Below are positions 1 to 64,000 of a stretch of DNA of 64,000 nt, piece by piece. The position numbers and the translations under genes were made by a program. Numbering within the stretch: the first letter of the stretch is position 1; each line of letters begins with the position of its first letter. The stretch comes from Patescibacteria group bacterium (GTDB taxonomy: Bacteria; Patescibacteriota; Minisyncoccia; Phycocordibacterales; EsbW-18). The stretch covers positions 19,195 through 83,194 of the forward strand of contig JBBTTA010000002.1 of assembly GCA_038064475.1 (NCBI GenBank), given 5' to 3'. A model generated the notes under the pieces. That model was not told the origin of the DNA, did not search any database, and was given only the letters and a program-made list of their open reading frames with translations.

Positions 1-961
1 AATGCTTCAGCGCGAAGACGCGCACCATTACAGAGCGTACACACTTCATTGCTAAAAAATTCTTGTGTGCCCAAACCATTACATTCCTGACACGCACCGT
101 ACGGACTGTTGAAAGAAAAGAGACGTGGTTCGATTTCTGGATACGAATAACCGTCGTTGGGACATGAAAACTTTGACGACATCAGTGTGCCAATTTCATT
201 GCTCTTTTTCTTTTTGAATTCGTCGCGCGCTGTTTGCACGATACGCACAAGACCTGCTGCTTCATGCATTGCGCGTTCAAGTCCTTCGCGGAGTCGCTCC
301 ACCGCGCCATCACGTGATTCTTTAAAATCAATCAGAGGAATACGATCAACAAGCACATCGATATCGTGCACTTTGTTTTTCTCAAGCATGATTTGCTCGC
401 GAAGTTCGTGGCGCACGCCGTCAACAAGCACTTCTGAATATCCTTTGCTCAACAAATCGTAGAGTAATTGATAGTACTCACCTTTGCGACCACGAACGAC
501 AGGAGCAAACAACTCCAGTGTTGGTTGTATTGTTTGCGCTCGCTTCACCGCATCTTTGAGATCTCCTAGAGATCGCTTTGGCAGACCTTTCACTGCTTTG
601 TCGGCGTCCGTCAAAACAAAGTTCTGAATTTCTTCAGACGTGAGGCGTTTGATTGGCTCACCACACACGAGACAATGTGGAATGCCAATACGCGCGTACA
701 AAATACGCAGATAGTCTGAAATCTCGGTTATTGTTGCGACGGTCGAACGTGGATTGTTCGAACGTGATTTTTGATCGATAGAAATTGCCGGAGAAAGACC
801 GATGATTTCATCAACATCTGGTTTCGGCATCTGGCTGATGAATTGTCGCGCATACGCAGAAAGAGATTCAACATACCGGCGCTGTCCTTCGGCAAAGATA
901 GTATCGAACGCCAAAGAAGACTTCCCCGATCCAGAAAGTCCTGTAAATACCACCATTTTGT
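1..961 (-). CDS. uvrA: Excinuclease ABC subunit A, N-terminal ~320 aa only; C-terminus lies beyond the window start
   Basis: Minus-strand translation from 961 gives [33 protein letters not shown] (Walker A). Frame stays open to position 1 with zinc-finger-like [17 protein letters not shown] and [14 protein letters not shown]. It is absent from the ORF track because no stop falls in the window. Confidence 0.85.
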
Positions 962-1216
962 TGCGTGGCATTTCAACCGTGATGTTCTTCAGGTTGTGCG
1001 TGCGTGCTCCTTTTATGATAAGCAGGTCGTTGTTCGCCTGTTGGCGAATGTGTTCATTTTTCTTCATACACGCAAGCAGACCCTGCCTTGTCGCAGGGGG
1101 TCCACACAAAAAGACTGTAGCACAAACAGAAAACAAAGAACAGAAAACGGAGTAAATTTGGAGACTCAATCTCCAAAGTATTGAACGCCGAGCGTTCAAT
1201 ACTTTACAAATAAAAA

Positions 1217-1242
1217 GGGCGCGTTCCTTGCGGAACGCGCCC
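1217..1242 (-). terminator. Intrinsic terminator hairpin GGGCGCGTTCC-ttgc-GGAACGCGCCC
   Basis: Perfect 11-bp inverted repeat. On the minus strand it is followed by a U-tract (plus strand taaaaa). It lies downstream of the 1301..1837 minus-strand gene. Two more small hairpins sit at 1163-1200. Confidence 0.5.
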
Positions 1243-1300
1243 TGAGGAAGATTTCGACGAGTGTCGGGTTCTTCCAAACCCTTTTCAACTTCAACAGCTA

Positions 1301-1837
1301 CTACTTCTTCTTGTTCTTCTTGGCGGCGGCTGACTTGCTACCGATGCCCGAGACCACGCCGGAGCGGATCGGCTTGCGCTTCGCGACGGCGTTCTGCGTC
1401 TGCGCGTTCTTGTTCAGATCGCGCAGAGCCGTCATCGGGAGCATGTTCGGACCATCGAGATTAACGTTACCGATGGGAGCCGGCGGCTCGTCCGTGACGA
1501 ACCGACCGGTCTGCTCCTTCTTCACAGGCACGGACTTCGGCAGGCGCACCTTGGAAGATACCCCGAGCCTCATGAGCGCCTTCTCGAGCTTCGCCTCGAA
1601 CGAGTACTGCCGATCGACGAAGCACGTCACGAGGACGAACTGCGCTCCGATCGAGAGCACGTTGCCGGGAACGATGGGAATACGGACCCCGTCGAGCGGC
1701 GTGAGGCTGTTCTGGTCGGGGATGACGATGAGCGTCCGGTTGCCCGGAAGCTTACGATTCGGGCGGAACTGCAGTTGCTTCTCGCCCTTGTGCGTGACGG
1801 TCTGAAACAGCGCAAAAGCTGGAAACGAAATCTGCAT
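1301..1837 (-). CDS. Hypothetical protein (178 aa) in a GC-rich islet, with a Lys-rich C-terminal tail
   Basis: ORF 1301..1855 with start re-placed at MQISFPAF. Upstream on the minus strand: TTGACT-N16-TATTTT plus a perfect TATAAT, and RBS AAAGGGGA 5 nt before the ATG. Local GC is ~60% against ~44% nearby. I see no recognisable family. Confidence 0.5.
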   Translation of the reverse strand: MQISFPAFALFQTVTHKGEKQLQFRPNRKLPGNRTLIVIPDQNSLTPLDGVRIPIVPGNVLSIGAQFVLVTCFVDRQYSFEAKLEKALMRLGVSSKVRLPKSVPVKKEQTGRFVTDEPPAPIGNVNLDGPNMLPMTALRDLNKNAQTQNAVAKRKPIRSGVVSGIGSKSAAAKKNKKK

Positions 1838-2005
1838 CGTCTTCCCCTTTCTCAAAAAATACTGCGTTTATGGTTGACTTCAGGTTTGTATGGGCTCGCT
1901 GAAGTAAAAAATAACCCACACAAATCTGAAGTCAACATTGTTGAAGTTCTTCTGCAAGCATTATACTAAAATATAGTGTTTTGTCAAGTGTCCAGTGAAA
2001 AGTTA

Positions 2006-2033
2006 AACGGCGGCCGTTTTCGTGGCCGCCGTT
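2006..2033 (-). terminator. Terminator hairpin AACGGCGGCC-N8-GGCCGCCGTT
   Basis: Perfect 10-bp stem immediately downstream of the 2055..2543 minus-strand gene. Confidence 0.5.
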
Positions 2034-2054
2034 ATTGTATTTGTTCGTCCTGTA

Positions 2055-2543
2055 CTACTGCTCCGTCCCCCGCAACCCTGAAACCTCGGGAAGAGGCATT
2101 ATGCTTTCAAGACCCTCGATCTTGCCCTCGAAACTCTTCAGCGCAAGTACATGCTCCACACGATGAAGCACGGCCACGGCTGCGGTGTGATCGCCGTCCG
2201 AGAGAAGCTCTCGTATCCAGCTCTTGAGACCCTGAAACCAGTCCATGCCACTGGGGGTCAGGAAGAGGTCTTCGTTCTCCTCGAGGCGAGCGAACATGGT
2301 CCGAATTGAAGTCCAAGTACACCACTCGTCGAGTCGATCGAGAAGCACCTCGATCTCGACACCGCACCTGTGAGCTTCCCGATTGGGAAGCTCACAGCAG
2401 CGTTCGATCTTGGTTTCGATCGCGTGAACACGTCTCAGTGCCGACGTACCATCCACATGGAGATCCCTCTCCATCTTCGTGATGAGACGCTTGAGCCCCT
2501 CGATTCGACTCTGAAACATTTCTTTTGGATCGAAGAGAATCAT
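2055..2543 (-). CDS. Hypothetical protein (162 aa), GC-rich
   Basis: Complete ORF. Strong RBS AAAGAGGGGGGGAG upstream on the minus strand. No recognisable motifs. Confidence 0.5.
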   Translation of the reverse strand: MILFDPKEMFQSRIEGLKRLITKMERDLHVDGTSALRRVHAIETKIERCCELPNREAHRCGVEIEVLLDRLDEWCTWTSIRTMFARLEENEDLFLTPSGMDWFQGLKSWIRELLSDGDHTAAVAVLHRVEHVLALKSFEGKIEGLESIMPLPEVSGLRGTEQ

Positions 2544-2590
2544 CTCCCCCCCTCTTTCGTTTGAACTGCAGGTCTATGTGATATGTCTAC

Positions 2591-2610
2591 ACGTACTCAC
2601 GTGAGTACGT
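2591..2610. promoter_or_regulatory. Perfect 20-bp palindrome ACGTACTCACGTGAGTACGT in the divergent promoter region
   Basis: Read directly in the sequence. It lies between the minus-strand gene start at 2543 and the tsaD start at 2687. This is typical operator geometry. Confidence 0.35.
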
Positions 2611-2686
2611 AAGGATCATCTGGGAGAAAATTATATCAGTTGTTTCGTACTTGTCAATATGGAGTGACAATGCAATACTACCTCGC

Positions 2687-3904
2687 ATGCGTATTTTGGC
2701 TATTGAAACTTCCTGCGACGAAACAGCCGTCTCTCTTCTTGAGTGCAGCGGTGGCTTCTCAAACCCCATATTTTCTGTCCTTGGCACAGGACTTTTCTCG
2801 CAAGCGCATCTTCACGAAAAATATGGCGGCGTCTTCCCTGCTCTTGCAAAGCGCGAGCATCAAAAAAACCTCGTGCCCCTTCTGAAGGTGGCACTCAAGG
2901 ACACTGCTCTTTTGGAGGCTAAGCCTCCAAGGCTTGGAGGCTTAGCCTCCAAGGATCTTGATTCCATCCTAGAGCAAGAGCCAGAGCTCAAAAGACAACT
3001 TGTTGAGTATTTTTCAGAAAACTCGAATATTCCAAATATTGATGCTGTTGCAGTAACACAAGGTCCGGGACTTGAACCAGCGCTTTGGGTTGGACTCAAC
3101 TTTGCAAAAACACTTTCGTTTGTGTGGCAAAAACCTTTGATTCCGGTGAACCACATGGAAGGACACGTCTTTTCCGTTCTAACGAACGGAAAAGAAATTT
3201 CAAATGACAAATCACAAATTTCAAATAAGGAATCTGTAACGATTGAATTTCCTGCACTCGCTCTTCTTGTGTCAGGCGGACACACCGAACTGCAGCTCGT
3301 ACGCGATTGGCTTTCATACGAACGTTTGGGCGAAACGCGCGACGATGCGATCGGCGAAGCCTTTGATAAAGTCGCGCGTCTTTTGGGCCTTCCCTATCCC
3401 GGTGGTCCAGAAATTTCTAAATTGGCCAGCATAGCGCGCGCAGAAAACTCAAACACATACACCATCACACTTCCTCGACCGATGATTAAATCTAACGATT
3501 ACGATTTTTCATACGCTGGACTTAAAACTGCAGTTCTCTACGCAATTAAAGAGCATGGCGACATGGATGACACATACAAAAAAGAAATGGCGCGTGCGTT
3601 TGAGGACGCTGCTATTGACGTTGTGTGTGCAAAATCAGAAAAAGCGCTCGCTGAATATCTTCCAAAAACATTTATCACTGGTGGTGGAGTTATTGGCAAC
3701 ACCTATTTGCGTGAACGACTTACGACACTTATTCAAACCAAGTTTCCAGAGACAAAGATTCTTTTCCCTACACGCGAACTCTCAACAGACAACGCTGTCA
3801 TGATTGGTATGGCTGGGTACCTTCGCTACGAAAAAACACCGCATACATACGGTGTCTACAATCAATCTCAAACACTTGCAGCGTCAGGAACACTTCGACT
3901 CTAG
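2687..3904 (+). CDS. tsaD: tRNA N6-adenosine threonylcarbamoyltransferase TsaD (Kae1/Gcp family) with an internal insertion
   Basis: MRILAIETSCDETAVSLL matches the TsaD N-terminus exactly. VTQGPGLEPALWVGLNFAKTLS and GGVIGNTYLRERL also match. The ORF-track start at 2651 probably over-extends; I placed the start at MRILAIE. Confidence 0.85.
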   Translation: MRILAIETSCDETAVSLLECSGGFSNPIFSVLGTGLFSQAHLHEKYGGVFPALAKREHQKNLVPLLKVALKDTALLEAKPPRLGGLASKDLDSILEQEPELKRQLVEYFSENSNIPNIDAVAVTQGPGLEPALWVGLNFAKTLSFVWQKPLIPVNHMEGHVFSVLTNGKEISNDKSQISNKESVTIEFPALALLVSGGHTELQLVRDWLSYERLGETRDDAIGEAFDKVARLLGLPYPGGPEISKLASIARAENSNTYTITLPRPMIKSNDYDFSYAGLKTAVLYAIKEHGDMDDTYKKEMARAFEDAAIDVVCAKSEKALAEYLPKTFITGGGVIGNTYLRERLTTLIQTKFPETKILFPTRELSTDNAVMIGMAGYLRYEKTPHTYGVYNQSQTLAASGTLRL

Positions 3905-3986
3905 GCTCTCAGGGCAAGCACTTCGACTATAGCTCAAGATAAACGCTTCGCCTTTAGAACAGCCTAATTCTATATTCTTCAAATAA

Positions 3987-4020
3987 CTCTCAAACTGAGA
4001 CGGCCGTCCCAGTTTGAGAG
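3987..4020. terminator. Bidirectional terminator hairpin CTCTCAAACTG-N12-CAGTTTGAGAG
   Basis: Perfect 11-bp stem whose loop is itself palindromic (GACGGCCGTC). It sits between convergent tsaD (+) and the CAP-domain gene (-). Confidence 0.55.
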
Positions 4021-4061
4021 TTAATAAAGTCGAATCAATCCTATTCTAGGTCAATCTGTAG

Positions 4062-5123
4062 CTAGATAACCAGCAAATCAGCTGAAAGCAACAGATAGTT
4101 GAAGTAGAAGAGCAAACAAATGATTGCGAGAAGTGCCGCACCATATGCCATGTTGCGTGAGTGTTGTCGGTGCACTTGGCGATACACCATAAGGAGCATC
4201 ACAAATGCAATCAAAAGTCCGATAACCATGTATCCCCATGCAACAGCCGCGCGTGGGCGTGACATCAACTCTTCCAATACAAGCGCTTCATTTGTTTTTT
4301 CTGTTGGCGCTTCAGCGGGTGCAGGTTCTTCATTTGTCTCTGCGTACGTATCTGTTTCATTTGTAATACCCAATGGAGCAATGGGAAGTGTTACAACAGG
4401 TTCTGGCTCAGGCATCACCTCAGCAACTTCTGGCACTACAGGCTCTGGTTCAACGACAGCAACCGTCTCACCGGCGATTTCTGCCGCACCTTCTTGTGGA
4501 ATAAATTCACTCTCAATCTGCACACTGTTCGATGCTTCTTCGGCAACAACTGCTGGCGTACCAAACAATTGCACGACGTACACCGTTTTCTTTCCTTTGT
4601 ATGTTCCTGAAACAGCGGCAATACCAACTTCGGTAAAGTTGCCATTCATGATGTTGGCACGATGTCCCGGAGAATCCATCCATGCACGATTCACGTCATG
4701 TGAATCTGAAAAGTTCACCGCGAGATTTTCTCCTGCGCGCACAAACTGATATCCAGCGCGATAAAACCAATACCATGGATCAAGTCCATCGGGGCTCGTG
4801 TGTGCAAAGTATTCATTCTTCGCCATATCTTCTGCCTTCATGCGTGCCGCTTCTTCAAGTACGGGATTTATTGAAAGTGTGCCAAGTCCTTCTGCTTCGC
4901 GATCGTCGTTGGCAAGATCAACAAGCACTGCAGGCACAACTGACGCGAGAAACTCGTTGTTCGTGCGCACCAAGACCGCTTGAAATACTGAAAAACCAAA
5001 CAAAAGTACGACAACAAGCGCGATTGCAAGCACACTTGCTTCACGCAACGCATGAGGTTTGTGTTCGTTCCCTTCATGCGGGATAAAATAATCTTTGAGA
5101 TGTTTTCGCATAGATGCAAACAT
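4062..5123 (-). CDS. Membrane-anchored CAP/SCP (PR-1-like, YkwD-like) domain protein
   Basis: N-terminal TM helix. Motifs HTSPDGLDPWYWFYRAGYQF...GENLA...WMDSPGHRANIM are typical of the CAP superfamily. Acidic Pro-rich linker and a C-terminal TM. Confidence 0.7.
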   Translation of the reverse strand: MFASMRKHLKDYFIPHEGNEHKPHALREASVLAIALVVVLLFGFSVFQAVLVRTNNEFLASVVPAVLVDLANDDREAEGLGTLSINPVLEEAARMKAEDMAKNEYFAHTSPDGLDPWYWFYRAGYQFVRAGENLAVNFSDSHDVNRAWMDSPGHRANIMNGNFTEVGIAAVSGTYKGKKTVYVVQLFGTPAVVAEEASNSVQIESEFIPQEGAAEIAGETVAVVEPEPVVPEVAEVMPEPEPVVTLPIAPLGITNETDTYAETNEEPAPAEAPTEKTNEALVLEELMSRPRAAVAWGYMVIGLLIAFVMLLMVYRQVHRQHSRNMAYGAALLAIICLLFYFNYLLLSADLLVI

Positions 5124-5133
5124 TACTCTAATG

Positions 5134-5790
5134 TTACTCTGTCACCTCTTCATCAACAAGAGCGGCATACACAACCAAGACGCGGTCGTATTCTTGTGAT
5201 GTGTGATCAAACGTTCCTGAGCATGTTATGAGGCGGAGTCCTGCGTGATCAATATCACCGTACACTTTTTCTGTTGGAAATTCGCTGCGATTGTAGCGTT
5301 CAAGTGCTGTCACGCGAAATGTCGCTGTCGAACCATCTTCGCGATCGACATAAATGTAGTCACCTTGTGTGAGTTGTCCCAAAAAGAGAAACACCGCCGG
5401 TCCCATGTACGAATCCACATGCCCGAGGACGATTGCAGGACCTATTTCCCCCGGTGTTGGACCATGTATATACCAACCAACTTCTTCAAATCCCTTTGGC
5501 GTCTCTACCTCGCCGTTCGCATCGAGACCAAGTTCGACAAAATGTGTATCGATATAAATGTCAGGAATGCGCAATCGAATGGGGGCAGATGCTTCAAGTG
5601 GTGTGCCGAATTCAAATGTAGGCGCAAACAATTCAAAAAAACCTTTGGTGCCGTCTGAAGCAACATACGACACCACGGTTCCTCGCGAAGCAAGAAACAT
5701 GCTTATGCCAATCGCAAAGAGGATAACGCCGATTGCAGAAAGGTTTTTGTGGAGAAAGTCGGTGACTTTTTTAAAGTCAGGGATTTGCAT
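5134..5790 (-). CDS. Sortase family transpeptidase
   Basis: N-terminal TM. IVLGHVDSYMGPAVF matches the His motif. LRLITCSGTFD matches the TLxTC catalytic Cys motif. Confidence 0.8.
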   Translation of the reverse strand: MQIPDFKKVTDFLHKNLSAIGVILFAIGISMFLASRGTVVSYVASDGTKGFFELFAPTFEFGTPLEASAPIRLRIPDIYIDTHFVELGLDANGEVETPKGFEEVGWYIHGPTPGEIGPAIVLGHVDSYMGPAVFLFLGQLTQGDYIYVDREDGSTATFRVTALERYNRSEFPTEKVYGDIDHAGLRLITCSGTFDHTSQEYDRVLVVYAALVDEEVTE

Positions 5791-5887
5791 ACGAATATAG
5801 TAACTATTTTAGACCATTTTGTCAATGTTCTGTGGAAAAAAACAAAAACCGCCCGAAGGCGGTCTTTGTTAAAGAGTTGGGGTTCTT

Positions 5888-7609
5888 TTACTTTCGACGA
5901 CCTGCTGTGAGAGCAAAGCCACCAAGAAGCGTGAAGAGTGAGCCAAGTGTGCTTACAGATCCTGCCATTCCTCCCATACCTGTCGCTGGTGCGCCAGCTG
6001 GAACGAGGGCAATCTGTTCACCCAAGACTTCTCCGCCATCATTTGAACCTCCTCCGCCTCCACGTCGGCTTGAGTCGCCACCTCCACCGTTATCATCGTC
6101 GCCATCTGTTTCGCGGTTGGTGTATGTACATACGACGTCCTCTCCTTCGCTAAGGCTGATTTCAATATCAGTTTCACCTGCGTCGTGTGAGAATTCGTCG
6201 TTACATTCAATCGTTGGAGCCTCCCAGCCCTCTGGAAGAACTTCGTTGATTGTGTATGAACCAGCCTCAAGATCACTGAAGACCTTTTCACCATCGTCGC
6301 CAAGTGTGAACAATCCAAGACTACCATTGAAATCAAAGAGGTTACCGTTTGCACTTGCAATCTGCTTGATGATTGTGATGCTTGCATCACCTGGGTCTTC
6401 TACGAGTCTGTTCGTAAACGTACAAGTAATATCGTCACCTTCTGCGAGAGTAATACCAATTGCGCCCTCGCCTTCAAAGTCTGCCACTACCTCGACTTGA
6501 GATTCGTCAAGACAGGTAATGTCTACAAGACTCCAGTCTGGAAGACCAACTTCAGTAACCGTGTGTGGACCAGCAGATACATCAAGTGCTCCTGACGTTT
6601 CTCCACCTGCCAAAACTGCTGTAGGTGTTACTGCGTCGTCCAAGTAAAAGTCAAAAGTTTGCTCGCTTTCAACACCCGTTACCTTGTTGATAGTAATAGT
6701 TGTGTCATCAACTTCATCCATTGTGTTTGTGAACACACAGGTGATGTTATCGCCGTCTGCAATGGTTACCCAGACACTGGTGTCTTCTTCTACGATGTAG
6801 GCATCCCAACCTTCAACGTCAGCGTTTGTACATACTACTGAACCAAAGCTCCAGTCTGCCTTATCAAGTTCTGCGACTGTGTGAACATCCTCCAAAAGAT
6901 CAGGGAATGTTTCGTAGTCTCCGTTGTTACCAAGAAGGTAGCTATCGAAGATCGTATTATCGATGTCCTCAAAGCTCTGACCATCAAGTGTAAAACCGAA
7001 CTCAACCTGATTACCTGCTTCGTTGTCTGTATCCTTCATGATCGTCAAAGATCCTGTAGCTGGAGGCACTACAACAACCGTATTTGTAATCGTACATGTT
7101 GCACCGTCTGCGGTGAGGTCAATATCTTCACAACCTTCGTAGGTAGTGTCGAAACCTGCTGCTACTACCTCTGTAACTGTGAAAAGGCCGTCTGCGAGGT
7201 CAAGTTCAACATCGTTTGAACCATCTGCTTCAAATGCTGTTGAACTACCACCATTGATGATAAAGCTAAAATCATCTGCATTCGCATCTGTCTCACCAAC
7301 AATTACTTTCTCAACTGTGAGAGTGCCTGTTGTTGGTTCTGGTACATTTTCATTACACCACGCATTACTACCATTACCGTTCTCGTCCAATGGTCCTGCA
7401 TAATCAAAGTCCCCGTGCGCAATGTGACTGTCATAGGCAGACAAATCAGGAGTATCCAAATAATTCCATGTATCCCCTGTTTTGTGACAAACGTCGAACT
7501 TTGCAGGAGTCTGTGCAGAAGCAAAACTTGCAATTGCAAGACCAACGATAACTACTGTGCCGAGTACGAGATTTGCAATTCGTACAAAGCCCATTGATTT
7601 GCTATTCAT
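5888..7609 (-). CDS. Secreted cell-surface protein with repeated Ig-like (Cna-B/prealbumin-like) domains and a C-terminal sorting signal
   Basis: Signal peptide. At least four repeats each ending in C(T/V)(F/Y)TN(T/R). Gly-rich linker. C-terminus ...LVPAGAPATGMGG + hydrophobic stretch + RRK. It lies directly adjacent to the sortase gene. Confidence 0.7.
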   Translation of the reverse strand: MNSKSMGFVRIANLVLGTVVIVGLAIASFASAQTPAKFDVCHKTGDTWNYLDTPDLSAYDSHIAHGDFDYAGPLDENGNGSNAWCNENVPEPTTGTLTVEKVIVGETDANADDFSFIINGGSSTAFEADGSNDVELDLADGLFTVTEVVAAGFDTTYEGCEDIDLTADGATCTITNTVVVVPPATGSLTIMKDTDNEAGNQVEFGFTLDGQSFEDIDNTIFDSYLLGNNGDYETFPDLLEDVHTVAELDKADWSFGSVVCTNADVEGWDAYIVEEDTSVWVTIADGDNITCVFTNTMDEVDDTTITINKVTGVESEQTFDFYLDDAVTPTAVLAGGETSGALDVSAGPHTVTEVGLPDWSLVDITCLDESQVEVVADFEGEGAIGITLAEGDDITCTFTNRLVEDPGDASITIIKQIASANGNLFDFNGSLGLFTLGDDGEKVFSDLEAGSYTINEVLPEGWEAPTIECNDEFSHDAGETDIEISLSEGEDVVCTYTNRETDGDDDNGGGGDSSRRGGGGGSNDGGEVLGEQIALVPAGAPATGMGGMAGSVSTLGSLFTLLGGFALTAGRRK

Positions 7610-7793
7610 ATTCTAAAATTTACTAAAATAATTAATATTGTTTTCTAACCCCAATCCATAAAGCAGCTAGGCCGTTTTATGAACGTTATCGCGATAATAC
7701 CAAGCTATTACCCCTCTTGTCAAGAGCCAAAAAATGTTGCCTCTTTTTTCTAAAGGACACATCCAAATTATTCAAAATCTCCCCCATTCAATC

Positions 7794-7906
7794 GCCCGAT
7801 TGTGACGTCTCACAATCGGGCTTATTTCATATAAATTTCTAAAGGACATTTTTCGAGTGTCGTAAAAATGTCCTTTAGACACTCTTTTCGCGCGCGAAGC
7901 GCGCGC
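7794..7906. promoter_or_regulatory. Cluster of three perfect palindromes in the divergent promoter region
   Basis: 7794-7821: GCCCGATTGTGA-cgtc-TCACAATCGGGC. 7838-7879: TCTAAAGGACATTTTT-N10-AAAAATGTCCTTTAGA, with a partial copy TTCTAAAGGACA at 7749. 7890-7906: GCGCGCG-AAG-CGCGCGC. Upstream of the surface-protein/sortase operon (-) and the 8059 gene (+). Confidence 0.3.
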
Positions 7907-8058
7907 TTCCGTTGTACACAAAGTTATCAACAGTTCTTTTTGTTTTGACAATTTTCTTAAAATAAATTTTATCTCTTGTGCGTACCATTGCACTATCTGA
8001 TACAACCAAAGATACGCGTCAATATGTACAGAAAAATTACACATAATACGATACTGGT

Positions 8059-8337
8059 ATGACTCAGGACGACCGCCAATTCATGACGGAGCAGTTTGCT
8101 CTTATTCAGGAACAGTTTATTTCCTTTCGTTCAGAGATGGATGGAAAATTTACTTTCTTAGAGACAAAATTAAGTGAAAAAATTGAATCCGAGATAGAAA
8201 ACCTAGCAACACTGACAATGGGTGGTTTTCATGAGATGGATGAACGTTTTACAACTCTTGAAGAACGCCTCGACAGTCGCATAGATCGACTTGCTGATGA
8301 TGTTCGTCTTCTCAAAACGCACGTTGGTATTGCATAA
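8059..8337 (+). CDS. Hypothetical small coiled-coil protein (92 aa)
   Basis: Complete ORF, heptad-like and charged. No family recognised. Confidence 0.4.
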   Translation: MTQDDRQFMTEQFALIQEQFISFRSEMDGKFTFLETKLSEKIESEIENLATLTMGGFHEMDERFTTLEERLDSRIDRLADDVRLLKTHVGIA

Positions 8338-8370
8338 ACTATTGCCAGAAAAATTTGCTAGAATGAATGT

Positions 8371-10620
8371 ATGGTTCCCGATAAGTTTCTAAAGCCCTAC
8401 AGCCATACAGATACAGAAAAAAGAATTTATTCCGCTTGGGAAGAAAGCGGCCTTTTCAACCCTGATGTATGTGTTGAAAAAGGTGTTGCCGCCCCAGACG
8501 CTCCTTCTTTCTCTATTGTCCTTCCCCCACCAAATGTGACGGGCACACTCCACACCGGACACGCTCTCGGCACAACTATTGAAGATATTGTTGTTCGCTA
8601 CCACCGCATGAAGGGCGACAAAACACTCTGGGTCCCTGGAACTGACCACGCCGCTATCGCCACACAAAGTAAAGTTGAAAAGATGCTTGAAAAAGAAGGT
8701 GTCAAAAAACGCGACCTTGGTCGTGAGGCGTTTTTGGAACGCGTTAATCAGTTTGCACAAGAATCTCATGACACTATCGTTGGACAAATTCGTCGTATGG
8801 GATCATCAATCGATTGGTCACGCGAAGCATTCACACTCGACGAAGTGCGTACAAAAGCAGTACGTACTGCTTTTGTGCGCATGTATGAAGATGGTTTGAT
8901 TTATCGCGGTGATCGTATTGTGAACTGGGATTCAAAACTTCAAACAACAGTTTCAGATGATGAAGTTGATTGGAAAGAAGAAAAAACGCCGTTTTATTAT
9001 TTGAAGTACGGTCCGTTCACGATTGCGACAGCGCGTCCTGAAACAAAATTCGGTGACAAGTACGTTGTCATGCATCCAGACGATGCTCGATACGCGAAGT
9101 ACAAACACGGCGACACACTTGCACTTGAGTGGATTAACGGTCCGATTACAGCAACCGTTATCAAAGACTCTGTGATTGATATGGAGTTCGGCACGGGTGT
9201 CATGACGATTACACCATGGCATGACACCGTTGACTTTGATATAGCTCTACGACACAAACTTGATAAAGAACAAATCATCGACACTTTTGGCAAACTACTT
9301 CCCATCGCAGGAGATTTTGCCGGCATGCAAATTAAAAAAGCGCGTGAAGCAATTGTGGCAAAGCTTACGGAAAAAGGTCTTGTTGAAAAAATAGATGAAA
9401 ACTATATTCACCGCATCGCCATCAACTCGCGTGGTGAAGGAGCAATCGAACCACAAATTTTGCGTCAGTGGTTCATTGACGTAAACAAACCGTTCATACT
9501 CAAACACTCAAACATCCCTTCAATCAAAAGCGGAAGCGAAACAACACTGAAGTCGATTATGCGCGCAGGCGTTGAACACAAAGCAATCAACGTACTTCCC
9601 GACCGATTTGAGAAAGTCTACTACCATTGGATTGATAACCTGCGCGACTGGTGTATCAGTCGCCAAATCTGGTACGGGCACCGTATCCCTGTGTGGTACC
9701 GAAATCAGAATCAAGAATCAGGAGTCATGAATCAGGAAGAAGTCTACGTTGGTACAGAAGCTCCAGAAGGCTCCGATTGGGTGCAAGACGAAGATACGCT
9801 TGATACATGGTTCTCATCAGGTCTTTGGACATTCTCAACATTGGGCTGGCCCTACTCCGCCGAGACGGCTACGAAGGGCAAACCTGGGCCCGAAAATGAT
9901 TTTGCGAACTTCCATCCTACGAACCTTCTTGAGACTGGCTACGATATTCTTTTCTTCTGGGTTGCACGCATGATTTTGATGACAGGCTACTTGTTGGGTG
10001 AAGTCCCCTTCAACACTGTGTATCTTCACGGTTTGGTGCGTGATGAAAAAGGTCAGAAGATGTCGAAGTCCATTGGCAACAGTGTTGATCCACTTGATGT
10101 CATTGATGCGCACGGCGCGGACGCGCTTCGCATGGCGCTCGTTGTCGCTGTTGGTCCGGGTAATGACAGTAATCTCTCTGACGATAAAATTAAAGCGTAC
10201 AAAAAGTTTGCGAATAAAATCTGGAACATCACGCGTTTTGTTCTTGAAAAAACAAATGAAGTCCCTGAACGCCCATCACTCACTGATGCCGACATCACAC
10301 GCATCAATGAATTGAATGCACTTATTCAAGAGATTACAGAGGATTTGGAAAAGTATCGCCTCTACCTCGCTTCAGAAAAGTTGTATCATTATGTGTGGCA
10401 CACACTTGCCGATGTGATTATCGAAGAACGCAAAGTGATTCTTGAGGGTAGTGACGAGACGGCAAAAGTGTCTGCACAATGGACATTGCGCACAATTCTT
10501 CGCACATCACTCGCTTTGCTTCACCCATTCATGCCATTCATCACTGAGGACATTTGGTCTGATGTGAAAGGATCAGACGACCCAATGCTCATGATTATGT
10601 CGTGGCCTCGTCAGATTTAA
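8371..10620 (+). CDS. valS: Valine--tRNA ligase (compact 749-aa form)
   Basis: HIGH-region PPPNVTGTLHTGHALG. KMSKS motif present. The ValS-type editing/anticodon regions run throughout. Confidence 0.85.
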   Translation: MVPDKFLKPYSHTDTEKRIYSAWEESGLFNPDVCVEKGVAAPDAPSFSIVLPPPNVTGTLHTGHALGTTIEDIVVRYHRMKGDKTLWVPGTDHAAIATQSKVEKMLEKEGVKKRDLGREAFLERVNQFAQESHDTIVGQIRRMGSSIDWSREAFTLDEVRTKAVRTAFVRMYEDGLIYRGDRIVNWDSKLQTTVSDDEVDWKEEKTPFYYLKYGPFTIATARPETKFGDKYVVMHPDDARYAKYKHGDTLALEWINGPITATVIKDSVIDMEFGTGVMTITPWHDTVDFDIALRHKLDKEQIIDTFGKLLPIAGDFAGMQIKKAREAIVAKLTEKGLVEKIDENYIHRIAINSRGEGAIEPQILRQWFIDVNKPFILKHSNIPSIKSGSETTLKSIMRAGVEHKAINVLPDRFEKVYYHWIDNLRDWCISRQIWYGHRIPVWYRNQNQESGVMNQEEVYVGTEAPEGSDWVQDEDTLDTWFSSGLWTFSTLGWPYSAETATKGKPGPENDFANFHPTNLLETGYDILFFWVARMILMTGYLLGEVPFNTVYLHGLVRDEKGQKMSKSIGNSVDPLDVIDAHGADALRMALVVAVGPGNDSNLSDDKIKAYKKFANKIWNITRFVLEKTNEVPERPSLTDADITRINELNALIQEITEDLEKYRLYLASEKLYHYVWHTLADVIIEERKVILEGSDETAKVSAQWTLRTILRTSLALLHPFMPFITEDIWSDVKGSDDPMLMIMSWPRQI

Positions 10621-10623
10621 TCT

Positions 10624-11316
10624 ATGTCATCATTCCCCACAATTCTTATAGCGTTCGTTGGAGGATTTCTCCCCGCGCTCTTTTGGTTGTGGTTTTGGCT
10701 TCGTGAAGACAACAAACATCCTGAACCTAAACGACTTATTGCATTGTCGTTTTTCTTTGGTGTGCTTGCCGTGCCACTCGCTATTCCTTTTGAGAAAATG
10801 GTGGACGCATTTACGGTTGCTCCAATGTTAGTGCTCATCGGCTGGGCATTTGTTGAAGAAGTACTCAAATATATTGCGGCATGGGCGGGTGGTATGCACA
10901 CACAGGCGGAAAATGAACCAATTGATGCGATGGTCTATCTCGTCACTGCCGCAATTGGTTTTGCCGCCGCAGAAAACGCCATCTTTCTTATTCAACCTCT
11001 GGCACAGGGAGATACCTTCACCACTCTGGTGACAGGAAATGTACGCTTTATTGGCACCACACTCCTGCATGTGCTCTCATCCGCAACGATTGGTGCATCT
11101 GTCGCCTTTTCATTCTATAAACGAAAGCGAGTTCGAATCGAACATTTGCTTATTGGACTTGTGCTCGCAACAGCATTGCACACTCTCTTTAATTTTTTTA
11201 TAATTAACTCAGGTCAGCATTGGATGTTTACGATCTTCGCTGTGCTGTGGTTTGCTATTGTTATCCTCTTGCTCATATTTGAACGCGTTAAAAGAATTAC
11301 CCGCGCGAAACGTTAA
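10624..11316 (+). CDS. prsW: PrsW-family intramembrane metalloprotease
   Basis: Multi-TM protein. VEEVLKY, AAAENAIF and HVLSS correspond to the conserved PrsW EExxK/FxxxE/H motifs. Confidence 0.7.
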   Translation: MSSFPTILIAFVGGFLPALFWLWFWLREDNKHPEPKRLIALSFFFGVLAVPLAIPFEKMVDAFTVAPMLVLIGWAFVEEVLKYIAAWAGGMHTQAENEPIDAMVYLVTAAIGFAAAENAIFLIQPLAQGDTFTTLVTGNVRFIGTTLLHVLSSATIGASVAFSFYKRKRVRIEHLLIGLVLATALHTLFNFFIINSGQHWMFTIFAVLWFAIVILLLIFERVKRITRAKR

Positions 11317-11328
11317 TTACACTTCCCT

Positions 11329-11793
11329 ATGCGAAAACAATCTTTCTTCCAGAGACTCACGGGCGCCATCAACACCGATGACGAATACATGTTTGAAGAC
11401 GATGTGCAAACGTCACGTCGTGGACAAAGCCATGTGACTCAGCTTGCTGAAGAGAAAGAACTCGATGCAGAACTTGCAATCGATATGATTCAAACGCCAA
11501 GCGAAGTGATTATTCGAACAATGGTCGCAGGAGTAAATCCTGAAGAGCTAGAAGTTTCGATCAGCCAAGAGATGGTAGTGCTCAAAGGATCACGCCGTCA
11601 GGTGTACGAGACGGAAGAAAAAGATTTCTTCCATAAAGAATTGTACTGGGGGTCATTCTCACGCACGATTCTCCTCCCTGTTGAAGTGCGCTCGGAAGAA
11701 GCAATTGCAGAATTGAAACACGGATTGCTGACAATTCGTTTACCAAAGATTGATAAGCAGAGACAGACGCGACTTCGCATCAAAACAATATAA
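11329..11793 (+). CDS. Hsp20/alpha-crystallin family small heat-shock protein
   Basis: Alpha-crystallin-domain pattern: DMIQTPSEVIIRTMVAGVNPEELEVSI ... ELYWGSFSRTILLPVEVRSEEAIAELKHGLLTIRLPK. Confidence 0.85.
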   Translation: MRKQSFFQRLTGAINTDDEYMFEDDVQTSRRGQSHVTQLAEEKELDAELAIDMIQTPSEVIIRTMVAGVNPEELEVSISQEMVVLKGSRRQVYETEEKDFFHKELYWGSFSRTILLPVEVRSEEAIAELKHGLLTIRLPKIDKQRQTRLRIKTI

Positions 11794-11799
11794 GAAAAT

Positions 11800-11840
11800 A
11801 CGCCCTCGTCTGCCGTAGGCAGATGAGGGCGTTTTCGTTT
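11800..11840. terminator. Bidirectional intrinsic terminator ACGCCCTCGTCTGCC-gtag-GGCAGATGAGGGCGT + TTTTCGTTT
   Basis: 15-bp stem with one G-U. T-tracts on both strands. Between convergent hsp20 (+) and the 11844 gene (-). Confidence 0.6.
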
Positions 11841-11843
11841 GTC

Positions 11844-12107
11844 CTAGTAGATCTCACGTTTCGGGTTTATGATCAACCCCCAGTCATTCAGGATGTGAAT
11901 ACCAAACGGAAAATCTCCTCCGTGCCTTCCGAGCTCGCGGGGCCGCACCCTCGACAGAAACTCCCTTCGAGCCTCTGCCGCATCTCCAACCGTTTCGAAA
12001 TCACACCTCACGGGATCAGGAAACGGAAGGTATTGTCCTTCCATGGGGTCCCAAAGACGCAGGGTAACCATCCCCTCGGGTGCAATGGCACTCATTGGAT
12101 TGATCAT
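11844..12107 (-). CDS. Hypothetical protein (87 aa), GC-rich, second gene of a 2-gene cassette
   Basis: Its start overlaps the upstream gene's stop (ATGA). No family recognised. Confidence 0.45.
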   Translation of the reverse strand: MINPMSAIAPEGMVTLRLWDPMEGQYLPFPDPVRCDFETVGDAAEARREFLSRVRPRELGRHGGDFPFGIHILNDWGLIINPKREIY

Positions 12108-12376
12108 CGTTTCCTATCTCCTTGTGACGGTGAAGGATTTTGCGTATGGATAAGTTTCTGGGTTGTGTCATCCCAAAATACTTCTTCAGCAACATGTCCT
12201 TCTTCGTCGAGAAGGTATCCTTTGAGGTTATGATTATGCTCGACTCGTGCGCGAGCAAAAACTGAAGCAATTACCCAATGGAAAGCTCCCCGTGAACCTG
12301 GAGTTATCCAATCTTTCTTTTTATCTTTGAAAAGAACCTTGAATCTCCCCTGAAGAGGTCCGTATTCCGTGGGCAT
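12104..12376 (-). CDS. Hypothetical protein (90 aa), GC-rich, first gene of a 2-gene cassette next to tRNA-Phe
   Basis: The ORF-track 149-aa version is an artefact: its N-terminal 59 aa are a translation of the tRNA-Phe gene. The real start is MPTEYGPL at 12376, preceded by RBS AAAGGGGA. Confidence 0.5.
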   Translation of the reverse strand: MPTEYGPLQGRFKVLFKDKKKDWITPGSRGAFHWVIASVFARARVEHNHNLKGYLLDEEGHVAEEVFWDDTTQKLIHTQNPSPSQGDRKR

Positions 12377-12407
12377 AGAATCCCCTTTTGTTGAGTTTTC
12401 TGTCGTG

Positions 12408-12436
12408 ACTTTACGCCCAATCTCTAAGAGTGTCAA
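12408..12436 (-). promoter_or_regulatory. Sigma70-like promoter TTGACA-N17-TAAAGT for the 2-gene cassette
   Basis: Hexamers read on the minus strand between the tRNA-Phe 3' end and the cassette RBS. Confidence 0.45.
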
Positions 12437-12465
12437 TCCACGTATTAAACGTGTAAGTAACGATG

Positions 12466-12538
12466 TGCTCAGGACCAGGTTCGAACTGGTGACCCCCGCC
12501 TCTTCAGGGCGATGCTCTACCAACTGAGCTACCTGAGC
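12466..12538 (-). tRNA. tRNA-Phe (GAA)
   Basis: Reverse complement folds as a cloverleaf: acceptor GCTCAGG/CCTGAGC, D-arm GCTC-AGTTGGTA-GAGC, anticodon loop CTGAAGA, T-arm CACCAGTTCGAACCTGGT. Confidence 0.9.
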
Positions 12539-12540
12539 AA

Positions 12541-12660
12541 ATGAGGATGGCACGCAGCATTAGGGCGTAGTCATCGAGAGAAGAGAAAAAGGAAGCTCGC
12601 TTACTTTTTCTCGCCTCCGAGATGATGGGAGCCCGTTATGCTATGTGATCCGAACGCCGC
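12541..12660 (-). repeat. ~110-nt tRNA-operon leader repeat, copy A (immediately 5' of tRNA-Phe)
   Basis: About 85% identical to 13341-13460, sharing CGTAGTCATCGAGAGAAGAGAAAAAGGAAGCTCG..TTACTTTTTCT. It contains a CGAG..CTCG hairpin, and a CUCG/CGAG hairpin (A) that in copy B is CUUG/CGAG with a G-U. Confidence 0.4.
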
Positions 12661-12726
12661 TCCGGCAAGAGGCCCGTAAGGGCAGATTACCTGAGCGTAA
12701 AAATAAAGTAGCACAAAAGGACATTG

Positions 12727-13047
12727 TTAGCCACCAAAAAGATCCTTGAATTGGTTCTGTGTATCTTCAAAGTCCCCATATACCCCTTGAAGTGTGTTGA
12801 CGTAGGGCTGAAGAAAGTAAAATGTTCCAACCGTGATACCAATGATCAAAATCCAATAAAGCGCACGGAGAGCATGCCCCCACATTGTCGAGCGATACAG
12901 TTTCTTTAAAATTTCATTATTTTCTCTTGAGAGTGCCAGCGCTTCTTGAAGCATTTTCTGTTCTTCGGGATTCATAGATATATCGTACCACAGTGCTCCC
13001 CACCAAGACGCTTCGCTATCGAACTTTCTGGAAACCCCCTCGGGCAT
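12727..13047 (-). CDS. Hypothetical small membrane protein (106 aa)
   Basis: Complete ORF with one clear TM helix (ILIIGITVGTFYFL). Confidence 0.45.
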   Translation of the reverse strand: MPEGVSRKFDSEASWWGALWYDISMNPEEQKMLQEALALSRENNEILKKLYRSTMWGHALRALYWILIIGITVGTFYFLQPYVNTLQGVYGDFEDTQNQFKDLFGG

Positions 13048-13080
13048 AGCCCTACGGGCGAGCCACGGTTTTTGTATTAA

Positions 13081-13195
13081 ACGGTAGAGTGAGCTTGTCC
13101 TGTTGAAACGACTTGCGAGCGCGACGGCGCGAGTACGAGGAAAAATGAAGCTTCATTTTATCCGTACGTTTCGACAGGACCATGCGAATGTCTTG
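13081..13195 (-). ncRNA. Unclassified structured element, copy 1 (abuts the tRNA-Arg 3' end)
   Basis: Outer stem GTCCTGTTGAAACG/CGTTTCGACAGGAC. Conserved core ACTTGCGAGCGCGACGGCGCGAGTACGAGGAAAAAT. Inner palindrome AAAATGAAGCTTCATTTT. Conserved ATTTTATCCGTAC. Its homologues at 18302-18391 and 62166-62296 have different but still base-paired stems. Confidence 0.4.
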
Positions 13196-13267
13196 TGCCC
13201 CCACTAGGAATCGAACCTAGATCTTTCCCTTAGGACGGGATTGCTCTATCCATTGAGCTACAGGGGC
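13196..13267 (-). tRNA. tRNA-Arg (CCT)
   Basis: Reverse complement: GCCCCTG-TA-GCTC-AATGGATA-GAGC..., anticodon loop GTCCTAA, T-arm CTAGGTTCGATTCCTAG, acceptor 3' strand CAGGGGC. One A-A mismatch at the base of the anticodon stem. Confidence 0.75.
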
Positions 13268-13269
13268 GG

Positions 13270-13340
13270 TGCGAGCGATGGGAATCGGACCCATGCCTGA
13301 TGCTTGGGAAGCACCGGTTCTACCACTAAACTACGCTCGC
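13270..13340 (-). tRNA. tRNA-Gly (CCC)
   Basis: Reverse complement: GCGAGCG-TA-GTTT-AGTGGTA-GAAC-C-GGTGC-TTCCCAA-GCATC-AGGC-ATGGG-TTCGATT-CCCAT-CGCTCGC-A. Separated from tRNA-Arg by 2 nt. Confidence 0.85.
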
Positions 13341-13460
13341 AAATAAGGATGCCACGCACGATTGGAGGACGTAGTCATCGAGAGAAGAGAAAAAGGAAGC
13401 TCGTTTACTTTTTCTTGCGCTCGAGGTGATGGGAGTCCGAACTCGTATGTGGTCCGCGTG
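13341..13460 (-). repeat. ~110-nt tRNA-operon leader repeat, copy B (immediately 5' of tRNA-Gly/Arg)
   Basis: Homologous to 12541-12660. Followed at ~13470-13495 by the palindrome GTATAG-tact-CTATAC. Confidence 0.4.
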
Positions 13461-13496
13461 CCGCGAACGTATAGTACTCTATACCGCTTGCGCACA

Positions 13497-13874
13497 CTAC
13501 TCTGTAAAAAACGCCTTCAGTTTTGCCCAGAAACCTACTTCATCATCTTCAGATTCTTTCTGTGCCGAGACATCGTTAATAAGTATGATGACTTCTTCAC
13601 CAGGCTTCGCGACACCATATCTGTCACGAACCACCTCTTCAACCCCTGCAGGAGTATTTAATGTATCAAGATCTTCTGAGAGAACCTGCGCACGTTCCGC
13701 AAGTTCTTCATATTCAACGCGTGATTCTTCGAGCGCCTGTGCAGCGAGCCGTTGTTTTTGGTAGATATCCCACGTTTTCCAAATAACAAGGAGTAGAAGT
13801 GCGGCAAGAACACCAAAGAGCGTTTTTGAATACATGATGCGGCGCATCTTTTGTTTGTGCCGAAAATCTTCCAT
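13497..13874 (-). CDS. FtsB/DivIC-like septum-formation initiator
   Basis: Single N-terminal TM followed by a coiled coil (QKQRLAAQALEESRVEYEELAERAQVL). Size and architecture are typical. The true start may be MRRIMYSK. Confidence 0.55.
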   Translation of the reverse strand: MEDFRHKQKMRRIMYSKTLFGVLAALLLLVIWKTWDIYQKQRLAAQALEESRVEYEELAERAQVLSEDLDTLNTPAGVEEVVRDRYGVAKPGEEVIILINDVSAQKESEDDEVGFWAKLKAFFTE

Positions 13875-14035
13875 GCACTAGTATAACCCACCCAAAAAAC
13901 GTGGTATACTGACATCCTAAAACGATATGTTGTTCAACAAGAAGACAAAAAACGCCGTAAAAAGCATCTGGATTGTGCTTTGTTTCCTCGTGATCATCAG
14001 CATGATCCTCCTCTATACCCCTTTCTTCCGCTAGA

Positions 14036-15823
14036 CTAGCGCTGGACCATTTTCAGGAAGACTTCGTGTGGAATATTCACCTTTCCACGCTCAAGCATTT
14101 TCTTCTTACCTTTCTTTTGCTTTTCAAGGAGTTTCATTTTTCGTGTTACGTCACCACCGTAGAGGTATCCAGTCACATCTTTTCGCATCGCCTTCACACT
14201 TTCTGATGCAACAATGCGTCCTTGTGATTTTGCCTGAATCTTCATAACGAAAAGTTGCCGTGGCAAAATGCCCTGCAATTTTTCAACAGCCTTCTTCCCT
14301 TCTTCTTCAACAACGCGTGTTGAAACCACACGAGAAAATGCTGGAACAATTTCTTCAGCAACTAAAATATCAAGACGCACGACATCCGCATCGCGGAGAT
14401 CCATCAATTCATATGACATTGAGGCATACCCCGCAGAAACACTTTTGACATCATCAAAAAATCCACGCATGAGTTCACGTAGAGGCATCAACAGTGTCAA
14501 AGAGACTCGGCCATCACGATATGTTTTTGAATCCTCGACATTTGCTTCGTGATCGTAGAGCAATTGCATCAACGGTCCAACGTAGTCTGTTGGTGTAATG
14601 AGGTGCACGTTCGCCCATGGCTCGCGCACACGAGTCACAAGTCCGTTATCAGGAAAAAGTGATGGCGAATAAATCATTTCTGTCTTTCCATTCTTATATG
14701 TCACTTCATATGTAATCGACGGTGTTGTCACGATAAGTGCAAGTCCTGATTCACGCCTCAAACGCTCCGTCACAATTTCAAGGTGAAGCATTCCCAAAAA
14801 CCCGCAACGAAATCCACGGCCCAATGTTCCTGATGATTCTTCTTCGTATGAAAGTGATGAGTCAGAGAGACGCAATCGTTCAAGTGCAAGACGCAAAAAA
14901 TTGAAGTCATCTTGTCCTTCAGGAAACACGGACGCCCACACCACAGGTTGTGGTTGCAAGTAGCCACCAAATTGTTCTGCTTTATCACGAGCAATCGTTA
15001 CCGTATCACCTACTGATGCAATACCGGGTTTTTTAATTCCCGTCACGATGTAGCCAATTTCTCCCGCGCTCAATGCTTCAACAGGTTTTTCTGTTGGACT
15101 AAAGATTCCCACTTCATTACAAATAAACTCTTCCTCTGCCGCAATAAATGCGAGGCGTTCTTTTCCCGTTGCGCGACCATTCATGATACGAGCGTGAATG
15201 ACGATGCCGCGGTGGTTTGAGTATGTAAAATCGAACACCAATGCTTGGAGTTTGTTGCTCGTTGACTCCTGTGGAGGCGGAATACGCTTCACAATGGCGT
15301 CTAGAAGCGCTGGAACGCCCTCTCCTGTGCGTCCTGACACCCGAAGCACCTCACTCGGGTCACAACCAATAATCTCAACAATTTCGTCAACAATGTCGTC
15401 GGGCCGTGCAAGAGGTGAATCAATTTTTGAAAGGACAGGAATGATGGTAAGGCCTGCTTCGCGCGCCATTCCTAGCGTTGTCAGTGTTTGTGCCTGCACA
15501 CCTTGTGTTGCATCAACGAGAAGCACGGCCCCTTCAACCGCTTTGAGCGCGCGTGATACTTCGTATGAGAAGTCGATGTGCCCTGGGGTGTCGATAAGGT
15601 TCAGTGTGTTTGTCTCCCCTAGAGTGTCCCATTGCATCGTCACCGGCGCCATTTTGATTGTGATGCCACGCTCTCGTTCAAGGTCCATAGAATCCAAAAT
15701 CTGATCACGCATGTTGCGCATTTCAATCGTTTTGGTTATTTCAAGCATGCGATCAGCCAATGTCGACTTTCCGTGGTCGATATGCGCAATAATGCTGAAA
15801 TTTCTAATGTTCTTGGCCTGCAT
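14036..15823 (-). CDS. lepA: Elongation factor 4 (LepA)
   Basis: N-terminus RNFSIIAHIDHGKSTLADRML. GTPase G-motifs and the LepA C-terminal domain are present. Confidence 0.9.
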   Translation of the reverse strand: MQAKNIRNFSIIAHIDHGKSTLADRMLEITKTIEMRNMRDQILDSMDLERERGITIKMAPVTMQWDTLGETNTLNLIDTPGHIDFSYEVSRALKAVEGAVLLVDATQGVQAQTLTTLGMAREAGLTIIPVLSKIDSPLARPDDIVDEIVEIIGCDPSEVLRVSGRTGEGVPALLDAIVKRIPPPQESTSNKLQALVFDFTYSNHRGIVIHARIMNGRATGKERLAFIAAEEEFICNEVGIFSPTEKPVEALSAGEIGYIVTGIKKPGIASVGDTVTIARDKAEQFGGYLQPQPVVWASVFPEGQDDFNFLRLALERLRLSDSSLSYEEESSGTLGRGFRCGFLGMLHLEIVTERLRRESGLALIVTTPSITYEVTYKNGKTEMIYSPSLFPDNGLVTRVREPWANVHLITPTDYVGPLMQLLYDHEANVEDSKTYRDGRVSLTLLMPLRELMRGFFDDVKSVSAGYASMSYELMDLRDADVVRLDILVAEEIVPAFSRVVSTRVVEEEGKKAVEKLQGILPRQLFVMKIQAKSQGRIVASESVKAMRKDVTGYLYGGDVTRKMKLLEKQKKGKKKMLERGKVNIPHEVFLKMVQR

Positions 15824-16027
15824 AGTATGAACATCCTATCAGACGAACGCCTCTTAAGCACGATATTTTTCTTTTCTTTCTTATGACCTATGTCCTCTTT
15901 TCCGTTCTCTGTTCTTTGTTATCTGTTCATCTTCTTGCAAATCATGATTCCTAATTCTTAATTCCTGATTCTTGATTCCTGATTCTTGATTCTGTTGTCT
16001 GTTCTCTTATGACTCATGACTGCTCTT

Positions 16028-17710
16028 CTAGAGCTCCTGCGGTTCTGGTGCGACAGGTGCCGCTGGTGTTCGTCGCTCACGAATAGTGCGAACAATTTCA
16101 CGAAGTTCAGTACTTTTGAGCATTTTCAAAACAAGAACACCGACAACAATGCCGATAATGCCGGCAATAAGACCTTGCGTGAACACACGTGCGACTGTTT
16201 CAAGACCAAGTGTTGGGCCAATCATGTACAACACCATGTACGCCGCAAAGCCGGCAAAAACCGATGCAGAGAAACTGTGCCACACTGTGTCATACAAACG
16301 TGATGGCAAATGCCCACCAAAATCTTTTCGAAAGAGAAACCAGAACGCGAGTGCGTTTACAATCATGCCGATAGAATATGCAAGTGGTAGCATGAGTATT
16401 GAAACACCGGCAACATCTTCAACACGGAACAATGACTCGATGAAATAACGGAATGTTTCTGATGCCGCAAATACATGTGTTAACGAGTAACCAAGAACAA
16501 CAATACCAATTGATGAAATCGTGTTGATCAACAATGGTCGAAATGTTTTGCCCGCGGCGTAGTATCCGCGCACGAACACCAACATAAGACTGTGCGCAAT
16601 CAAAGAAATAATGAAGAGGGCAAGTGCTGCAGCGGTCAAACGAGTGTCTGCCCAATCAAACGCGCCCGCACCGAGAAGTGTTCGAACAATGTGTGCACGC
16701 AAAACGATAATGAGCGCAATCGCAGGAAACGACCAAAACACAATGTGCCGCACTGCTGTAAGCATTTGATCAATAAATGCTTGCCGATCACCGTTTGAAA
16801 AAAGTCGTGCTAATGTCGGAAATGCCGCAATAGAATACGAAACACCAATGATAGAAAGCGGCGCAGTGTTAATGTTCGACGCAAAATTAAACACGGTGAT
16901 TGAACCTTCTTCCATTGTTGACGCGATACCAACAAGCACAAGCAATGCCAGTTGATTAAGTGCAAGTGTCACCGTGCGTGGAACTGAAACCAAAACAAGC
17001 GCTTTCAATTCGTGCCACGGCAAGTGAAAACGCAATGTTGGCATCAAACGCTCACGGATAACTGTTGGCATCTGAATGAGGGCGTGGAGAACTGATCCCG
17101 TGATAACTCCCCATACGAGGCCCTGCATGCCAAAACGTGGGTACAAAAAGACAACACCCATGATTATGCCAACGTTGTAGAGGATTGGTGAAAGTGCATA
17201 CACAAAGAAGCGCTGCGCAAGTTGGGTAACACTCGCAAAAATATTTGAAATGCCTAGGATAATCGGCGAGAGAAGCAGAATGCGCGTGAGCATAACAAGC
17301 ATCTCATGTTGTTCTCCAACAAATCCGGGATAGAGTGTTGTCGAAAGTTCAGGAACAAAAAACCACACGATTGCCGTCACGACACACATGAAGCCAACAA
17401 ACGCGGTCGATACACTTGAGAGGAAGGCTCGCGCATTCTCGCGCGTGCCGTCAGCCATCTTTTCAGAGAGAAAGGGAATGAGCACGAACAATGACACAAG
17501 CGAAGCAATTGCCGCGAAGAGAAAGTCTGGTATACGAAATGCCGCGTAGTAGATATCGAGCGTTTCCCCTGCGCCGAACATCCCTGCCAACATGCGGTCG
17601 CGCACAAGGCCGAGCAATTGTGACAAAAAAGAAAAGCCCGCAATGATATAGGCCGCCTCGTGAAGTCCTTCAACTTTTGAGGACAATAATGAAATAAACC
17701 TCTTTACCAT
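16028..17710 (-). CDS. murJ: Lipid II flippase MurJ/MviN
   Basis: Multi-pass membrane protein (~14 TM). The N-terminal region AAFRIPDFLFAAIASLVSLFVLIPFL matches the MurJ signature. Confidence 0.8.
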   Translation of the reverse strand: MVKRFISLLSSKVEGLHEAAYIIAGFSFLSQLLGLVRDRMLAGMFGAGETLDIYYAAFRIPDFLFAAIASLVSLFVLIPFLSEKMADGTRENARAFLSSVSTAFVGFMCVVTAIVWFFVPELSTTLYPGFVGEQHEMLVMLTRILLLSPIILGISNIFASVTQLAQRFFVYALSPILYNVGIIMGVVFLYPRFGMQGLVWGVITGSVLHALIQMPTVIRERLMPTLRFHLPWHELKALVLVSVPRTVTLALNQLALLVLVGIASTMEEGSITVFNFASNINTAPLSIIGVSYSIAAFPTLARLFSNGDRQAFIDQMLTAVRHIVFWSFPAIALIIVLRAHIVRTLLGAGAFDWADTRLTAAALALFIISLIAHSLMLVFVRGYYAAGKTFRPLLINTISSIGIVVLGYSLTHVFAASETFRYFIESLFRVEDVAGVSILMLPLAYSIGMIVNALAFWFLFRKDFGGHLPSRLYDTVWHSFSASVFAGFAAYMVLYMIGPTLGLETVARVFTQGLIAGIIGIVVGVLVLKMLKSTELREIVRTIRERRTPAAPVAPEPQEL

Positions 17711-17802
17711 ACCGTGATGTCTTCTATTGTAGCAAAAAACACAAAACTCCGCGGTAGCGGAGTTTCATGATAGGTCTTGTATCGATAAGCCGAATTCTGT
17801 AT

Positions 17803-17835
17803 CCAGCTCCAGTTTTTTCAAACTGGGGCTGGACG
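17803..17835. repeat. Hairpin module CCAGCTCCAGTTT-tttca-AAACTGGGGCTGG, copy 1 (P18 position of rnpB)
   Basis: 13-bp stem with one G-U on the plus strand (C-A on the minus-strand RNA). Four copies in the window. Confidence 0.6.
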
Positions 17836-18066
17836 ACAGGCATCTATCTGGGATGAAAATTACTTTTCACCTCAAGCGGCACTTCTAACGTAAATCAAAG
17901 ACTAACGTTAGACTCGGCCTTGCACGTAGATAAGGATTTTGCCGTTTCACCTCTCATGTCACCATGGGAGTTCACCTCACCGAAGCGAGGGCCAAACTTC
18001 TTTCGTTGTTTGGCGTCACTGTTCGCACCTCTATGCTTGCGCACGACGGGTGTTACCCGCTACCGT

Positions 18067-18102
18067 CCTCCAGCTCCAGTTTTTTCAAACTGGGGCTGGA
18101 CG
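18067..18102. repeat. Hairpin module copy 2 (between P4 and P7 of rnpB)
   Basis: Stem identical to copy 1 and extended by GTC/GAC. Confidence 0.6.
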
Positions 18103-18119
18103 TGTTCGGACTTTCCTCA

Positions 18120-18148
18120 CCCAGCTCCAGTTAAAAACTGGGGCTGGG
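18120..18148. repeat. Hairpin module copy 3 (P3 position of rnpB)
   Basis: CCCAGCTCCAGTT-aaaa-AACTGGGGCTGGG. Confidence 0.6.
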
Positions 18149-18195
18149 CGCGCCTGTCTAATACAAGGTGAATATACTATACCCTATTTTTCGAC

Positions 18196-18300
18196 TTTTT
18201 GCAACCCTCTTTTTCTTGTATTCGTATTTAACGACCTAACGAATTTTCTTTTGTATTGAACGCTGGAACGAGGTTTCCTTTGCATTTAACGGCCCAACGA
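18196..18300 (-). promoter_or_regulatory. Three direct repeats TGYATTnAACGnnnnAACGA upstream of the rnpB promoter
   Basis: tgtattcgtatttAACGACCTAACGA / tgtattgAACGCTGGAACGA / tgcatttAACGGCCCAACGA, spaced ~25-30 bp apart. Read directly. Confidence 0.3.
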
Positions 18301-18301
18301 G

Positions 18302-18391
18302 TTTATAGATTTGGAATGACTTGCGAGTGCGACGGCACGAGCACGAGGAAAAATCCAGTAGGATTTTATCCGTGCATTCCAAATCTATAAA
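18302..18391 (-). ncRNA. Unclassified structured element, copy 2 (immediately 3' of the nrdB stop)
   Basis: Outer stem TTTATAGATTTGGAATG/CATTCCAAATCTATAAA (17 bp, perfect). Core ACTTGCGAGTGCGACGGCACGAGCACGAGGAAAAAT. Inner palindrome AAAATCC-agta-GGATTTT. ATTTTATCCGTGC. There are compensatory changes relative to copy 1. Confidence 0.4.
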
Positions 18392-18400
18392 GGAGTGCTT

Positions 18401-19408
18401 TTACCATTCAAGTTGGCCCCCTGTCTTGTATTCACTCACACGTGTTTCAAAAAAGTTCTTTTCCTTGCGTGTATCCATGATTTCAGACATCCAAGGGAAT
18501 GGGTTTTTCTTTCCGTAGACGGGTGCTAGGCCAATACGTTCCAATCGGCGATCTGCAATGTATTCGAGATATTCTTCGATGCTTCCTGGTGTAAGTCCCA
18601 TAATTCCCTTTGGCAATGCTTCGTGTGCGTATTTTTGTTCGAGTATGACTGCCTCTTTTATTTTCTCTGTCAAAAGCCCCTTAAACTCTGGCGTCCAGAT
18701 TTCTGGATTTTCCTGAACAATAGTGTTGATGAGGTCTGAACCGAATGCGAGGTGCACTGTTTCATCACGCAAGATAAATTGGAACTGCTCCCCTACTCCC
18801 ACCATTTTGTTTTGACGCAACAAAGACAACATCATTGCAAAACCGGCGTAGAAGAAAATGCCTTCCATGATGACGTAGTAGCCAACAAGATCGTGCACGA
18901 ACTGTTGAATATTTGCGACGCCTTCTGTTTTAAAATCAGGATCAAAGACTGACTTCGTAAAGTTGATAACAAAGTCATCCTTCTCTTTGATTGATGGGAT
19001 CGTGAGATACATGTTGTAAATCTCATCAGGATCAAGTCCCAACGTGTCACACGCATAGATGAACGTATCGGTGTGCACTGCTTCTTCATATGCCTGACGC
19101 AAAAGATACTGTCGACATTCAGGGTTCGTGATGTGTCGATAAATCGCCAACACAATGTTGTTTGCGGTCAACGACTCTGCGGTCGAGAAGAATCCAAGGT
19201 TGTAGAGAATCATGTGACGCTCATCATCTGTCAGCGCACCTTGTCCCTGTTTCTTCCACAACTCCACATCAAGCTGCATCGAGACCTCTTCAGGCACCCA
19301 GTTGTTCGCGACACCGTTTTTGTAATGTTGACGTGCCCACGGATACTTCAACGGCAATATTTTATTTGGATCAACGTTTGATGCGTTGAGAATTTGTTTT
19401 TGACTCAT
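18401..19408 (-). CDS. nrdB: Class I ribonucleotide reductase beta subunit (NrdB)
   Basis: Di-iron carboxylate motifs EAVHTDTF, FYAGF and RDETVHL. Confidence 0.85.
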   Translation of the reverse strand: MSQKQILNASNVDPNKILPLKYPWARQHYKNGVANNWVPEEVSMQLDVELWKKQGQGALTDDERHMILYNLGFFSTAESLTANNIVLAIYRHITNPECRQYLLRQAYEEAVHTDTFIYACDTLGLDPDEIYNMYLTIPSIKEKDDFVINFTKSVFDPDFKTEGVANIQQFVHDLVGYYVIMEGIFFYAGFAMMLSLLRQNKMVGVGEQFQFILRDETVHLAFGSDLINTIVQENPEIWTPEFKGLLTEKIKEAVILEQKYAHEALPKGIMGLTPGSIEEYLEYIADRRLERIGLAPVYGKKNPFPWMSEIMDTRKEKNFFETRVSEYKTGGQLEW

Positions 19409-19497
19409 AGTATTTTTGTTTTCCCTGCTCTGTGTTATCTGTTATCTGCTTTCTTATTATTCCTGTTACATGTTACACGCTACATGTTACATGATTT

Positions 19498-22427
19498 CTA
19501 CTGGCACGACTCACAATTCGGATCATCAACTTTACAAAGCTTCAATTCCGCTGTTTTGTGAACGACTGACACTGAAGCAGGTTGCGGTTGTATTGCTACT
19601 ACGGGCGTTGCAACTCCTCCCACAACCACAGGCACTGCGGCATATGGTTTTTCTTGTGCAACGAGTTCTTGTTTGATTTCAGCCACCGTCACCTCTGCAA
19701 GCACCTCCGCGTCACGCTTATCAAGATTTTGCTGCTTATCAAGCGACACGGTACTTTGTTCAATACCTGTCGCACCCATTGAGCGAAGATAATATGTCGT
19801 CTTCAACCCTGCCTGCCATGCGTACGTATAAATATTTGCGAGTTCGGCTCCTGATGTTCCTGAATAAAAGACGTTCAACGACTGGCTTTGGTCAATCCAC
19901 TTCCCACGCGCTGCTGCTGCTTTGATGAGCCACTGCTGATCAATCATGAACACTTCTTTGTACCGGTCCTTAATCCACTGTGGAATAACTGAAATGTGTG
20001 AGAGATCCCCTTCATGCCCCTTTATCACTTCAAGAAGTTCGTGATTCCACAATCCTTCTTTCTTCAAGTCTTCAATAAGGTAGTCGTTCACCACAATGAA
20101 GGTGCCGCTGATGTTTGCCTTCACGTAAATGTTTTTGTACACAGGCTCAATTGTTGGGAAACAGCCCGCGATGTTTGAAATCGTTGCCGTTGGTGCCATT
20201 GCCATAACATTTGAGTTACGCATACCGTATTTGCGAACGTTGTCGCGCACCATGCTCCAATCCATGCTTGCGGTGCGATCAACGAGAATTGCTTCACCGC
20301 GATCTTTCTCAAGCAAATCAAGCGTATCCACTGGGAAAATGTTTCTCTCCCACTTCGAACCCTTGTAGGTCTGGTACGTGCCGCGCTCTTTCGCCAAGTT
20401 TGATGATGCCAAAATCGCATAGTACGAAATCACTTCCATACTTCGGTCAGCAAATCGTACCGCTTCTTCTGAATCAAAGTTGTAACCGAGTTTATAGAGC
20501 GCATCTTGGAATCCCATCAATCCGAGTCCAATTGGGCGGTGACGGAGGTTAGAGTTACGTGTCTCCACAATTGGGTAGTAGTTGAGGTCAATGACGTTAT
20601 CAAGCATGCGAACGGCAGCCACAACTGTCTCGCGGAGGCGTTCTTCAGCAAGGACACCGTCCACAATGTGCTCGCCCAAGTTAATAGACCCCAAGTTACA
20701 CACCGCAACTTCTTTGTCTGGTTCGTTGTTGAGCGTAATTTCTGTGCAAAGGTTTGAGTTGTGAATCACACCAACGTGGTCTTGTGGGCTACGAATGTTT
20801 GACGCATCTTTGTACGTAATCCATGGATGTCCTGTTTCAAAGAGTTGTGTGAGAATTTTTTTCCACAAATCGCGCGCTTGAATGCGTTTGAACAATTTTA
20901 TTTTTCCTTCGTCTGCCTTGCTTTCATACGCAATGTAGCGACGTTCAAATTCTGAACCATATGTTTCAGGAAGATCTGGTGTTTCGTCTGGAGAAAAGAG
21001 TGTCCACTGTCCGTTCTCGCGAATACGCTTCATAAACAAGTCAGGCATCCAGAGCGCAGTGTTCAAATCGTGTGTGCGACGACGTTCATCGCCTGTGTTT
21101 TTGCGGAGTTCAATAAATTCTTCGACATCGTAGTGCCATGGTTCAAGATACACACAACATGCGCCACGTCGTCGTCCACTGCGATTGATTGCAACAACAG
21201 TTGAGTCGAGAACTTTCAAAAATGGAATTGGTCCATTTGATGACGCGCCTCCCGCTGACTTTACGTTTGCTCCTGTTGCGCGAAGTTTTGTCCATGAGTA
21301 TGCAACACCACCTGAGTGTCGTGCCATGTGCGCATAATCTTCAAATGTTTTAAAGATACTGTGCAGATCGTCGCCGACAACACCGAGGAAACATGATGAC
21401 AACTGTGAGTATGTTGTCCCTGCATTTAAGAGTGTTGGTGTTGATGGCACGTAGCGAAGCTCTGACATGAGATTATAGAAACCAATAGCGCGCTCTTCTT
21501 TATTGTCTTCAGCCAATGCCAAACCCATCGCAATACGCATCCACATATATTGTGGCGTCTCAATAAAGCGGTGTGTGGCTGTGGCTTTATCCCTTAGGAA
21601 ATAACGGTCAAAGAGCGTTTGTGTGCCGAGGTAGCGAAGCAAGTCGTCTCGTTCAGGTTCAATCGCCGCAGACATTTTTTCCAAATCAAATGTCAGCATG
21701 CGCCCATCAAGCATTGTGTGTTCAACACCATACGCAATCATTTCTTTAAATGCTTCTTTGTATCGTGTGTTGAGTGCGCCTCTGTCTGCAGGAACTGCAC
21801 CAAATGCATCCGCGTACACAATTCCTTCGAGCAACAAACGTGATGCAACGAGTGAGTATGCAGGATCTTGTTCAACAAATGATCGCGCAACAAGTACCAG
21901 TGTGTGCACGACATCACGCGACGTCATGCCATCAAATAATTCTTTCTGTGATTGTTCAACAAGTGCATCAACAGCAACTGTGCCTTCGTATCCGCGCGCA
22001 GCGCGCGTAAACAATGCGTGAATTCTTTCTGGAGGAAATAATTCTGCACTTCCGTCATCCTTTGTGACAACAAATTCTCTGTTCTGAATTTTTTCTTGAA
22101 CAACTTTCTGTTCTTCTGCTCGAACTTTCTGATGTTCGTAACGATACACGATGTACGCCTTCGCAACATCAAAAAATCCTTGCTGCATGATGGAGAGTTC
22201 AACGATATCCTGCACTTCTTCAACTGATGGAACGTAGTTTTCACCCATTGCCTCGCCTCTCTGAGTGAGTCGTACGACGACAGTCTTCGCAACAAGCTCT
22301 GCTTCCTTCTGATGTGGATCATTCATCACCGCGTAGAATGCTTTTTCAACTGCGCGGTTTATTTTTGCAACTTCAAAGAGCACAACTTGTCCTGTTCGCT
22401 TTCGAATATTGAGCACGTTCGACATAA
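19498..22427 (-). CDS. nrdA: Class I ribonucleotide reductase alpha subunit (NrdA) with ATP-cone
   Basis: ATP-cone KRTGQVVLFEVAKINRAVEKAF. Catalytic SNLCTEITL. The ORF-track start at 22608 is probably over-extended; MSNVLNIRKRTG is the likely start. The C-terminal extension is Cys-rich. Confidence 0.85.
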
Positions 22428-22611
22428 ATACAACGAGGCTAGGTGAATAATGTGTGGGCTTAAAAAAGTGAGGAAACAACAAGCTGTTTTTCACTTCTAC
22501 TACACCTATTCTACCGTCCGCAGCCCTTTTTGTTACGAGTGGATAAGTCAAAAAGCGCCCCCAGAGGACAAAAATTGCAGGACGTAAAGAGTATTTTTTG
22601 TGTCGCAAAAA

Positions 22612-22643
22612 AAATCGCCCCGAAAGTGTTATTTGGGGCGATT
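22612..22643 (-). terminator. Terminator hairpin AAATCGCCCC-N13-GGGGCGATTT
   Basis: Perfect 10-bp stem flanked by T/A tracts, downstream of the DUF192 gene. Confidence 0.5.
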
Positions 22644-22651
22644 TTCTGTTT

Positions 22652-23119
22652 TTAAAAAGTTGCCTTCGTACCGAGTTTTAGGCCGAACACAGAAATTGTC
22701 CATGCGGGCACTTCGAGCACGTATTGTACTGGTCGAGTGGGTGTGAAAACTGTTGGGAATGACTCTGGTGAGAGGTTCTCTTCAAGCCAGACGACATGTT
22801 TAGTGTCATCAAAGCCAATAATGTCTATTGGAAAGAGCATGTCTTTCATCCGAAAGCCGTAAAAATTGCTCTGCTCAAAAATAAAGAGCATACCTGTGCC
22901 GTCTGAGAGTGCTCGGCGGCCGCTTAAGCCCTGAATACGGAGCGGGTCAGTATCAGCAACGTCAGCGACGACCGTCAGTGCCCCAACAGTAAGCGTTGTT
23001 GTCTCATACGTGAGGTCTTTTTTGCTTAAATTGTCCTTCACAAGCTGCCATGCACCATACATAAAGACAAGAATAATAACGAGGGCGAGACACACAATGC
23101 CAATAAAGAATTTTTTCAT
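22652..23119 (-). CDS. DUF192/COG1430-family protein with N-terminal TM anchor
   Basis: Pattern DGTGMLFIFE...FRMKDMLFPIDIIGFD is typical of DUF192. Low-moderate certainty. Confidence 0.5.
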   Translation of the reverse strand: MKKFFIGIVCLALVIILVFMYGAWQLVKDNLSKKDLTYETTTLTVGALTVVADVADTDPLRIQGLSGRRALSDGTGMLFIFEQSNFYGFRMKDMLFPIDIIGFDDTKHVVWLEENLSPESFPTVFTPTRPVQYVLEVPAWTISVFGLKLGTKATF

Positions 23120-23120
23120 G

Positions 23121-23191
23121 CGGGCCCACCAGGATTCGAACCTGGAACGCTTCTTTTGGAGAGAAGAATCTTACCATTAGACGATAGGCCC
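23121..23191 (-). tRNA. tRNA-Trp (CCA)
   Basis: Reverse complement: GGGCCTA-TC-GTCT-AATGGTA-AGAT-T-CTTCT-CTCCAAA-AGAAG-CGTT-CCAGG-TTCGAAT-CCTGG-TGGGCCC-G. Confidence 0.8.
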
Positions 23192-23246
23192 CCGTTGACG
23201 ATATTAGCATTTTTAGGCATTAAAAAACAGCCCGTGTGGGCTGTTT

Positions 23247-23414
23247 TTATTTCTTGATTTGCTTGTAAGGGACGTGCTGACGAAGCGTCGGGTCAAATTT
23301 TTTGAGCTCCAACTTTTCTTTGTTTTGGGCACCCTTACTCTTCTTGCCGCGGCGGCTGTAGTAGATGTGGTCCGACTTCGTCGATTTAAGCTTTATGAGT
23401 GCGTCTTGTGACAT
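23247..23414 (-). CDS. rpmG: 50S ribosomal protein L33
   Basis: MSQDALIKLKSTKSDHIYYSRRGKKSKGAQNKEKLELKKFDPTLRQHVPYKQIKK. The ...Y.T.KN......KLELKK(F/Y)DP..R.HV.YKE pattern is L33. The ORF-track N-terminal extension was discarded. Confidence 0.85.
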   Translation of the reverse strand: MSQDALIKLKSTKSDHIYYSRRGKKSKGAQNKEKLELKKFDPTLRQHVPYKQIKK

Positions 23415-23452
23415 GAGGGATATTCTAGCAGAAATTTTGGGAATGTAAATAA

Positions 23453-23482
23453 CAATCCACCCCAACAAAAGTTGGGGTGGAT
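23453..23482. terminator. Hairpin AATCCACCCCAAC-aaaa-GTTGGGGTGGATT
   Basis: Perfect 13-bp stem between the island's last gene and rpmG. Confidence 0.45.
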
Positions 23483-23687
23483 TTGTAGCTGTGCACTTAG
23501 TCTACCCCAGTTGGAACACCATAGAAAGTACGATTTTACGTTGGAAGGACGTATTCGAGACATATCCTCCGACATATTCAGCAGCCTATTTACCAAGTTC
23601 CACTCCAGCGTAAACGTTGAAAATGCTTACTTTTTTGTTTTGGATCGTCGAAGAGTTACTACACAGATTAGGAGTAGAACATAGCTC

Positions 23688-24479
23688 TCATTCAGTAGTG
23701 GACTGGCGACCAAGCTCCTCCTGTATGACCTTATTTACCGCCTCCATCACTTTTGGATCAGCTTTACCTGCTTTGGCCTGCTCGTAGCGTTCTAAGGCGG
23801 CTGTGCAATGGTTATCGATCCAGAACTGGCGTCTGGCTTGAGCCCAGTCGGTCATATCTGCATCAGGGTGATGGTCAAAGAAGTCATTCGTCCATTTGTC
23901 GGTTGAAGCAAGGTATGCTGCCGAACCAGCATCATCTTGGCCGTAGGCGTCCGGACACACAGCACGGTGGTCAATAGGAATAATGCCAACAGATACCGAG
24001 AAAAGAACAGTGTATATGGCGATAAAGATCCACGGGACCAAAAGTTCTATGTGTGTGAAAGCCCAATACTTGCTTGTATCTTTACCTCGTCCAAGCACCT
24101 CCCATTCCGTATCGTACAGAGCCATAGGTAGGCGTGACTCGATGGCGTGCAATACTCTGTATTTTGCATCGTTGAGATTTTTATGAGATTGAATGATTCG
24201 ATACCACAGATAGCACATTGTGGCACCTGCAATAGGTGCGACGGTAAGAAGCCAAGAGATTGTAACCGGACTCGCTTTAGTGGCGACAAAGCCAAGGAGT
24301 GCTACCAACGCTGTGTTTAATGCGAGAAAGAAATCATTGGATTTCTGTCTTCGGTCGCTGATACGCTCCGCAGAAGCAATATATACTTTGTACTGCTCTA
24401 GAAGATGCTCGACGTATTTGTCGCCATAGTCGGCACTCGTCGACACAAACAGCATTTTATTTATATCTTCTGGTTTCAT
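23688..24479 (-). CDS. Multi-TM protein (263 aa): N-terminal helical region, 2-3 TM helices, ~100-aa C-terminal soluble domain; possible SLATT-like membrane effector
   Basis: Hydrophobic segments FFLALNTALVALLGFV, ISWLLTVAPIAGATMCYLWY, LLVPWIFIAIYTVLFSVSVGII. Last gene of the operon, 3 nt after the TIR-like gene. The SLATT assignment is inference only. Confidence 0.4.
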   Translation of the reverse strand: MKPEDINKMLFVSTSADYGDKYVEHLLEQYKVYIASAERISDRRQKSNDFFLALNTALVALLGFVATKASPVTISWLLTVAPIAGATMCYLWYRIIQSHKNLNDAKYRVLHAIESRLPMALYDTEWEVLGRGKDTSKYWAFTHIELLVPWIFIAIYTVLFSVSVGIIPIDHRAVCPDAYGQDDAGSAAYLASTDKWTNDFFDHHPDADMTDWAQARRQFWIDNHCTAALERYEQAKAGKADPKVMEAVNKVIQEELGRQSTTE

Positions 24480-24482
24480 GAC

Positions 24483-24857
24483 CTAAAGGGCATTAATGAA
24501 CTTGGTGACGTTATCCCATGTCCAGTGTAAGATTCTTTTGCCGCTTAACTCTGATGGCAGACGATTCGCACCAGTGTCGTGGATATACATGGGCAAAACT
24601 GGCACGCCTTCTTCATACGCACACTGTATTTCCCACCTTGCGCCATCTGCATTGAATGTGTTGTTGCTCACGAAAGCAATCACTCCATCACAACCTTTAA
24701 TTCGTTCTCTGCAGTTTGTTTTCCATGATGAATCCCACGGGGTCTTCACTGACATATCAACGAAAGTAAAAGGTGCGCTCTGCCTCTGTGATTGATGAAC
24801 GAGGTTATCTCTAGCGAAACGATCTTCTATGGCGAAACTCACAAATATTCTTTTCAT
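24483..24857 (-). CDS. TIR-like domain protein (DUF1863/ThsB-like, 124 aa)
   Basis: KRIFVSFAIEDRF...CDGVIAFVSNNTFNADGARWEIQCAYEEGVPVLPMYI matches the FxSy..D / ..vI.lvS..t..S.W...Ei..A.e.gkPiipv pattern of bacterial TIR-like domains. Confidence 0.55.
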   Translation of the reverse strand: MKRIFVSFAIEDRFARDNLVHQSQRQSAPFTFVDMSVKTPWDSSWKTNCRERIKGCDGVIAFVSNNTFNADGARWEIQCAYEEGVPVLPMYIHDTGANRLPSELSGKRILHWTWDNVTKFINAL

Positions 24858-24865
24858 ATATGGTT

Positions 24866-27691
24866 TTAGTTTGTTACTGGATCTGTTTGCAACACAAGCT
24901 TCTTAATTTTCTCAATACGGTTGCTGACTCGCACACTTTTTTCGGCCATTTCTTTGACCTTATTGCATGCGTATATAACAGTCGTATGGTCACGATCAAA
25001 TTGTTTACCTATAGATGGGAAAGAGAGTCCTAGGTCGGTGCGAAGAAGGTACATTGCAATCTGTCTTGGCACTACAACGTTTGCACGTCTGGTGTGCTCG
25101 TACAATTCTTCTGTGGTAACACCGTACATCCGAGCAGATGTATTAACTATTCTTTCTGCTTCAGATTTGAGTCTGTTTTCCTCGGCGAGGATATAGTCAT
25201 GCGTGTCTGCTTCATCGTCGAATAGACCACCATCCTCATCTTTGTTTGCGTGAGTCGGTGCAAGTGCTTTGTTGATGATTTGTCTCACTCGTTCACGTGT
25301 AATACCCGATCTTGTCGCAATCTCTTCGAGTGTGTGCCGACGTTGATCTCCGAGCCCATAATACATTTCAACCATCGCACGGGGTCTTTCTTCCATGTTT
25401 TCGAGCAACTCTGTCTCGTCCATCTCGTTCTTCTGCTTCGCTTCCTCCAACTGGTTACTTCTCCTAGCTTCAAGCGGTGTGGGTTCTGCGTCAACAAAGC
25501 AGTCGTAAATTATTTCTCCAAACTCGAGCTTTTTTTGTGCTATGTAAACGGGTATATCAATGGCTGGTCCGTAGTTCTGCGGAATGACGCCTTTTTGGTA
25601 TGCTTCGTTAATCATTCGTCCAAGAGACTCATTCAATATAAGTTCGGCAAGATATAGTTGAGCCTTGTGGGACCCAAGCGCATCCTTCTTTTGTGGATTG
25701 TCACCGAAATAACGTTTGTTTATTGGGTGGGAAGAGTTGATGAGGATAAAGCCCTGAGTGGGGCTACCTTCCATCGGATCGAGAGCCGATTGCTGGTTCT
25801 TTGACAATCCGTTATCAAAATCCCAATCCTTGAACAATCCTGTAACACCGCTTGGCGGATGATCCTTCTTCACCTTGATGTCTACACGACACTGGGCGAG
25901 ATAGCCACCAACATTCGCCTCTATAATGCCTGACTCATCATTTCTTAATCCTCGAATAGTGACCTCCATTTTGGCGACTTTCGACGTGGTCCTCATTCTG
26001 CTCGGGACAGGAATTTTCCCTTTCTTAAGAACTATGGAGTTATTGGTGCTCGTGAAAGTGATTTTGGTCCCTTTCTTTACTGTAGCTAGGTCCACATACA
26101 GATTAAGAACTGTGTCTTTTTCGGCAACCGTCCTCACATATTCAGGATTAAAGGTGATCCCTTTTTCTGGGTACACTATTTCTTCAGATACGATAGAAAC
26201 AACAACGGATGTACTTCTCTTCTCTGCAACGGCTTCCAGTGTGTCGACAGTGCGTGCTTTGGAGCCGGTTACAAGTATTGTCTTTACTAGTAGGTCGTCA
26301 CTGCCTTCAGGTGCTTCGTCTACCATGAATTCCACTGGAGAAAAGCCAATAAGATTTCTTGATGACTTAAGCTTCACGATTGTTCCGGGTTTAACAACCC
26401 GAGTATCGATTGTTATTTGAAGTCCGTATCTTTTTCCGACTGTGATCGATATGTTGTTCCGAGCAAACTGTAGCCCTCCAGTAGGTCGGGTTTTCTTTTT
26501 GGATCGAATTGTGCCACTAACATCTTCTCCCGTGAGCTCTTTGTAGAGCTTGTTCAACTCCTCAAACGCCTTGCGGTGCCTCTCTATGGTCGATTCTGAA
26601 ATGCCCTCATTTGTTCTTTTGTGTCGTTCCTCGTTTAGAATTGGGTACAGCCAGTCCTTAACCTCCAATGCCAATTGTTTGTAAAAATCGTGCTGTTTAT
26701 TGAAGCCGTCTCTTGAGTCAGAAAGGATAGCCTCTGGATGTTTCGAATCGTTAATTTTTTCCAGAATAATCTCTCGGGCACCCGTGAGCTTCATCGTGCC
26801 AAAAAACTTGTCTGCACCCGGCAGATCGTCGAGGCCGAAAAATGTTTGGTCGTAAATTGCTTCTTTGTCATCATAGACAAGTAAACCGTTCTCTCTTTCG
26901 TCTCCCACGGTAGGAAGTGCGGATGTCGCTTTATAAAGCTGCACATCAACAGTAACGGGGGCATACTTCTCGAACTGCAACATGAACCTTTTAGAGTCAG
27001 CGAGGTCCCCTTTAGGGAACTGGTATTTGATAAGACTTTCTTTTGTCCCAGCCCTATCTTTATAAACAATTTTCACCTGTCTCCGGTCGTTGTTATTAAT
27101 TAGGCGCAACATGTAGAACACACCCATTTTCTTCACAAGGTTCTCGTAATCGTGCAGTGGCGTGTTGTCCAACACAAACTCAATGACAGTGCCTCTATCT
27201 CCATCGAGACCCCATTCTTTGGCGATTTTTGTGAGTGGTACGTCTGACTTCTCAATACCGATGTATTGTTTATCCTTCTTCCAATAAAAACTACAGACGG
27301 TGGCTTTGCCGTTTTTTAAAGACTTTATTTTTCCATCCCGATGGTAGAAAAGCACGTCAGACAATCCTTGACCGAATATGCCACGTGCACTAAACCCTTC
27401 GTAAGCTCCGCTCTTGGCGGCACCGTACTCCTTAAACTTCTTTTCAAGTTCTTCTGCCGTCATTCCCTCAGCATGGTCAACGATTCGAATCATTCGTTTT
27501 ACCTTGTCCACAAGTATTGTGACGGGGAATACCAATTTATCCGCCCCAGATTCAGACTCCGTAATGCGTCTATAGCTATCATCCGAATTTGTAATAGGTT
27601 CGGTGAGTGTCTTCAGTAAATTCTTACCGACAGCATCAGACTGCTTTCGTTTTATGTATCGGGACGCAAACTGTACGGCAATTTCAGACAT
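24866..27691 (-). CDS. 941-aa fusion protein: N-terminal GHKL (Hsp90/MutL/MORC-type) ATPase, large central region, sigma-70 region-4 HTH, DnaA C-terminal (domain IV) DNA-binding domain
   Basis: GHKL motifs: N-box EPITNSDDS, G1 IVDHAEGMT, G2 SARGIFGQGLSDV. Sigma70 r4: TLEEIATRSGITRERVRQIINKAL. DnaA domain IV: VVPRQIAMYLLRTDLGLSFPSIGKQFDRDHTTVIYACNKVKEM (DnaA has PRQIAMYL...IG..FGGRDHTTV.HA). Confidence 0.6.
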   Translation of the reverse strand: MSEIAVQFASRYIKRKQSDAVGKNLLKTLTEPITNSDDSYRRITESESGADKLVFPVTILVDKVKRMIRIVDHAEGMTAEELEKKFKEYGAAKSGAYEGFSARGIFGQGLSDVLFYHRDGKIKSLKNGKATVCSFYWKKDKQYIGIEKSDVPLTKIAKEWGLDGDRGTVIEFVLDNTPLHDYENLVKKMGVFYMLRLINNNDRRQVKIVYKDRAGTKESLIKYQFPKGDLADSKRFMLQFEKYAPVTVDVQLYKATSALPTVGDERENGLLVYDDKEAIYDQTFFGLDDLPGADKFFGTMKLTGAREIILEKINDSKHPEAILSDSRDGFNKQHDFYKQLALEVKDWLYPILNEERHKRTNEGISESTIERHRKAFEELNKLYKELTGEDVSGTIRSKKKTRPTGGLQFARNNISITVGKRYGLQITIDTRVVKPGTIVKLKSSRNLIGFSPVEFMVDEAPEGSDDLLVKTILVTGSKARTVDTLEAVAEKRSTSVVVSIVSEEIVYPEKGITFNPEYVRTVAEKDTVLNLYVDLATVKKGTKITFTSTNNSIVLKKGKIPVPSRMRTTSKVAKMEVTIRGLRNDESGIIEANVGGYLAQCRVDIKVKKDHPPSGVTGLFKDWDFDNGLSKNQQSALDPMEGSPTQGFILINSSHPINKRYFGDNPQKKDALGSHKAQLYLAELILNESLGRMINEAYQKGVIPQNYGPAIDIPVYIAQKKLEFGEIIYDCFVDAEPTPLEARRSNQLEEAKQKNEMDETELLENMEERPRAMVEMYYGLGDQRRHTLEEIATRSGITRERVRQIINKALAPTHANKDEDGGLFDDEADTHDYILAEENRLKSEAERIVNTSARMYGVTTEELYEHTRRANVVVPRQIAMYLLRTDLGLSFPSIGKQFDRDHTTVIYACNKVKEMAEKSVRVSNRIEKIKKLVLQTDPVTN

Positions 27692-27693
27692 AT

Positions 27694-28335
27694 TTATTTG
27701 AGCAGATTGGTAAATTTACCCTCCATCCATTGTAGAAAAGCGAGGACCTCCTTATCACCGGCTGTGGTTGCAGAGTTCTTTAATCGATTTAGGTGCTCCA
27801 AAAGTAGTGGCTTTGGCGTGTACGGAGTTGCTTTCAGAAAGGCAAAAAACTCGTAGCTGTTAATTGATTCTTTCACTTGCCATTTTTTATAAGTCTCTGA
27901 ATTCTTGATTTCACTCGTCTCTACTGTTGCAGAACGACCACGAGACCGTGTTGCGGTAGGTGGACGAGCACCGCTCTGTCGTTGAGGATCGTTTAATATA
28001 TCTACGACTTGCTTTCCAACTTCTCTTCCGAGGTCAGTGAGGCTGAATCCATTTTCTACAGTGCCCGTAGCCCAACTCTTCCTCGCTTGGTCAGTAAGGC
28101 GCCTAAGTGCTTTATTGATTCGATTTGTGTCGGGGTATCGTGAAAAATTAGCCATTGAGAACTTCTTTGGAAACAGCCGAAATAAGGCGACGGCTGAGTA
28201 GTCGAAGTAGAGGGGGATTTTCTTCTGCTCTAAAACGCAAAGAGCATACACAGCCAACCTATCGAGATCGATGTTCTCGTAACTCTTCGGTGGAAGAGAC
28301 TTAAGTTCAATGATTTTTTTCTTTTCGTCAGCCAT
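27694..28335 (-). CDS. Hypothetical protein (213 aa) with a basic Arg/Ser/Thr-rich linker, in the defense-like operon
   Basis: Complete ORF. Its start is 3 nt from the 941-aa gene. Confidence 0.45.
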   Translation of the reverse strand: MADEKKKIIELKSLPPKSYENIDLDRLAVYALCVLEQKKIPLYFDYSAVALFRLFPKKFSMANFSRYPDTNRINKALRRLTDQARKSWATGTVENGFSLTDLGREVGKQVVDILNDPQRQSGARPPTATRSRGRSATVETSEIKNSETYKKWQVKESINSYEFFAFLKATPYTPKPLLLEHLNRLKNSATTAGDKEVLAFLQWMEGKFTNLLK

Positions 28336-28341
28336 AAAGGT

Positions 28342-28572
28342 TTAAAGTTTAAACGCCCGCCTCTTCGGATAATGGAACTTGGCTTTTGTTTCCCTGACAC
28401 GACGCTCGATCTCAGAGAATATCTTAGCGATATCCTCTTCGTCATATTCATACACACTACGGTTAGAGCAATTACCGAGAACTTTTAAACGTTGTAAAAC
28501 ACTGTTGGTTCGCTGAGTAGCGAGCCGTTTAAACCTGTCCTTAGATGTCTCTTTTTTATCTATGTTATCCAT
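28342..28572 (-). CDS. Hypothetical small basic protein (76 aa), first gene of the 76/213/941/TIR/TM operon
   Basis: Complete ORF. Preceded by the operator-like palindrome ATCCTTGCAAGGAT. Confidence 0.4.
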   Translation of the reverse strand: MDNIDKKETSKDRFKRLATQRTNSVLQRLKVLGNCSNRSVYEYDEEDIAKIFSEIERRVRETKAKFHYPKRRAFKL

Positions 28573-28584
28573 AGCTCAAGGGTA

Positions 28585-28610
28585 TTCTATCCTTGCAAGG
28601 ATGTCAAGTA
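28585..28610 (-). promoter_or_regulatory. Perfect 14-bp palindrome ATCCTTGCAAGGAT (28589-28602) overlapping promoter-like hexamers TTGACA/TAGAAT
   Basis: Read on the minus strand directly upstream of the 76-aa gene. The hexamer spacing is non-canonical (~13), so the promoter call is weak. The palindrome itself is unambiguous. Confidence 0.3.
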
Positions 28611-28649
28611 TTTATGAAAGGACAGATCCAATCTAGGCCCTACCCTCAG

Positions 28650-28684
28650 CAAAAAACGGCAGTACCCGAAATGGGGACCGCCGT
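28650..28684 (-). terminator. Intrinsic terminator ACGGCGGU-loop-ACUGCCGU + UUUUUU (minus strand)
   Basis: 8-bp stem with one G-U followed by six U, immediately after the stop of the 187-aa gene. Confidence 0.6.
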
Positions 28685-28698
28685 TTCTGCATAAAGGT

Positions 28699-29262
28699 CT
28701 ACTTCGCAAAGCGTTGAATGGCCTGCGATGCTTCGTCTTTGGTCAGTTCGCTCAATTGTGATAGCCAACCCTCACGTTCATCCTCGTCAGCGACATTGCT
28801 CTGAATTAATTCAGTGAGATACGACTTTTGTTTGTCGGTAATACCCACAAATGAATCCTCCGGTGTGTCTGCGCCACCCCATGAGTGAGGCTTTGCATCG
28901 GGACGGAAGATGTCGAGGATCTTTGTGCTTCTCACGATGGCGTCAACAATCGAAGCATTGAATGCATAGCCAATCGTTCGAACGATGAAGCGGTTATTTT
29001 GATTGATAACCGAGGTGCCACGTCCTTGGCCAATTACTTGGTCGCCCTTTTTGATAGTGCAGACAAAGGCAATGATTCCGGGGATATGCTTGAGGGTAGC
29101 AGCAGTCTGCGTATCCTCCTCGAAGGTAGCTGAGAACTGATATGTACCGAGGAGTTTAGTGATCTCCCCACGCACTGTATCTTGTGGCATTTCCTTTTGG
29201 TAATAAGGCTTACGTGTCACCTGGAATGGTGACGGGATGCGGGGTTTGTATGTTGTATTCAT
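28699..29262 (-). CDS. Hypothetical protein (187 aa)
   Basis: Complete ORF. Translationally coupled to the small upstream ORF (7-nt gap). Confidence 0.45.
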   Translation of the reverse strand: MNTTYKPRIPSPFQVTRKPYYQKEMPQDTVRGEITKLLGTYQFSATFEEDTQTAATLKHIPGIIAFVCTIKKGDQVIGQGRGTSVINQNNRFIVRTIGYAFNASIVDAIVRSTKILDIFRPDAKPHSWGGADTPEDSFVGITDKQKSYLTELIQSNVADEDEREGWLSQLSELTKDEASQAIQRFAK

Positions 29263-29264
29263 TG

Positions 29265-29429
29265 TTATTTAGCTAATTTTCTAATGGTAATAAGACCCTC
29301 CTCGTATATGACCTCTATGGATACGCCGAGTTCGAATCCAGCTTTTATGAGAAGCCTGTTAATGATCCGAATCATCGGTTGATTGAGCGTCCCAGGAGCA
29401 CGGGTTACTCGCATGTATCTGATCATCAT
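29265..29429 (-). CDS. Small ORF (54 aa), possible AbrB/MazE-like swapped-hairpin DNA-binding protein; not in the ORF track
   Basis: Hand translation: MMIRYMRVTRAPGTLNQPMIRIINRLLIKAGFELGVSIEVIYEEGLITIRKLAK. The stop is 2 nt before the 187-aa gene start. Family assignment is tentative. Confidence 0.3.
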   Translation of the reverse strand: MMIRYMRVTRAPGTLNQPMIRIINRLLIKAGFELGVSIEVIYEEGLITIRKLAK

Positions 29430-29646
29430 TGGTTGCTAATACACGCCAAAGACACGCATCGACACTGCGTGCTAAAGATGGTCGTTGGCTTAGTTATTAA
29501 TTAATTCCTTCTTTCAATAATCCAGTCGTAATTCGGGACCCCCTATGGGGGGTGATTCGGTTAGGGGTGGTAATCGTGATAGAGGGGGTACATAGGTTAC
29601 CCGCACGGAGCCGGGGTAATTTCGGGCCTTAGCTATACTCCTAAAT

Positions 29647-30018
29647 ATGAGCTGGACCACGCCAACTAGGCACCTGAGAAAGAAGGAGTTATTAGGTAAT
29701 GAGCGCTTTTACCGGCTTCTTTCGGAGCATTCTAATTACATCGACCCTGTAGTGGCCGCTAGTATCTACTTAAGCTTGGTTTATGTAATTGTAGATGAGT
29801 TGCGTAAGCACAAATTCATTCGTCTTCCCACGTTAGGCGATTTTGCGATTGTGAGACAAAAAAGTCGCCCGGCATGGGTCGGCAGAAACCACTGTGTCAT
29901 TGATGGTATGGAGATACTAAAGTTCTACCCGAAATCAAGCTTTCGTGAGTATTTCAACCAGCGCCAAAAGATACAGACACTTTCTTCAATGCCACCGCCC
30001 CCAATTAATTCGAATTAA
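29647..30018 (+). CDS. HU/IHF-like DNA-binding protein
   Basis: LPTLGDFAIVRQKSRPAWVGRNHCVIDGMEILKFYPKSSFRE parallels the HU core [43 protein letters not shown] (beta-arm with G-R-N). Confidence 0.5.
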   Translation: MSWTTPTRHLRKKELLGNERFYRLLSEHSNYIDPVVAASIYLSLVYVIVDELRKHKFIRLPTLGDFAIVRQKSRPAWVGRNHCVIDGMEILKFYPKSSFREYFNQRQKIQTLSSMPPPPINSN

Positions 30019-30200
30019 TTGAATTAATTAAGGCATCTCTTTTTATCGGGTCAATTTACCTATCCTGAAGGTCGAGGACAGAGAAAAATAATTCCTGAAC
30101 CGGCTGGCGGTTATTTTTATCCACTGGTCAGGAAGCAAGACTCTAGTACCGTTAGGGTATGGTGCATACCAACGAAAATGGGTCGAAATATAGTGTTGTA

Positions 30201-30273
30201 GCCCGAAGCGGCGCAGCGAACGTTTGTATGCACCAGCAACAAACCCAACTCGCTCTGCCGCTTCGGGTTTTTG
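30201..30273 (+). terminator. Long imperfect hairpin CCCGAAGCGGCGCAGCGA-N30-TCGCTCTGCCGCTTCGGG + TTTTT
   Basis: 18-bp stem with 2 mismatches followed by a T-tract. Between the HU-like gene and the recombinase-proximal ORF. Confidence 0.4.
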
Positions 30274-30288
30274 TCTGCCAAAAATTGA

Positions 30289-30636
30289 TTGTTAATAGCT
30301 CAAAAGGCTACCATTTCTAATATGGCCATTACTCTAGCCCAATTCAAAGCATCACTTGGCAAACTTGCCGACGGTCTCTCCGACGAGGAGATCCAAAAGA
30401 GGCTCGATTTTACATACCGATTTGCGGAGGGATTTTATGAATGGTTTTCGGTAAGGAAAGGCACCGGGGTTGAAGCAATTACCGGTGCATATGTGAATGA
30501 TGCGATGGCAGATAGTGAGCGTGATGCTGTACGAATAAAGGCAATGAGAAAGGCCGTGCATCTTTTGCCGGAAGCAGATGCAGAGTTAAAGCAAGAAGCA
30601 AAGAAACATGAACAAAGATACCCCTACAAAAACTGA
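30289..30636 (+). CDS. Hypothetical protein (115 aa) immediately upstream of, and overlapping, the recombinase gene
   Basis: Complete ORF. Possible accessory or directionality factor, by position only. Confidence 0.4.
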   Translation: MLIAQKATISNMAITLAQFKASLGKLADGLSDEEIQKRLDFTYRFAEGFYEWFSVRKGTGVEAITGAYVNDAMADSERDAVRIKAMRKAVHLLPEADAELKQEAKKHEQRYPYKN

Positions 30637-32377
30637 TGAGCCGCTCGGGATTGGAGAGACACGGGTAAGTGATACTCGCCAGTTAGATGGCTCGCATGAG
30701 TTTCAAGAAAGCGAAATCAGAAGATTTGCCGCCAATCTTAAAATTGAAATAGCGGCAGATGGCTTTTGGAGCAATACAGTTAAAGGAGACAGCGACGAGC
30801 GGATGACAATGGCTACTGCGCTTGCGTATATTGATGAAAGAATAAAAAACAACAAGCGTCGTGTGACGGATTATTTTTGTTATAACATTGAGCGCTTCAC
30901 TCGTGGTGGACATGCTATGTATGACTTTATGAAAGGCGAGTTGAAGAAACGGGGAGTAAGGATGAGAGATGTAGCAGGAATCATCCAGCCGGATAAAAAT
31001 ACGATGGAAAACTTGGGTATGGATTACAAATGGAGTAACTATTCACCCAGTGGCACTCAAGAGTTGCTTGAAGCAGATAGGGCCAAAGACAACAGACGGG
31101 ACATGCTTACTCGCATGATTGGACAGGAGGTCATTAACGCTCGTCAGGGTTATGCGGTGCACCCTGCACCTGATGGAATGATAAACAAGCGTGACCGCTA
31201 TCACTCTGAGGGTAAACGTAAGCGCCGGTCAACCCGTTATCGAGATCCTGAACGTGCTCCTTTCTACGAAAAAATGTTCAAGCTACGAGCGGAAGGGCAA
31301 ATGTCCGACGAAAAGATAGTGGAAGAAATAAATAAGGATGGCTATCTCTCCAAAGTCCGAACACGCTGGAGTAAAGACAGCAAGACGGAGATCGGATACA
31401 CCGGCGGTATTCCACTTACGGTAAAACAATTACAAGCAATTATTCAACGACCCATATATGCTGGGGTCAATTACGAGGTATTTACGCTCTGGAAACCAGT
31501 AAGGGCTGTTTACGCTGGCTTGGTGGAGATTGATAGATGGAATAAAGCAAATCGTGGCAGATGGTTTATTGAGGAGTTGCCCGACGGGCTATTGCAGATG
31601 CACCAGAACTATAATCCGGAGATACGGACACGAGATAACGAGCAGTACCCCTTCAAAGACGTAATCCTCTGCACTTTTTGCAAGGAATTAGAGGGAAAAG
31701 AGCGGCCATTTCGAGGCAGTGCTTCTCGAAGCAAGAATGGTAATCATTATCCCGCCTATCATGCTGACCATAAAATAAACGGAGTCAGACACAAACGAAT
31801 CGGGGTTAATAAACATGTCTTCGAGAAGCAGGTTGAGGAATTCGTAACCGATCTACAGTTTCAGCCAGAACTGTTGAAGAGCTTTCAATTGGTGCTCATG
31901 GATACATTCAACCAGAAGCAGGCAGGCACTATTGAGGCGGCCACCGGTGCAGAAAAGAGGGTTATCGATCTACAGGAACAGAAGCAGGCGGCTACCAAGG
32001 CCTATATTGCTGCCAATGCTGTTGGTGACGAAGACCTGATGAGCGACATCAAGGCAGAGCGAACTCGATTGGACCAGTTACTAAAGGTCGCCCAGGGTCA
32101 CAGAGATGAACTCGAGGTGGATGAGAGGGATTTGGACGAATTCGTGTGGCGAGTGAACTGGGTGATGGAACACCCCCATGAATTCCTATTGCGTGCAGGT
32201 AGCAAACAACAAAGACGAGCTTACTTCTCGCTCATGTTTGATGAGTTACCAACCTACCAAGACGTATTAGATGGAACACCAAAATTGTCTTGGATTTTCA
32301 GGCTGGATTCGGAAAAACTCCCTGAAAAAGGGTCTGAAAAAAGTTTGGTGCGCCGGGGAGGATTCGAACCTCCGTAG
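30608..32377 (+). CDS. Large serine recombinase (integrase)
   Basis: Resolvase catalytic region GETRVSDTRQ (Ser nucleophile). ERFTRG matches the DRLGR-type motif. KKRGV. Long C-terminal recombinase/zinc-ribbon region with Cys/His cluster CTFCKE...HYPAYHADH. Its stop overlaps tRNA-Tyr by ~30 nt. Confidence 0.75.
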   Translation: MNKDTPTKTDEPLGIGETRVSDTRQLDGSHEFQESEIRRFAANLKIEIAADGFWSNTVKGDSDERMTMATALAYIDERIKNNKRRVTDYFCYNIERFTRGGHAMYDFMKGELKKRGVRMRDVAGIIQPDKNTMENLGMDYKWSNYSPSGTQELLEADRAKDNRRDMLTRMIGQEVINARQGYAVHPAPDGMINKRDRYHSEGKRKRRSTRYRDPERAPFYEKMFKLRAEGQMSDEKIVEEINKDGYLSKVRTRWSKDSKTEIGYTGGIPLTVKQLQAIIQRPIYAGVNYEVFTLWKPVRAVYAGLVEIDRWNKANRGRWFIEELPDGLLQMHQNYNPEIRTRDNEQYPFKDVILCTFCKELEGKERPFRGSASRSKNGNHYPAYHADHKINGVRHKRIGVNKHVFEKQVEEFVTDLQFQPELLKSFQLVLMDTFNQKQAGTIEAATGAEKRVIDLQEQKQAATKAYIAANAVGDEDLMSDIKAERTRLDQLLKVAQGHRDELEVDERDLDEFVWRVNWVMEHPHEFLLRAGSKQQRRAYFSLMFDELPTYQDVLDGTPKLSWIFRLDSEKLPEKGSEKSLVRRGGFEPP

Positions 32378-32432
32378 CCACAAGGGCGCTTGATTTACAG
32401 TCAAGTACGTTTGACCGCTCCGTCACCGACGC
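32346..32432 (-). tRNA. tRNA-Tyr (GTA), type II with long variable arm, CCA encoded
   Basis: Reverse complement: GCGTCGG-TG-ACG-GAGCGGTCAAA-CGT-A-CTTGA-CTGTAAA-TCAAG-CGCCCTTGTGGCTAC-GGAGG-TTCGAAT-CCTCC-CCGGCGC-A-CCA. Confidence 0.85.
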
Positions 32433-32496
32433 GTAATCAGTAGAATACAATAAATAGCAGAGGAAGGCAAAAAATAAAGTTTGTATGAAGTATCTG

Positions 32497-32580
32497 TTGA
32501 CAGAGAAGAATCGTTTGCTACCATTAGGGCATACCTACGAAAAAGACCCTTACAGAGTTCCGTCTCTGTTGGGGGCTTTT
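32497..32580 (+). ncRNA. Promoter-sRNA-terminator module 1 (sRNA ~55 nt)
   Basis: TTGACA-N16-TACCAT, then transcript ...CCUACGAAAAAGACCC + hairpin CCCTTACAGAG-ttccgt-CTCTGTTGGGGG + CUUUUC. Paralogous to the modules at 34809 and 34925. Confidence 0.35.
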
Positions 32581-32614
32581 CATTTCTTCGAGAAAAATTA
32601 GATAGCGTCACCCA

Positions 32615-33040
32615 CTACAGTGGTGCGACGAGGAATGTTACAACGTATTCTTCAGGCGTAATAACAACAGTTGATCGAGGGGCTGGAAGCACTTCGTTAA
32701 TCGAAATCGCATAGCCGTCATATTCAAGCGTAAGATCATTTGAGTTAATGTCCTGAGTTATCTGCGTATCTGTTTTGACTGTAATATTTGCAGTCACCCA
32801 CCCCGCTTGCACACATTGTACATCCACAGCACAACGGTTATCTGAAACAATGGAATTCAAAGTGATTGAAAGGTTTCCTGAATTTTTTGTGTCACCCACA
32901 GAGAGCGGCAACTCCTCTGGCCCACGAACACGCCCATTGTCTGTTACGTCTGCCTCGTCTGTTTTGTCTGTATAGTCTAGTACGTAGTATCCACCGATAA
33001 GAACAAGTGCAATAACAAGTACAAGAAGTACATTTTTCAT
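32615..33040 (-). CDS. Hypothetical secreted protein (141 aa)
   Basis: Signal peptide/TM MKNVLLVLVIALVLIGGYYVL. Complete ORF. Confidence 0.45.
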   Translation of the reverse strand: MKNVLLVLVIALVLIGGYYVLDYTDKTDEADVTDNGRVRGPEELPLSVGDTKNSGNLSITLNSIVSDNRCAVDVQCVQAGWVTANITVKTDTQITQDINSNDLTLEYDGYAISINEVLPAPRSTVVITPEEYVVTFLVAPL

Positions 33041-33118
33041 AAAGAATACGTTAAGACTAGTAACCCCTTACTGCCCTAGTATACCATTTGCCGTAACAGA
33101 GCCGTTTTTTGCCCCAAC

Positions 33119-33162
33119 AAAAAACTATTCTCTAATTCGTGCGAATTAGAGAATAGTTTTTT
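33119..33162. terminator. Perfect 21-bp-stem hairpin AAAAAACTATTCTCTAATTCG-tgc-CGAATTAGAGAATAGTTTTTT
   Basis: Read directly. Bidirectional A/T tracts. Confidence 0.5.
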
Positions 33163-33414
33163 ATCTGTCCGCCAGCCGGCGGTTTTGTCATTTGTTTCCT
33201 CTCTTCCTACAAGCTAAAAAGCTAACGAAGCTACAGGCTAGCTTCTCTATTTCCCTTTCTTCCCTCCTGCCATTCCTCGTCGTGAATTAGGATTTTGACG
33301 AGGTGCGCGCGTCAGGTGCATCTTCTCTTGCATATTCTTCCTCTTATCCATTGGCGCCTGCTTCCCTCCTGATTTTTGTTTGTTGATACTGCTCATATGT
33401 TAAGTGTACACCTC

Positions 33415-33933
33415 TTAGTTATTCCCTGTTAATGCGTTTTGTATTTTTGTTCTTACACTTTCCAAATCTTGTAGTTCAGGTGTTTTTATATGAAGAATAG
33501 GGATTTCTGCACCATTGAGAATGTGGTTTACCACTACGTCTCGTTCTTGTCGGTCAGGTCGCTCATGGGACTTGTCATCAAGCTCGATGGCTAGTTGAGG
33601 TAGAAAGCTAATCTTGTCACACAAGACGAAATCAACAGATTTTTCATCAATGTGCCTGAAAGCACCAAACCAATTTTGTCCGAGTACTTTATGGTCGAGA
33701 ATTGTTGCGAGGTGGATTTGAGGAAAAACGTCGTACCGAGCACCAACCAAAGCAAGAAGTATCTTAAAACACTCTTGTTCCGAGGCAGTCATAATTATCT
33801 TTTTTTTGTACTGATATTCTCTGCGTTTTGGAAATTTCCAATCAACCAACACACCAAGAATCGCGAAAAGAACAATTATAAATATTCCCCAAAAAAGAAA
33901 TGGCTTTATGAACTCAAAAAGGTCTATACTCAT
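33415..33933 (-). CDS. DUF2726-family (NERD/PD-(D/E)xK-fold) protein with N-terminal TM
   Basis: Pattern ECFKILLALVGARYDVFPQIHL...VDFVLCDK...LAIELDDKSHERPDRQERDVVVNHIL matches DUF2726. Confidence 0.5.
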   Translation of the reverse strand: MSIDLFEFIKPFLFWGIFIIVLFAILGVLVDWKFPKRREYQYKKKIIMTASEQECFKILLALVGARYDVFPQIHLATILDHKVLGQNWFGAFRHIDEKSVDFVLCDKISFLPQLAIELDDKSHERPDRQERDVVVNHILNGAEIPILHIKTPELQDLESVRTKIQNALTGNN

Positions 33934-34366
33934 ACCCCCATTCTACCACCCACCCCCCACGCCTGTTTTTGAATCTGGTATGAAAAAGGCGTGCACACCG
34001 AAGTGTGCACGCCTGAGGTTTTGCCCGTTAGGGCTTGGGGTCCCACGGCATCTTGATGTCGAACCCGCCCGGGATTCGAACGGTCGTGTGGCCGCCCTTG
34101 AGCGTGCCGTCGGGGTTCACCCCGAAGGTGTCGTGGAGGTCGCCTGTGCCGGTCGGAGAAGGTCCGATCGGTTGGATCCCGAAGTCGCTGGGCTTGGTGG
34201 GATTCCCGAGAGGGATGAACGGCTTGAATTCGTCGCTCATACTACTTTCCTTTCTGGAGCAATGCTCCGAAGTGCTTCTGTCTATATAATAACAGACATT
34301 TTAAACATTGACAATAGTCTGAAAAACAGTACTTTATAGGAAGAAGTAAAACGACAAGGGGGTTAT

Positions 34367-34663
34367 ATGAGCGACAACTTTCTGAGCAGGGATGAATGCG
34401 TTTGTGGCGCAAGTACATCAGTGTGTGGGGGGCGAATTGTCTTTGACCACGCAACTCACCGAGGGAGGATTTATCACGAGAGGTCAAAAGACCACGTCTT
34501 GAGATCAGAAATGTCGGAAACGTGGGTATGCTCCCGCTGTGGTAGATACAGCGGGTCGTGCGAGCCGGACGAACCTCATCTGTGGTATTGCTCCACAGAT
34601 TTGTGCAATCGTTGCAAAAGACCGAGCTACAATTGCGGGTGCCATGTTGGCGAGCCATACTAA
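34367..34663 (+). CDS. Cys-rich putative zinc-binding small protein (98 aa)
   Basis: Multiple CxxC pairs (CVCG...CGG, CSRCG, CNRCK...CGC). Confidence 0.4.
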   Translation: MSDNFLSRDECVCGASTSVCGGRIVFDHATHRGRIYHERSKDHVLRSEMSETWVCSRCGRYSGSCEPDEPHLWYCSTDLCNRCKRPSYNCGCHVGEPY

Positions 34664-34721
34664 TCTCAACGCGTTATCGCTTCCAATTTTGGAGGCGATT
34701 TTTTTAATCAAACAAAAAACC

Positions 34722-34747
34722 GCCCGCCTTGGCATGCCAAGGCGGGC
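34722..34747 (-). terminator. Hairpin GCCCGCCTTGGCA-TGCCAAGGCGGGC, U-tract on minus strand
   Basis: Perfect 13-bp palindrome. The plus strand has the A-run before it. Confidence 0.45.
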
Positions 34748-34808
34748 CCCTGCGTCAGTTTCGTCTCTGCCGGAGGCTTTTCATTTATATAAAATCCAGA
34801 TAAGAGAC

Positions 34809-34905
34809 CCTTTGACAGCTACATCGGATAGAATATACTTATACTAAGATCACGAATGGAAAAGATCACCCTACAAGGTTTCGTCCTTGTGGGGCCTTTT
34901 CTTTT
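34809..34905 (+). ncRNA. Promoter-sRNA-terminator module 2
   Basis: TTGACA-N16-TATACT, transcript AAGAUCACGAAUGGAAAAGAUCACCCUACAAGG-uuucgu-CCUUGUGGGGCC + UUUUCUUUU. Confidence 0.35.
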
Positions 34906-34924
34906 AAAGTTTAGATAAAATAAT

Positions 34925-35015
34925 CCTTGACAGGAAAAAAGTAGGTAGTACCATAGGCCTATCACGAACAGAAAGAGTGCCCCGATGAGGTTTTGTCCTC
35001 ATCGGGGTCTTTCTT
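34925..35015 (+). ncRNA. Promoter-sRNA-terminator module 3
   Basis: TTGACA-N16-TACCAT, transcript CCUAUCACGAACAGAAAGAGUGCCCCGAUGAGG-uuuugu-CCUCAUCGGGGUC + UUUCUUUUUU. Confidence 0.35.
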
Positions 35016-35544
35016 TTTTCTCAACCTTATTTCTGCTATCACCAACAAATCTGGTGTATGACAAAAAATCCGTGCGCTTTAAAAGTCCGGAATATTTTTT
35101 CCTATTTGGAACCATTAGTGCAAGGAGCTTCTTTTGGCTAAGCAGATAATCAACAAGACAATAAAAATCGCCATCCCCACTAACGATAAGGATTTTTTCA
35201 CAGTCATTGATGTGAATCATCGTATGCAACACCAGTTCTGCATCCACGTTTCCCTTTATCTCTCCATCTGGTATTTCAAATGTTGGCTTAAAAATACAAA
35301 TATAGCCGTTTTTCTGAAGATATTTATATAACCCTTCATTGCCTTTTACATATCCAATACAAAGAAAAGCTTTTTCAATTGAATATTTATCTTTGAGGTA
35401 GACACGGAACCGCGCAAAATCTAGTTTCCAACCTTGTTTTTGAACTCCAAGATTTAGATTCTGACTATCAATAAAAGCAAAGTTGTTCGCTCGCATCCAA
35501 CAATCGTACTCTGCGGAGCTAAAGAAAATATAAAGATTTCTCAA
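34999..35544 (-). CDS. NYN/LabA-like (PIN-fold) ribonuclease domain protein
   Basis: AFIDSQNL, GNVDAELV and the hallmark LIVSGDGDF. TTG start at 35544, or internal ATG. Confidence 0.65.
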   Translation of the reverse strand: MRNLYIFFSSAEYDCWMRANNFAFIDSQNLNLGVQKQGWKLDFARFRVYLKDKYSIEKAFLCIGYVKGNEGLYKYLQKNGYICIFKPTFEIPDGEIKGNVDAELVLHTMIHINDCEKILIVSGDGDFYCLVDYLLSQKKLLALMVPNRKKYSGLLKRTDFLSYTRFVGDSRNKVEKKERPR

Positions 35545-35550
35545 AACAGC

Positions 35551-35583
35551 AAAAAGAAAAGGCCTCGCGTGAGCGAAGCCTCT
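35551..35583 (-). terminator. Intrinsic terminator GGCUUCGC-UCAC-GCGAGGCC + UUUUCUUUUU (minus strand)
   Basis: Read directly. It ends the upstream ORF-free region just before the NYN gene. Confidence 0.5.
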
Positions 35584-36252
35584 TCAGTATTGCGCCGCCG
35601 AAGCGGGTGATACTGGAAAAAGAACTGGTGAGTCTATGACTGACCTCGTGAGCGTACTCTCGAGGATAGACTGAAGCGTTGGGAACGTTGAGCGGGGCCT
35701 ATCGCTCTAAGATGATTTTTTCGCATCGCGACCGAAGTCGTGAGCGTCGTCCTGGGTTGGACCTCATCTGTTCCCTACGAGTCTCGCTGGAGGGCGAGAC
35801 CATTACCGAAGATTTCATTGAACCGAAGTTCGCTGAAGTTCTTCGTTTGCCTGTAAGACGATGGCCGTTCCCGAAGGATTGGTATCGCTGTGTGATGTGT
35901 AGAGGATTTTGAGTTCTCATAACACCACACAAGAAAGTTTTCGATTTCACCGCCGAAGCGACGAAGTGCTAGGTCCGAAATCTCTCCCCGGTGCATTGGA
36001 ACTGAGTTTCCCGTTTTACCGAGTTACTCTCCCATGTTCCCTTGGCTTTTACACGTTCGCTTCGTACAACCTCCGTTGTCGATTGAGGTAAGCGATCCCG
36101 CGGAGGGTTCGCACACATCTCGTCGATTTTCGGAAGCTTCCGTTGCGGCTTTGGGGACGACATGCACTGCCGTATCCCCTATCCGTGTGGTCGTCGCACG
36201 TCAGGCGATCAAATTTCCCTCGCGGGAGTCCGATTGCCAGTGCGCTCTAACC
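35584..36252 (-). ncRNA. Candidate large structured non-coding RNA (~0.7 kb; up to ~1 kb if it extends to 36580)
   Basis: No ORF of >=100 aa on either strand over ~1 kb. The minus strand has six C(UUCG)G tetraloop motifs at plus-strand CCGAAG positions 35586-35950. Candidate promoter TTGACA-N16-TATACT on the minus strand at 36260-36287. Terminator at 35551-35583. No family assigned. Confidence 0.3.
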
Positions 36253-36587
36253 TACCGAGGAGTATACGCGAAATGTATCCATTGTCAATTGGTTGGATAA
36301 TTTCTAAATAAAAATAACATCACGTCAAATCACCACTCCCTTCTTCTTTTGAAAAACACAGAACCTATCAGCTGATAGGTTCTTCCGTACAGCGCCGTCG
36401 CGCTTCCCGGGGTTTTTCAAAAAAGAAGAAGCTCGTTTCCACGTTATACATATAAAATCGAGATAAAAAGATGTTTGACAATAAACCAGAGAAGACTAGA
36501 CTATACTTACAAACCAAACGGCTTCGGCCTTCCCCACAAGGGATACAATGGGGTTCATAAGAACTCTCCCCGTAAGGGGTTACAAAG

Positions 36588-36619
36588 AAAAACTCATGCA
36601 AACAAATGCATGAGTTTTT
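36588..36619. terminator. Perfect palindromic terminator AAAAACTCATGCA-aacaa-TGCATGAGTTTTT overlapping the last codons of the MazF-like gene
   Basis: Read directly. T-tracts on both strands. Confidence 0.55.
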
Positions 36620-37004
36620 CTTTTATATTTTCAAAATCCTCTTGCGAAATATTTCCAATTTTATACTTAAAGCGCCTTACATCTATAAGTCGGATTTGCG
36701 AAAGAATTGCGTTATTTAAAACACCATTTAGAAATAAAGAAAAATAGAAAGGGCCTTTCTTGATTTGTTTTGTTACTGGTACACAAACACATACATTACG
36801 ACCGAATTTTTTAATCACAATGATTGGGCGTAAAAACTGCTCTCCTTTTCCATCTTGTTCATGACCAACATTCACACCAAGTGCACACCACCAAACCTCA
36901 CGTTCATGAAAGAACCGAGTGTTCTCCTGAAAATGAATATCTTTTTTCACTAGGTTCCATCCATCAAAATTCTTAAATATCATTCCTATATGGTATGACA
37001 TCAC
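36594..37004 (-). CDS. MazF/PemK/Kid-family endoribonuclease toxin-like protein
   Basis: EREVWWCALGVNVGHEQDGKGEQFLRPIIVIKKFGRNVCVCVPVTKQIKKGPFYFSL...AILSQIRLIDVRRF..KIGNISQEDFENI follows the PemK pattern (RGdiw.vdl...G.E..k.RP.lVis...vPlTs....p..v.l...g....S.vl.dqirtidk.Rl). No antitoxin ORF is evident upstream. Confidence 0.6.
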   Translation of the reverse strand: MMSYHIGMIFKNFDGWNLVKKDIHFQENTRFFHEREVWWCALGVNVGHEQDGKGEQFLRPIIVIKKFGRNVCVCVPVTKQIKKGPFYFSLFLNGVLNNAILSQIRLIDVRRFKYKIGNISQEDFENIKEKLMHLFA

Positions 37005-37043
37005 CCATAAAGTTTATCTCAAATAAAAGGCTATACTATCTGC

Positions 37044-37664
37044 ATGCAAACATTCCCATTCAAGAAACACAAAGAGTTTACTGTGTTCAAAAAACTCAAC
37101 ACACCAGCGAAGGTGCAGGATTTTGTGAATACGTTGTCCGTGAATTTTGAAAAGGATGGGGAAACGTGCAACTCCCCTCTCTATGTTTTGAAAAATAAAA
37201 GCGCGCACTGCTTTGAGGGCGCGCTTGTGGCGGCGGCCACACTGTGGTATCACGGGCGGCCGCCACTTCTTCTTGATCTTGAAACAGGATTAAACGATGA
37301 ATCACATGTCATCGCACCTTTTAAAGAAAACGGATTGTGGGGAGCGATAAGTACAACAAATCATGCTGTGTTGCGTTATCGCGAGCCAATACACAAAACA
37401 ATCCGCGAACTTGTGCTCTCTTACTTCCATGAATACTTTCTCGATACAGGAATAAAAACACTCAAATCATTTTCAACAAAGCCACTCGACCTTACTCTTT
37501 TTGATGACGAGTGGCCCATCGCTGAATATCCTGTCTGGGGCATTCACGATACTCTCGTTGACGCGCCCCACAGCCCTATCGCGCCAGAAAAAGCGCTCAA
37601 AAACCTCCGTCGCGCAGACCTAATAGAAATACAGGCTGGAAAACTGACAGTGGAGAAGAAATAG
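37044..37664 (+). CDS. Transglutaminase-like/papain-fold putative cysteine peptidase (206 aa)
   Basis: Candidate Cys-His-Asp arrangement (NKSAHCFEGALVAAATLWYHG ... HVIAPF ... D). Tentative. Confidence 0.35.
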   Translation: MQTFPFKKHKEFTVFKKLNTPAKVQDFVNTLSVNFEKDGETCNSPLYVLKNKSAHCFEGALVAAATLWYHGRPPLLLDLETGLNDESHVIAPFKENGLWGAISTTNHAVLRYREPIHKTIRELVLSYFHEYFLDTGIKTLKSFSTKPLDLTLFDDEWPIAEYPVWGIHDTLVDAPHSPIAPEKALKNLRRADLIEIQAGKLTVEKK

Positions 37665-38067
37665 TTACTCCCGAACAATAATTTTAAAGCCTCCGTACGC
37701 CATCTTTTTCATATCGAATGGCATATTGTTGGTTTTCTTCTTATTCTTTTTCTCGTACTCTTTCATTCCATCCATAATTTCTTTATTGATTCTGTTTCGG
37801 TCCGCGCGAGATTTGTACACAATCCATGAGAAGACAACTATCTCGTTTTTCTTCGCTTTCGTGAGCTTTGGAAATGCAAGTGACCACGGTGCACGCATGT
37901 CATCAGCAAAACACTCGCGATATTCGAGCGCGCCACGCTTCATCCACATATCACGGCCTTCTTTCGCCATACGTTTGTACACATTGAGTTTTGTCTTCGG
38001 AACAGTAAGAACAAACCCATCTACATAATTTCCTTCTACTTTTTTCTTTGATTTTGTTTTTTTCATA
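37665..38067 (-). CDS. DUF1428-family protein
   Basis: YVDGFVLTVPKTKLNVYKRMAKEGRDMWMKRGALEYRECFADD resembles DUF1428. Start placed at MKKTKSK. The ORF track extends to 38138. Confidence 0.45.
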
Positions 38068-38089
38068 GTGTTGATATTAGAAAATACTA

Positions 38090-38398
38090 TTAACGAGCAG
38101 CCGAGAGAAATATAACGATATATATCACAACAAAACATGAAAAATATCCGACCGTCTTTGCAAAAAACGTGAGCGCCTCTTGTTTATTGCCATCAAGGTA
38201 CATACGCAATGGTTGATACCCGAAGAGAAATGCCATGATAGCAACCGACAGAACAAGTAATGAGAGCATCATCATGGGAATAACAATCGTATCTTCCGAC
38301 CCCTGTGTGGCATCTACAACCGTACGTATGAATAAGACAATTCCCGCGATATACACTGCCGCACCCACCGCATTAAAAAACGGATTGTTTTTAAACAT
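38090..38398 (-). CDS. Hypothetical membrane protein (102 aa, 3 TM)
   Basis: Complete ORF, hydrophobic. Confidence 0.35.
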   Translation of the reverse strand: MFKNNPFFNAVGAAVYIAGIVLFIRTVVDATQGSEDTIVIPMMMLSLLVLSVAIMAFLFGYQPLRMYLDGNKQEALTFFAKTVGYFSCFVVIYIVIFLSAAR

Positions 38399-38419
38399 AT
38401 GTACAGTATAGCAAAAGGG

Positions 38420-40327
38420 CTATAACGAAACGGTGAGAATAGAGAGAAGTTTTTTGAGGCTGATACTTGCGCCTGCAACAACTGAGTCACCGCCACCGTA
38501 GTACACGAATATCTTCCCTTTGTGCACGGTTGCACCACACGGAAAGACAACGTTAGGAATTTGACCTTCGAGTTCATATTTTTCTCGTGGCTGCATGATG
38601 GCAGATGATGTGCGCGAGAGTACACGTGTCGGATCTTTGAGGTCGAGGAGTACAGCACCAACGCGATAAATGCGCGATTCTGAAACGCCGTGGTATAAAA
38701 GTATCCAACCGTGCTTCGTTTTTATTGGTGGACATGCAATACCAACCTTTTCACTATCCCACATACCAGGACGTGGCGAAAGTACTTGAAAACGGTTTGG
38801 TAATCGGCGGTTCTTGAAAATAAGCGATGGCACGAAATCCGCTGACACCATGTTGTCGAGTCGGTGGAAGATGAGATATTTTCCATCCACTTTTTCAGGG
38901 AAAAGACATGCGTCTTTGTCGTCCACGTTCTCCGGCGTGATAATCTGCGGGTCTGACCAACGCCAACGTCCAGCAATAAAATCATTCTCTTTGACGTGTG
39001 AAATAGCGACTGCGGGTGGCTGTATACCGTTGTACGCCGTGTAGCACATGTAAATTGTGTCATCTATCTTTGTGAGACGCGGATCTTCACATCCAGAGTT
39101 GCCGTTCTCAACTCCTTTATGTTCAAAGGATGTGCGTGGAACATATATTGGCTCTTCGCCACGATACGTAATTGTTGTTCCATTTGTACTCTTCGCGTGT
39201 CCAATGACGGATGTGTTATCGTCCCCCATCGCACGGTACAAAATGTGTGTCGTATTCTTGATGCGGATTGCCGCAGGATTAAATGTCGCTCTCTTTTCCC
39301 ACGAACGCTCGGATGGAATGATTAACGGATTTGTATCAAAACGCTCAACCAACTCATCCATCGCTCCTTTTTTCATGCTATTCAAAAAATGCGCGAGATG
39401 GATATCGACACGACAACATGTCGTGTCAGCGGCACCGTAGTAGATGTGGAGCGTTCCTTTTCGTATGGTTGCGCCCGATGGAAACACAATATTCATCACT
39501 TGCCCAAACTTTTCATATGTCTCTGTGGGCGTGAGAAATGGCCCATGCGTGCGTCCGATAATGTTTTTCGGATCATTGAGGTCAAGAAGTACTGCTTCAA
39601 TACCAAACACCATCTTGTCGGTACCATAGTGGCGTATGTGCGAGTAAATCAAAAGCCAACCGTGGTTCGTCTTCACTGGTGGCGCACCAATCTCAATGTG
39701 ATCTCCTTCTTCGCGCTTCAAATCAATGACGTGCGTATCAATCTCTTTTTGCCACTTCTCCCAAAAATGTGGTGACCACAAGTCTTCAATCCGATCGAGC
39801 ATTGCAATTGATGTTTTCACTGGAGGACTGTCGGTGTGCGCTGAAAAGAGTACAACGTACTTGCCATTTATCTTTTCAGGAAAGAGCGTCATTGCTTTTG
39901 CGTTGAATGGCGTTACGAGATGCTTCTCTTGTATCGTCTTCATGTCCTTCGACACAGCAACAGCGATGCGAATACCATCTGCAGTGAACGGATACGTGCC
40001 GAGTGCGGTGTAGAAGATATAGTACGTGCCATCAATTTTTGTGACACGCGGATCTTCACATCCAAAACGCTCCCAATCATGCTCCGGAGCGATGAATTGC
40101 TCGCGTTCGTTGAAGTGCGTATCGTCACGCCCGCGCGCGATACCAATCGTTGAGATGCGCATATGCGAACCCTCGTAGTAAATCTCTTCCGACATCGCGC
40201 GGTAAAGCGCAATGTGCGTGCCACGATATGATGTTGGACACCAATTAAAAACTGCATAGGCCTCCCACGGATTTTGTTTTACCGGACTCAGTATTGGATT
40301 GTGTGGTGAACGTGCAACAGTGAACAT
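38420..40327 (-). CDS. Tandem GH130-like (DUF377 beta-propeller glycoside phosphorylase/hydrolase) protein
   Basis: Two copies of the GCEDPR(V/L)TKIDGT(Y/I)Y..YTA motif and the YRAMG/YRA.G pattern. Confidence 0.6.
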   Translation of the reverse strand: MFTVARSPHNPILSPVKQNPWEAYAVFNWCPTSYRGTHIALYRAMSEEIYYEGSHMRISTIGIARGRDDTHFNEREQFIAPEHDWERFGCEDPRVTKIDGTYYIFYTALGTYPFTADGIRIAVAVSKDMKTIQEKHLVTPFNAKAMTLFPEKINGKYVVLFSAHTDSPPVKTSIAMLDRIEDLWSPHFWEKWQKEIDTHVIDLKREEGDHIEIGAPPVKTNHGWLLIYSHIRHYGTDKMVFGIEAVLLDLNDPKNIIGRTHGPFLTPTETYEKFGQVMNIVFPSGATIRKGTLHIYYGAADTTCCRVDIHLAHFLNSMKKGAMDELVERFDTNPLIIPSERSWEKRATFNPAAIRIKNTTHILYRAMGDDNTSVIGHAKSTNGTTITYRGEEPIYVPRTSFEHKGVENGNSGCEDPRLTKIDDTIYMCYTAYNGIQPPAVAISHVKENDFIAGRWRWSDPQIITPENVDDKDACLFPEKVDGKYLIFHRLDNMVSADFVPSLIFKNRRLPNRFQVLSPRPGMWDSEKVGIACPPIKTKHGWILLYHGVSESRIYRVGAVLLDLKDPTRVLSRTSSAIMQPREKYELEGQIPNVVFPCGATVHKGKIFVYYGGGDSVVAGASISLKKLLSILTVSL

Positions 40328-40332
40328 ACAAA

Positions 40333-41532
40333 CTATCGTTTACGAGCAAGCTTCGGCGTACCTGTTGCCTTGAGCTCTTTGAGAAACTTTTTTACATCAG
40401 CAGCGGCAACACAGCTCACGGTGTCAGCACCACCGTAGTACACAAACAGCGTGCCGTCTTTGATGATAGCCCCACATGCGTAAATGACTCCTGCTTTGAA
40501 CCCTTGGTTTTCATACCATTCATCAGGTTCGAGAATCGGCTCACTCGCGCGAGCGATGATTTTCTCTGGATTTTTTGCATCAAGGAGAAGTGCGCCGAGT
40601 TTGTAGCGATTCGGATCGCGATTATCCATTGCGTGATACAACACAAGCCATCCCTCAGGCGTGAGAATTGGCGAAGGACCGGCACCGCGGAGCCAGTTGT
40701 CCCATGCGCGACGCTTCGTCGCTTTACCCTTGGGAACGCTCTCCAAAAACTTCGTGCCATCAAGTTCATCAAGACTCTCAACATACGCAACACCGAGCTT
40801 TGGTGTGATGCGGTGCAAAATCGCGTATTTTCCTTTTATTTTTTCAGGAAACAACACCCAGTTCTTGTGTACTTCATTTGGTGGCGAAATGAACACCGGC
40901 TTCTTCCATTTCCAATGTTGATTGAGAAAATCATTGAGACTAATCCATGTGAGCGCAATGCGAATAGAACTCCATCCATCGAATGCCGTGAATACCATGT
41001 AGACGCGATCTCCAATTTTTGTGAGACGCGCGTCTTCACATCCTCCGTTTGTACCGCCACCTGATGAATATGGAACACTGAATGGAACACTTTCGTCTGC
41101 CGCTTGATGGTGATAGAACATTGGTGAAGGAAACTTTTTGTGTATCGAAACGCCGTCTTTGCTTTGTGCATACCCCACCATTGAAATGTCATTGCCCCCA
41201 ACAGCGCGGTAAATAATGTGCACAAGACCGTCATGAAGGAGTGCACTTGGATTGAACGTGCCTCGTGATTCCCAGAAGTGCTCTGATGGCGTGATGATTG
41301 GATTTTTTTCTGAACGCTTAAGAGCAATCGGTGATTGCCCCTTCTTCGCGCGCGGTGCGGAAACGCGCCGCGCGCTTGTATGCGTTTTCCGTACCGGACT
41401 TTTCTTGGAAGTTCGTTTCGTCGTTTTTGTTGTTCCTTTTTTCTTACGCTCGACCATAGTTATCTTCTTCGCGAACGATATCATCTTCGTTAAATGAGCC
41501 AGTTGAAATTTCAAGACATGTCGCATCACCAC
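40333..41532 (-). CDS. GH130-like (DUF377) glycosidase-family protein with Lys-rich N-terminal extension
   Basis: GCEDARLTKIGDRVYMVFTAFDG and IYRAVGGNDISMVGYAQSKDG. Confidence 0.6.
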   Translation of the reverse strand: MVMRHVLKFQLAHLTKMISFAKKITMVERKKKGTTKTTKRTSKKSPVRKTHTSARRVSAPRAKKGQSPIALKRSEKNPIITPSEHFWESRGTFNPSALLHDGLVHIIYRAVGGNDISMVGYAQSKDGVSIHKKFPSPMFYHHQAADESVPFSVPYSSGGGTNGGCEDARLTKIGDRVYMVFTAFDGWSSIRIALTWISLNDFLNQHWKWKKPVFISPPNEVHKNWVLFPEKIKGKYAILHRITPKLGVAYVESLDELDGTKFLESVPKGKATKRRAWDNWLRGAGPSPILTPEGWLVLYHAMDNRDPNRYKLGALLLDAKNPEKIIARASEPILEPDEWYENQGFKAGVIYACGAIIKDGTLFVYYGGADTVSCVAAADVKKFLKELKATGTPKLARKR

Positions 41533-41785
41533 CGATTGCTGTGATGCGATGTGATTCGCCTACGTCGATAAAAAATTCATCGCCTGCCTTCGCATGAATA
41601 ACCGCCTTTCCTTTCTGTATATCAGGTGTTCCTGAAAGCACGCGCCAAAATTCGCTTCGCTCTTTGTGGTGCTGTAAACTCAACGCCTCTCCATCGCGTA
41701 CAAAAAGAATTTTTACCGTTGTTGGCTCATTTTTTGTAAATTGACGAAACGAACCCCACGGACGTTCTATAGTGAACGGCTTCAT
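41444..41785 (-). CDS. Cupin-fold protein (mannose-6-phosphate isomerase-like)
   Basis: The two-His cupin motif region HHKERSEFWRVLSG...GDEFFIDVGESHRI. Confidence 0.5.
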   Translation of the reverse strand: MKPFTIERPWGSFRQFTKNEPTTVKILFVRDGEALSLQHHKERSEFWRVLSGTPDIQKGKAVIHAKAGDEFFIDVGESHRITAIGGDATCLEISTGSFNEDDIVREEDNYGRA

Positions 41786-41797
41786 GCCTCTAGTGTA

Positions 41798-42571
41798 TCA
41801 CTCCTTCTGCGAAAGTAAGCCCCTAATCGCCTCTTTTGTGTCGATAAGTCCTAGGTCACTGACTGAGAGAACTGGAATATGGAGAGACAACACCGAGGAG
41901 TCATTTCCACCTTCAAATAAAGCGTCTCCGATATAGAGCACTTCTTCAGGTAAACGATTGAGGTGCTTCATGAGTCGCCCAAGTCCATACGCCTTATCCA
42001 CCCCTTTTCGTGTGACATCAATTGACGTTGTACCACCCATTTTTATAGAAAATTCAGTCAATAGCGGTGTGAGCTCGACGATAAGTCGTGTGCGTTTTGA
42101 AAAATTGGGATCCCAGTCTTTTTTGAAAGCCCGTGGAGCGTCTCCTCCCAACGCTGAAAAAGTTATCTGTGTTCCGCGATCTTCGATGAGATTTCCTTTG
42201 ATGGTAGGCGCATGCGCATCAAACCCCGTTGCGGCAAACGCAAGCTCAAACGCATCGTAGATTTGTTTTTTCTCGTTTTGGGTGAGCGACAATGCATATA
42301 AAGGTTGCCAGTCATTGTCTTCGTACGTATACAATGCCGCACCGCTCGTGGGAATAATAAAGATATTGCCGCGTTTTTCAGGAGCCACGTCCAGTGGTTC
42401 CACAACTTGTTCCAGACATTGTGGTAAAGCCGCCCCCGAGACAATTGCTACCTGCACGCGTTCTGCTAAACGAGAAAGGAGGTTCGCCATCTCATTATCA
42501 ATCATTGTTTTCGATTCGGTCAGCGTCTCGTCAATATCGAACACAACAAGTTTTGGAGAAGTATGCACCAT
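41798..42571 (-). CDS. HAD-superfamily hydrolase (IIB/Cof- or PMM-like)
   Basis: Motif I VVFDIDETLT. C-terminal GDALFEGGNDSS (motif IV-like). Confidence 0.6.
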   Translation of the reverse strand: MVHTSPKLVVFDIDETLTESKTMIDNEMANLLSRLAERVQVAIVSGAALPQCLEQVVEPLDVAPEKRGNIFIIPTSGAALYTYEDNDWQPLYALSLTQNEKKQIYDAFELAFAATGFDAHAPTIKGNLIEDRGTQITFSALGGDAPRAFKKDWDPNFSKRTRLIVELTPLLTEFSIKMGGTTSIDVTRKGVDKAYGLGRLMKHLNRLPEEVLYIGDALFEGGNDSSVLSLHIPVLSVSDLGLIDTKEAIRGLLSQKE

Positions 42572-42589
42572 GTATACAGTGTACCAGTT

Positions 42590-43852
42590 CTATGCGTGTG
42601 AGCCTGCTACATATCCCGTCGTCCAACACAGCTGAAGACTGTAGCCACCGGATGGTCTGTTTATATTCAGAACGTCCCCAATTACAAACAGTTTTGGAAC
42701 AATGCGCGATTCCATTGTTTTAAAATGAATTTCTTCGAGGAGAACGCCTCCCGCTGAGATAACTGCTTTGTCTGCGCCCAAAAGACCCTTCACATTGAGT
42801 GGAATTGCTTTGAGTGCAGAAACGATACGCGTACGTTCTTCGGTGCGAATACTGTGATTTGGTGTTTCTGTATCAATGTTGATGAGTTTAAGGAATGGTT
42901 CAACAGCTGCTTTTGGCATACATGCAGACAATGTGTTCTTTATTTTTTTATTTGATTCTTTCGTGAGAAGTTCTTGCACCAGTGCACGCACGAGGGCAGA
43001 ATCTTTTTTTGGGAAGAGATCAAGATTGATTGTCACTGTGCTGTGTTGCAACAATTCCCCTACTTCACTACTCATGTTGAGAACCGTTGGACCGCTGATG
43101 CCAAAATGTGTGAAGAGAAGTTTTCCTTTGTGTACGCTTTCCTTTTTTCCATTCACAAAAAGCGTGAGTTGAATGTTTTGTAATGTCACCCCACCGAGCT
43201 TTTTGGCCCAACTATCACTCAATTCAATCGGCACAAGGGCAAAATTGTTTTTTACAATCGTATGGCCGAGTTTTTTGAGCCAGACAAACCCTTCCCCTGT
43301 TGAACCTGTTTCTGGATGTGACAATCCTCCTGTCGCAACAATACATGCGCGTGCTGTGATTTCTTTTCCATTCGTGAGCGTGATAACAAAATGCTCATCA
43401 TTTTTTGTAATTCCCGCAACACCGCTTCGTGTCGCGACTTCAACCTTCCCCTTTTTCATGTACTCGAGGCATGCGTCCCAAATTGTTTTTGCTTTTTCAG
43501 TCTGTGGAAACATTCGTCCATCGTTTTCTTCTTTCAGAGGCACGTTGTGAGATTCAAAAAAATGAAAGCTTTCCTTCACCGCGAATTGTGAGAACGCAGA
43601 AAATAAGAATTTTCCGCTGTCTTGGTATTGCGCAAGCATGGCGCGCACGTCCTTCTTGTTGTTTGTCACATTACATCGTCCACCACCTGTAATGAGAAGT
43701 TTTTTGCCGAGTTTCTCGTTTTTTTCAAGAAGAAGCACTGATTTTCCTAATTGAGCAGATCTCCCCGCTGCCATCATGCCTGCGGGACCGCCACCAATCA
43801 CCACAACATCCCAAAGTTTCTCAATTCCCTTCTGTGCGTCTTTCTTTTTCAT
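42590..43852 (-). CDS. FAD-dependent oxidoreductase, HI0933/BaiN-like family
   Basis: VVVIGGGPAGMMAAGRSA dinucleotide-binding motif. LLITGGGRCNVTN is characteristic of the HI0933 family. Confidence 0.7.
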   Translation of the reverse strand: MKKKDAQKGIEKLWDVVVIGGGPAGMMAAGRSAQLGKSVLLLEKNEKLGKKLLITGGGRCNVTNNKKDVRAMLAQYQDSGKFLFSAFSQFAVKESFHFFESHNVPLKEENDGRMFPQTEKAKTIWDACLEYMKKGKVEVATRSGVAGITKNDEHFVITLTNGKEITARACIVATGGLSHPETGSTGEGFVWLKKLGHTIVKNNFALVPIELSDSWAKKLGGVTLQNIQLTLFVNGKKESVHKGKLLFTHFGISGPTVLNMSSEVGELLQHSTVTINLDLFPKKDSALVRALVQELLTKESNKKIKNTLSACMPKAAVEPFLKLINIDTETPNHSIRTEERTRIVSALKAIPLNVKGLLGADKAVISAGGVLLEEIHFKTMESRIVPKLFVIGDVLNINRPSGGYSLQLCWTTGYVAGSHA

Positions 43853-44009
43853 GAATTTCCCTCAAGTGTACGGGCTTTTTGTTAAAACCGCTATTCAGAG
43901 CAAAAAATGCTACACTGCGTACTCATGAACCATTCAAAGAAGAAACCCCTCCATAAAAAGCGTCCGAACGCCAAAAACGCCGTTGTATACGAGGACCCTA
44001 CGTTTCCTA

Positions 44010-44695
44010 TGCGTATCAATAAGTACCTCGCATGGAAGAAGCACTCAACGCGCCGTGGTGCTGATGAAATGATTGAAAAAGGTCAGGTTCTGCTCAATGG
44101 AAAGCGTGCCGCCCTTGGGGATAAGGTTACTGAAACAGATGTTATTGAAGTTCGTTTCAGAGTTAAACCAAAACCCTACGTTTATTTTGCATACCACAAA
44201 CCTCGCGGTATTGTGACCCACTCCCCTGTGCGTGGTGAGCGTGATATCAAATCACAAGTAAAGATGTCTGACGTCTTTCCCGTTGGACGCCTTGATAAAG
44301 ATTCATCTGGTCTCGTTATTCTTACAAACGATGGACGTATCACTGATCGTCTCTTGAGCCCACGCTATGATCACGAAAAAGAGTATCTCGTGACAACAAA
44401 AAATCCTTTGCGATCAAGTTTCCAAGCAAAAATGGAAGCGGGTGTGCAGATTGAAGATGAAATGACAGCACCATGTCGCGTAAAAATTCTTGATGACCGT
44501 ACATTCCAAGTCATTTTGACTGAAGGAAAAAAACATCAGATTCGTCGTATGTGTGTCGCCCTCTTCCAAGAAGTAGATACGCTCGAGAGATTGCGTGTCA
44601 TGAATATCGAATTGGGGGCGCTCGCTCCAAACTCACACCGAAAAATTACGGGCGATGAACTCAAAAAGTTTCTCGAGCTCCTTGATCTCGCCTAA
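44010..44695 (+). CDS. Pseudouridine synthase, RsuA/RluB family, with S4 domain
   Basis: MRINKYLA S4 start. HKPRGIVTHS. Catalytic VGRLDKDSSGLVILTNDG. The ORF track begins at 43907. Confidence 0.75.
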
Positions 44696-44697
44696 GT

Positions 44698-46197
44698 CTA
44701 GTGTGTCATTGTTCCCTTTCCAAGATCGAGTATTTCGTCGATTCTAATTTGTGCGACAAATTCCGGAACGTGAGAAACAAGTACCATTGCTCCTTGGTAT
44801 GCATCGAGTGCTTTTGCGATTTCAGGAATGTGACGGAAGTTAATGTGGTTTGTTGGCTCGTCTAAGATAAGAAGTCCTGGTTTTTCAAGCACAAGCTGGG
44901 CAAATGCAACCAACCCTTTTTGTCCTTCAGAAAGTGCGCCGATTTTTGTATTCATCACATCTCCCGTAATCAAAAACCCTGCTGCTGTCGCACGCATCTT
45001 TTCCTCATCTTTTCGCTCCATTGCAGATGAGAGTGATTCAAACACTGTCTGTTCAAAATTGAGTGTAGAAAAATCCTGACGGTAATACCCAACCTTCACC
45101 CCAGCGCTGATTGAGGCTCCTTCTGCTGTTCCTTTTGCCATTGATTCAAGAAGTGTCGATTTTCCAATACCGTTTGGGCCGCTCAACAACAAATGATTTC
45201 CGCGCTTCAAAAGAATGTTCGCCTTCTTGGTGACGGGCTTATGCGTTTTTGGATTCATGATGCCGTACGACGTAATCTTGATGATGTCTCCCGTAAGATT
45301 TTCTTGCACCGGAATTGTGAACGAGCGTATCGTTTTATCTTCCTTGCGCACATCCACAATCTCTTCTTCAAGCTCTTCGGCTTCTTCGCGCATACGTTTT
45401 GCAACCAAACGCATCTTTCCTCCCTTAAATGCAAAGAAGTTCGCTTTATCTTTGTTATCTTGAATTTTTTTCTCGAGTTGAGCGTTCTTACGGTTTTCTC
45501 GTTCAACACGCGCGGTAATGTCGTTCAACACATTAAAATAGTTTCCTGAATACTGTTCAACTTTTTTTGTGTGCACATCGAGATACAAAACGGTGTCGGT
45601 AAATGCATTCAAAAAATCTGCATCGTGAGAAATAACGATAACTGTTTTTTTATAGTTCACGAGGAAACTCGTAAGGTGTTCAATCCCCGCTTTGTCGAGA
45701 TTGTTTGTTGGCTCGTCGAGAAGAAGCAAGTCTGGATCTTGAATGAGTGCTGATGCAAGAAGAAGACGTGCCTGTTGACCACCAGAGAACGTTCGAATAA
45801 TTCTATCGTGGAGTTTTTCGTGTCCCTTCAAGTTCACTACTTCAAGTACCCCATCAATTCGAGGATCTATATCGTAAACTTTTTGTGTAAATCGACGTTC
45901 AAAAAAGGCGCGGACCGTGAGCTCCATTTCGTCACGCGGAATAACTTGGCGAGAAATAGCGATTGTAAGTCCTGGAGTTTTGACAACCTTTCCTGATTCA
46001 GGAGTAAGACTTCCGGTGATGAGGTGAAAAATCGTGCTCTTTCCGGCACCGTTTTGTCCCATGAATGTGCTTTTCGTTCCTCGACGTACAGAAAAATCCA
46101 CCTCATCCAAGATGGGCTTCATTGCGCCGTACTCAAACGAGACGCCTTCAAACAAAACAATGGTGTCGTTTTTTGCCATGTCGTAGCACCATAGCAC
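44698..46197 (-). CDS. ABC-F family ATPase (duplicated ATP-binding cassette; translation factor-type)
   Basis: Two Walker A boxes (GQNGAGKST, GPNGIGKST) and two LSGGQ-like signatures (FSGGQQ, LSEGQ). No TM domain. Confidence 0.8.
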   Translation of the reverse strand: MLWCYDMAKNDTIVLFEGVSFEYGAMKPILDEVDFSVRRGTKSTFMGQNGAGKSTIFHLITGSLTPESGKVVKTPGLTIAISRQVIPRDEMELTVRAFFERRFTQKVYDIDPRIDGVLEVVNLKGHEKLHDRIIRTFSGGQQARLLLASALIQDPDLLLLDEPTNNLDKAGIEHLTSFLVNYKKTVIVISHDADFLNAFTDTVLYLDVHTKKVEQYSGNYFNVLNDITARVERENRKNAQLEKKIQDNKDKANFFAFKGGKMRLVAKRMREEAEELEEEIVDVRKEDKTIRSFTIPVQENLTGDIIKITSYGIMNPKTHKPVTKKANILLKRGNHLLLSGPNGIGKSTLLESMAKGTAEGASISAGVKVGYYRQDFSTLNFEQTVFESLSSAMERKDEEKMRATAAGFLITGDVMNTKIGALSEGQKGLVAFAQLVLEKPGLLILDEPTNHINFRHIPEIAKALDAYQGAMVLVSHVPEFVAQIRIDEILDLGKGTMTH

Positions 46198-46206
46198 ATT
46201 TTTTCC

Positions 46207-46455
46207 TCAAAAACTGTATCCCTGTGCCAATGCGAGCTTCTGTGGTCTCGTCATCTTTTTTATTTCTGCTTCTCGTTTGGAAGCGGTGCTTCTGTTTTTA
46301 TGTTTCTCTGTATAGATAATCTTTACTGGTTTTTTGGCACGTGTGTATTTACTTGCACTTCCTTTTACGTGTTCGAAAAATCTCCGCTTCACATCAGTTG
46401 TAATGCCAGTGTAGAGCGTGTTGTCGGCACACGTAAGAATGTAGAGAAAATACAT
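46207..46455 (-). CDS. GIY-YIG nuclease-domain protein (82 aa)
   Basis: YFLYILTCADNTLYTGITTDVKRR is the GIY-YIG motif. Confidence 0.7.
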   Translation of the reverse strand: MYFLYILTCADNTLYTGITTDVKRRFFEHVKGSASKYTRAKKPVKIIYTEKHKNRSTASKREAEIKKMTRPQKLALAQGYSF

Positions 46456-46461
46456 ACTTAA

Positions 46462-46713
46462 TTAACGATGAGAACACCCCGCCCAGCAACACGGCCTACG
46501 CATACCTCCCTTCATCTTTGAGAGCGCTTTTTTGATCCGAATATTCCTTGTTTCTTCTTTTTTCCCGGAGATAACCCAACAGATCCACTCATTGCGTGCG
46601 AGAGGTGTTATATCTTCCCATAATGCCCTCACTGCAGGTATTGAAACAAGAGCTCTTTCAAGGTCTTTTGGCAGTGTGTGTACCGTACCGCTAGGAATTC
46701 TTTTTTTAGTCAT
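46462..46713 (-). CDS. YdeI/OmpD-associated-like small protein
   Basis: WICWVISGKKEETRNIRIKKAL...GGMRRPC resembles the YdeI family. Low certainty. Confidence 0.35.
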   Translation of the reverse strand: MTKKRIPSGTVHTLPKDLERALVSIPAVRALWEDITPLARNEWICWVISGKKEETRNIRIKKALSKMKGGMRRPCCWAGCSHR

Positions 46714-46724
46714 GTGATTTATTT

Positions 46725-47504
46725 CTAGTCCTTCCGCGCCAGAATCGTAAGAAACATCGGAAATTCTTTGCGAGCGGTATCTTCTGCTTTCGCGCGAGGT
46801 CCTCGTTCGCTTTGTTTATGAGAAATCCATTCTTCAAGCCCAGTAACTGAAAATCGCGCAACACGAAGCGCTTTGAAATAATCTTGGAGAGGACGATGGA
46901 ACGATACTGTATGAATTTTTTTATTCCCCAATTCCTCACTAGGGGTCATATCAACTTTTATAGAAAATGGAGTTCCGTAGGCATCAATTCGTCGGTATTG
47001 AGTGCCTTTCGTTTCGTCATATCCCCATGCAGATGCTTTGAGAATTCTAAAGCAAGGATGGTTGAGAACAACGACAAGTGTGCCCCCTTTCACCAACGCT
47101 CGTGACGCTTCTTTAAGAGCTTGTGGCATCTCTTTAATGTTTTGGAGTGCGAGCACAATAAGCGCTCCATCAAATGATCCACTTGTAGCGGGAGTAAGCG
47201 CTTCTGCAGGAGCTACTGCAAAGCGAAGATTTTTACCTTCATAACTTTTTGCGTACGCTACGAGTTCAGGAGAAACATCTACTCCAAGAACAGTAGCGCC
47301 ACCGTCGGCATACATTTTTGAAAAGAAACCTTGTCCGCACGCAATATCTAAAATACGCTTTCCCTTTGGCGGCAAAAGACGAAGCAGGTTCGGCAAAACA
47401 ATTTTGAGTTGGTAAGTGTCTGACCCTCCAAGCATTTCGTCATACCACGGAGCAACTGGTCCCCATGAAGTCTTTCTGCTTTTTGGTGTTTTGATTTTTT
47501 TCAT
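46725..47504 (-). CDS. Class I SAM-dependent methyltransferase
   Basis: Motif I ILDIACGQGFF. Post-I motif. Confidence 0.7.
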   Translation of the reverse strand: MKKIKTPKSRKTSWGPVAPWYDEMLGGSDTYQLKIVLPNLLRLLPPKGKRILDIACGQGFFSKMYADGGATVLGVDVSPELVAYAKSYEGKNLRFAVAPAEALTPATSGSFDGALIVLALQNIKEMPQALKEASRALVKGGTLVVVLNHPCFRILKASAWGYDETKGTQYRRIDAYGTPFSIKVDMTPSEELGNKKIHTVSFHRPLQDYFKALRVARFSVTGLEEWISHKQSERGPRAKAEDTARKEFPMFLTILARKD

Positions 47505-47574
47505 GTATCTCTAGTGTAACAAAATAAATGTCATATCTTGAAAAAAGCTCAAATTTGGGGCATTATGAGCGAAC

Positions 47575-47645
47575 TGCGGGATCGTCTAATGGTAGGACAT
47601 ATGCCTCTGGAGCATAGTATCTTGGTTCGAGTCCAAGTCCCGCAA
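47575..47645 (+). tRNA. tRNA-Gln (CTG)
   Basis: TGCGGGA-TC-GTCT-AATGGTA-GGAC-A-TATGC-CTCTGGA-GCATA-GTAT-CTTGG-TTCGAGT-CCAAG-TCCCGCA-A. U1-A72 is typical of tRNA-Gln. Confidence 0.8.
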
Positions 47646-47686
47646 AACAATGTTCGGTGAAGGAGAGCCTGTAAAAAACCCGTCGA

Positions 47687-47905
47687 CTACAGCTCTTTGA
47701 ATTCTTTGAGATCTTTGTCAGGAAGATACAAAACAAGAAGACCTATAATGATACCTCCGATCGCCAAAAAGTCATGGTTTCCGTTAAAAGCGACTCGGTC
47801 AACAGCATCAAGGGTATACCAAATACCACGCCATACGAGAACAACACCCACGATGATAGAAGTGTCGCGTGCAAGCTGGCGTACTGTTTCGCGTCGTTTG
47901 GCCAT
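47687..47905 (-). CDS. Small membrane protein (72 aa)
   Basis: Two TM segments. Complete ORF. Confidence 0.35.
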   Translation of the reverse strand: MAKRRETVRQLARDTSIIVGVVLVWRGIWYTLDAVDRVAFNGNHDFLAIGGIIIGLLVLYLPDKDLKEFKEL

Positions 47906-47924
47906 AGTGTAACTATTTTTATGC

Positions 47925-48851
47925 TTATGCCTTCAAGTAGCGTCTGACGGCCATAAAACTTGAGACTGCGCCGAGGACAATGCCTGCTCCCATGATAATG
48001 AGAAAGATTTGTCCAAAGTTGTCTGCGTAGTAATCAAAGATATTGATTGCACCGAAAAAACGAGATGTGAATGGACCAAGCCAAATCGTGAGCGGGTAGA
48101 AAATAATGAGCGATATAACACCCGCAACAACACCGTACATAATTCCTTCAACCACAAACGGACCACGAACATACCACGAACCTGCACCCACCAAACGCAT
48201 CACAGAAATTTCTTCACGTGCTGTGTAAATTGCAAGACGAATTGTGTTGAAAGTAATGATGAGCGACAAGACGATAAGCACGATGCTGATTGCAAATCCG
48301 AGTGTTTCTGCTGAATTAATAATTTCTGAGAGTTTTTCAATAACATTCTTGTTATCAAAATAGTTTACTTCCTGAATGATAACGCGCTGTCCTGCCCCAA
48401 GTGCTGCAGCACTTTCCAAGAAATCTGAAATCGTGCCGTATTGCGATGGCTCCCGTGCTTTGATATTAAAGACTGCACCCAATGGGTTATCGGGAAGCTC
48501 TGACAACGCGTTCAAAATAATTTGATCGTCTGCGTGTCGTTCCTCAAATTCAGCGAGTGCTTGTTCGCGTGTCACATATTCAACAAGCGCAACTTCCGGA
48601 AGCGTTTCGAGAGATTTTTTCAACGTCAAAATGTCTTCTTCAGGAGCGTCTGTCAAAAAGTATACGTTCACGTCAACCTTTGCCTGCAATTCTTGCAATG
48701 ACGTGTCGAGCATTGCACGTAAGAACACCACAGAGCCGAGTGTGAAAAGTGTCACAAGCATGATAAGCACGGCTGCAAACGACACAAAACCATTACGCCA
48801 GAAATTCACGAAACCTGCTTTCAATATTCTTTTTGTATTTATCCAAAACAT
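47925..48851 (-). CDS. ftsX: Cell-division ABC transporter permease FtsX
   Basis: 4-TM FtsX-like topology with a large periplasmic loop. Immediately downstream of ftsE. Confidence 0.8.
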   Translation of the reverse strand: MFWINTKRILKAGFVNFWRNGFVSFAAVLIMLVTLFTLGSVVFLRAMLDTSLQELQAKVDVNVYFLTDAPEEDILTLKKSLETLPEVALVEYVTREQALAEFEERHADDQIILNALSELPDNPLGAVFNIKAREPSQYGTISDFLESAAALGAGQRVIIQEVNYFDNKNVIEKLSEIINSAETLGFAISIVLIVLSLIITFNTIRLAIYTAREEISVMRLVGAGSWYVRGPFVVEGIMYGVVAGVISLIIFYPLTIWLGPFTSRFFGAINIFDYYADNFGQIFLIIMGAGIVLGAVSSFMAVRRYLKA

Positions 48852-48863
48852 TAGAGTATTTGA

Positions 48864-49550
48864 TTACATAACGTAACGTCCTTCAGCATCGTCACGCACA
48901 ATTCTTCCCTTCTCCATAGTAATCACACGCTTTCCAAGACTGTCGATGACGCCCTTATTGTGTGTTGTCAAAAGCACCGTCGTACCCAAATCATTAATCT
49001 TTTTCAAAATCTGCACGACTTCAAATGTGTTCAAAGGATCGAGGTTTCCTGTAGGTTCGTCGGCAACAAGGACGTCTGGCTGGTTCACGATAGCGCGAGC
49101 AATAGCAAGGCGCTGTTTCTCACCACCGGACATCTGGTGTGGAAACTTCCATGCTTTGTCCGCAAGACCCACGAGCTCAAGCGCATACGGCACATCACTT
49201 TCGATTTCATCGTCGTGCTTTCCTGCTGCTTCCATGGCAAATGCGATGTTTTCAAATGCTGTTTTGTTGGGAAGCAAACGAAAATCTTGGAAAATCATAC
49301 CAATGCGGCGGCGCATGTCACTAATGTCTCTTCGTGCGAGTTCATTAATATTTTGGTCACCAAGAAGAACCGCCCCCTCTGTTGGGTACTCTTCAGCAAG
49401 AAGGAGTTTCAAAAGTGTTGTTTTGCCTGCGCCCGAATGCCCCACAATAGAGACAAACTCCGCTGGTTCTATGCTGAAAGAGACATCCTGCAGCGCAACA
49501 GAACTGTCGTCGTATGTTTTTGATACGTTGTCGAATTGAATCATGCTCAT
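48864..49550 (-). CDS. ftsE: Cell-division ABC transporter ATPase FtsE
   Basis: Walker A GHSGAGKTT. Signature MSGGEKQRLAIARA. Walker B VLVADEPT. Confidence 0.85.
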   Translation of the reverse strand: MSMIQFDNVSKTYDDSSVALQDVSFSIEPAEFVSIVGHSGAGKTTLLKLLLAEEYPTEGAVLLGDQNINELARRDISDMRRRIGMIFQDFRLLPNKTAFENIAFAMEAAGKHDDEIESDVPYALELVGLADKAWKFPHQMSGGEKQRLAIARAIVNQPDVLVADEPTGNLDPLNTFEVVQILKKINDLGTTVLLTTHNKGVIDSLGKRVITMEKGRIVRDDAEGRYVM

Positions 49551-49587
49551 GTTTCCCTATAAGTATACACTACTCATTTATCTCGTG

Positions 49588-50469
49588 TTACAAATCCTTC
49601 TCTGCTTCAATAAATTCGTCGAGGTCACCGTCATCAAGAATTTTTTCAACATCACGTACTTCCACATTCGTGCGGTGATCTTTCACCATTTTGTACGGAT
49701 GTATGACATATGAACGAATTTGGTTTCCCCATTCCGCATCAGTCGTTGCTGCAATTGAATGTCCACGTGCAATCTTTTTTCCCTCTTCCTCGCGTTTATG
49801 ATACAACTTCGCTTTCAAAATTTCTAGCGCGTAGGCACGGTTTTGCGCCTGACTTCGCTCCGTATCAACGTGTGCGGATAACCCCGTCGGCGTGTGCACC
49901 ATACGCACCGCTGTTTCGCGTTTGTTAACGTTTTGTCCACCTGGTCCCGATGAGCGTGTAAATTGTATATCCAACTCAGATTCGGGAATTTCAATATCAA
50001 TCGTGCCATCCGTTTTCGGTAACACTTCAACCATCGCAAATGACGTGTGTCGTTGCTCTTTTGCATTGAACGGTGAGATGCGCACGAGACGATGCACACC
50101 TGATTCATTCTTGAGAGTGCCATACGCATCCTTACCCACAACTTCAAACGTAATGTTGCGCACACCATTGTGATCGTTTCGATTGCTGTGTACCAATATC
50201 GTTGACCATTTTTTGCGCGCAAAGTATGCGACGTACATATCAAGGAGCATGCGAGCAAAATCTTCCGCATCAAGTCCACCGGCACCAGAAAAAATAGTGA
50301 CGATAGCGTTTCCCTTGTCGTACTTCCCCTTTCCTTCTGCTTTGAGTTTGAGTTCTTGATACTCACGAACAACAGCCTGTGCGGAATCTTTATCGCCCCA
50401 AAAATGAGGCGCCTGCATCTCTGCTTCTATGCGTGTAATTTGAGCTTGGATGTCGTTTTCTTCTTTCAT
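49588..50469 (-). CDS. prfB: Peptide chain release factor 2 (short N-terminus; no frameshift site seen)
   Basis: GGQ motif SGPGGQNVNK. RF2-specific SPF tripeptide (RISPFNA). Confidence 0.8.
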   Translation of the reverse strand: MKEENDIQAQITRIEAEMQAPHFWGDKDSAQAVVREYQELKLKAEGKGKYDKGNAIVTIFSGAGGLDAEDFARMLLDMYVAYFARKKWSTILVHSNRNDHNGVRNITFEVVGKDAYGTLKNESGVHRLVRISPFNAKEQRHTSFAMVEVLPKTDGTIDIEIPESELDIQFTRSSGPGGQNVNKRETAVRMVHTPTGLSAHVDTERSQAQNRAYALEILKAKLYHKREEEGKKIARGHSIAATTDAEWGNQIRSYVIHPYKMVKDHRTNVEVRDVEKILDDGDLDEFIEAEKDL

Positions 50470-50515
50470 ATAGTGAGTGCCTCTTAAAGGAGGCTCGCAC
50501 TTATTTTAGCAAAAA

Positions 50516-50591
50516 TGGAGCCACCTCCCAGGATTGAACTGGGGACCTCTACTTTACGAAAGTAGCGCTCTACCAACTGAGCTAAGGTGGC
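50516..50591 (-). tRNA. tRNA-Thr (CGT), CCA encoded
   Basis: Reverse complement: GCCACCT-TA-GCTC-AGTTGGTA-GAGC-G-CTACT-TTCGTAA-AGTAG-AGGTC-CCCAG-TTCAATC-CTGGG-AGGTGGC-T-CCA. Confidence 0.85.
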
Positions 50592-50630
50592 AATACACAT
50601 GATTTTACCACGATTTTTTGATGTATAAAA

Positions 50631-50658
50631 CAAAAACCACCGAGAGGTGGTTTTTGTT
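50631..50658 (-). terminator. Terminator CCACCGAGAGGTGG with flanking A/T tracts
   Basis: Downstream of the acidic-protein gene, before tRNA-Thr. A second imperfect long palindrome is at 50663-50700. Confidence 0.5.
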
Positions 50659-50716
50659 TATATCTTGATTCTTGACCTGCCCGTCCGGCAGGCGGGTTCA
50701 AGATTCTTGACTCTAC

Positions 50717-51814
50717 CTAGAGTTCGTCAACTGCGTCGTCTGCAAGCTCTTCTGCTTCTTCGGCAGATTCAACTGCTTCATCCCAGTCTTCGTCATCAAA
50801 TGCAGTTTCAGCGTCTGCCAATAGGTCTTCGGCGTCGTCGAGAAGTGCCTGTGCATCGTCGATGTCGTCTTGGTCGGCGTCATCGTCCTCTGCTTCATCA
50901 ATTGCGTCTTGTGCATCGTCAATTGCTTCCTGTGCGTCATCAATGGCGTCCTCTGCGTCGTTTTCATCGTTGTCTTCGTCACCACCATTGTCTTCAAGCT
51001 CATCCTGCGCATCCATTGCGCTCTCGCGAGCATCGCGCGCAAGGTTCTTTGCATCCATCAAATCGCCATCTGCGAAGGCGTCCTGTGCGTCTTGGAATAG
51101 CCCCTCCGCTTCATCGAGAAGCACCTGTGCGTCGTCGATGTCGTCTTGGTCGGCGTCATCGTCCTCTGCTTCATCAATTGCGTCTTGTGCCTCTTCGATC
51201 TCACGATCTGCTTGCTGAAGTGCTACTTGGACGTCTTGTCGAAGAAGTCCTGAGTTGCCTCCTGCCTGAAGGATCTGGTCTTGGAGCAATGCAATCAATT
51301 GCTCAAGAAGCTCTTGAATACGTGCGCGAAGAACGTCTTCGGCTTTTCCTTTTCCACTGTTGTCTTCATCCTCATCGTCATCATCCTCATCTTCGTCGTC
51401 ATCATCCTCATCTTCGTCGTCGTCATCCTCGTCTTCATCATCGTCATCGTCATCACTGTCGTCCTCTAACACGTCCTCTGCTTCGTCAGCAAAGTCCTCT
51501 GCATCCTCCGCAGATTCAACTGCTTCGTCCCAGTCTTCGTCGTCGAATGCTGTTTCAGCGTCAGCGAGTGCGTCTTCGGCGTCTTCGACAAGCGCCTGTG
51601 CGTCATCGACGTCACTTTGGTCTATGTCTTCGTCGCTATCTGCTTCGTCGATTGCATCCTGTGCATCATCAATCGCTTCTTCAGCGTCATCGATGGCCTC
51701 TTGTGCATCTTCTTCCGTTGCAGCTGCATGTACACCCGCTGGGACAAGAAGTCCGAGCCCAAGAGCAAAGAGCACGAATGCTCCACCTATAAATGCTAGA
51801 AATCGTTTATCCAT
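50717..51814 (-). CDS. Secreted highly acidic low-complexity repeat protein (365 aa)
   Basis: Signal peptide MDKRFLAFIGGAFVLFALGLGLLVPAGVHA. Repeated AQEAIDDAQDAIDEAEDDDADQDDIDDAQ units and a poly(D/E) block. The plus-strand ORF 50647..51792 is its mirror artefact. Confidence 0.5.
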   Translation of the reverse strand: MDKRFLAFIGGAFVLFALGLGLLVPAGVHAAATEEDAQEAIDDAEEAIDDAQDAIDEADSDEDIDQSDVDDAQALVEDAEDALADAETAFDDEDWDEAVESAEDAEDFADEAEDVLEDDSDDDDDDEDEDDDDEDEDDDDEDEDDDDEDEDNSGKGKAEDVLRARIQELLEQLIALLQDQILQAGGNSGLLRQDVQVALQQADREIEEAQDAIDEAEDDDADQDDIDDAQVLLDEAEGLFQDAQDAFADGDLMDAKNLARDARESAMDAQDELEDNGGDEDNDENDAEDAIDDAQEAIDDAQDAIDEAEDDDADQDDIDDAQALLDDAEDLLADAETAFDDEDWDEAVESAEEAEELADDAVDEL

Positions 51815-51993
51815 AAAAAAATATATTACTGATAACCCTTCTTAGTATATGCACACAACTTGTAAAAGATTACACGCTAGCGCTCATGCTGAGCGCCGGT
51901 GAGATTTTAGTATAGAGGATTTTTATTATTTTTTCATGAATAAAAGCCCCAAAAGTGAATACCTCACTTCTAGGGCTTAAAATAAAGGACCGA

Positions 51994-53121
51994 TTACTCA
52001 TCAACACCGGCTTGGGGACGCATAGCTTCTTGCGTCAAGCTCTGGAGCGAGAATCCGATCTCAGCGTCTTTGAGGTCGAGTTCACGATAGAGTCCGTCAT
52101 CGCGTCGTGAAAGGAGTGAAAACAGAGGGTCACTCATCGGCATAATGACTGAATGAGACGTGTCACCTCGCCACACGAACGGCGCATCTCGCACATACGC
52201 GACGAGTTCATCACCAAGAGAAAGAGACGTTTCCTCCTGCTCCCCGATCACAGTCAATGTGACCGTCTTTCTGAAACGAGACGTGTCTCCGGAAAGAATG
52301 TCGACGAGTTCTACGTCGACTTCGTAGTACGGAATCGCCGTGTACATCGTCTCGCCGTCTTCGCTCACATCCTCCCAGTATTCGCCCGAGTCCTGATTGA
52401 AACGTGTTTCCGAAATACCAACGACATAGCCATGAAGGACGGCAAGCGCGCGCTTCGCGCGCTCCTCTTTGGTGAGCGTCTCGTAGACGAAATCAAACCT
52501 GATTTCCTCACCAGCCTCAGTCTGTGATGCGCCCTCAAGTGCAGGAATGAACGAGAGCGTATCGTAGAGATGCTCCACGGCGTTCTCATCGTCATTCTCA
52601 AGCGTGCGAAAGTAGGTCTTTCCGTACGCATACGTCGCACACATCGTCGGTCGACTGAACTCAGACACAGACGAGCCACAGCGATAGCTCTGCGTGTGCG
52701 CAACACCCATCCCATGTCCGAATTCGTGCGTTGCGATGGAGCGAGCATCGAGTCGTGTCGACGACGGTGTCGACGAACCCGTGTACCACGACTCTCCAAC
52801 ATCGAAACGTATGCGAATCTTCGTAATCCACGAATTGAGTGTCCAGTGACTCACGTATGCATAGACACCCCCTCGCCCATCGATGTCGTAGAGGTACACG
52901 TCGTTCACACTGCCGTCGTTCGAGCGCCAATCGAAATCGGCGGGGTACTCCCACTTGCCCGATCCGTACGCGACAGCACTCTTCCAGCTCGACGACATCG
53001 TGTGTGCATCGTACGAGACAGACGACACCGGCCAATAGACACCATGCGTGTTGTAGGCGTGTACCGAAGTGATGCAGAAAAATACGAGAACGAGACTTAC
53101 CAACATCTTTTTCTGAAACAT
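51994..53121 (-). CDS. Secreted metzincin (matrixin/M10-like) zinc metalloprotease
   Basis: HEFGHGMGVAH is an HExxHxxGxxH zinc-binding motif. Signal peptide MFQKKMLVSLVLVFFCITSVHA. The ORF-track upstream extension was discarded. Confidence 0.65.
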   Translation of the reverse strand: MFQKKMLVSLVLVFFCITSVHAYNTHGVYWPVSSVSYDAHTMSSSWKSAVAYGSGKWEYPADFDWRSNDGSVNDVYLYDIDGRGGVYAYVSHWTLNSWITKIRIRFDVGESWYTGSSTPSSTRLDARSIATHEFGHGMGVAHTQSYRCGSSVSEFSRPTMCATYAYGKTYFRTLENDDENAVEHLYDTLSFIPALEGASQTEAGEEIRFDFVYETLTKEERAKRALAVLHGYVVGISETRFNQDSGEYWEDVSEDGETMYTAIPYYEVDVELVDILSGDTSRFRKTVTLTVIGEQEETSLSLGDELVAYVRDAPFVWRGDTSHSVIMPMSDPLFSLLSRRDDGLYRELDLKDAEIGFSLQSLTQEAMRPQAGVDE

Positions 53122-53339
53122 GTCTTTCTCCTTGTTGGTTTGAAAAGCATTTTGTTCTTTGCCTTCTGTTCTTTGTCCTCTGTTTTTTGCTTTCTGCTTT
53201 TTGCTCTCTGCAGAACCTCCTTTCTTTGTAAACGAACAAATCTGACTGTACTGTACGCACATGTGTTCAAGAAAATTTCAAAAGAAGCGGTTGACCAAAG
53301 CACCTTGCTGTCGTCTATCAAAAAAGGTTTCTGCGTGCT

Positions 53340-55301
53340 ATGATGCCTCCATCTATGCAGGCTTCCTCGACAGATAGTACACAGCCAACACGGCTTGAAG
53401 GCATCATCAGCACAACACAAAAAGGCATTGGATTCCTCAAACATCCCGACCTTACTGAAGACGTTCGTATTGAAGCTGGTTTTTTGAACGCAGCGCTTAA
53501 CCGCGATTTGGTTGAAGTACAACTCCTTCCCAAAGTTCCTGACATGCAACAGACAGGAGAAGTGGTGCGAATTATCAAGCGCGCCCGCACGAAGTTTGTT
53601 GGTGTTATTGAACACGAAAACGGTTTTGTGTTTGCGATGCCAGACGACCGTCGTTTCTACACAACGATTCTCCTTGATGAAAAAGCAAAGGAACTCGTGG
53701 ATGGCGACAAGGTGTATGTTGAAATGCACGAATGGACAGATCCTAAAAAACAGCCCCTCGGTACTGTGCTTGAAGTACTTGGACATAAGGGTGTGCACGA
53801 AGTTGAAATTCGCTCAATCATTCTTGAAAACGGTATTGATGATTCCTTCCCTGCCGCTGTTGAAAAAGAAGCAGAACAAATTCATCACGAACATCAGGCA
53901 CACACACCAGAAGACCTCGAGGGGCGTGAAGACGTGCGTACTGTTGCGACATTTACGATTGACCCTGCTGACGCAAAAGATTTCGACGACGCATTGTCTG
54001 TACAATTTTTAGAAAACGGAAACATGGAGGTTGGCATTCACATTGCTGACGTGACACATTACGTGAAGCCCGGAAGTGCTCTTGATACAGAAGGCAAGGC
54101 GCGTGCGTACTCGGTGTACCTTGTGGATCGCACCATTCCGATGTTGCCTGAAGTGCTTTCAAATGATTTGTGTAGTTTGAAACCTGACGTTGATCGTCTC
54201 ACCTTCTCTGTATGGGCTGTCATCGACAAAGATTCAAAGGTTGTAGGAACACGCTTCGGGAAAAGCATCATTCACTCACAGAAACGATTTACGTACGAAG
54301 AAGCACAAGAAATCTTGAATAAAGGTGAGGGTACTTTTTACAAAGAGCTCGTTGCACTTAATACACACGCAAAGAGTATGCGCGATCGCCGCATGAAAGC
54401 TGGTTCGGTTGACTTTGAACAACGCGAAGTAAAATTTGAACTTGCTGACGACGGAACACCATTGTCCGTCTACACAAAAGAACGTCTCGATACACACAAA
54501 CTTATTGAGGAGTACATGTTGCTCGCGAACTTTTCTGTTGCGGAACACATCATGGCAAACTTCGGCAAAAACAAACAGCACGTCTTTGTCTACCGCACAC
54601 ACGACCATCCTGACCGAGAAAAATTGAAAATCGTTGCTGAACTCGTAAAGGCAACCGGACACGAACTCCCCCTCTCTCCAAAAGGTGACGTCACTGGTCA
54701 AGCACTCAACAAACTCTTTGCAGAAATCACTGGCTTGCCTGAAGAAAACCTGATTAAAACAGCGGCGCTCCGTTCGATGGCAAAAGCGGCATACACCGTG
54801 CCCAACATTGGACACTTTGGTCTGGCAGCTCCTTCATACTCTCAATTCACGTCTCCTATTCGTCGCTACGCCGATATGATTGCGCACCGATTGCTCTTCC
54901 AAGCACTGACTCAAAACACCTTGCCGAACGACCAATGGGCGTTGTATAACAAAATTTTGAGTGATCTTTCTCAGCGCGAAGTAAACACGGTTGGCGCAGA
55001 ACGCGACTCAATCAAATACAAACAAGTTGAATACATGTCGTCACGTATTGGTCAGGTGTTCGACGGTGTTATCTCCGGCGTGTCTGAATGGGGTGTTTTT
55101 GTTGAAGAAAAAGAAACCCGCTGTGAAGGGTTGGTATCAGTACGCTCAATGAATGATGATTTCTATACATTTGACGCAAAGAAATTCCGTCTCGTTGGTC
55201 GTCGTAGCAATAAAACACTCTCTCTTGGTGACGTCATCCGCGTTAAAGTTGAAAAAACTGATTTGGATAGAAAGACCATCGACTACTCCCTGGTGCAGTA
55301 A
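53340..55301 (+). CDS. rnr: Ribonuclease R (RNB-family 3'-5' exoribonuclease with C-terminal S1 domain)
   Basis: Cold-shock/OB N-terminus. RNB catalytic region HFGLAAPSYSQFTSPIRRYADMIAHR. S1 domain at the C-terminus. Confidence 0.85.
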   Translation: MMPPSMQASSTDSTQPTRLEGIISTTQKGIGFLKHPDLTEDVRIEAGFLNAALNRDLVEVQLLPKVPDMQQTGEVVRIIKRARTKFVGVIEHENGFVFAMPDDRRFYTTILLDEKAKELVDGDKVYVEMHEWTDPKKQPLGTVLEVLGHKGVHEVEIRSIILENGIDDSFPAAVEKEAEQIHHEHQAHTPEDLEGREDVRTVATFTIDPADAKDFDDALSVQFLENGNMEVGIHIADVTHYVKPGSALDTEGKARAYSVYLVDRTIPMLPEVLSNDLCSLKPDVDRLTFSVWAVIDKDSKVVGTRFGKSIIHSQKRFTYEEAQEILNKGEGTFYKELVALNTHAKSMRDRRMKAGSVDFEQREVKFELADDGTPLSVYTKERLDTHKLIEEYMLLANFSVAEHIMANFGKNKQHVFVYRTHDHPDREKLKIVAELVKATGHELPLSPKGDVTGQALNKLFAEITGLPEENLIKTAALRSMAKAAYTVPNIGHFGLAAPSYSQFTSPIRRYADMIAHRLLFQALTQNTLPNDQWALYNKILSDLSQREVNTVGAERDSIKYKQVEYMSSRIGQVFDGVISGVSEWGVFVEEKETRCEGLVSVRSMNDDFYTFDAKKFRLVGRRSNKTLSLGDVIRVKVEKTDLDRKTIDYSLVQ

Positions 55302-55326
55302 AGATGCACTGCTAAAAATAAAGATG

Positions 55327-55370
55327 CCCGTCCAGCCCAAGTTCAAAAACTGGAGCTGGACGGGGCTTTT
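55327..55370 (+). terminator. rnr terminator, the fourth copy of the rnpB hairpin module, + CTTTTT
   Basis: CCCGTCCAGCCCAAGTT-caaaa-ACTGGAGCTGGACGGGG followed by a T-tract. Confidence 0.6.
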
Positions 55371-55852
55371 TAGGTCGTCGAAGAATGGAGGTCTGCCTCT
55401 GTTACCTTGCGAAGACGGTAAAACTTTACGAATACAATGAAGGTGCCCCACTCTTCTGAAAGACGAACCCTCGTCACCGAGTAACGGAGAGGGTGTCCAA
55501 GAAACGGGGGTTGCTTCTCCTCCTTGCGAGGAAGAACGAAGAGTGTGTCGTCAACATGTGCTTGGAGCTGACTCACACCACCTTTCGTATACCATCCTTC
55601 AACAAGATTGAGCTCGAGGATTTGTCCTATGAAGTACCTTTGCGGAGCACGCATACACTCCTTCCCGTTGATGACCGTGCGGATATCATCAACGTTCACG
55701 CGTGTCAGAGTTCCGTTCTGTCTGATGATGCGAGGACACTCGGCAAGCAGGTTGCCGAGCGTATCGCGCTCGACTCCCGTCCTCAATGCAACAATTTGAG
55801 CTTCACGGGAAAGCACAACTTCCTTTCCTCCAATGACAACGGATCTAATCAT
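55370..55852 (-). CDS. Hypothetical protein (160 aa), GC-rich islet
   Basis: Complete ORF. GC ~52%. No family recognised. Confidence 0.4.
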   Translation of the reverse strand: MIRSVVIGGKEVVLSREAQIVALRTGVERDTLGNLLAECPRIIRQNGTLTRVNVDDIRTVINGKECMRAPQRYFIGQILELNLVEGWYTKGGVSQLQAHVDDTLFVLPRKEEKQPPFLGHPLRYSVTRVRLSEEWGTFIVFVKFYRLRKVTEADLHSSTT

Positions 55853-55863
55853 CCATACCTCTC

Positions 55864-56199
55864 TTGTATCGTTTGTTTGAAAAAAGAGCGAGTGTTTTTG
55901 GTGAATACAATACCACGATAAAAACCCGCGTCAACGATACGCGTTCTCCTCGTAACAAGTGCTACAATATCTGTATGTTTGAACTTGATGGCATTGCGTC
56001 GTCTCTCACATCAACGAAAGCCTTATGGTGGCTCTGGGCACTCTTTGCAGTCGGTTTCATACTCTTGAGTGCAGTCCTCACCTACCACTGGCGCCCGTAT
56101 TACGCTCTTGATCCTCACGTAAAGGCGACAAGACTTGTACACCACATTGGCGGCTCGGTGCTCCTTATCATCGCGGCCGCTCTTCTTTTCTTTGCGTAA
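55864..56199 (+). CDS. Hypothetical membrane protein (111 aa)
   Basis: Three hydrophobic helices. Overlaps the start of the next gene. Confidence 0.35.
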   Translation: MYRLFEKRASVFGEYNTTIKTRVNDTRSPRNKCYNICMFELDGIASSLTSTKALWWLWALFAVGFILLSAVLTYHWRPYYALDPHVKATRLVHHIGGSVLLIIAAALLFFA

Positions 56200-56200
56200 T

Positions 56201-56749
56201 ATGAACGAGATACGACCATTGGTGCGCTTGAATCCCGGTGAAGAAATTCTCTTCATGATTCGCCGACATTTGTTCGTGTTTTATGCCCGACTTATTTCAC
56301 TCGTCGTCCTCTTTTTCATTCCTCTCTTTTTTGCAGTACTTCTTATTCGCTTTTTTGAAAATGTGTATGACGGATTGTCCGGTGGGCTCCTCTTTGGGTT
56401 CTTTTATATGCTCTGGCTTATCGTTCTGTGGTTTATCTTTTTCTTGCGCTGGACTGATTACTACTTGGACGTATGGATTGTGACGAATATGCGCGTTATC
56501 GACATCGAACACAAAGGTATTTTTAATTCTGAAGTCTCGACATTCCGTCTTGAAGAAGTTCGCGATGTAACGGTTGAGATGAAAGGTGTTGTCGCTGCAT
56601 TTTTGAAATTTGGAACAGTCACCATCCACACCGCTGGCGAAGGTGTCGATTTTATCATTAAAGACGCCGCACATCCGCTTGAGCTCAAAGAATCTCTGCT
56701 TCGTGCACAAGGAGCTCTGCTTGAAAAGCATCCGAGCTCAACAGTCTAA
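56201..56749 (+). CDS. Bacterial PH-domain (bPH_2/YdbS-like) membrane protein
   Basis: Two N-terminal TM helices, then a PH-like region (GEEILFMIRRH... VIDIEHKGIFNSEVSTFRLEEV). Start placed at MNEIRPL. Confidence 0.45.
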   Translation: MNEIRPLVRLNPGEEILFMIRRHLFVFYARLISLVVLFFIPLFFAVLLIRFFENVYDGLSGGLLFGFFYMLWLIVLWFIFFLRWTDYYLDVWIVTNMRVIDIEHKGIFNSEVSTFRLEEVRDVTVEMKGVVAAFLKFGTVTIHTAGEGVDFIIKDAAHPLELKESLLRAQGALLEKHPSSTV

Positions 56750-59038
56750 CTACTTTGCAACGGCGATTGCTTCGGTAAATGAGACTGAAAGGAGTTGCGA
56801 TGCGGCGTGTGCGTCCATCGTAACACCATAGAGCACACCTGCGCGCGACATGGTTTCTCGATTGTGTGTTATCAAAATGAGTTGTGTACGTTTTGCGAGA
56901 TTTTCAATCATGTCGCCGTAACGTTTTGAGTTTGCCTCGTCGAGTGCTGCGTCTGTTTCATCGAGGATCACAAATGGGGGCGGATTTACCTGTGACATTG
57001 CAAAAATAAGCGCAATTGAGGTCAATGCACGCTCTCCACCTGAAAGCATTTCAAGTCCGCGGATTTTCTTTCGTGGCAATGCAACCTTGATTTCTACGCC
57101 AAGCATTGGCTCTGTATCCTCATTGTCTGTTTCAGGAGAAAGTATCGGTTCACCGTCTTCGTCGTACATAATTTCTTTTTTCACTTTCTCTTTTACCAAT
57201 GCGAGTTCTGCTTCTCCACCACCAAACATAAGTGAGAAGAATGTCTGAAATTCTGTATTAATTTTTTCGACACCGCGTTCAAATTCAAGTGAGAGTGTTG
57301 TGTTCAATTCTTTGATAAGGCCTTCAAGCGAGTCTGCGGACGCATACAAGTCGGCAATTTCACGTTCCAAAAATGCATCGCGATCTCCCACTTCTTTGTA
57401 CTCTTTCATCAAATCGTCTGATCCTCCTAAACCTGATTCCTCGAGACGGATTTTCATGCGCTCAATGAGACGTTTTCGTTCGTGTTGTTCGTGACGGTCC
57501 TCTACTGGCTCATTTCTAAATGTTGCAACCTGTGCTTCATACGCAATACGTGTTCCCAAAAGCGCCGATGCTTCACCAATGTCGCGCTTCCATTCTTCCG
57601 TCTCCGCTTTAAGCGCATCTTCGCGTGCAGAAAGCGTCTGCAAAGAAAGACGGATGTCTTGCTGTACGCCAGAAAGCGCAAAGACTGTGCGTTCCATTTC
57701 TCGTCCCGAATCCTTGTCGTCTTCAATTGTTTTTTGAACTTTTTTGTATGTGTCGCTCAATGATGCTTCACGGGCTTCAATTGAATTGCGGTTTGAAAGC
57801 AATGTTTCTTTCTGTGCCATCAACTTTTTAAGCGTTGATTCAAGTTCTTTCTCCTCAGCATGTGGTGTATCGTCACCGCGAAAACGTTCAATAAGTGCAG
57901 TGAGTTTCTCTTTAAATGTGGCAACAATGCGCTTAAATGCGCCTACATCTTCTGAACTGCCGAGTGACTCAATATCCTTAAGAACGCTTGCGTGGAGCTC
58001 TGAAACCGCAGACCACGGCACCGTACGCAAATCTCCTTTCGCGCGTCGCTCCGCCTCGCGCTCAAGCTGTCGTTTTGTCGCAACGATTTCTCCTTCAATA
58101 CAACCTGTTTCTTCAGTAATGGTGTCTTTTTCTTTACGCACCGTACGAAGTTCTTCTTCTGCTTTCAAAAGATCATCTGATGTTGTGTCTTTTGTTTCAA
58201 GACGTTCCAATTCTTTGCGTGCATGTGTAAGTTCTTTCTCAACGGTATGCATGCGATCCTCAAGCGGTTTCTTTTCAGTACTCAACGCAGTACGTTCGCG
58301 CTCAATATGCACATGCTCGCGTGCAAAATATTCAATCAATTTTTCGGCGAGTTCGTTCGCCAATTCTTGTGCTTTCTCAATCTTTTGAACTTGTTTACTC
58401 AAAAACATGAGATGTGGTTTTATTTCACGACGCAATCCTTCTGCTTTCTCCAAATTCTCGCGTGTCTTCTCAAGTTTTCGTTCGCTCTCTTCTTTTTTGT
58501 ATTGATAGATTTTGAGACCAAGCGCATCTTCAATCATGCCCCGACGTTCACGTGTGTTAACGGAAAGCACGCGGTCTGCTTCACCTTGTGAAATGATGTG
58601 GTGCCCCGATGCACCAATGTGCGCCGCGGCCAATAATTCGATGATGTCTTTCAAACGCACTGGTGAACCGTTGAGCTGATATTCACTCGATGCGTCGCGG
58701 TGAATAATGCGCTCGATAATAACTTCATCAAAATCAATATCAAAAAGACGTCGTACCCCTGCTTCTGTTTCATGGGGCGTGTTATCAAATCTCAACTTTA
58801 CCGATGCACGGTTCGATTTTGGTGTTGAACGAGAGCCATTCCAAATGAGATCTTCCGTGCGGCGTCCACGCATCGACTTCATTGATTGTTCTCCTAGAAC
58901 ATATCGAAACGCTTCAGCAACGTTTGATTTTCCTGAACCGTTTGGTCCAACAATCGATGTGATGGGTGCTGTAAATGACAAAGACGCCTTTCCGGCGAAT
59001 GATTTAAACCCTGATATTTCGAGCGACTTCAAATACAT
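56750..59038 (-). CDS. smc: SMC-family chromosome segregation ATPase (short 762-aa form)
   Basis: N-terminus KSLEISGFKSFAGKASLSF...IVGPNGSGKSNVAEAFRYVLGEQS. Long coiled coil. C-terminal signature LSGGERALTSIALIFAM...FVILDETDAALDEAN. Confidence 0.7.
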   Translation of the reverse strand: MYLKSLEISGFKSFAGKASLSFTAPITSIVGPNGSGKSNVAEAFRYVLGEQSMKSMRGRRTEDLIWNGSRSTPKSNRASVKLRFDNTPHETEAGVRRLFDIDFDEVIIERIIHRDASSEYQLNGSPVRLKDIIELLAAAHIGASGHHIISQGEADRVLSVNTRERRGMIEDALGLKIYQYKKEESERKLEKTRENLEKAEGLRREIKPHLMFLSKQVQKIEKAQELANELAEKLIEYFAREHVHIERERTALSTEKKPLEDRMHTVEKELTHARKELERLETKDTTSDDLLKAEEELRTVRKEKDTITEETGCIEGEIVATKRQLEREAERRAKGDLRTVPWSAVSELHASVLKDIESLGSSEDVGAFKRIVATFKEKLTALIERFRGDDTPHAEEKELESTLKKLMAQKETLLSNRNSIEAREASLSDTYKKVQKTIEDDKDSGREMERTVFALSGVQQDIRLSLQTLSAREDALKAETEEWKRDIGEASALLGTRIAYEAQVATFRNEPVEDRHEQHERKRLIERMKIRLEESGLGGSDDLMKEYKEVGDRDAFLEREIADLYASADSLEGLIKELNTTLSLEFERGVEKINTEFQTFFSLMFGGGEAELALVKEKVKKEIMYDEDGEPILSPETDNEDTEPMLGVEIKVALPRKKIRGLEMLSGGERALTSIALIFAMSQVNPPPFVILDETDAALDEANSKRYGDMIENLAKRTQLILITHNRETMSRAGVLYGVTMDAHAASQLLSVSFTEAIAVAK

Positions 59039-59082
59039 GTCGCTTTATTATCGCAAAAATTTGGCTTTTTTTCCATGTGAAA

Positions 59083-59110
59083 AGGCCCCCGAGCAATGCT
59101 CGGAGGCCTT
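59083..59110 (-). terminator. Hairpin GGCCCCCGAGCA-atg-CTCGGAGGCC
   Basis: Downstream of the 59120 gene, upstream of the smc start. Confidence 0.4.
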
Positions 59111-59119
59111 GTAGCCGCT

Positions 59120-59569
59120 CTAGGCGGCGATGACGTGTCCCAACTTAGTGAGACGCTCGACCCCGCCGATGAAACAGGATACCTTCTCGAAGAACTCCTG
59201 AAGAGCCTGCCCATCGCCCAACTTGTCCTTCCACACGACGATAAGGTTGCCCTCCTGCGTTCCCACGAGAGAGTAGCGCTTTCCCACGAACGACTGGTTG
59301 AAGAAGCTCTTGTTGGAACGACTGATTCGTCCTCCCTCCAAGACCACACGGTCATCGGCCTCTCCCGAGATGTTTCTCGTGTAGTTGTCCTCACCGATGG
59401 CACCTTCGCCGATGTTCGGGTTAATCTCACCCAGTCCGTACGAGATGCGGCCGACGAAAAAAATCTCCCTCGGAAACTGCAACGCTACCTTAAAAAGCAT
59501 GATTTTCCTTTCTGTCCCTAACGGACGGTAAAAGATTGCATGAAGAACTACCGGCCTACAAAATACCAC
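59120..59569 (-). CDS. Hypothetical protein, GC-rich islet (start possibly MLFKVALQ at 59497)
   Basis: ORF from the track. GC ~55%. Confidence 0.4.
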   Translation of the reverse strand: MVFCRPVVLHAIFYRPLGTERKIMLFKVALQFPREIFFVGRISYGLGEINPNIGEGAIGEDNYTRNISGEADDRVVLEGGRISRSNKSFFNQSFVGKRYSLVGTQEGNLIVVWKDKLGDGQALQEFFEKVSCFIGGVERLTKLGHVIAA

Positions 59570-59633
59570 AAATTAATGTCGTAGTAAATAGAAACTGCCG
59601 GAACGCACGAGCGCGTTCCGGCAGAAAAACTTT

Positions 59634-60092
59634 TTACTTGTAGGCCTCGATAACCACAGGAGAGATGGTTCCTCCGTCGTGGCGAACCCCGAAGCAGACC
59701 TTGGTTGTGTTTGCATAGCTACCGCCTGTATCCGAAACCTCTCGGGTTCCGGTACGCACAACCCCAGCACGAACAACAGCGAGGACATGCAGTCCCCAAC
59801 CGCTGGGAACGAAGATGTTGGATAGAAAGCGAAGTTCTGATTCGACGGTCAAAATCTGTTTCCGAGAAAGAAGCACGTCCTGGACCTCGAGAACCCCCCG
59901 CCCTTTTTGCGGATGTTCGGCGAGAGAGATGAAATTCTCTAGGAATTCCTCTTTCTCGAGCTTCGAAAGATGCTGGTCGTCTCGAATCTCGTTGACGCCC
60001 TCGAGAAGCTGATCCAACTTGTACCAGCCCCAATCGGAGCCTTTGATCCTGTAGATCGCCGGAGCCACTAACCGTACGTCTTTGTTTCCCAC
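59634..60092 (-). CDS. Hypothetical protein (152 aa), GC-rich islet, GTG/ATG start
   Basis: Preceded by RBS AAAGGAGAAG and a canonical promoter (next feature). Confidence 0.45.
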   Translation of the reverse strand: MGNKDVRLVAPAIYRIKGSDWGWYKLDQLLEGVNEIRDDQHLSKLEKEEFLENFISLAEHPQKGRGVLEVQDVLLSRKQILTVESELRFLSNIFVPSGWGLHVLAVVRAGVVRTGTREVSDTGGSYANTTKVCFGVRHDGGTISPVVIEAYK

Positions 60093-60170
60093 TTCTTCTC
60101 CTTTATTATCGCCTCCCTGGCGACGGCCGTTGTGGAGAACAATCGGTCACATAACCGATTTCCATTCAGT

Positions 60171-60198
60171 ATTATATCATACATGTGTTGAAAGTCAA
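60171..60198 (-). promoter_or_regulatory. Canonical sigma70 promoter TTGACT-N16-TATAAT, with palindrome AATCGGT-tatgtg-ACCGATT in the leader
   Basis: Hexamers read on the minus strand. The palindrome is at ~60141-60160. Confidence 0.45.
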
Positions 60199-60199
60199 C

Positions 60200-60916
60200 C
60201 TACTTCCATCCACGTGCGTCGAGGCCTGCCTGTGCTGCGGCCTGCTCTGCTTCTTGCTTTGAACGTCCTTCCCCTTGTGCAATTTCAACGTCTCCCACAA
60301 AAACACCAATCGTAAAGAGTTTGTTGTGGTCTGGTCCGACTTCGCTCAACGTTTTATATGACGGCGTTACACCATCGTGCTCCTGCGCCAATTCCTGAAA
60401 ACGGCTCTTTGCATCGCGCCACAAATGTTTTTCAACAATGTCGCCCGTCAATGGCAATACATGTGCGTCAATAAAGTCTCGGGTAACATCGTAGCCTTGA
60501 TCCAAAAACATTGCGCCAACGAGCGCTTCAAATGTGTTCGCCAAAATGTATTGTCGTGCGCGGCCAGTGTCGCGCGCTTCACCTTTTGAAAGAAGGAGGT
60601 ATTCATTCATACCCAATCCTGTTGCAACGGTACCGAGCGTTGATGCATTCACCAACCCTGCGCGGTATGACGTCAAATCACCTTCCGCCTTTTCTGGGTA
60701 GCGCTTGTACAAAAATTCTGTCGTAATCAATTCCAAAACAGCGTCCCCCAAAAATTCGAGACGTTCATTGTGCTCGCGTTTGCCGTTTTTTTGTTCATTT
60801 ACGAATGACCGGTGTGTAAACGCAGTTTCAAGAAGACGTTTGTCACTAAACGTTACGCCTATTCTTTTTTCAAAATCTGCCAAAGTCATAGTGGTCATAT
60901 TATTTCTTTCCGGCAA
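60200..60916 (-). CDS. rnc: Ribonuclease III
   Basis: RNase III signature ERLEFLGDAVLEL. C-terminal dsRBD. Confidence 0.85.
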   Translation of the reverse strand: MPERNNMTTMTLADFEKRIGVTFSDKRLLETAFTHRSFVNEQKNGKREHNERLEFLGDAVLELITTEFLYKRYPEKAEGDLTSYRAGLVNASTLGTVATGLGMNEYLLLSKGEARDTGRARQYILANTFEALVGAMFLDQGYDVTRDFIDAHVLPLTGDIVEKHLWRDAKSRFQELAQEHDGVTPSYKTLSEVGPDHNKLFTIGVFVGDVEIAQGEGRSKQEAEQAAAQAGLDARGWK

Positions 60917-61850
60917 CGAGAATATTGATCGCTTTTGTAATCAAAGGCAAGATGTCATCGTAAATGTTGAGGTTGATGATTTCTGAGAGCTTAAACCAAC
61001 GTGCATCATCCAAACCACCTGATGTACCAAGGGTCAATTCTTGAAACGCTGCCTTCGCGAGATAGTAGTGCACCTGCTTTCGGCTTTTTCCACGTTCTGG
61101 ATGTGACGCAACGTATTCGTTTGAGCCCAAGTCGTCTTCAAGTACCACATCAACACCGAGCTCTTCTTTTATTTCACGCACCGTGCCCTCGCGAACATCT
61201 TCTTCCTTTTCAATTTTTCCTTTTGAAAGTGTCCAGTGGCCAAACACATCGTGCACAAGCGCTACGTAGATATCGCTTCCATTGTTGGCGTACACCACAG
61301 CACCGCCAAGTTTCTCGATTGGTAATTGATCAAACGGCACGTCCTGCATCTTCTTCTTTGACACTTCGTCTTTGCCCGGCTCGCCGATTTCTTTGTAGAC
61401 TGAACCCAACACACCATTTACGAAACGTCCTGATGAGTCCCCGCCGAATGTCTTTGCAAGTTCAATAGCTTCGTTGATAGCAACCTTTGCAGGCACATCT
61501 TTGCGATCGCCAAAGAGAAGCTCATATAAACCGAGACGCAATACGTTGCGGTCAATCGGCGCGATTTTTTCCAATGGCCAGTCTGGCGCAGCTTTTGAAA
61601 TAATAACGTCGAGATCTTTTTGTTTTGAGAGAACGCCCGCCGCGAGCTTCTCCATGAACTTCATATCCGCACCGCCTGATGCGTATTCGTCTGACAAACG
61701 TTTAAGGGTAGTTGCAATAGCACTCTTGTCGAGATTAGAAAAATCGACTTCAAATAAAGCCTGAAGAACAAGTGAACGTGCGAGGTGGCGGTTTGTCATA
61801 GGCGACACTTGTGTGCTGTTGCAAAGAACACGCGATACCGCCCCTTTCAT
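60900..61850 (-). CDS. nusB: NusB antitermination factor fused to a C-terminal Nudix hydrolase domain
   Basis: NusB: RHLARSLVLQALFEVDF ... AINEAIELAKTFGGDSSGRFVNGVL. Nudix box: GKIEKEEDVREGTVREIKEELGV (GX5EX7REUXEEXGU). Start placed at MKGAV, 2 nt after the rpmF stop. Confidence 0.7.
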   Translation of the reverse strand: MKGAVSRVLCNSTQVSPMTNRHLARSLVLQALFEVDFSNLDKSAIATTLKRLSDEYASGGADMKFMEKLAAGVLSKQKDLDVIISKAAPDWPLEKIAPIDRNVLRLGLYELLFGDRKDVPAKVAINEAIELAKTFGGDSSGRFVNGVLGSVYKEIGEPGKDEVSKKKMQDVPFDQLPIEKLGGAVVYANNGSDIYVALVHDVFGHWTLSKGKIEKEEDVREGTVREIKEELGVDVVLEDDLGSNEYVASHPERGKSRKQVHYYLAKAAFQELTLGTSGGLDDARWFKLSEIINLNIYDDILPLITKAINILVAGKK

Positions 61851-61851
61851 C

Positions 61852-62124
61852 TTACTTAGAGGAAGCGGCTGTATCGTCTGCTGTCTGCTTTGAAGGCTGC
61901 CCAATTGCGCGGAGCTTTGCTTGTTTACGAGCAAGACTTCGTTCACCAATACCCTTTACGTCAATAACTTGGCGTCCACGGTACTGACCACACGAAGGAC
62001 ATGCCTGATGACGAATGTGGCTTGCGCCACAGTTCGCACAGAGAGAAAAACGCGCTTCCGTAAGTGCGTGGTGGCTTCGACGGTTTCCCGTGTGCCCCTT
62101 CGTGTGTCGCATTCGAACTGTCAT
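61852..62124 (-). CDS. rpmF: 50S ribosomal protein L32 (with C-terminal extension)
   Basis: MTVRMRHTKGHTGNRRSHHALT ... CANCGASHIRHQACPSCGQYRGRQV matches the L32 pattern (RRSHHAL, zinc-ribbon C..C...H..C..CG.Y.GRQV). Confidence 0.8.
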   Translation of the reverse strand: MTVRMRHTKGHTGNRRSHHALTEARFSLCANCGASHIRHQACPSCGQYRGRQVIDVKGIGERSLARKQAKLRAIGQPSKQTADDTAASSK

Positions 62125-62165
62125 AGGTTTGTACTATAGCACGGGTCTTAAAACTGCGCAAAACA

Positions 62166-62296
62166 CGTTCGCATAGTCCTCTTGAAACGCACGGATAAAA
62201 GTAAGCTTACTTTTTCCTCGTGCTCGCGCCGCCTGCCTACCGCAGGCAGGTCGCGCTCGCAAGTCGTTTCAATAGGGATAAGCTCACTCTACCGTT
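62166..62296 (+). ncRNA. Unclassified structured element, copy 3 (opposite orientation, in the rpmF upstream region)
   Basis: CGTTCGCATAGTCCTCTTGAAACG-CACGGATAAAA-GTAAGCTTAC-TTTTTCCTCGTGCTCGCGCC-[CCTGCC..GGCAGG]-TCGCGCTCGCAAGTC-GTTTCAATAGGG-ATAAGCTCACTCTACCGTT. It shares its outer flanks with copy 1. The inner palindrome has a third sequence variant. The small hairpin is replaced by a longer one. Confidence 0.4.
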
Positions 62297-62341
62297 AGAT
62301 ACTCCAGTGAGAAGCCCCCGATAGTTACAAAACCCTGAGTG

Positions 62342-62386
62342 GAGAAAAAGAAAAGCCCGACATGGGATCGAACCATGTTCGGGCTT
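62342..62386 (-). terminator. Intrinsic terminator AAGCCCGAACAUGG-loop-CCAUGUCGGGCUU + UUUUCUUUUU (minus strand)
   Basis: Stem with a 1-nt bulge. Downstream of the 62395 Nudix gene. Confidence 0.55.
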
Positions 62387-62394
62387 CAAAGGTT

Positions 62395-62877
62395 TCAGGC
62401 GGCGACTCGGTTGTTTTGAGCGAAGTAGTGGAAAGTCTCGAGCTTGGCCTTCCCCCACACGATTCCCTTCTTCAAGGCCATGAGGTGCGAGTACACCACC
62501 TGAGGGTGGTGCTCGTTGATGAGATCGGAGGTGATCTCGATCCACATCGGAGGCTCAACCCACTCGTTCTCGATGAGCTTCCGTTCCGTTCGGATCTGGC
62601 CTTCCCACTCGACTGCCATCCAGAAAGTTCTCAGGTTGAGCGGGTTGTTGGTATCGGGGTACTCCCCCTGCAGGTCGACGTTCTGTGGCCGAACTTCGAG
62701 CTCCTCCATCGCTTCGCGAATCATCGCGTCGTAGGGAGAAACGTCTCCCGTTTCCTGCATTCCGCCAGGGATTTTGAAACGTCGCCCGTCGAAGTGTGGA
62801 AGAAGAAGTGCATACGGCCGTCGCTTTTTCTCCTTGAGAAGAAGGATGCCGCAGAACCTGCTGACGGTATCAGCCAT
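62395..62877 (-). CDS. Nudix hydrolase (GC-rich)
   Basis: Nudix box GGMQETGDVSPYDAMIREAMEELEV. Confidence 0.65.
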   Translation of the reverse strand: MADTVSRFCGILLLKEKKRRPYALLLPHFDGRRFKIPGGMQETGDVSPYDAMIREAMEELEVRPQNVDLQGEYPDTNNPLNLRTFWMAVEWEGQIRTERKLIENEWVEPPMWIEITSDLINEHHPQVVYSHLMALKKGIVWGKAKLETFHYFAQNNRVAA

Positions 62878-62946
62878 GTAGCCCCCTGTACAAAGAACGC
62901 CTGATTGATTCAGGAATCGTCTGGGTAGGATTATAGCATTTTAAAC

Positions 62947-63561
62947 CTATTTGTCAATTCTTTTGTTTTTGTTTGGTTTGCAGAACGTTTTTCGATGAAG
63001 TTTTGAAAGACCATATTTTTTGATTGCGGTTATGTGCAACGCTGTTCCATAGCCCTTATGCACTTCAAACCCATACTTTGGATAGAGTTTTGCATATGTA
63101 CACATTCTCCTGTCGCGAAGCACTTTTGCACATACCGATGCGAGAGCAATTTCAAGATATGTCGCATCCCCTTTTGTGTATGCCTTCTGGTTTTTGAACA
63201 CCTCAGGCGCGCGCAACCCACCGTCGAGTTTCACTGCGTCAGTTGAGCGCGCGCTAGCCATCAAGAGTGCTTTTTTCATTCCCTTCCGAATAGCGTCAAC
63301 AATCCCTCTCGTATCGATATGCGAGGCAGAAACGAGAGCAACCCCATATGTGAGGTGCCCTTCTTTTTTGAGTTTCTGAATCTTTTTAAACCACTCCTCT
63401 CGACGCTTCTCGGGAAGCTGTTTTGAGTCCTTCACTTGGGGAAAGAGTCTTTTAACTGGCGATATATGCGAGATCCGTACAACCCCCACAGCAACAGGCC
63501 CAGCCAATGGCCCTCGACCTGCTTCATCCACCCCAACAATTCCTCTCCTTAAAGCTCCCAT
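62947..63561 (-). CDS. rnhB: Ribonuclease HII
   Basis: GVDEAGRGPLAGPV active-site motif. The ORF-track start at 63579 is probably extended. Confidence 0.85.
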   Translation of the reverse strand: MGALRRGIVGVDEAGRGPLAGPVAVGVVRISHISPVKRLFPQVKDSKQLPEKRREEWFKKIQKLKKEGHLTYGVALVSASHIDTRGIVDAIRKGMKKALLMASARSTDAVKLDGGLRAPEVFKNQKAYTKGDATYLEIALASVCAKVLRDRRMCTYAKLYPKYGFEVHKGYGTALHITAIKKYGLSKLHRKTFCKPNKNKRIDK

Positions 63562-63673
63562 ACCACAATTGTATAGCAAGAATCATGAAGCTAGAATCAT
63601 GAATCAGGGCACGTAAAATCTTGATTCATGATTCATAATTCCTGATTCTTAACCCGACATGTACAATGGGCGC

Positions 63674-64000
63674 ATGTCATCCGGTTTTGTCCATCTCCAC
63701 ACGCACTCACACTATTCCCTCTTGTCGGCTTTGCCCCGCATTCCTGAGTTGGTAAATACAGCGAAGGCTTTTGAAATGAAAGCGCTCGCACTCACCGACA
63801 ACGGCAATCTCTACGGCGTTATCGATTTTTATAAAGCATGTGTCAAAGCTCACATCAAACCAATTATTGGTGTTGATTTTTATCTTGCCGCGCGCACACG
63901 CTCTGATAAAGAGTCTGGAATCGACAGCCGCCGCAAACGTCTTGTCCTTCTCGCAAAAAATGAAGCTGGATACAAAAATCTTATTAAACTTGTTACGTAT
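63674..64000 (+). CDS. dnaE: DNA polymerase III alpha subunit, N-terminal PHP domain (partial; continues beyond window end)
   Basis: MSSGFVHLHTHSHYSLLSALPRIPELVNTAKAFEMKALALTDNGNLYGVIDFYKACVKAHIKPIIGVDFYLA is the PHP-domain start of DnaE. No stop in the window, so it is absent from the ORF track. Confidence 0.8.
   Translation, partial: MSSGFVHLHTHSHYSLLSALPRIPELVNTAKAFEMKALALTDNGNLYGVIDFYKACVKAHIKPIIGVDFYLAARTRSDKESGIDSRRKRLVLLAKNEAGYKNLIKLVTY

Follow-up and report, generated by a model that had tools for sequence, protein, structure and literature searches.

Copies of the element in the window

Within 64,000 nt of DNA from a Patescibacteria group bacterium (in the following, the window), a preliminary description noted three copies of an element whose stems differ but still pair, and proposed a structured RNA under selection rather than a MITE. 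This raises the question of what the element is, i.e., whether its structure is conserved, which strand carries it and whether it acts as a host RNA or as a mobile repeat. All three copies were found at the positions and on the strands that had been reported (13081-13195, 18302-18391 and, inverted, 62166-62296). They can be aligned over ~115 nt, each folds far better than its shuffled versions (z of -5.7 for copy 1 (+), -8.2 for copy 2 (+) and -5.7 for copy 3 (-)), and the 16-mer GACTTGCGAGYGCGAC occurs exactly three times in the window, once per copy. A covariance-model search, which the description had suggested, added a new and divergent copy 4 at 36346-36423 (-) with 36.8 bits (E = 3e-7), which gives a density of 4 copies per 64 kb. 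Copies in related genomes do covary. Table 1 lists the parts of all four copies. Throughout, the forward strand refers to the plus strand in copies 1 and 2 and to the minus strand in copies 3 and 4, and L-numbers (L014-L084) denote related loci from genomes or metagenomes.

Table 1. Parts of the four element copies in the window (strand is that of the forward fold).
Copy	Part	Position	Strand	Remark
1	Conserved 5' flank motif TTGTATTAAACGG, leader or target-like	13072-13084	+	common to window-type copies
1	Left end, including outer tandem-G.A 5' half GUGAGC (13089-13094)	13085-13096	+	pairs with GCGAAU (13184-13189)
1	P1 5' arm GTCCTGTTGAAACG	13097-13110	+	
1	Three-way-junction core; P2a-GA-P2 hairpin 13114-13135, P3 hairpin 13139-13163	13111-13166	+	86.7 bits
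1	P1 3' arm CGTTTCGACAGGAC	13167-13180	+	
1	Right end CATGCGAATGTCTTG, including 3' G.A half (13184-13189)	13181-13195	+	abuts 3' end of tRNA-Arg on the other strand
2	Leader modules, three in tandem, TTGTATT.AACG-NNNN-AACGAG, period 29	18213-18301	+	
2	P1 5' arm TTTATAGATTTGGAATG	18302-18318	+	17/17 complementary
2	Three-way-junction core	18319-18374	+	94.5 bits
2	P1 3' arm	18375-18391	+	
2	Right end GGAGTGCTT	18392-18400	+	stops at nrdB stop codon (18401-18403) on the other strand
3	Right end, 3' G.A half GCGAAC (62167-62172) followed by GTGTTTTG	62159-62174	-	
3	P1 3' arm	62175-62189	-	
3	Core, P2 lengthened by a 19-nt hairpin extension	62190-62264	-	81.9 bits
3	P1 5' arm	62265-62279	-	
3	Leader GAGTATCTAACGG and 5' G.A half GUGAGC (62282-62287)	62280-62304	-	
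4	Whole copy with leader TGTATAACGTGGAAACGAG; P1 36412-36431 / 36340-36357, core 36358-36411	36326-36450	-	

The stems and inner palindromes quoted in the description are correct, as are the change from C-G to U-A in the small hairpin and the expansion of the latter in copy 3. The outer stems, which had been called perfectly paired, do pair, but copy 1 contains one T.G wobble (GTTGAAACG / CGTTTCGAC) and copy 3 three mismatches. In the core of copy 4, the GCGC-GACG-GCGC hairpin is retained; its P3 is different and its junction strands are altered. TRF reports 2.6 copies of period 29 at 18226-18301 in the leader of copy 2, and a 20-codon ORF is embedded in copy 1 only.

The genomic contexts are as had been described, i.e., tRNA-Arg (13195-13267), nrdB (18401-19408), rnpB (17772-18167) and rpmF (61852-62124), all on the minus strand. 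A functional link to rpmF, rnpB or the tRNA is not supported, given the mixed orientation of the copies relative to their neighbouring genes. This, together with the placement of copy 3, also led us to reject an rpmF leader, a riboswitch or another cis-regulator: copy 3 is found downstream of a terminator that belongs to the NUDIX gene, and by eye a promoter-like TTGCGC-17-TATAGT stands between it and rpmF (omitted by our promoter scan because its -35 matches only 3/6 positions). An association with tRNAs was likewise rejected, with few copies near tRNA genes and the tRNA-like 3' flank at L023 not being a tRNA.

Besides the element, several other features of the window were recorded. The rnpB gene barely passes the Rfam threshold (102.3 vs. 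100 bits). A PemK/MazF-type toxin gene is located at 36594-37004, just upstream of copy 4, where no antitoxin was identified. At 63578-63650, an imperfect inverted repeat of 29 nt with GAATCATGA-like units precedes the gene for RNase HII and could be an operator. Precomputed Pfam labels at 23688-27691 mark a 941-aa protein (Sigma70_r4, DnaA_C), a TIR/ThsB-like protein of 124 aa and an 8xMP protein of 263 aa, which may form a defence island. Finally, adjacent genes for a CAP-domain protein, a sortase and a SpaA-type pilin at 4062-7609 suggest a sortase-assembled surface structure.

Core fold, covariation and strand

Based on an alignment of 31 distinct copies, the core is a three-way junction of ~57 nt that caps the long stem P1. 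In order, it consists of P1, the junction strand ACU, the P2a branch, a short NGA strand, P3 and GU(N). The first branch is composed of P2a (3 bp, UGC/GYA), a tandem G.A/A.G, P2 (4 bp) and a GAC(N)G loop. The second branch, P3, starts with a GGA/UCC base and continues with a bulged A, three invariant A-U pairs, a variable tip and, mostly, an AGCA loop, such that GGA-AAA...UUU-A-UCC is nearly invariant; such invariance is partly imposed by the pattern used in the search.

Among the 31 copies, 97.9% of the cells are paired, 18/29 pairs show changes on both sides, and 0/500 shuffles are as good. Slid controls (one to three columns) reach at most 52% pairing. That is, the proposed conserved structure with compensatory changes is supported. 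Even P2a covaries, with U-A in most copies, A-U in L060 and C-G in L075. Divergent variants (L075, L084, both copies of L076, L077 at 390-461 and copy 4 of the window) keep the architecture with 37-68 bits, and the fusA-locus copy of L077 reaches 19 bits only. Chance similarity or a recent local duplication without selected structure could be suspected from copies 1 and 3, which have in common the flanks beyond the stem and most of P1. With ~35 distinct copies in many genomes and compensatory changes in every helix, covariation and model scores refute this reading, and we give it practically no weight.

The strand favoured by the fold is the opposite of the proposed sense strand. The forward strand as defined here is the more stable one in 30/34 copies, by 3.3 kcal/mol on average, and it alone forms the GCGAGC/GCGAGC tandem G.A pairing, for which the reverse strand gives U.C. 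G16 is paired with either C or U at position 56, i.e., a wobble that is permitted on the forward strand only. A second tandem-G.A module closes the base of P1 and is flanked by covarying pairs in 8/8 window-type copies checked.

Distribution and locus-specific arms

Public genomes (one per species) and metagenomes were scanned with a pattern of three blocks, ACTTGCGA-N-CGAGGAAA-N-TTTATCCG, which resulted in ~35 distinct copies. The genome scan returned 23 loci, of which 21 carry the element when read individually, while the other two (Rhodobacteraceae, Neomegalonema) are chance matches. Fifteen of the 21 are titled Saccharibacteria, Taylorbacteria or Patescibacteria group and six only "bacterium", i.e., all true matches with a named taxon come from Patescibacteria MAGs. 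Two MAGs have five matched loci each. Among 27 further loci from metagenomes, 22 are true. In viral contigs, a two-block pattern gave only chance matches inside coding sequence. The model search found extra copies in L076 (1388-1468) and L077 (390-461), a few kb from the fusA-locus copies, such that relatives are multi-copy as well.

Based on a crude ORF call, all copies but one are intergenic; the exception (L028) lies inside a called ORF. Their orientation relative to both neighbouring genes is mixed. Metagenome contigs repeatedly break inside the element, and several end there. Two observations on individual contigs are worth recording. One metagenome contig (L057, 1-367) matches L055 as far as the core's 3' end, where it passes into the 3' part of a 16S rRNA gene; this is either a chimeric assembly that was joined at the repeat or a copy located in or next to a 16S insertion. 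Furthermore, a different repeat of ~165 nt with 92-93% identity is found on three contigs of MAG JAUYJM01 (L019 4461-4624, L021 348-512, L024 4767-4933).

P1 spans 12-47 bp and is near-perfectly paired with a locus-specific sequence. In total, we counted 739 Watson-Crick pairs, 18 G.T, 8 A.C and 14 others. A strand asymmetry of P1 cannot be derived from these numbers, since 18 G.T vs. 8 A.C (~15 vs. 8 without shared ancestry) is not significant. Within one genome, L020 and L029 have unrelated arms and nearly identical cores (L043 and L060 overlap these loci at 100% identity). L020 and L028 represent an orthologous site, for which the flanks are 75% identical and the arms unrelated, with 55/57 bases of the core being the same and the two cores pointing in opposite directions relative to the neighbouring gene. 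Such retention of the core looks like purifying selection, which would be compatible with a host-useful RNA, too. In summary, the family is a new structured repeat whose conserved part is at the tip of a hairpin with locus-specific arms, and its core is present in Saccharibacteria and Taylorbacteria MAGs.

Near-perfect P1 stems that grow outward may result from arm-to-arm copying by quasipalindrome template switching, which is an established mutational process. Plain hairpins of 17-35 bp with short loops are numerous in the related genomes (e.g., 35 bp in L043, 8005-8079). At this site, the orthologous L028 (2114-2210) has 20-bp arms and an unrelated structured insert of 57 nt, compared to a 5-nt loop in L043; the insert may represent a second family of hairpin caps. 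The window itself contains perfect or near-perfect inverted repeats of 16-21 bp with loops of 0-10 nt (33119-33162, 2912-2952, 3984-4023, 8846-8881, 36584-36623, 7838-7879), which look like unusually long (bidirectional) terminators.

The window-type form and the nrdB site

Copies of the window type are asymmetric. The unit begins just 3' of a TATTTAAC(GG)-like motif and ends with ...GYGARYG-N-YTTTG; its conserved 5' flank, CTTTTGTATTTAACG-NNN-AAGCGAGC, is triplicated upstream of copy 2. No terminal inverted repeats common to the window copies were found (the arms differ and the leader is asymmetric), and window copies 1-3, which were tested for target-site duplications, show none.

The site 3' of nrdB is informative with regard to gain and loss. 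The window carries a canonical copy there. In L075 and L084 (NrdB 90% identical), this position is occupied by a divergent copy with unchanged orientation. The site is element-free in L073, L069 and L082 (NrdB 90-94% identical), where the flanks align. That is, the element was gained or lost between close relatives. L075 and L082 are the only filled/empty pair that aligns; the junction GGTAA / CCGTT was read by eye from an internally ambiguous alignment. Since the leader is still present in a weak form at the empty site of L082 (GGTAA/CCGTTTGG...), it may belong to the target DNA and lie outside of the element. As a side observation, the orientation of rnpB with respect to nrdB is reversed in some relatives whose NrdB is 90-94% identical (L069, L075, L082), and a shared bidirectional terminator replaces the promoter there.

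The TATCCC-armed form and fusA terminator caps

A second form with TATCCC...GGGATA ends is found in Saccharibacteria MAGs and in JAUYJM01, the DnaB of which is closest to Pacebacteria (81% identity to the nearest relative). Its copies have terminal repeats of ~28 bp in common. Direct repeats of at least 8 bp flank 7/32 copies compared to 1.6% in the null model, and all seven are TATCCC-armed. The target duplications of this form measure 7-9 bp, where 7 bp fits three JAUYJM01 copies by eye. These observations bear on the argument against a MITE given in the preliminary description. It stands in so far as the window copies lack shared terminal repeats, but the same core occurs elsewhere within elements whose copies share their terminal inverted repeats and are flanked by target-site duplications of 7-9 bp. 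The argument is further weakened by window-type copies being present or absent at one and the same site among close relatives.

Within one genome, the core can point either way with respect to the asymmetric tips of the arms (L015, L019 and L022 vs. L021 and L024). This orientation freedom, which also holds relative to the orthologous gene next to L020 and L028, would suit a double-stranded DNA site, i.e., a protein-binding palindrome or an invertible switch with inverted repeats, and so would the sequence-invariant base of P3. Against it, P2 and the tip of P3 covary without retaining their sequence, as expected of hairpins and not of protein-binding sites, the inverted repeats differ between copies such that there is no common recombinase site, and the core is without a promoter-like site, save for one chance-level match in copy 2. 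We consider such a DNA site very improbable.

TATCCC arms without a core were not found in the related loci searched. Within ~0.5 Mb of related sequence, there is neither a core split around an ORF nor a full-length autonomous relative, and the gene between the two copies of L021 is dnaB and not a transposase.

A third form is observed 3' of fusA in a Taylorbacteria-like clade. L079 (EF-G 89% identical) has a plain terminator, ACAAAAAGCCCC-GAAA-GGGGCTTTTTG, at this site, and so has L081. In L076 (94%) and L060, the same outer arms, ACAAAAAGCCTCC / GGAGGCTTTTTG, enclose an inner stem of ~10 bp plus the core, which replace the loop; the A-tract and T-tract arms of the fusA-locus copies are homologous to the plain terminator. 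The far arm of L060 and L076 repeats the final fusA codons in inverted form and tracks each genome's own codons, and the C-terminus of EF-G is conserved. That is, this palindrome has grown outward, too. Insertion into a hairpin apex, as inferred from this one locus, has parallels in IS1397 and ISKpn1 (loop of the REP palindrome) as well as in IS1111/IS110 and class C group II introns (terminator stem-loops), given that the fusA module likewise sits at a terminator loop. In contrast, hairpin inserters of the IS1397 kind are 1-2 kb long and encode their own enzyme, whereas the module of the element is ~80 nt and non-coding. This module (inner stem and junction) might represent a novel mobile unit that homes to the apexes of terminators, MITEs and other hairpins as ssDNA or RNA, possibly with a catalytic core. 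Such homing would explain one core on unrelated locus-specific arms across Patescibacteria lineages, but we regard it as rather doubtful.

Comparison with known RNA and repeat families

The description could not place the element in a known RNA family, which agrees with our Rfam 15 scan: there is no match at gathering thresholds, and none for three copies even at E <= 10. The only matches, all sub-threshold, are those of the AT-rich L014 copy to plant models of hairpin miRNA precursors. We found no description of the element in the literature.

With regard to topology, the core resembles a type I hammerhead. Both are three-way junctions with a tandem G.A abutting stem II, where CUUGCGA is similar to CUGANGA and GAG takes the place of GAAA. 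A hammerhead was nevertheless rejected, since the catalytic residues G5, A6 and A14 are not retained, most copies have a G at position 17, and the Rfam hammerhead models are silent at E <= 10. A kink-turn was rejected as well, since the tandem G.A has Watson-Crick pairs symmetrically on both sides and lacks the 3-nt bulge that a kink-turn has directly 5' of it, between the C and NC helices. An SRP-like reading was rejected on sequence. For copy 1, no integron attC R-box (R'' RYYYAAC, R' GTTRRRY) can be seen by eye, and the copies are dispersed rather than arrayed.

Among mobile repeats, the window type can be compared to IS200/IS605-derived PATEs and to REP/REPIN elements, which are moved by HUH (Y1) transposases or RAYTs. 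They are alike in the lack of inverted repeats and target duplication, a flank motif on the 5' side only, strand-specific hairpins, intergenic dispersal and the absence of coding potential. They differ in that the conserved part of the element is the tip and not the arms of the hairpin, and in a flank motif of ~10 nt compared to targets of 4-5 nt. Furthermore, the family is not characterised by GTAG plus a short palindrome, which is the hallmark of REP elements, and its other lineages have target duplications. No HUH protein, TnpA or RAYT is among the ~20/67 window ORFs scanned or within the precomputed Pfam labels for ~27 kb, and no transposase, HUH nuclease or recombinase was found to adjoin any copy (with ~20 ORFs scanned for the window part).

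Correia/NEMIS, ERIC/IRU, RUP and BOX elements are similar in being ~100-170 bp long, intergenic, multi-copy and able to fold back. Hairpins of Correia elements are RNase III substrates, and those of the element would be so as well if transcribed. The form in Saccharibacteria and JAUYJM01 resembles MITEs in its ~28-bp terminal inverted repeats and 7-9 bp target duplications. On the other hand, there is no sequence similarity to any of these families and none has a counterpart of the covarying junction core. In addition, in contrast to Correia, ERIC, RUP and BOX, the arms are not common to the copies of the window and of the Taylorbacteria-like MAGs.

Transcription signals and possible host functions

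We searched the four window copies for promoters and terminators. A sigma-70-like promoter upstream of the forward strand was found for none of them (0/4), while the same scan reports TTGCAA-17-TATAGT for rnpB. Neither leader nor core contains a consensus match, apart from the chance-level one in copy 2 mentioned above. A simple terminator scan flags 0/4 of the element hairpins, which is a weak test as the P1 loop exceeds the limit of the scan; its only match inside a copy is the inner P3 hairpin of copy 4.

These data concern the reading as a family of independent small RNA genes, trans-acting or a new ribozyme, whose forward strand would be transcribed from the leader and whose mobility would be secondary. 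Here, the active RNA would be the ~57-nt junction, with P1 providing a terminator or a stem for processing by RNase III. The conservation of the core from Saccharibacteria to Taylorbacteria MAGs with covarying stems and near-invariant junction bases suits such a role, as do the tandem G.A modules, which are typical of folded RNA, and the conserved L020/L028 core between diverged flanks. Window-type copies also have a TATTTA ~7 nt upstream of the hairpin base, about half of them a U-run just after it, and the source genome encodes RNase III in the rpmF operon. The missing promoters argue against this, all the more as rnpB has a canonical one. Given its weak form at the empty site, the leader looks like target DNA, close relatives (L076, L069, L073, L082) have lost the copy or carry a degenerate one, one lineage shows target duplications, and the junction is unlike the hammerhead core or any Rfam ribozyme. 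We take a small RNA to be possible, though on the unlikely side.

Alternatively, the element could be a cis-acting module of host 3' ends, i.e., a reinforced (bidirectional) terminator or an mRNA-stability element that spreads by duplication or conversion between terminators. Many long and perfect terminator-like hairpins exist in these genomes, many copies abut the 3' ends of genes, and the fusA element with its A-tract and T-tract arms is exactly where relatives have a plain terminator. However, the copies show no orientation preference relative to the preceding gene (roughly 13 vs. 10), yet the fold is strand-specific. About 5/30 copies lie between divergent genes, copy 3 is placed past the NUDIX terminator and upstream of the promoter-like site before rpmF, and the terminator scan, a weak test in view of its loop limit, adds no support within the window. 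We thus judge a 3'-end module unlikely.

Discussion

The data show the fold and its strand asymmetry, the dispersal of the element and its gain or loss among closely related genomes. Being intergenic in all but one case, lying in either orientation and varying in presence at one and the same site, the element behaves as a mobile repeat rather than as a cis-regulatory RNA. Our preferred explanation, held with moderate confidence, is a family of non-coding and non-autonomous mobile hairpins with a strand-specific fold. The fold would be used in single-stranded form on the forward strand as defined above. It would be recognised by an enzyme whose gene lies elsewhere and which would move or copy the element, either as ssDNA in a peel-and-paste style or as a transcript. 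Folding of P1 would juxtapose the ends of the element at the outer G.A module, and effects on neighbouring genes, e.g., as hairpin terminator or RNase III site, would be incidental. An autonomous IS relative would be expected to carry the ends GCTTCCTATCC...GGATAGGTCTGG.

Several observations speak against this explanation. Neither an adjoining enzyme (with ~20 window ORFs scanned) nor an autonomous relative (in ~0.5 Mb of related sequence) was found, and the core shows signs of purifying selection. Furthermore, the three vehicles of the core (asymmetric without duplication, MITE with repeats and duplication, terminator cap) imply different routes of mobilisation, such that the constant core may have a function of its own instead of acting as a mobility signal. 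Finally, the ends of copies with a long P1 are far from the core, i.e., cut sites would be distant if the core were the recognition site.

Patescibacteria have tiny genomes, which are thought to be repeat-poor. A family as dense as four copies per 64 kb, with one core in Saccharibacteria and Taylorbacteria MAGs, therefore suggests an unrecognised mobile or RNA system in a large uncultured group, and in practice it breaks metagenome assemblies. It may also illustrate how, in nature, arm-to-arm copying keeps long palindromes perfect and lengthens them. Should the core turn out to be an active RNA or the recognition module of a new transposition route, the element would be a new tool-like element; otherwise, it would still be useful as a marker and as a possible addition to Rfam.

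Follow-up and report, generated by a model that had tools for sequence, protein, structure and literature searches.

The window analysed here, a 64-kb stretch of DNA from a member of the Patescibacteria (CPR), contains one detectable rnpB gene, an rnr gene, and four copies of a single hairpin (hereafter, the module), three of which lie inside one 400-nt gene, rnpB (Table 1). An Rfam search matched rnpB over its full length (model positions 1–367 of 367) to the bacterial type A RNase P RNA model RF00010 with a score of 102.3 bits and an E-value of 3.6 × 10−30, so that the curated gathering score of 100 is reached by a complete alignment; three non-consensus helices in the RNA account for the low score. 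Both conserved strands of P4 are present (CR-I, GAGGAAAGUCCG; CR-V, ACAGAAUUCGGCUUA), and the motifs GAGGAAAGUCCG (CR-I) and ACAGAAnnCGGCUUA (CR-V) are invariant in six syntenic relatives. As judged from these features, the RNA is a type A RNase P RNA and a predicted ribozyme, which agrees with the identity given to it in an earlier sequence-only reading of the window.

Table 1. Features of the rnpB and rnr loci, with positions numbered from the start of the window.
Feature	Position	Strand	Module arms	Description	Basis
Promoter-like element	18176–18204	−		TTGCAA-17-TATAGT, directly upstream of rnpB	Consensus match only
rnpB	17772–18167	−		Bacterial type A RNase P RNA, 396 nt	Rfam RF00010
Module copy 1	18119–18149	−	18147–18136/18132–18121	Whole P3: GC-CCAGCCCCAGUU-UUU-AACUGGAGCUGG-GU	
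Module copy 2	18068–18101	−	18099–18088/18081–18070	Hairpin between P5 and P7: GU-CCAGCCCCAGUU-UGAAAA-AACUGGAGCUGG-AG	
P18 of rnpB	17851–17873	−		GAGGUGAAAAGUAAUUUUCAUCC, GUAA loop, not the module	Rfam alignment, model positions 283–302
Module copy 3	17801–17834	−	17832–17821/17814–17803	P19, between the 3′ strands of P2 and of P4 (ACAGAAUUCGGCUUA)	
rnpB intrinsic terminator (predicted)	17730–17769	−		13-bp stem and U-run; ordinary hairpin, not the module	
rnr	53340–55301	+		RNase R/II-family gene; RNB, CSD2, OB_RNB and S1 domains; stop codon at 55299–55301	Pfam
Module copy 4	55327–55371	+	55332–55343/55348–55359	Terminator-like hairpin, 26 nt past the rnr stop codon	

The three copies in rnpB have a common stem, CCAGCCCCAGUU/AACUGGAGCUGG, with one C•A mismatch each (at stem position 6 in copy 1), and copies 2 and 3 share 34 identical nucleotides (17802–17835 and 18069–18102). 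In all three copies, the mismatch is C•A in the RNA sense and U•G on the opposite strand, and the strand asymmetry noticed in the sequence-only reading is thereby borne out. The predicted folds of copies 1 and 2 have free energies of −23.8 and −22.9 kcal/mol, respectively, the loop of copy 2 being a GAAA tetraloop. In a shuffled window, the full module pattern is expected 0.00 times. The same reading had placed the copies at P3, in the P5 region and at P18. The Rfam alignment retains P3 and refines the second site to a P5.1-like position between P5 and P7, where copy 2 is, by its predicted fold, a hairpin of its own separate from P5, while the third site had been misassigned: copy 3 constitutes P19, and P18 is a non-module hairpin with a GUAA loop.

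A fourth copy followed by a T-tract had been proposed right after rnr, and was found at 55327–55364 (+), with GC-TTTTT behind it and an RNB-domain ORF upstream. The RNB, CSD2 and S1 domains encoded by this ORF therefore identify it as an RNase R/II-family gene. Copy 4 (5′ arm, CCAGCCCAAGUU) is slightly diverged from the rnpB copies and has an additional A•G besides its C•A mismatch; the claim that each copy has the same single non-Watson-Crick position thus holds for the three rnpB copies and fails for this one. Its stem is lengthened by CCCGU/ACGGG to 17 pairs with two mismatches (−29.9 kcal/mol, z = −6.5), and is followed by GC-UUUUU in the RNA. A strict scan with a simple terminator consensus did not flag copy 4 because of its mismatches. 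A stable G+C-rich hairpin, a U-tract and a position at the 3′ end of a gene, by which intrinsic terminators are recognised, are all present, and the best explanation is that the same module stem serves after rnr as a predicted intrinsic terminator.

For comparison, the syntenic rnpB loci of seven relatives were used (MurJ 81–55% identical; 81% in the closest relative), six of which were included in the alignment. In the relatives, a helix is present at each of the three module sites, its sequence being unrelated to the module in every one (e.g., UCCCGCUUCUGCGGGA at the P5.1-like site and UUUCCUUCGGGGAA at the P19 site), and the rnpB core is invariant across the aligned loci. The module was not found in 52 kb of the close relatives' loci. 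Because the relatives' helices at the same sites have unrelated sequences, the alignment shows the rnpB copies to be recent replacements and not lineage-conserved helices. Ordinary conserved helices with no copies elsewhere were looked for as the outcome contrary to the sequence-only reading, and the opposite was obtained: all seven relatives have the same three helices without the module, and copies are found in many other genomes.

Comparison of the copies yielded the consensus R-Y-CCAGCYCCAGUU-(U...A)-AACUGGRGCUGG-R-Y, a unit of ~32–36 nt in which 12 core pairs and two flanking R-Y/R-Y pairs add up to 14, and in which stem position 6 is usually C•A/U•G. Among 176 unique copies, the flanking positions are Y at −1 in 168, R at +1 in 165, R at −2 in 140, and Y at +2 in 133, and past ±2 the pairing of the flanks is no better than chance. 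These boundaries show a discrete unit with sharp ends (RY-stem-RY). The stem sequence is conserved and the apex is unconstrained, ranging from 2 to ~300 nt. Most copies have a loop of just 3–6 nt, the loops are unlike one another even inside a single genome, and long unrelated interiors (41–282 nt) are enclosed by the stem in rnpB P3 and P9, as well as in the 23S–5S spacer. Variants of the stem carry compensatory changes, e.g., the dialects AAUU, AGUU and ACUU within one rnpB. Two identities considered for the long interiors were rejected: an autonomous element with the arms as its terminal inverted repeats, since the 41–282 nt interiors are unrelated, AT-rich and devoid of a transposase ORF, and an embedded tRNA, prompted by recurring interiors of ~76 nt, the sequences of which are not tRNA-like.

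A scan of 185,579 species genomes (596 Gb), in which ~0.5–1 matches are expected by chance, revealed 107 exactly matching stretches in 75 genomes, nearly all of them from CPR/Patescibacteria and from many classes, with up to ~5–7 exact copies per assembly; exact matches were also found in more than 118 metagenome contigs. The distribution is patchy but wide: the stem was found in hundreds of places in many CPR lineages and is not limited to one genome. Viral contigs gave no module match, and carriage by phages is therefore not supported. The 8–15 kb examined around each copy revealed neither a transposase nor another mobilising gene, and no recognisable transposase flanks a copy that is duplicated at one of the loci. 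When 738 ORFs within 2 kb of the copies were clustered, LAGLIDADG endonucleases were the only recurrent neighbour family, and these belong to the host introns. Literature searches on CPR RNase P RNA, on palindromes and hairpins of Patescibacteria, and on repeats in RNase P RNA yielded no description of the module; literature matches to the arm sequences are primer coincidences only, and a published account of CPR rnpB divergence makes no mention of it.

In rnpB genes, the module is hosted by P3, the P5.1-like hairpin, P9, P12, P15–17, P18 and P19, with three copies in the window and at two other loci, and two copies at four further loci. Among rRNAs, copies were found in 23S and in 16S; h6 of the latter is the module in five lineages that share just 69–79% identity in their 16S 5′ regions. 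In group I introns, the host helix is P8: the motif GAAGAUAUAGUCC, tried as a variant P4, is actually J8/7 of these introns, and the copies there are therefore located at P8. One locus that might have been an rnpB carrying the U•G form was also discarded, as Rfam found no RNase P RNA there. Structured RNAs, estimated at <1% of the genome, hold ~19% of the unique copies, i.e., the copies are concentrated in structured RNAs, and the range of host sites is best explained if any peripheral helix can potentially host the module. Of 181 unique copies, 36 are terminator-like in that they are followed by a T-run. In protein-coding genes, a DegT-type aminotransferase contains 14 inserted residues relative to PDB 3bn1, precisely where the module lies, in-frame modules are present in a UvrD-like helicase and PolA, and two prepilin leaders contain the module (e.g., MKKGFT-QPQFLKTGAG-FTLIE, with a TTTAC duplication). 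The module is also one of several alternative apices in another CPR palindromic repeat (GAGATTGC...GCAATGAC). Direct repeats of 5 nt or more on either side of a copy were observed 16 times against 2.7 expected; they accompany ~10% of the copies and are variable in length, and most copies have no target-site duplication. Comparison of these sites shows that the module is inserted at the DNA level, in ORFs also in frame.

Rickettsia palindromic elements (RPEs) are roughly 100–150 bp long and are present in hundreds of copies in one genus; no transposase is known for them. Like RPEs, the module is a palindrome found in non-coding DNA, in ORFs (in frame) and in RNA genes. Unlike RPEs, to which it has no sequence relationship, it is ~32 nt long, has few copies per genome, occurs in many CPR classes, and precisely replaces helices rather than merely inserting. 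In R. felis, 85 out of 728 RPEs lie in ORFs and 3 in RNA genes (PMC1166351). The share located in structured RNAs is thus 0.4% for RPEs as compared with ~19% for the module. The module also resembles REP/BIME sequences, being an imperfect hairpin of similar size with strand asymmetry and terminator-like use. These sequences are imperfect hairpins of ~35 nt in which the stem irregularity produces strand asymmetry, and they are often located at gene 3′ ends as terminators or stabilisers. REPs are, in addition, extragenic, species-specific, linked to the gene of a RAYT transposase (Y1 HUH) that copies flank, present in hundreds of copies, and marked by a conserved 5′ GTAG, whereas the module reaches ~5–7 exact copies per assembly at most, lies inside RNA genes and ORFs, is flanked by R-Y/R-Y only, and has no recurrent transposase-like neighbour in the 8–15 kb examined. 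Correia/NEMIS and other MITEs are longer than 100 bp, have inverted-repeat ends, a conserved interior and target duplications of fixed length (TA for Correia), are co-transcribed, and may supply terminators or processing sites. The arms of the module are likewise inverted, but its interiors are unrelated, and its direct repeats are few and variable in length.

Taken together, it is probable that the module is a discrete hairpin cassette which spreads by copy-pasting of DNA. The proposal of the sequence-only reading, that the hairpin propagates as a unit and has been co-opted into a ribozyme, is supported by the presence of the module in many CPR lineages, its sharp boundaries and the in-frame insertions in ORFs. 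The cassette would have been duplicated and transplanted within and between genomes of CPR, and three solvent-exposed peripheral helices of rnpB (P3, P5.1-like and P19) would have been recently overwritten. Such helices may require only a stable stem of about the right length, the catalytic core being left untouched, and the cassette, with about −23 kcal/mol and often a GNRA-type loop, can therefore stand in for them; the copies in rnpB are probably functionally neutral or stabilising. After rnr, where a U-tract follows, the stem of the cassette would act as an intrinsic terminator. As a guess, copying may proceed by ectopic template switching or short-patch conversion at hairpins via microhomology, or, alternatively, through a putative hairpin-recognising enzyme. 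Against copy-pasting, no mobilising gene was detected around the copies and no match in viral contigs, most copies have no target-site duplication, and the loops differ while only the stem is conserved, which is unusual for a copy-paste element; the RNA-level bias at stem position 6 described below also counts against it. Against a recent spread, the presence of the module at 16S h6 of five divergent lineages could reflect long-term conservation. Nor are the ~19% of copies in structured RNAs and the two to three copies in several rnpB genes readily accounted for by insertion at random and subsequent survivorship.

A possible but less likely explanation is that the module is an RNA-level handle, in which the stem, with an A on its 3′ strand opposite C, would be the putative site of a trans-acting factor, either a protein or a docking RNA element, common to RNase P RNA, 16S, 23S and group I introns. 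Copies would then accumulate in stable RNAs because binding is selected, DNA-level copying being just the delivery route. In a census of structured RNAs, whose counts are phylogenetically non-independent, position 6 in the RNA sense is C•A in 23 copies, U-A in 6, C-G in 5 and U•G in none (two U•G copies were found after the census), whereas the copies at mRNA 3′ ends have no orientation bias (14 vs. 11). Most of the terminator-like copies are perfect stems with C-G. This mismatch-type bias looks like RNA-level selection and speaks for a handle. So does the orientation in the window, which tracks transcription and not replication: rnr is transcribed head-on with respect to the replication direction inferred from GC skew, and orientation set by replication was rejected, as rnpB (−) and rnr (+) alike carry C•A in the RNA sense although the sign of the GC skew does not change between 18 and 55 kb. 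At other loci, the module orientation matches the majority gene direction in 20 of 31 cases (hand tally). Selection for GNRA loops was dismissed as the cause of orientation, the bias being merely modest (33 vs. 20). Further points in favour of a handle are the strong concentration in structured RNAs, the multicopy rnpB genes of independent lineages, the retention of the stem sequence with a free apex and compensatory variants, and the module at h6 of very divergent 16S rRNAs. On the other hand, exact matches occur in just 75 of the 185,579 species genomes, a set in which thousands of CPR species are expected, and the close relatives of the window organism lack the module in the loci examined; the factor would therefore have to be accessory. 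Moreover, the modules in ORFs and in other repeats have no obvious role as RNA handles, and no candidate protein was found among the clustered neighbouring ORFs.

Short motifs shared by unrelated RNAs are represented by the 11-nt GAAA tetraloop receptor, which Costa and Michel reportedly described in 1995 as being reused in RNase P RNA and in introns of groups I and II; P8 of group I introns is a common receptor helix. The module resembles this receptor in that RNAs which fold by themselves but are otherwise unrelated, RNase P RNA and group I introns among them, have it in common. Recurrence of the receptor is due to convergence on a defined tertiary contact, whereas the copies of the module share 24–28 nt of sequence, are also found in ORFs and terminators, and have no known docking partner. 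In heterocystous cyanobacteria, STRR repeats are said to have been described by Vioque in 1997 in P12 of RNase P RNA, a similar case of a genome-wide short repeat in a peripheral rnpB helix, there with function retained. STRRs are, however, heptanucleotides repeated in tandem in a single helix and a single clade, and the module is a discrete hairpin found in many helices and RNAs. In a more specific form of the handle explanation, which we consider rather doubtful, the handle would be read by a horizontally mobile CPR factor common to RNase P RNA, 16S and 23S rRNA and group I introns. This factor would most likely be a protein recognising the 14-bp stem and the unpaired A that faces C, and in the genomes carrying it, the peripheral helices of stable RNAs would be rebuilt with the handle by ectopic copy-pasting. 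If true, such a handle would be a bacterial counterpart of the archaeal/eukaryotic K-turn/L7Ae arrangement.

It is improbable that the module is an RNA processing signal, at which a double-strand-specific RNase would cut the stem, thereby excising hairpins or inserts and fragmenting the host RNAs. The long unrelated interiors (41–282 nt) are reminiscent of intervening sequences (IVSs), and all of the sites are peripheral helices tolerant of breaks. The IVSs of 23S and 16S rRNAs are sporadic stem-loops of about 100–200 nt that replace peripheral helices, including 16S h6 in some genera, appear to be horizontally transferred, and are excised by RNase III. The module is similar to them in replacing peripheral rRNA helices, h6 included, and in its patchy distribution, but IVSs are not known to be shared with RNase P RNA, introns, terminators or ORFs, and most module apices are tetraloop-sized. 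The copies in ORFs preserve the frame and introduce no stop codon, which would be expected of translated rather than excised sequence, and most copies cap a loop of 3–6 nt, thus leaving nothing to excise.

Even less credible is a double-stranded DNA site, such as an uptake sequence or a parS-like palindrome, that falls in RNA genes by chance. The palindrome is sequence-conserved across distant lineages, and inverted pairs used as terminators bring to mind the DUS of Neisseria and the USS of Haemophilus. DNA uptake sequences are, however, present at about one copy per kb across the genome, a density far above that of the four module copies in the 64-kb window and the few per assembly elsewhere. 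Furthermore, the spacer of 2 to >14 nt is unfit for a dimer on duplex DNA, and the concentration in RNA genes, together with the compensatory variants, indicates a folded single strand. Finally, the relatives do have all three helices, P3 included, but lineage-conserved helices, convergence or chance resemblance can be practically discounted, considering that the sequences of these helices are unlike the module, that the 107 matches, almost only from CPR, far exceed the chance expectation in 596 Gb, that the pattern is not expected in a shuffled window, and that copies in the window are identical over 34 nt.

Under the favoured reading, a copy-pasted hairpin cassette, the occurrence of the module in RNase P RNA, rRNAs and introns of many CPR suggests that essential RNAs have been rebuilt from a spreading module. 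Several module-bearing CPR rnpB genes score below the Rfam threshold, and the rnpB of the window is barely above it; the module lowers covariance-model scores and may partly explain why the RNase P RNAs of CPR are hard to annotate. Near-identical V1 regions (h6) in 16S rRNAs whose 5′ regions are ~70% identical can mislead V1-based classification and chimera checks, and protein annotation is affected by in-frame copies, which add peptides of the 'QPQF...TGAG' type to proteins. The superphylum-wide overwriting of peripheral helices implies either a putative copy-paste mechanism aimed at hairpins or a putative shared trans-acting factor. With the unit, its ends and its variants defined, either idea is now testable.

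Rfam and alignment with the syntenic relatives were used to position helices in the RNase P RNA gene (rnpB) of the window, which in the RNA sense contains three hairpins with the common arms CCAGCCCCAGUU and AACUGGAGCUGG (the module). Copies 2 and 3 share an identical stretch of 34 nt. All three have folding energies of about -23 kcal/mol (z = -5.8 to -7.3) and contain one C•A opposition each, read as U•G on the other strand, and shuffles of the window give 0.00 expected occurrences of the full hairpin pattern. The repeated hairpin noticed by the sequence-only reading, with three copies of the same arms in rnpB and a fourth, followed by a T-tract, after rnr, is therefore real. Its assignment of copy 2 to the P5 region stands, at the site of P5.1 in type B RNAs, and its P18 proved to be P19. 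A promoter-like TTGCAA-17-TATAGT lies upstream of the gene, which also has an ordinary terminator of its own.

Features of the window and module-bearing or aligned rnpB genes from other genomes and metagenomes (L numbers)
Feature	Position	Strand	Description
rnpB	17772-18167	minus	bacterial type A RNase P RNA, full length; Rfam, 102.3 bits (gathering score 100), E 3.6e-30
Module copy 1, arms	18147-18136 + 18132-18121	minus	whole of P3
Module copy 2, arms	18099-18088 + 18081-18070	minus	hairpin between P5 5' strand (ACACG) and GGACGGUAG
Module copy 3, arms	17832-17821 + 17814-17803	minus	between P2 3' strand (CUGUCG) and P4 3' strand (UACAGAAUUCGGCUUA); P19 position
True P18	17851-17873	minus	GAGGUGAAAAGUAAUUUUCAUCC; GUAA loop, not module
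ORF (rnr)	53340-55301	plus	RNB, CSD2, OB, S1 domains
Module copy 4	55327-55364	plus	26 nt 3' of the rnr stop codon
L108 rnpB (relative)			P3 AUCUGCCUCUGGCAGAU; P5.1-like UCCCGCUUCUGCGGGA; P19 UUUCCUUCGGGGAA
L109 rnpB (relative)			P5.1-like UCCGCGUUCUUCGGAACACGGA; P19 UCUCGCUUUGGCGAGA
L007 rnpB			module at P12
L035 rnpB			module at P5.1-like and a second helix
L054 rnpB			three module stems
L060, L148 rnpB			module at P3 and P19
L071 rnpB			module at P3 (variant arms CCCUC/GAGGG) and P15-17 region
L104 rnpB			module at P15-17
L120 rnpB			module at P19
L146 rnpB			module at P18
L193 rnpB			module at P15-17; variant stems at P9 and P19

MurJ of the window places the host in Patescibacteria near Candidatus Campbellbacteria. 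In seven relatives rnpB is likewise found directly upstream of MurJ-LepA, and five of the seven (MurJ 81-68% identical) also agree with the window in having ribonucleotide reductase genes at the other flank of rnpB. All seven lack the module; a helix is present at each of the three sites, with sequences unlike the module and unlike one another, and the catalytic core is invariant among the aligned genes. Thus, the window lineage overwrote three pre-existing peripheral helices recently, after the split from the relative with 81% identical MurJ. Such unrelated helices are the opposite of the lineage-conserved sequences that the sequence-only reading had named as counter-evidence. P3, P5.1-like and P19 helices are solvent-exposed and not known to have a sequence-specific role in type A RNase P, so that they can be replaced, with the core untouched, by any highly stable stem that is about as long. 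As a separate observation, rnpB shares its strand with MurJ in the window, L109 and L114 and runs opposite to it in L108 (2583-2926), L110 (2458-2909), L111 (2564-2925), L112 and L113, its place directly upstream of MurJ being kept; among close relatives, in-place inversion of this single RNA gene has occurred at least twice.

Based on its domains, the ORF preceding the fourth copy is an RNase R/II-family gene. This copy has the C•A of the rnpB copies plus an additional A•G, and the earlier claim of one and the same mismatch in every copy therefore holds for rnpB only. Its stem is extended by CCCGU/ACGGG and followed by GC-UUUUU (fold, -29.9 kcal/mol), and from the hairpin and U-tract it is predicted to be the terminator stem behind rnr. 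No fifth copy was detected across the 64-kb window at ≤2 mismatches per arm.

Other repeats were also observed in the window. An element of ~100 nt (...TTGCGAGCGCGACGGCGCGAGTACGAGGAAAAATGAAGCTTCATTTTATCCGT...; 74-96% identity) is found upstream of rnpB (18279-18378), near the tRNA cluster at 13.2 kb (13071-13170) and, inverted, at 62.2 kb (62158-62302), and a second repeat (12562-12660 and 13366-13464, 83% identical) precedes two tRNA genes; both may represent promoter or leader cassettes that RNA genes have in common. Intergenic tandem heptanucleotides (GATTCTT/GATTCCT/GATTCAT) occur in both orientations at 9698-9738, 15939-16001 and 63578-63650. Long 21-nt-periodic repeats (TCCTCTGCTTCATCAATTGCGTC...) occupy 50715-51712, where a minus-strand reading would give a highly acidic D/E/A-rich repeat protein.

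A scan for CCAGCYCMAGTT-N2-14-AACTKGRGCTGG against one genome per species (185,579 species, 596 Gb) revealed 107 stretches in 75 assemblies, with ~0.5-1 matches expected by chance. Nearly all are CPR, the named lineages including Paceibacterota, Saccharibacteria, Doudna-, Falkow-, Kaiser-, Kerfeld-, Komeili-, Buchanan-, Terry-, Jackson-, Yanofsky-, Nealson- and Peribacteria. This supports and considerably extends the earlier proposal of a hairpin propagated as a unit and co-opted into a ribozyme. Among the few matching MAGs labelled otherwise, several contigs appear CPR-like, e.g., L071 with its module-bearing rnpB. Metagenomes yielded at least 118 stretches, and the scanned viral contigs none. 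Exact copies number five to seven in some assemblies. With hits in a small share of all CPR species and none in the close relatives of the window, the module is widely but patchily distributed.

Among unique copies, C or U occupies position -1 in 168/176 and G or A position +1 in 165/176, position -2 is a purine in 140/176 and +2 a pyrimidine in 133/176, and flank pairing is at chance level past ±2. The hairpin unit, R-Y-CCAGCYCCAGUU-(U...A)-AACUGGRGCUGG-R-Y, thus has sharp boundaries. Its apex is free, mostly of 3-6 nt (often U-GNRA-A or C-GCAA-G), and can also consist of 41-282 nt of unrelated sequence. Stem variants retain pairing through double changes (CCACUU/AAGUGG, CCAAUU/AAUUGG, UCAGC/GCUGA, CCCGC/GCGGG, CCCUC/GAGGG), except at stem position 6, where mismatched C•A/U•G is commonest (139/231), followed by perfect C-G (72) and U-A (20).

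Contexts were assigned by Rfam and motif mapping. Besides rnpB, the module forms 16S h6, between GCAAGUCGAACG and AGUGGCGAACGGG, in five lineages that share no more than 69-79% identity in the 5' region of 16S (one pair, 88.7%). In further CPR 16S genes from these loci, h6 is a tiny hairpin and not the module. It also occurs in 23S rRNA, in the 23S-5S spacer, in P8 of at least nine different group I introns, just 5' of the J8/7 sequence GAAGAUAUAGUCC, and at other group I intron helices. Two modules or a module outside P8 were seen in rRNA introns of L089 (689-717 + 732-760) and L055 (247-501), the 23S of the latter containing three group I introns. The rnpB genes of L193 (330-826) and L054 (4750-5131), with three module-type stems each, score 91.9 and 69.2 bits, under the Rfam gathering threshold; the L193 stems represent three "dialects" that differ by compensatory changes at stem position 10.

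A second abundant CPR repeat, GAGAUUGC-uucgucgc-(variable apex)-gcuccuc-GCAAUGAC as RNA and GAGATTGC-ttcgtcgc-(variable apical hairpin)-gctcctc-GCAATGAC as DNA, has many different apices, of which the module is one. Certain Falkowbacteria and Parcubacteria genomes contain it in great numbers (L106, nine copies in 8 kb; L075, L047, L044, L027), and it also occurs in-frame in ORFs, e.g., the L027 helicase (...SLRGASEAKRNERRGNL...LLRPAEAGLAMT...). Tandem arrays of 34-nt period (L081 6106-6215, L140 2450-2565, L150, L197; three units of CCAGCCCCAGTTTCGCAGTAGGAACAGGGTTTAC) have a single module arm in every unit and a complete module hairpin at their end.

We firmly conclude that the module is a discrete hairpin cassette transplanted as a block, and consider DNA-level copy-paste its probable core explanation. 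In the window genome, it has replaced three peripheral ribozyme helices and provides the predicted terminator stem after rnr. Flanking direct repeats of ≥5 nt are enriched (16 observed vs 2.7 expected), e.g., TTTAC on both sides of the module in the first L149 prepilin gene; most copies lack them and their length varies, which fits microhomology joining better than a classical fixed-stagger transposase. No recurrent transposase-like gene was found near the copies. Template switching or short-patch conversion at hairpins and a hairpin-recognising enzyme are candidate copying routes, and the concentration in stable RNAs may reflect targeting and tolerance, or benefit via a common binding partner.

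That an RNA-level binding function itself drives accumulation seems less likely. Structured RNAs, recognised in 34/181 unique contexts (19%), hold a share of copies far exceeding their share of the genome, and in each of seven independent rnpB genes two or three stems are the module or resemble it. The RNA-sense form in these unique contexts is C•A in 23, U-A in six, C-G in five and U•G in none, with two U•G cases outside this census (L146 P18 and the L193 P9 variant). Around 18 and 55 kb of the window, GC skew is of the same sign (it is briefly positive at ~24-36 kb) and yet C•A appears in both the minus-strand rnpB and plus-strand rnr transcripts, so orientation there follows transcription. 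At mRNA 3' ends orientation is unbiased (14 vs 11); a terminator-like T-run follows the hairpin in 36/181 unique contexts, where perfect stems predominate. Jointly, the RNA-level counts, which are not phylogenetically independent, suggest selection on RNA form in stable RNAs. In-frame insertions cannot be accounted for by an RNA role: a 14-residue insertion in the L065 DegT-type aminotransferase relative to PDB 3bn1 coincides exactly with a module, one module each lies in a UvrD-like helicase and a PolA linker, and two adjacent L149 type IV prepilin-like genes (41-190 and 553-702) have it in their leaders (MKKGFT-QPQFLKTGAG-FTLIE; ...RKTGAG-FTLIE), just before the G|FTLIE cleavage motif, where the inserted peptide would leave together with the leader.

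Repeats inside rnpB have a partial precedent in the STRR repeats of cyanobacterial P12, as has one motif in several ribozymes in the recurrent 11-nt tetraloop receptor. REP/RAYT, Correia/MITE, DUS/USS and rRNA intervening sequences each have at least one defining feature that the module lacks. Closest in behaviour are Rickettsia palindromic elements, whose targets include non-coding DNA, ORFs and RNA genes (in R. felis, 85 of 728 lie in ORFs and three in RNA genes; PMC1166351). Unlike the module, these are far longer, restricted to a single genus, numerous and rare in RNA genes. No description of the module was found in full-text literature on the arm sequences, CPR RNase P RNA, Patescibacteria palindromes or hairpins, and RNase P RNAs containing repetitive elements. 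Lui et al. 2021 (PMC8172020) report that CPR RNase P RNAs are diverged and required lowered thresholds and manual refolding; a shared hairpin goes unmentioned there. The module resembles invasive palindromes and is unusual in that it is conserved across a superphylum, replaces helices precisely, favours structured RNAs and maintains its C•A. It is of high interest to RNA and CPR specialists, and module load may contribute to the rnpB genes missed by annotation in CPR.

What the first reader, a model, noticed from the sequence alone, without database searches (positions are those of the whole stretch)
32497..35015. Three paralogous promoter-sRNA-terminator modules (~55-nt RNAs)
Modules at 32497-32580, 34809-34905 and 34925-35015 each have TTGACAG-N16-TA(C/T)(C/A)(A/C)T. 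About 7 nt later a transcript starts with a shared A(U/C)CACGAA..GAAA(A)GA..CCC block. Then comes a hairpin whose stem sequences differ between copies but stay paired: CCCTTACAGAG/CTCTGTTGGGGG, CCCTACAAGG/CCTTGTGGGG, CCCCGATGAGG/CCTCATCGGGG. The loops are similar (UUCCGU/UUUCGU/UUUUGU) and a U-tract follows. Two modules are tandem. All lie in the accessory patch with DUF2726, NYN and MazF-like genes. They could be type I/III antitoxin-like sRNAs or regulatory decoys.
Basis: seen in the sequence. Interest (0 to 1): 0.7.

Follow-up and report, generated by a model that had tools for sequence, protein, structure and literature searches.

The report
Small RNA partners of NYN nuclease
The three modules are real, self-contained genes for ~55-nt RNAs of an undescribed family that is very common in Patescibacteria (CPR) and almost always lies tail-to-tail with an NYN ribonuclease gene, which makes it look like a toxin-antitoxin-type pair with an RNA antidote.

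Summary
M1 (32497-32585), M2 (34812-34905) and M3 (34927-35019) each have a near-consensus promoter, a purine-rich 5' tail starting AUCAC/AUACC, an 11-12 bp hairpin and a U tract. They are not chance terminators. Of 108 distinct upstream regions, 104 carry a 9-12/12 promoter, mostly at a fixed distance. The stem covaries (8 of 11 pairs), and G.U outnumbers A.C 138 to 6, so the + strand RNA is the selected structure. No Rfam family and no paper matched. The partner is the NYN (PF01936) nuclease gene. 80 of 106 homologues abut or overlap the 3' end of a convergent NYN gene. In the reverse test, 8 of 8 NYN homologues chosen by protein similarity carry such a module. M3 overlaps the stop codon of the window's only NYN gene (34999-35496). 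M2 and M1 are intact orphans of two other subtypes that pair with their own NYN genes elsewhere. The best reading is an RNA antitoxin or regulator of a solitary RNase toxin. Whether it acts by antisense pairing or by binding the protein is open. The solitary MazF-like gene nearby has an analogous, separately conserved convergent sRNA.

The parts
32497..32524 (+). M1 promoter: -35 TTGACA 32497-32502, 16-nt spacer, -10 TACCAT 32519-32524 with TG just upstream
   Evidence: Homologues keep a 9-12/12 promoter at the same distance.
32531..32585 (+). M1 sRNA, subtype A, orphan. The TSS is inferred to be near A32531. Tail AUACCUACGAAAAAGA; stem 32547-32557 / 32564-32574; loop UUCCGU 32558-32563; U tract 32577-32585. 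It converges on the 141-aa gene 32615-33040(-), not on an NYN gene.
   Evidence: CM R1 65.1 bits, E 1e-11; fold; alignment A2.
34757..34786 (+). Truncated relic of a subtype-A module. Only the loop, 3' stem arm and U tract remain. It has no promoter or 5' arm.
   Evidence: 87% identical to 32556-32585 (D2). It does not fold as a hairpin (z +0.3). CM 12.9 bits, partial.
34812..34839 (+). M2 promoter: TTGACA-N16-TATACT, 11/12 match
34846..34905 (+). M2 sRNA, subtype C, orphan, in tandem upstream of M3. Tail (AA)GAUCACGAAUGGAAAAGAUCA; stem 34869-34878 / 34885-34894; loop UUUCGU; U tract 34897-34905.
   Evidence: CM 33.2 bits, E 5e-5. Near-identical RNAs lie convergent to NYN genes in L160 and L077.
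34927..34954 (+). M3 promoter: TTGACA-N16-TACCAT
34961..35019 (+). M3 sRNA, subtype B, the cognate partner of the window's NYN gene. Tail AUCACGAACAGAAAGAGUG; stem 34980-34990 / 34997-35007; loop UUUUGU; U tract 35010-35019. The NYN stop codon (TCA on +, 34999-35001) lies inside the 3' stem arm.
   Evidence: CM 38.7 bits, E 3e-6. The same subtype is convergent to NYN homologues in L152, L154, L157 and L169.
34999..35496 (-). NYN-domain (PF01936, PIN-like RNase) gene, 165 aa, the only NYN gene in the window. Its last ~19 nt of coding sequence and its 3' end are antisense to M3.
   Evidence: Pfam E 7e-11; PDB 2qip E 1.7e-6; only NYN hit in the window; acidic motifs conserved in the family.

Best explanation
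Each module is an independent gene for a ~55-60 nt small RNA. A strong sigma-70-type promoter starts transcription at about the A of AUCAC. The RNA has a ~20-nt purine-rich 5' tail and a GC-rich 11-12 bp hairpin, and it ends at its own U tract. The gene is placed tail-to-tail with a solitary NYN (PIN-like) ribonuclease gene, so the hairpin DNA is shared. The NYN reading frame ends inside or right beside the hairpin, so the 3' end of the NYN mRNA is perfectly complementary to the sRNA over about 45-60 nt.

I infer that the pair works like a toxin-antitoxin cassette whose antidote is the RNA. The abundant sRNA pairs with the 3' end of the NYN mRNA, through loop-loop contact plus the free 5' tail. 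This removes the protective 3' hairpin, for example by RNase III cleavage of the duplex, and keeps the nuclease low. If the cassette or its transcription is lost, the nuclease is made and arrests the cell.

In this window M3 is the cognate RNA of the NYN gene. M2 and M1 are intact orphan genes of two other subtypes. They are most simply what remains after loss of their NYN genes, and they may still protect against matching NYN nucleases.

Shown: the gene anatomy, conservation, covariation, strand, and the reciprocal NYN linkage. Inferred: expression, toxicity of NYN, and the neutralising mechanism.
For: Family is real:
- 104/108 distinct upstream regions have a 9-12/12 promoter, and the -10 lies 11-12 nt before YACG in 99/108. 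Shuffled controls mostly score 7-8.
- The hairpin covaries: 8/11 pairs have double changes, in 163 cells, with 0/500 shuffles as high; 92.5% of cells are paired against 41-66% when the partner is slid.
- G.U 138 versus A.C 6.

Partnership with NYN:
- 80/106 modules have a convergent NYN gene whose stop lies -45 to +131 nt from the module end, 77 of them within -45 to +17.
- NYN is the only recurrent neighbour, in 86 loci against 5 for the next cluster, so there is no protein antitoxin candidate.
- 8/8 NYN homologues picked by protein similarity carry a convergent module.
- More distant NYN paralogues carry convergent promoter-hairpin RNAs of unrelated sequence.

Toxin-like partner:
- The NYN alignment keeps the acidic PIN/NYN motifs.
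- A bacterial NYN is a non-specific Mn-dependent ssRNase (bioRxiv 10.1101/2024.04.08.588522).
- The cassettes sit among TA genes and are inserted in housekeeping operons.
- Orphans are RNA genes with promoters as good as linked ones (10.2 vs 10.36 of 12, p 0.54).

Analogy inside the window: the solitary MazF-like gene and 3/3 of its homologues have their own conserved convergent sRNA.
Against: - There is no expression data. NYN toxicity and rescue are untested.
- Pure antisense action does not need a conserved primary sequence. Yet the 5' AUCACGA motif, the apical RGG-UUYYGU-CCY and a conserved U.G plus UxC in the stem are kept across subtypes.
- Intact orphans imply a function in trans.
- Classical type I toxins are small membrane peptides, not 165-aa enzymes.
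- PF01936 proteins have no established toxin role (PMC5499597).
- Conservation of the tail in the large metagenome set was imposed by my search pattern.
Confidence: 0.5

Rival explanations
1. Same cassette, different mechanism (type III-like). The sRNA binds the NYN protein directly as an inhibitor or pseudo-substrate. The 5' single-stranded AUCACGA tail next to a hairpin resembles a 5'-flap substrate for a PIN-like nuclease. The convergent position serves only co-inheritance.
For: - The 5' AUCACGA(A) motif is kept in all three subtypes and even where the hairpin and loop differ (L166, L167).
- Non-Watson-Crick features in the stem are conserved: U.G in 78/98 and a non-pair in 69/98.
- The apical GG..GU CC is conserved.
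- Orphan genes are intact and so probably act in trans.
- NYN proteins linked to the same tail are only ~60% identical on median, and 41% between subtypes A and B.
Against: - Known type III antitoxins are tandem repeats upstream of the toxin in the same operon and are processed by it. That is not the case here.
- A protein-binding RNA has no need to share the toxin's terminator. Yet the tail-to-tail overlap is universal, including in NYN and MazF subfamilies with unrelated RNAs.
- No binding data exist.
Confidence: 0.25
2. The sRNA is a general trans-acting regulatory RNA of Patescibacteria. NYN genes are mobile cassettes that preferentially land at, or are retained next to, its terminator. 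The linkage reflects insertion preference, not joint function.
For: - A quarter of copies are orphans, some inside housekeeping operons (secY-adk in L104, dnaK in L086).
- The NYN stop codon sits at variable offsets from the hairpin.
- A truncated relic next to M2 shows that rearrangements occur at these sites.
Against: - RNA subtype tracks NYN subtype.
- Distant NYN paralogues have their own unrelated convergent RNAs.
- 8/8 NYN homologues have a module.
- No complementary target for the tail was found in the 64-kb window beyond chance coding matches.
Confidence: 0.1
3. The unit is only a two-way terminator for the convergent gene, plus an outward-guarding promoter. The short RNA is a by-product without a function of its own (insulation or transcriptional interference).
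For: - The A-tract, hairpin and U-tract form a bidirectional terminator.
- The unit almost always faces a convergent gene: 19/23 orphans and 83/84 others.
Against: - Selection acts on the + strand fold (G.U 138 vs A.C 6).
- In subtypes B and C the minus-strand side has a poor U tract (sequence).
- A 9-nt 5' motif outside the terminator is conserved.
- The promoter is kept at near-consensus strength.
Confidence: 0.08
4. The unit is a conditional terminator (a riboswitch or protein-controlled attenuator). It releases a long antisense transcript across the NYN gene on some signal.
For: - The promoter points into the NYN gene.
- Tandem M2-M3 resembles tandem attenuators.
- The tail ACG could pair with the loop YGU (sequence).
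Against: - No alternative (anti-terminator) fold exists.
- There are only ~20 nt ahead of a very stable stem (-18 to -30 kcal/mol).
- The putative tail-loop pairing shows no covariation, and its 5-nt linker would have to span an 11-bp helix.
- No Rfam riboswitch hit.
Confidence: 0.05

Closest known systems
par locus of Enterococcus plasmid pAD1 (Fst toxin mRNA RNA I / antitoxin RNA II), a type I toxin-antitoxin system (from my own knowledge of the literature)
   Same: A small (~65 nt) antitoxin RNA with its own strong promoter is transcribed convergently to the toxin gene and shares a bidirectional intrinsic terminator with it. The terminator loop is the first contact point.
   Different: The toxin there is a 33-aa membrane peptide; here it is a 165-aa NYN ribonuclease. 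par also uses 5' direct repeats to reach the toxin's ribosome-binding site. I found no such repeats, only a weak A/U-rich match. There is no sequence or Rfam similarity.
Bacillus subtilis type I systems with 3'-overlapping antitoxins (txpA/RatA, bsrG/SR4) (own knowledge; reviewed in PMC6562991, seen only in the list)
   Same: Convergent genes overlap at their 3' ends. The antitoxin is thought to trigger degradation of the toxin mRNA from the 3' end through the RNA duplex.
   Different: Those antitoxins are 180-220 nt, the overlap is 75-120 nt, and the toxins are small hydrophobic peptides. Primary sequence is not conserved across phyla as it is here.
Type III toxin-antitoxin systems (ToxIN, CptIN, TenpIN)
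   Same: The toxin is an endoribonuclease neutralised by a small structured RNA. There is no protein antitoxin.
   Different: Type III antitoxins are tandem direct repeats upstream of the toxin in the same transcript, separated from it by a terminator and cut into units by the toxin. Here the RNA is a single unit with its own promoter and terminator, on the opposite strand, downstream of the nuclease gene. The toxin fold is also different (NYN/PIN-like).
SymE/SymR and RalR/RalA (type I systems whose toxins are nucleases) (own knowledge; the SymE paper is cited in PMC2701414)
   Same: They are a precedent for an antisense-RNA antitoxin controlling an enzyme-type (nuclease) toxin rather than a membrane peptide.
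   Different: SymR overlaps the 5' end and ribosome-binding site of symE. RalA acts in trans with Hfq. The protein folds and RNAs are unrelated.

Membership tests
Type I toxin-antitoxin system | An RNA gene overlapping or adjacent to the toxin gene on the opposite strand, giving extended complementarity to the toxin mRNA | tested here: met
   M3 overlaps the NYN stop codon and 3' end. 80/106 homologues abut or overlap a convergent NYN gene, and 8/8 in the reverse test.
Type I toxin-antitoxin system | The toxin is a small (<60 aa) hydrophobic membrane peptide (typical of the class) | tested here: not met
   The partner is a 165-aa soluble NYN/PIN-like nuclease. No small hydrophobic ORF is conserved.
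Type I toxin-antitoxin system | The protein is toxic, and the RNA neutralises it by base-pairing with its mRNA | not testable with these tools
   Needs expression and rescue experiments.
Type III toxin-antitoxin system | The antitoxin is an array of tandem RNA repeats upstream of, and co-transcribed with, the toxin gene | tested here: not met
   These are single units, each with its own promoter and terminator, convergent and downstream of NYN. M2-M3 are tandem, but each is a separate transcription unit of a different subtype.
Type III toxin-antitoxin system | The toxin is an endoribonuclease that binds its RNA antitoxin directly | not testable with these tools
   The NYN active-site motifs are conserved. 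Binding is untested.
Any Rfam 15 RNA family | Match to a curated covariance model at or near its gathering score | tested here: not met
   No hit for the modules at the gathering score or at E<=10, apart from one chance match (WsnRNA59, 17 bits vs 49). None in five homologous loci either.
Plain intrinsic terminator | GC-rich hairpin plus U tract at the end of a gene, with no promoter of its own and no strand-specific selection | tested here: not met
   The terminator features are present. But a near-consensus promoter is conserved at a fixed distance, a 5' motif is conserved, and G.U exceeds A.C 138 to 6.
Riboswitch / transcription attenuator | A leader upstream of a same-strand gene with mutually exclusive terminator and anti-terminator folds | tested here: not met
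   The next gene downstream is on the opposite strand in 102 of 107 cases. No alternative fold was found.
NYN domain (Pfam PF01936) - the partner protein | Match above the Pfam gathering score, and conserved acidic residues of the PIN-like active site | tested here: met
   43.2 bits vs a cut-off of 24.2. The motifs IDxxNL, GNxDAxLV and SxDGD are conserved in 80 homologues.

The most novel reading that the evidence does not exclude
A new class of RNA-antitoxin system pervasive in Patescibacteria. Solitary ribonuclease toxins (NYN, and separately MazF-like) would each be neutralised by a dedicated, separately transcribed, convergent ~55-120 nt RNA. This RNA would bind the nuclease itself through a conserved 5' motif (AUCACGA for NYN). 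That would be a fourth, architecturally distinct 'type III-like' family and the first assigned function for bacterial PF01936/COG1432 NYN proteins. Orphan RNA genes would serve as immunity against incoming cassettes.
Probability: 0.25. Interest if true: 0.85.

Novelty: new variant of a known kind. Interest (0 to 1): 0.75.

Why it matters
- Small RNAs of the Candidate Phyla Radiation are essentially unexplored. This appears to be an abundant, easily recognisable family. More than 120 copies were found before the scan stopped, in lineages labelled Saccharibacteria, Komeilibacteria and Spechtbacterales; partner NYN proteins also come from Parcubacteria groups such as Zambryskibacteria and Kaiserbacteria.
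- It gives a concrete, testable partner and role for the bacterial NYN/COG1432 nucleases. Their function was listed as unknown in the PIN-superfamily survey (PMC5499597).
- It suggests that reduced-genome bacteria control solitary RNase toxins (NYN, MazF-like) with convergent RNAs instead of protein antitoxins. Standard TA and defence annotation would miss these cassettes.
- The 60-nt modules are also conserved multi-copy sequences, and could act as recombination anchors in accessory regions.

Tried and rejected
- **Rfam.** The whole window at gathering score, the region at E<=10, and five homologous loci gave no family.
- **Literature.** Searches on NYN + RNA antitoxin, CPR + ncRNA, Saccharibacteria + small RNA, COG1432/LabA + toxin, and pemK motif / solitary MazF found nothing describing this RNA.
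- **Viral contigs.** The scan with ACGAAAAAGACC-N-GGGCTTTT gave 15 hits, all unrelated sequences, 12 of them one conserved phage stretch.
- **Trans targets.** A search for the complement of the 5' tail in the window gave 8 hits at <=3 mismatches against 1.9 expected. Apart from M1's own reverse strand, the hits I inspected lie inside coding-like sequence and have no module features.
- **Tail-loop pseudoknot** (ACGAA with UUCGU). It is possible for 3-6 bp. However, the tail is invariant so no covariation can be read, the loops vary (UUCCGU, CUCGU, CUGU, AUACGU), and the 5-nt linker is too short for an 11-bp helix. Dropped.
- **Short 5' helix** in subtypes B and C (CAC..GUG, GAUC..GAUC). It is not in register between subtypes and is absent in subtype A. 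Dropped.
- **par-like second contact.** sRNA U tail against the NYN start region gave -5.45 vs -4.22 kcal/mol for control genes (p 1e-5). The effect is small and is explained by A-rich N-terminal codons. Not used as evidence.
- **tRNA link.** M1 is next to tRNA-Tyr, but homologous loci show no consistent tRNA neighbour.
- **Integron attC or MITE idea.** There are no terminal inverted repeats, target duplications or recombinase linkage, and a promoter is present.
- **Extra window copies.** Exact CACGAANNGAAA sites at 17003 and 43365 lie in coding-like sequence without module features.
Full report
**1. The observation**

The three modules exist as described.
- TTGACAG-N15-TAYMMT occurs three times in the 64-kb window, against 0.14 expected. 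TTGACAG itself is under-represented (5 sites against 12 expected), and three of the five sites are these modules.
- Each promoter-like site scores 10-11 of 12 with a 16-nt spacer.
- About 7 nt after the -10 hexamer comes AUACC/AUCAC, then a purine-rich run, then an 11-12 bp GC-rich hairpin with a 6-nt loop, then a U tract. The predicted folds are much more stable than shuffles.
- The 'GAAA(A)GA' block pairs with the U tract. Part of the shared block is therefore simply the A-tract of a two-way terminator.
- A truncated fourth copy (loop, 3' arm and U tract; 87% identical to M1) lies at 34757-34786, just ahead of M2.
- No Rfam family matches.

**2. Homologues elsewhere**

A scan of one genome per species with a pattern that included the promoter gave 11 hits. 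Five of them also share features the pattern did not ask for: ATCAC, CCC, a paired stem and GGGGGCUUUUU. These five are MAGs labelled Komeilibacteria, Spechtbacterales, Saccharibacteria, 'Gammaproteobacteria' and plain 'bacterium'; I take all five to be Patescibacteria, a judgement I did not check by taxonomy.

A second scan used a promoter-free pattern (TCACYACGAAAAAGACC-N14-34-GGGCTTTT) on metagenome contigs.

The promoter was not part of that pattern.
- 104 of 108 distinct upstream regions have a 9-12/12 match to TTGACA-16/17/18-TATAAT.
- In 99 of 108 the -10 lies 11-12 nt before the Y of YACG.
- Shuffled upstream sequence mostly scores 7-8.

The promoter is therefore an integral part of the unit, and the inferred start is the A of AUCAC.

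**3. Structure and strand**

I aligned 98 distinct sequences (A2). The 11-bp stem shows:
- 8 pairs with compensatory double changes, in 163 cells;
- 92.5% of cells paired, against 79% after shuffling and 41-66% when the partner is slid;
- no shuffle out of 500 that reaches any observed measure.

Two oddities are conserved: a U.G at the fourth pair (78/98) and a non-pair, mostly UxC, at the fifth (69/98).

G.U/U.G cells number 138 and A.C/C.A cells 6. Leaving out those two positions, the counts are 36 and 5. The + strand RNA is therefore the molecule under selection, not the complementary hairpin at the end of the convergent mRNA.

A covariance model built from these sequences (R1) finds only M1 (65.1 bits), M3 (38.7) and M2 (33.2) in the window.

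**4. The partner gene**

- Of 106 modules with at least 450 nt of downstream sequence, 80 have a convergent NYN-domain (PF01936) gene. Its stop codon lies between -45 and +131 nt of the module end, and within -45 to +17 in 77 of the 80, so it is usually inside the hairpin.
- NYN is the only recurrent neighbour, in 86 loci; the next protein cluster occurs in 5. No candidate protein antitoxin exists.
- In the reverse test I took eight homologues of the window's NYN protein, chosen only by protein similarity (61-77% identity), and fetched their contigs. All eight carry a convergent promoter + AUCACGA-tail + hairpin + U-tract unit overlapping the NYN 3' end.
- More distant NYN paralogues in the fetched loci also have a convergent TTGACA-N17-TAnnnT promoter followed by a short hairpin RNA of unrelated sequence.
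- The window has a single NYN gene (34999-35496). Its stop codon (34999-35001) lies in the 3' arm of the M3 hairpin.

**5. Three subtypes**

| Subtype | Window copy | 5' tail | After the stem | Also seen in |
|---|---|---|---|---|
| A | M1 | AUCACYACGAAAAAGA | GGGGGCUUUUU | the 125 scan hits |
| B | M3 | AUCACGAACRGAAAGRGUG | GGGGUCUUUCUUUU | L152, L154, L157, L169 |
| C | M2 | AUCACGAAUGGAAAAGAUCA | GGGGCCUUUUCUUUU | L160, L077 (L168 has a close variant) |

Each subtype pairs with its own NYN clade. The window NYN is 41% identical to a subtype-A NYN.

All subtypes share the strong promoter, the 5' AUCAC..GAA motif and the purine tract. Most also share the apical RGG-UUYYGU-CCY. The 5' motif persists even where the hairpin top differs (L166, L167).

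In the window, then, M3 is the cognate RNA. M2 and M1 are orphans, and 34757-34786 is a decayed copy.

**6. Orphans**

About a quarter of subtype-A modules have no NYN gene. They sit in varied places, including secY-adk and next to dnaK.
- Their promoters are as good as those of linked copies (10.2 vs 10.36 of 12, p 0.54). The RNA body was required intact by the search pattern, so only the promoter comparison is unbiased.
- They almost always lie antisense within a run of co-directional genes: 19/23 downstream genes and 20/21 upstream genes are on the other strand.

This is what loss of a co-directional NYN gene from a cassette would leave. Survival of the antidote after loss of the poison is the expected fate of a toxin-antitoxin pair.

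**7. Is NYN a plausible toxin?**

- The 80 linked NYN proteins keep the acidic PIN/NYN motifs (IDxxNL, KGNCDAxLV, SxDGD) at a median 60% pairwise identity.
- The family's function is listed as unknown (PMC5499597).
- A CRISPR-associated bacterial NYN is a robust, sequence-nonspecific, Mn-dependent ssRNase (bioRxiv 10.1101/2024.04.08.588522).
- The cassettes occur among RelB/RelE, HicAB and MazF genes, and can interrupt a ribosomal-protein operon (L160).
- NYN genes appear leaderless, with a -10 box 7-12 nt before the ATG.

**8. Mechanism**

Shown: a conserved, structured, separately promoted small RNA gene that shares its terminator DNA with a solitary nuclease gene.

Inferred: the RNA restrains the nuclease.

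Two mechanisms fit, and they are not exclusive.
- *Antisense (type I-like).* The universal tail-to-tail overlap, kept even when the RNA sequence is unrelated (NYN paralogues, MazF), argues that complementarity to the 3' end of the mRNA matters. In subtypes B and C the minus-strand side lacks a good U tract. The NYN transcript probably reads on and contains the full complement of the sRNA, including its free 5' tail.
- *Protein binding (type III-like).* The conserved 5' motif, the stem irregularities, the apical loop and the intact orphans are not needed for cis-antisense action. They suggest recognition by a protein, most simply NYN itself.

I rank antisense control first (0.5, including the general antitoxin claim) and direct binding second (0.25).

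**9. Comparison with known systems**

The closest architecture is par of pAD1: a small convergent antitoxin RNA sharing a bidirectional terminator. The 3'-overlapping Bacillus type I systems are also close. The toxin class is different, since here it is an enzyme rather than a membrane peptide. The defining layout of type III systems (upstream tandem repeats) is not met. Nothing in Rfam 15 or the searched literature describes the RNA.

I therefore call it a new variant of a known kind, not a member of an existing family.

**10. Limits**

- All functional statements are inferences from sequence.
- The large homologue set was collected with a pattern that fixed the tail and the base of the stem. 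Conservation of those positions in that set says nothing. The unbiased evidence for tail conservation comes from the protein-selected loci and from the first genome scan.
- Metagenome loci include near-duplicates. I counted distinct sequences where it mattered (98 RNAs, 108 upstream regions).

Noticed in passing
window 36475-36630 (+) and 36594-36983 (-); L161, L163, L164: The MazF/PemK-like gene is solitary: no MazE-like gene is present. It has its own convergent unit, with promoter TTGACA-N16-TAGACT (36475-36502) and a ~120-nt structured RNA (MFE -45.8, z -7.3) ending in a two-way terminator that overlaps the MazF stop. Three MazF homologues (49-55% identical), also solitary and inserted between housekeeping genes, all have a convergent RNA with the shared core AUGGCUUCGGCC-UCCCCGYAAGGGG-UAA..terminator. 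This is a second candidate RNA-antitoxin family. It has no Rfam match.
   Followed up: partly
window 35550-36290 (-): About 700 nt with no convincing ORF lie between a strong minus-strand promoter (36288-36261, 11/12) and a terminator (35585-35556) just upstream of the NYN gene. The region folds far better than shuffles (-264 vs -223 kcal/mol, z -5.5) and has many C(UUCG)G-type loops. It has no Rfam hit at E<=10 and no blastn match in about 1 Mb of other CPR loci. It may be an unknown large structured RNA.
   Followed up: partly
L041 3765-4289, L016 2143-2652, L134 300-911, L057 8314-9060: More divergent NYN paralogues also have a convergent TTGACA-N17-TAnnnT promoter followed by a short hairpin RNA and a U tract at their 3' ends. 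The RNA sequences are unrelated to the AUCAC family.
   Followed up: partly
window 30608-32432: A 589-aa ORF with a serine-recombinase 'Recombinase' domain runs into the 3' end of tRNA-Tyr (32346-32432, minus strand). The region to its left holds HU-like, TIR/ThsB-like and DnaA_C/sigma-r4 genes (seen in L001). It looks like an element integrated at tRNA-Tyr. M1 lies on the other (5') side of the tRNA.
   Followed up: no
window 33119-33162: This is a perfect 21-bp inverted repeat (a two-way terminator). Three independent assemblies that carry the same DUF2726 gene (L002, L003, L004) end about 284 nt past the gene, which is at this repeat. That suggests an assembly break or strain-level variation at this point.
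   Followed up: partly
L160 2717-5081: An NYN gene with its subtype-C RNA, plus RelB and APH-family genes, sits inside a ribosomal-protein operon between rplB and rpsS. The NYN gene is antisense to the operon.
   Followed up: no
loci L032-L151, NYN start regions: Many NYN genes have a TATAAT-like box only 7-12 nt upstream of the ATG and no Shine-Dalgarno sequence. This suggests leaderless mRNAs that start with A-rich Lys/Glu codons.
   Followed up: partly
window 17772-18167 (-): The RNase P RNA (class A) barely passes the Rfam gathering score (102.3 vs 100). This fits a divergent Patescibacteria genome.
   Followed up: no
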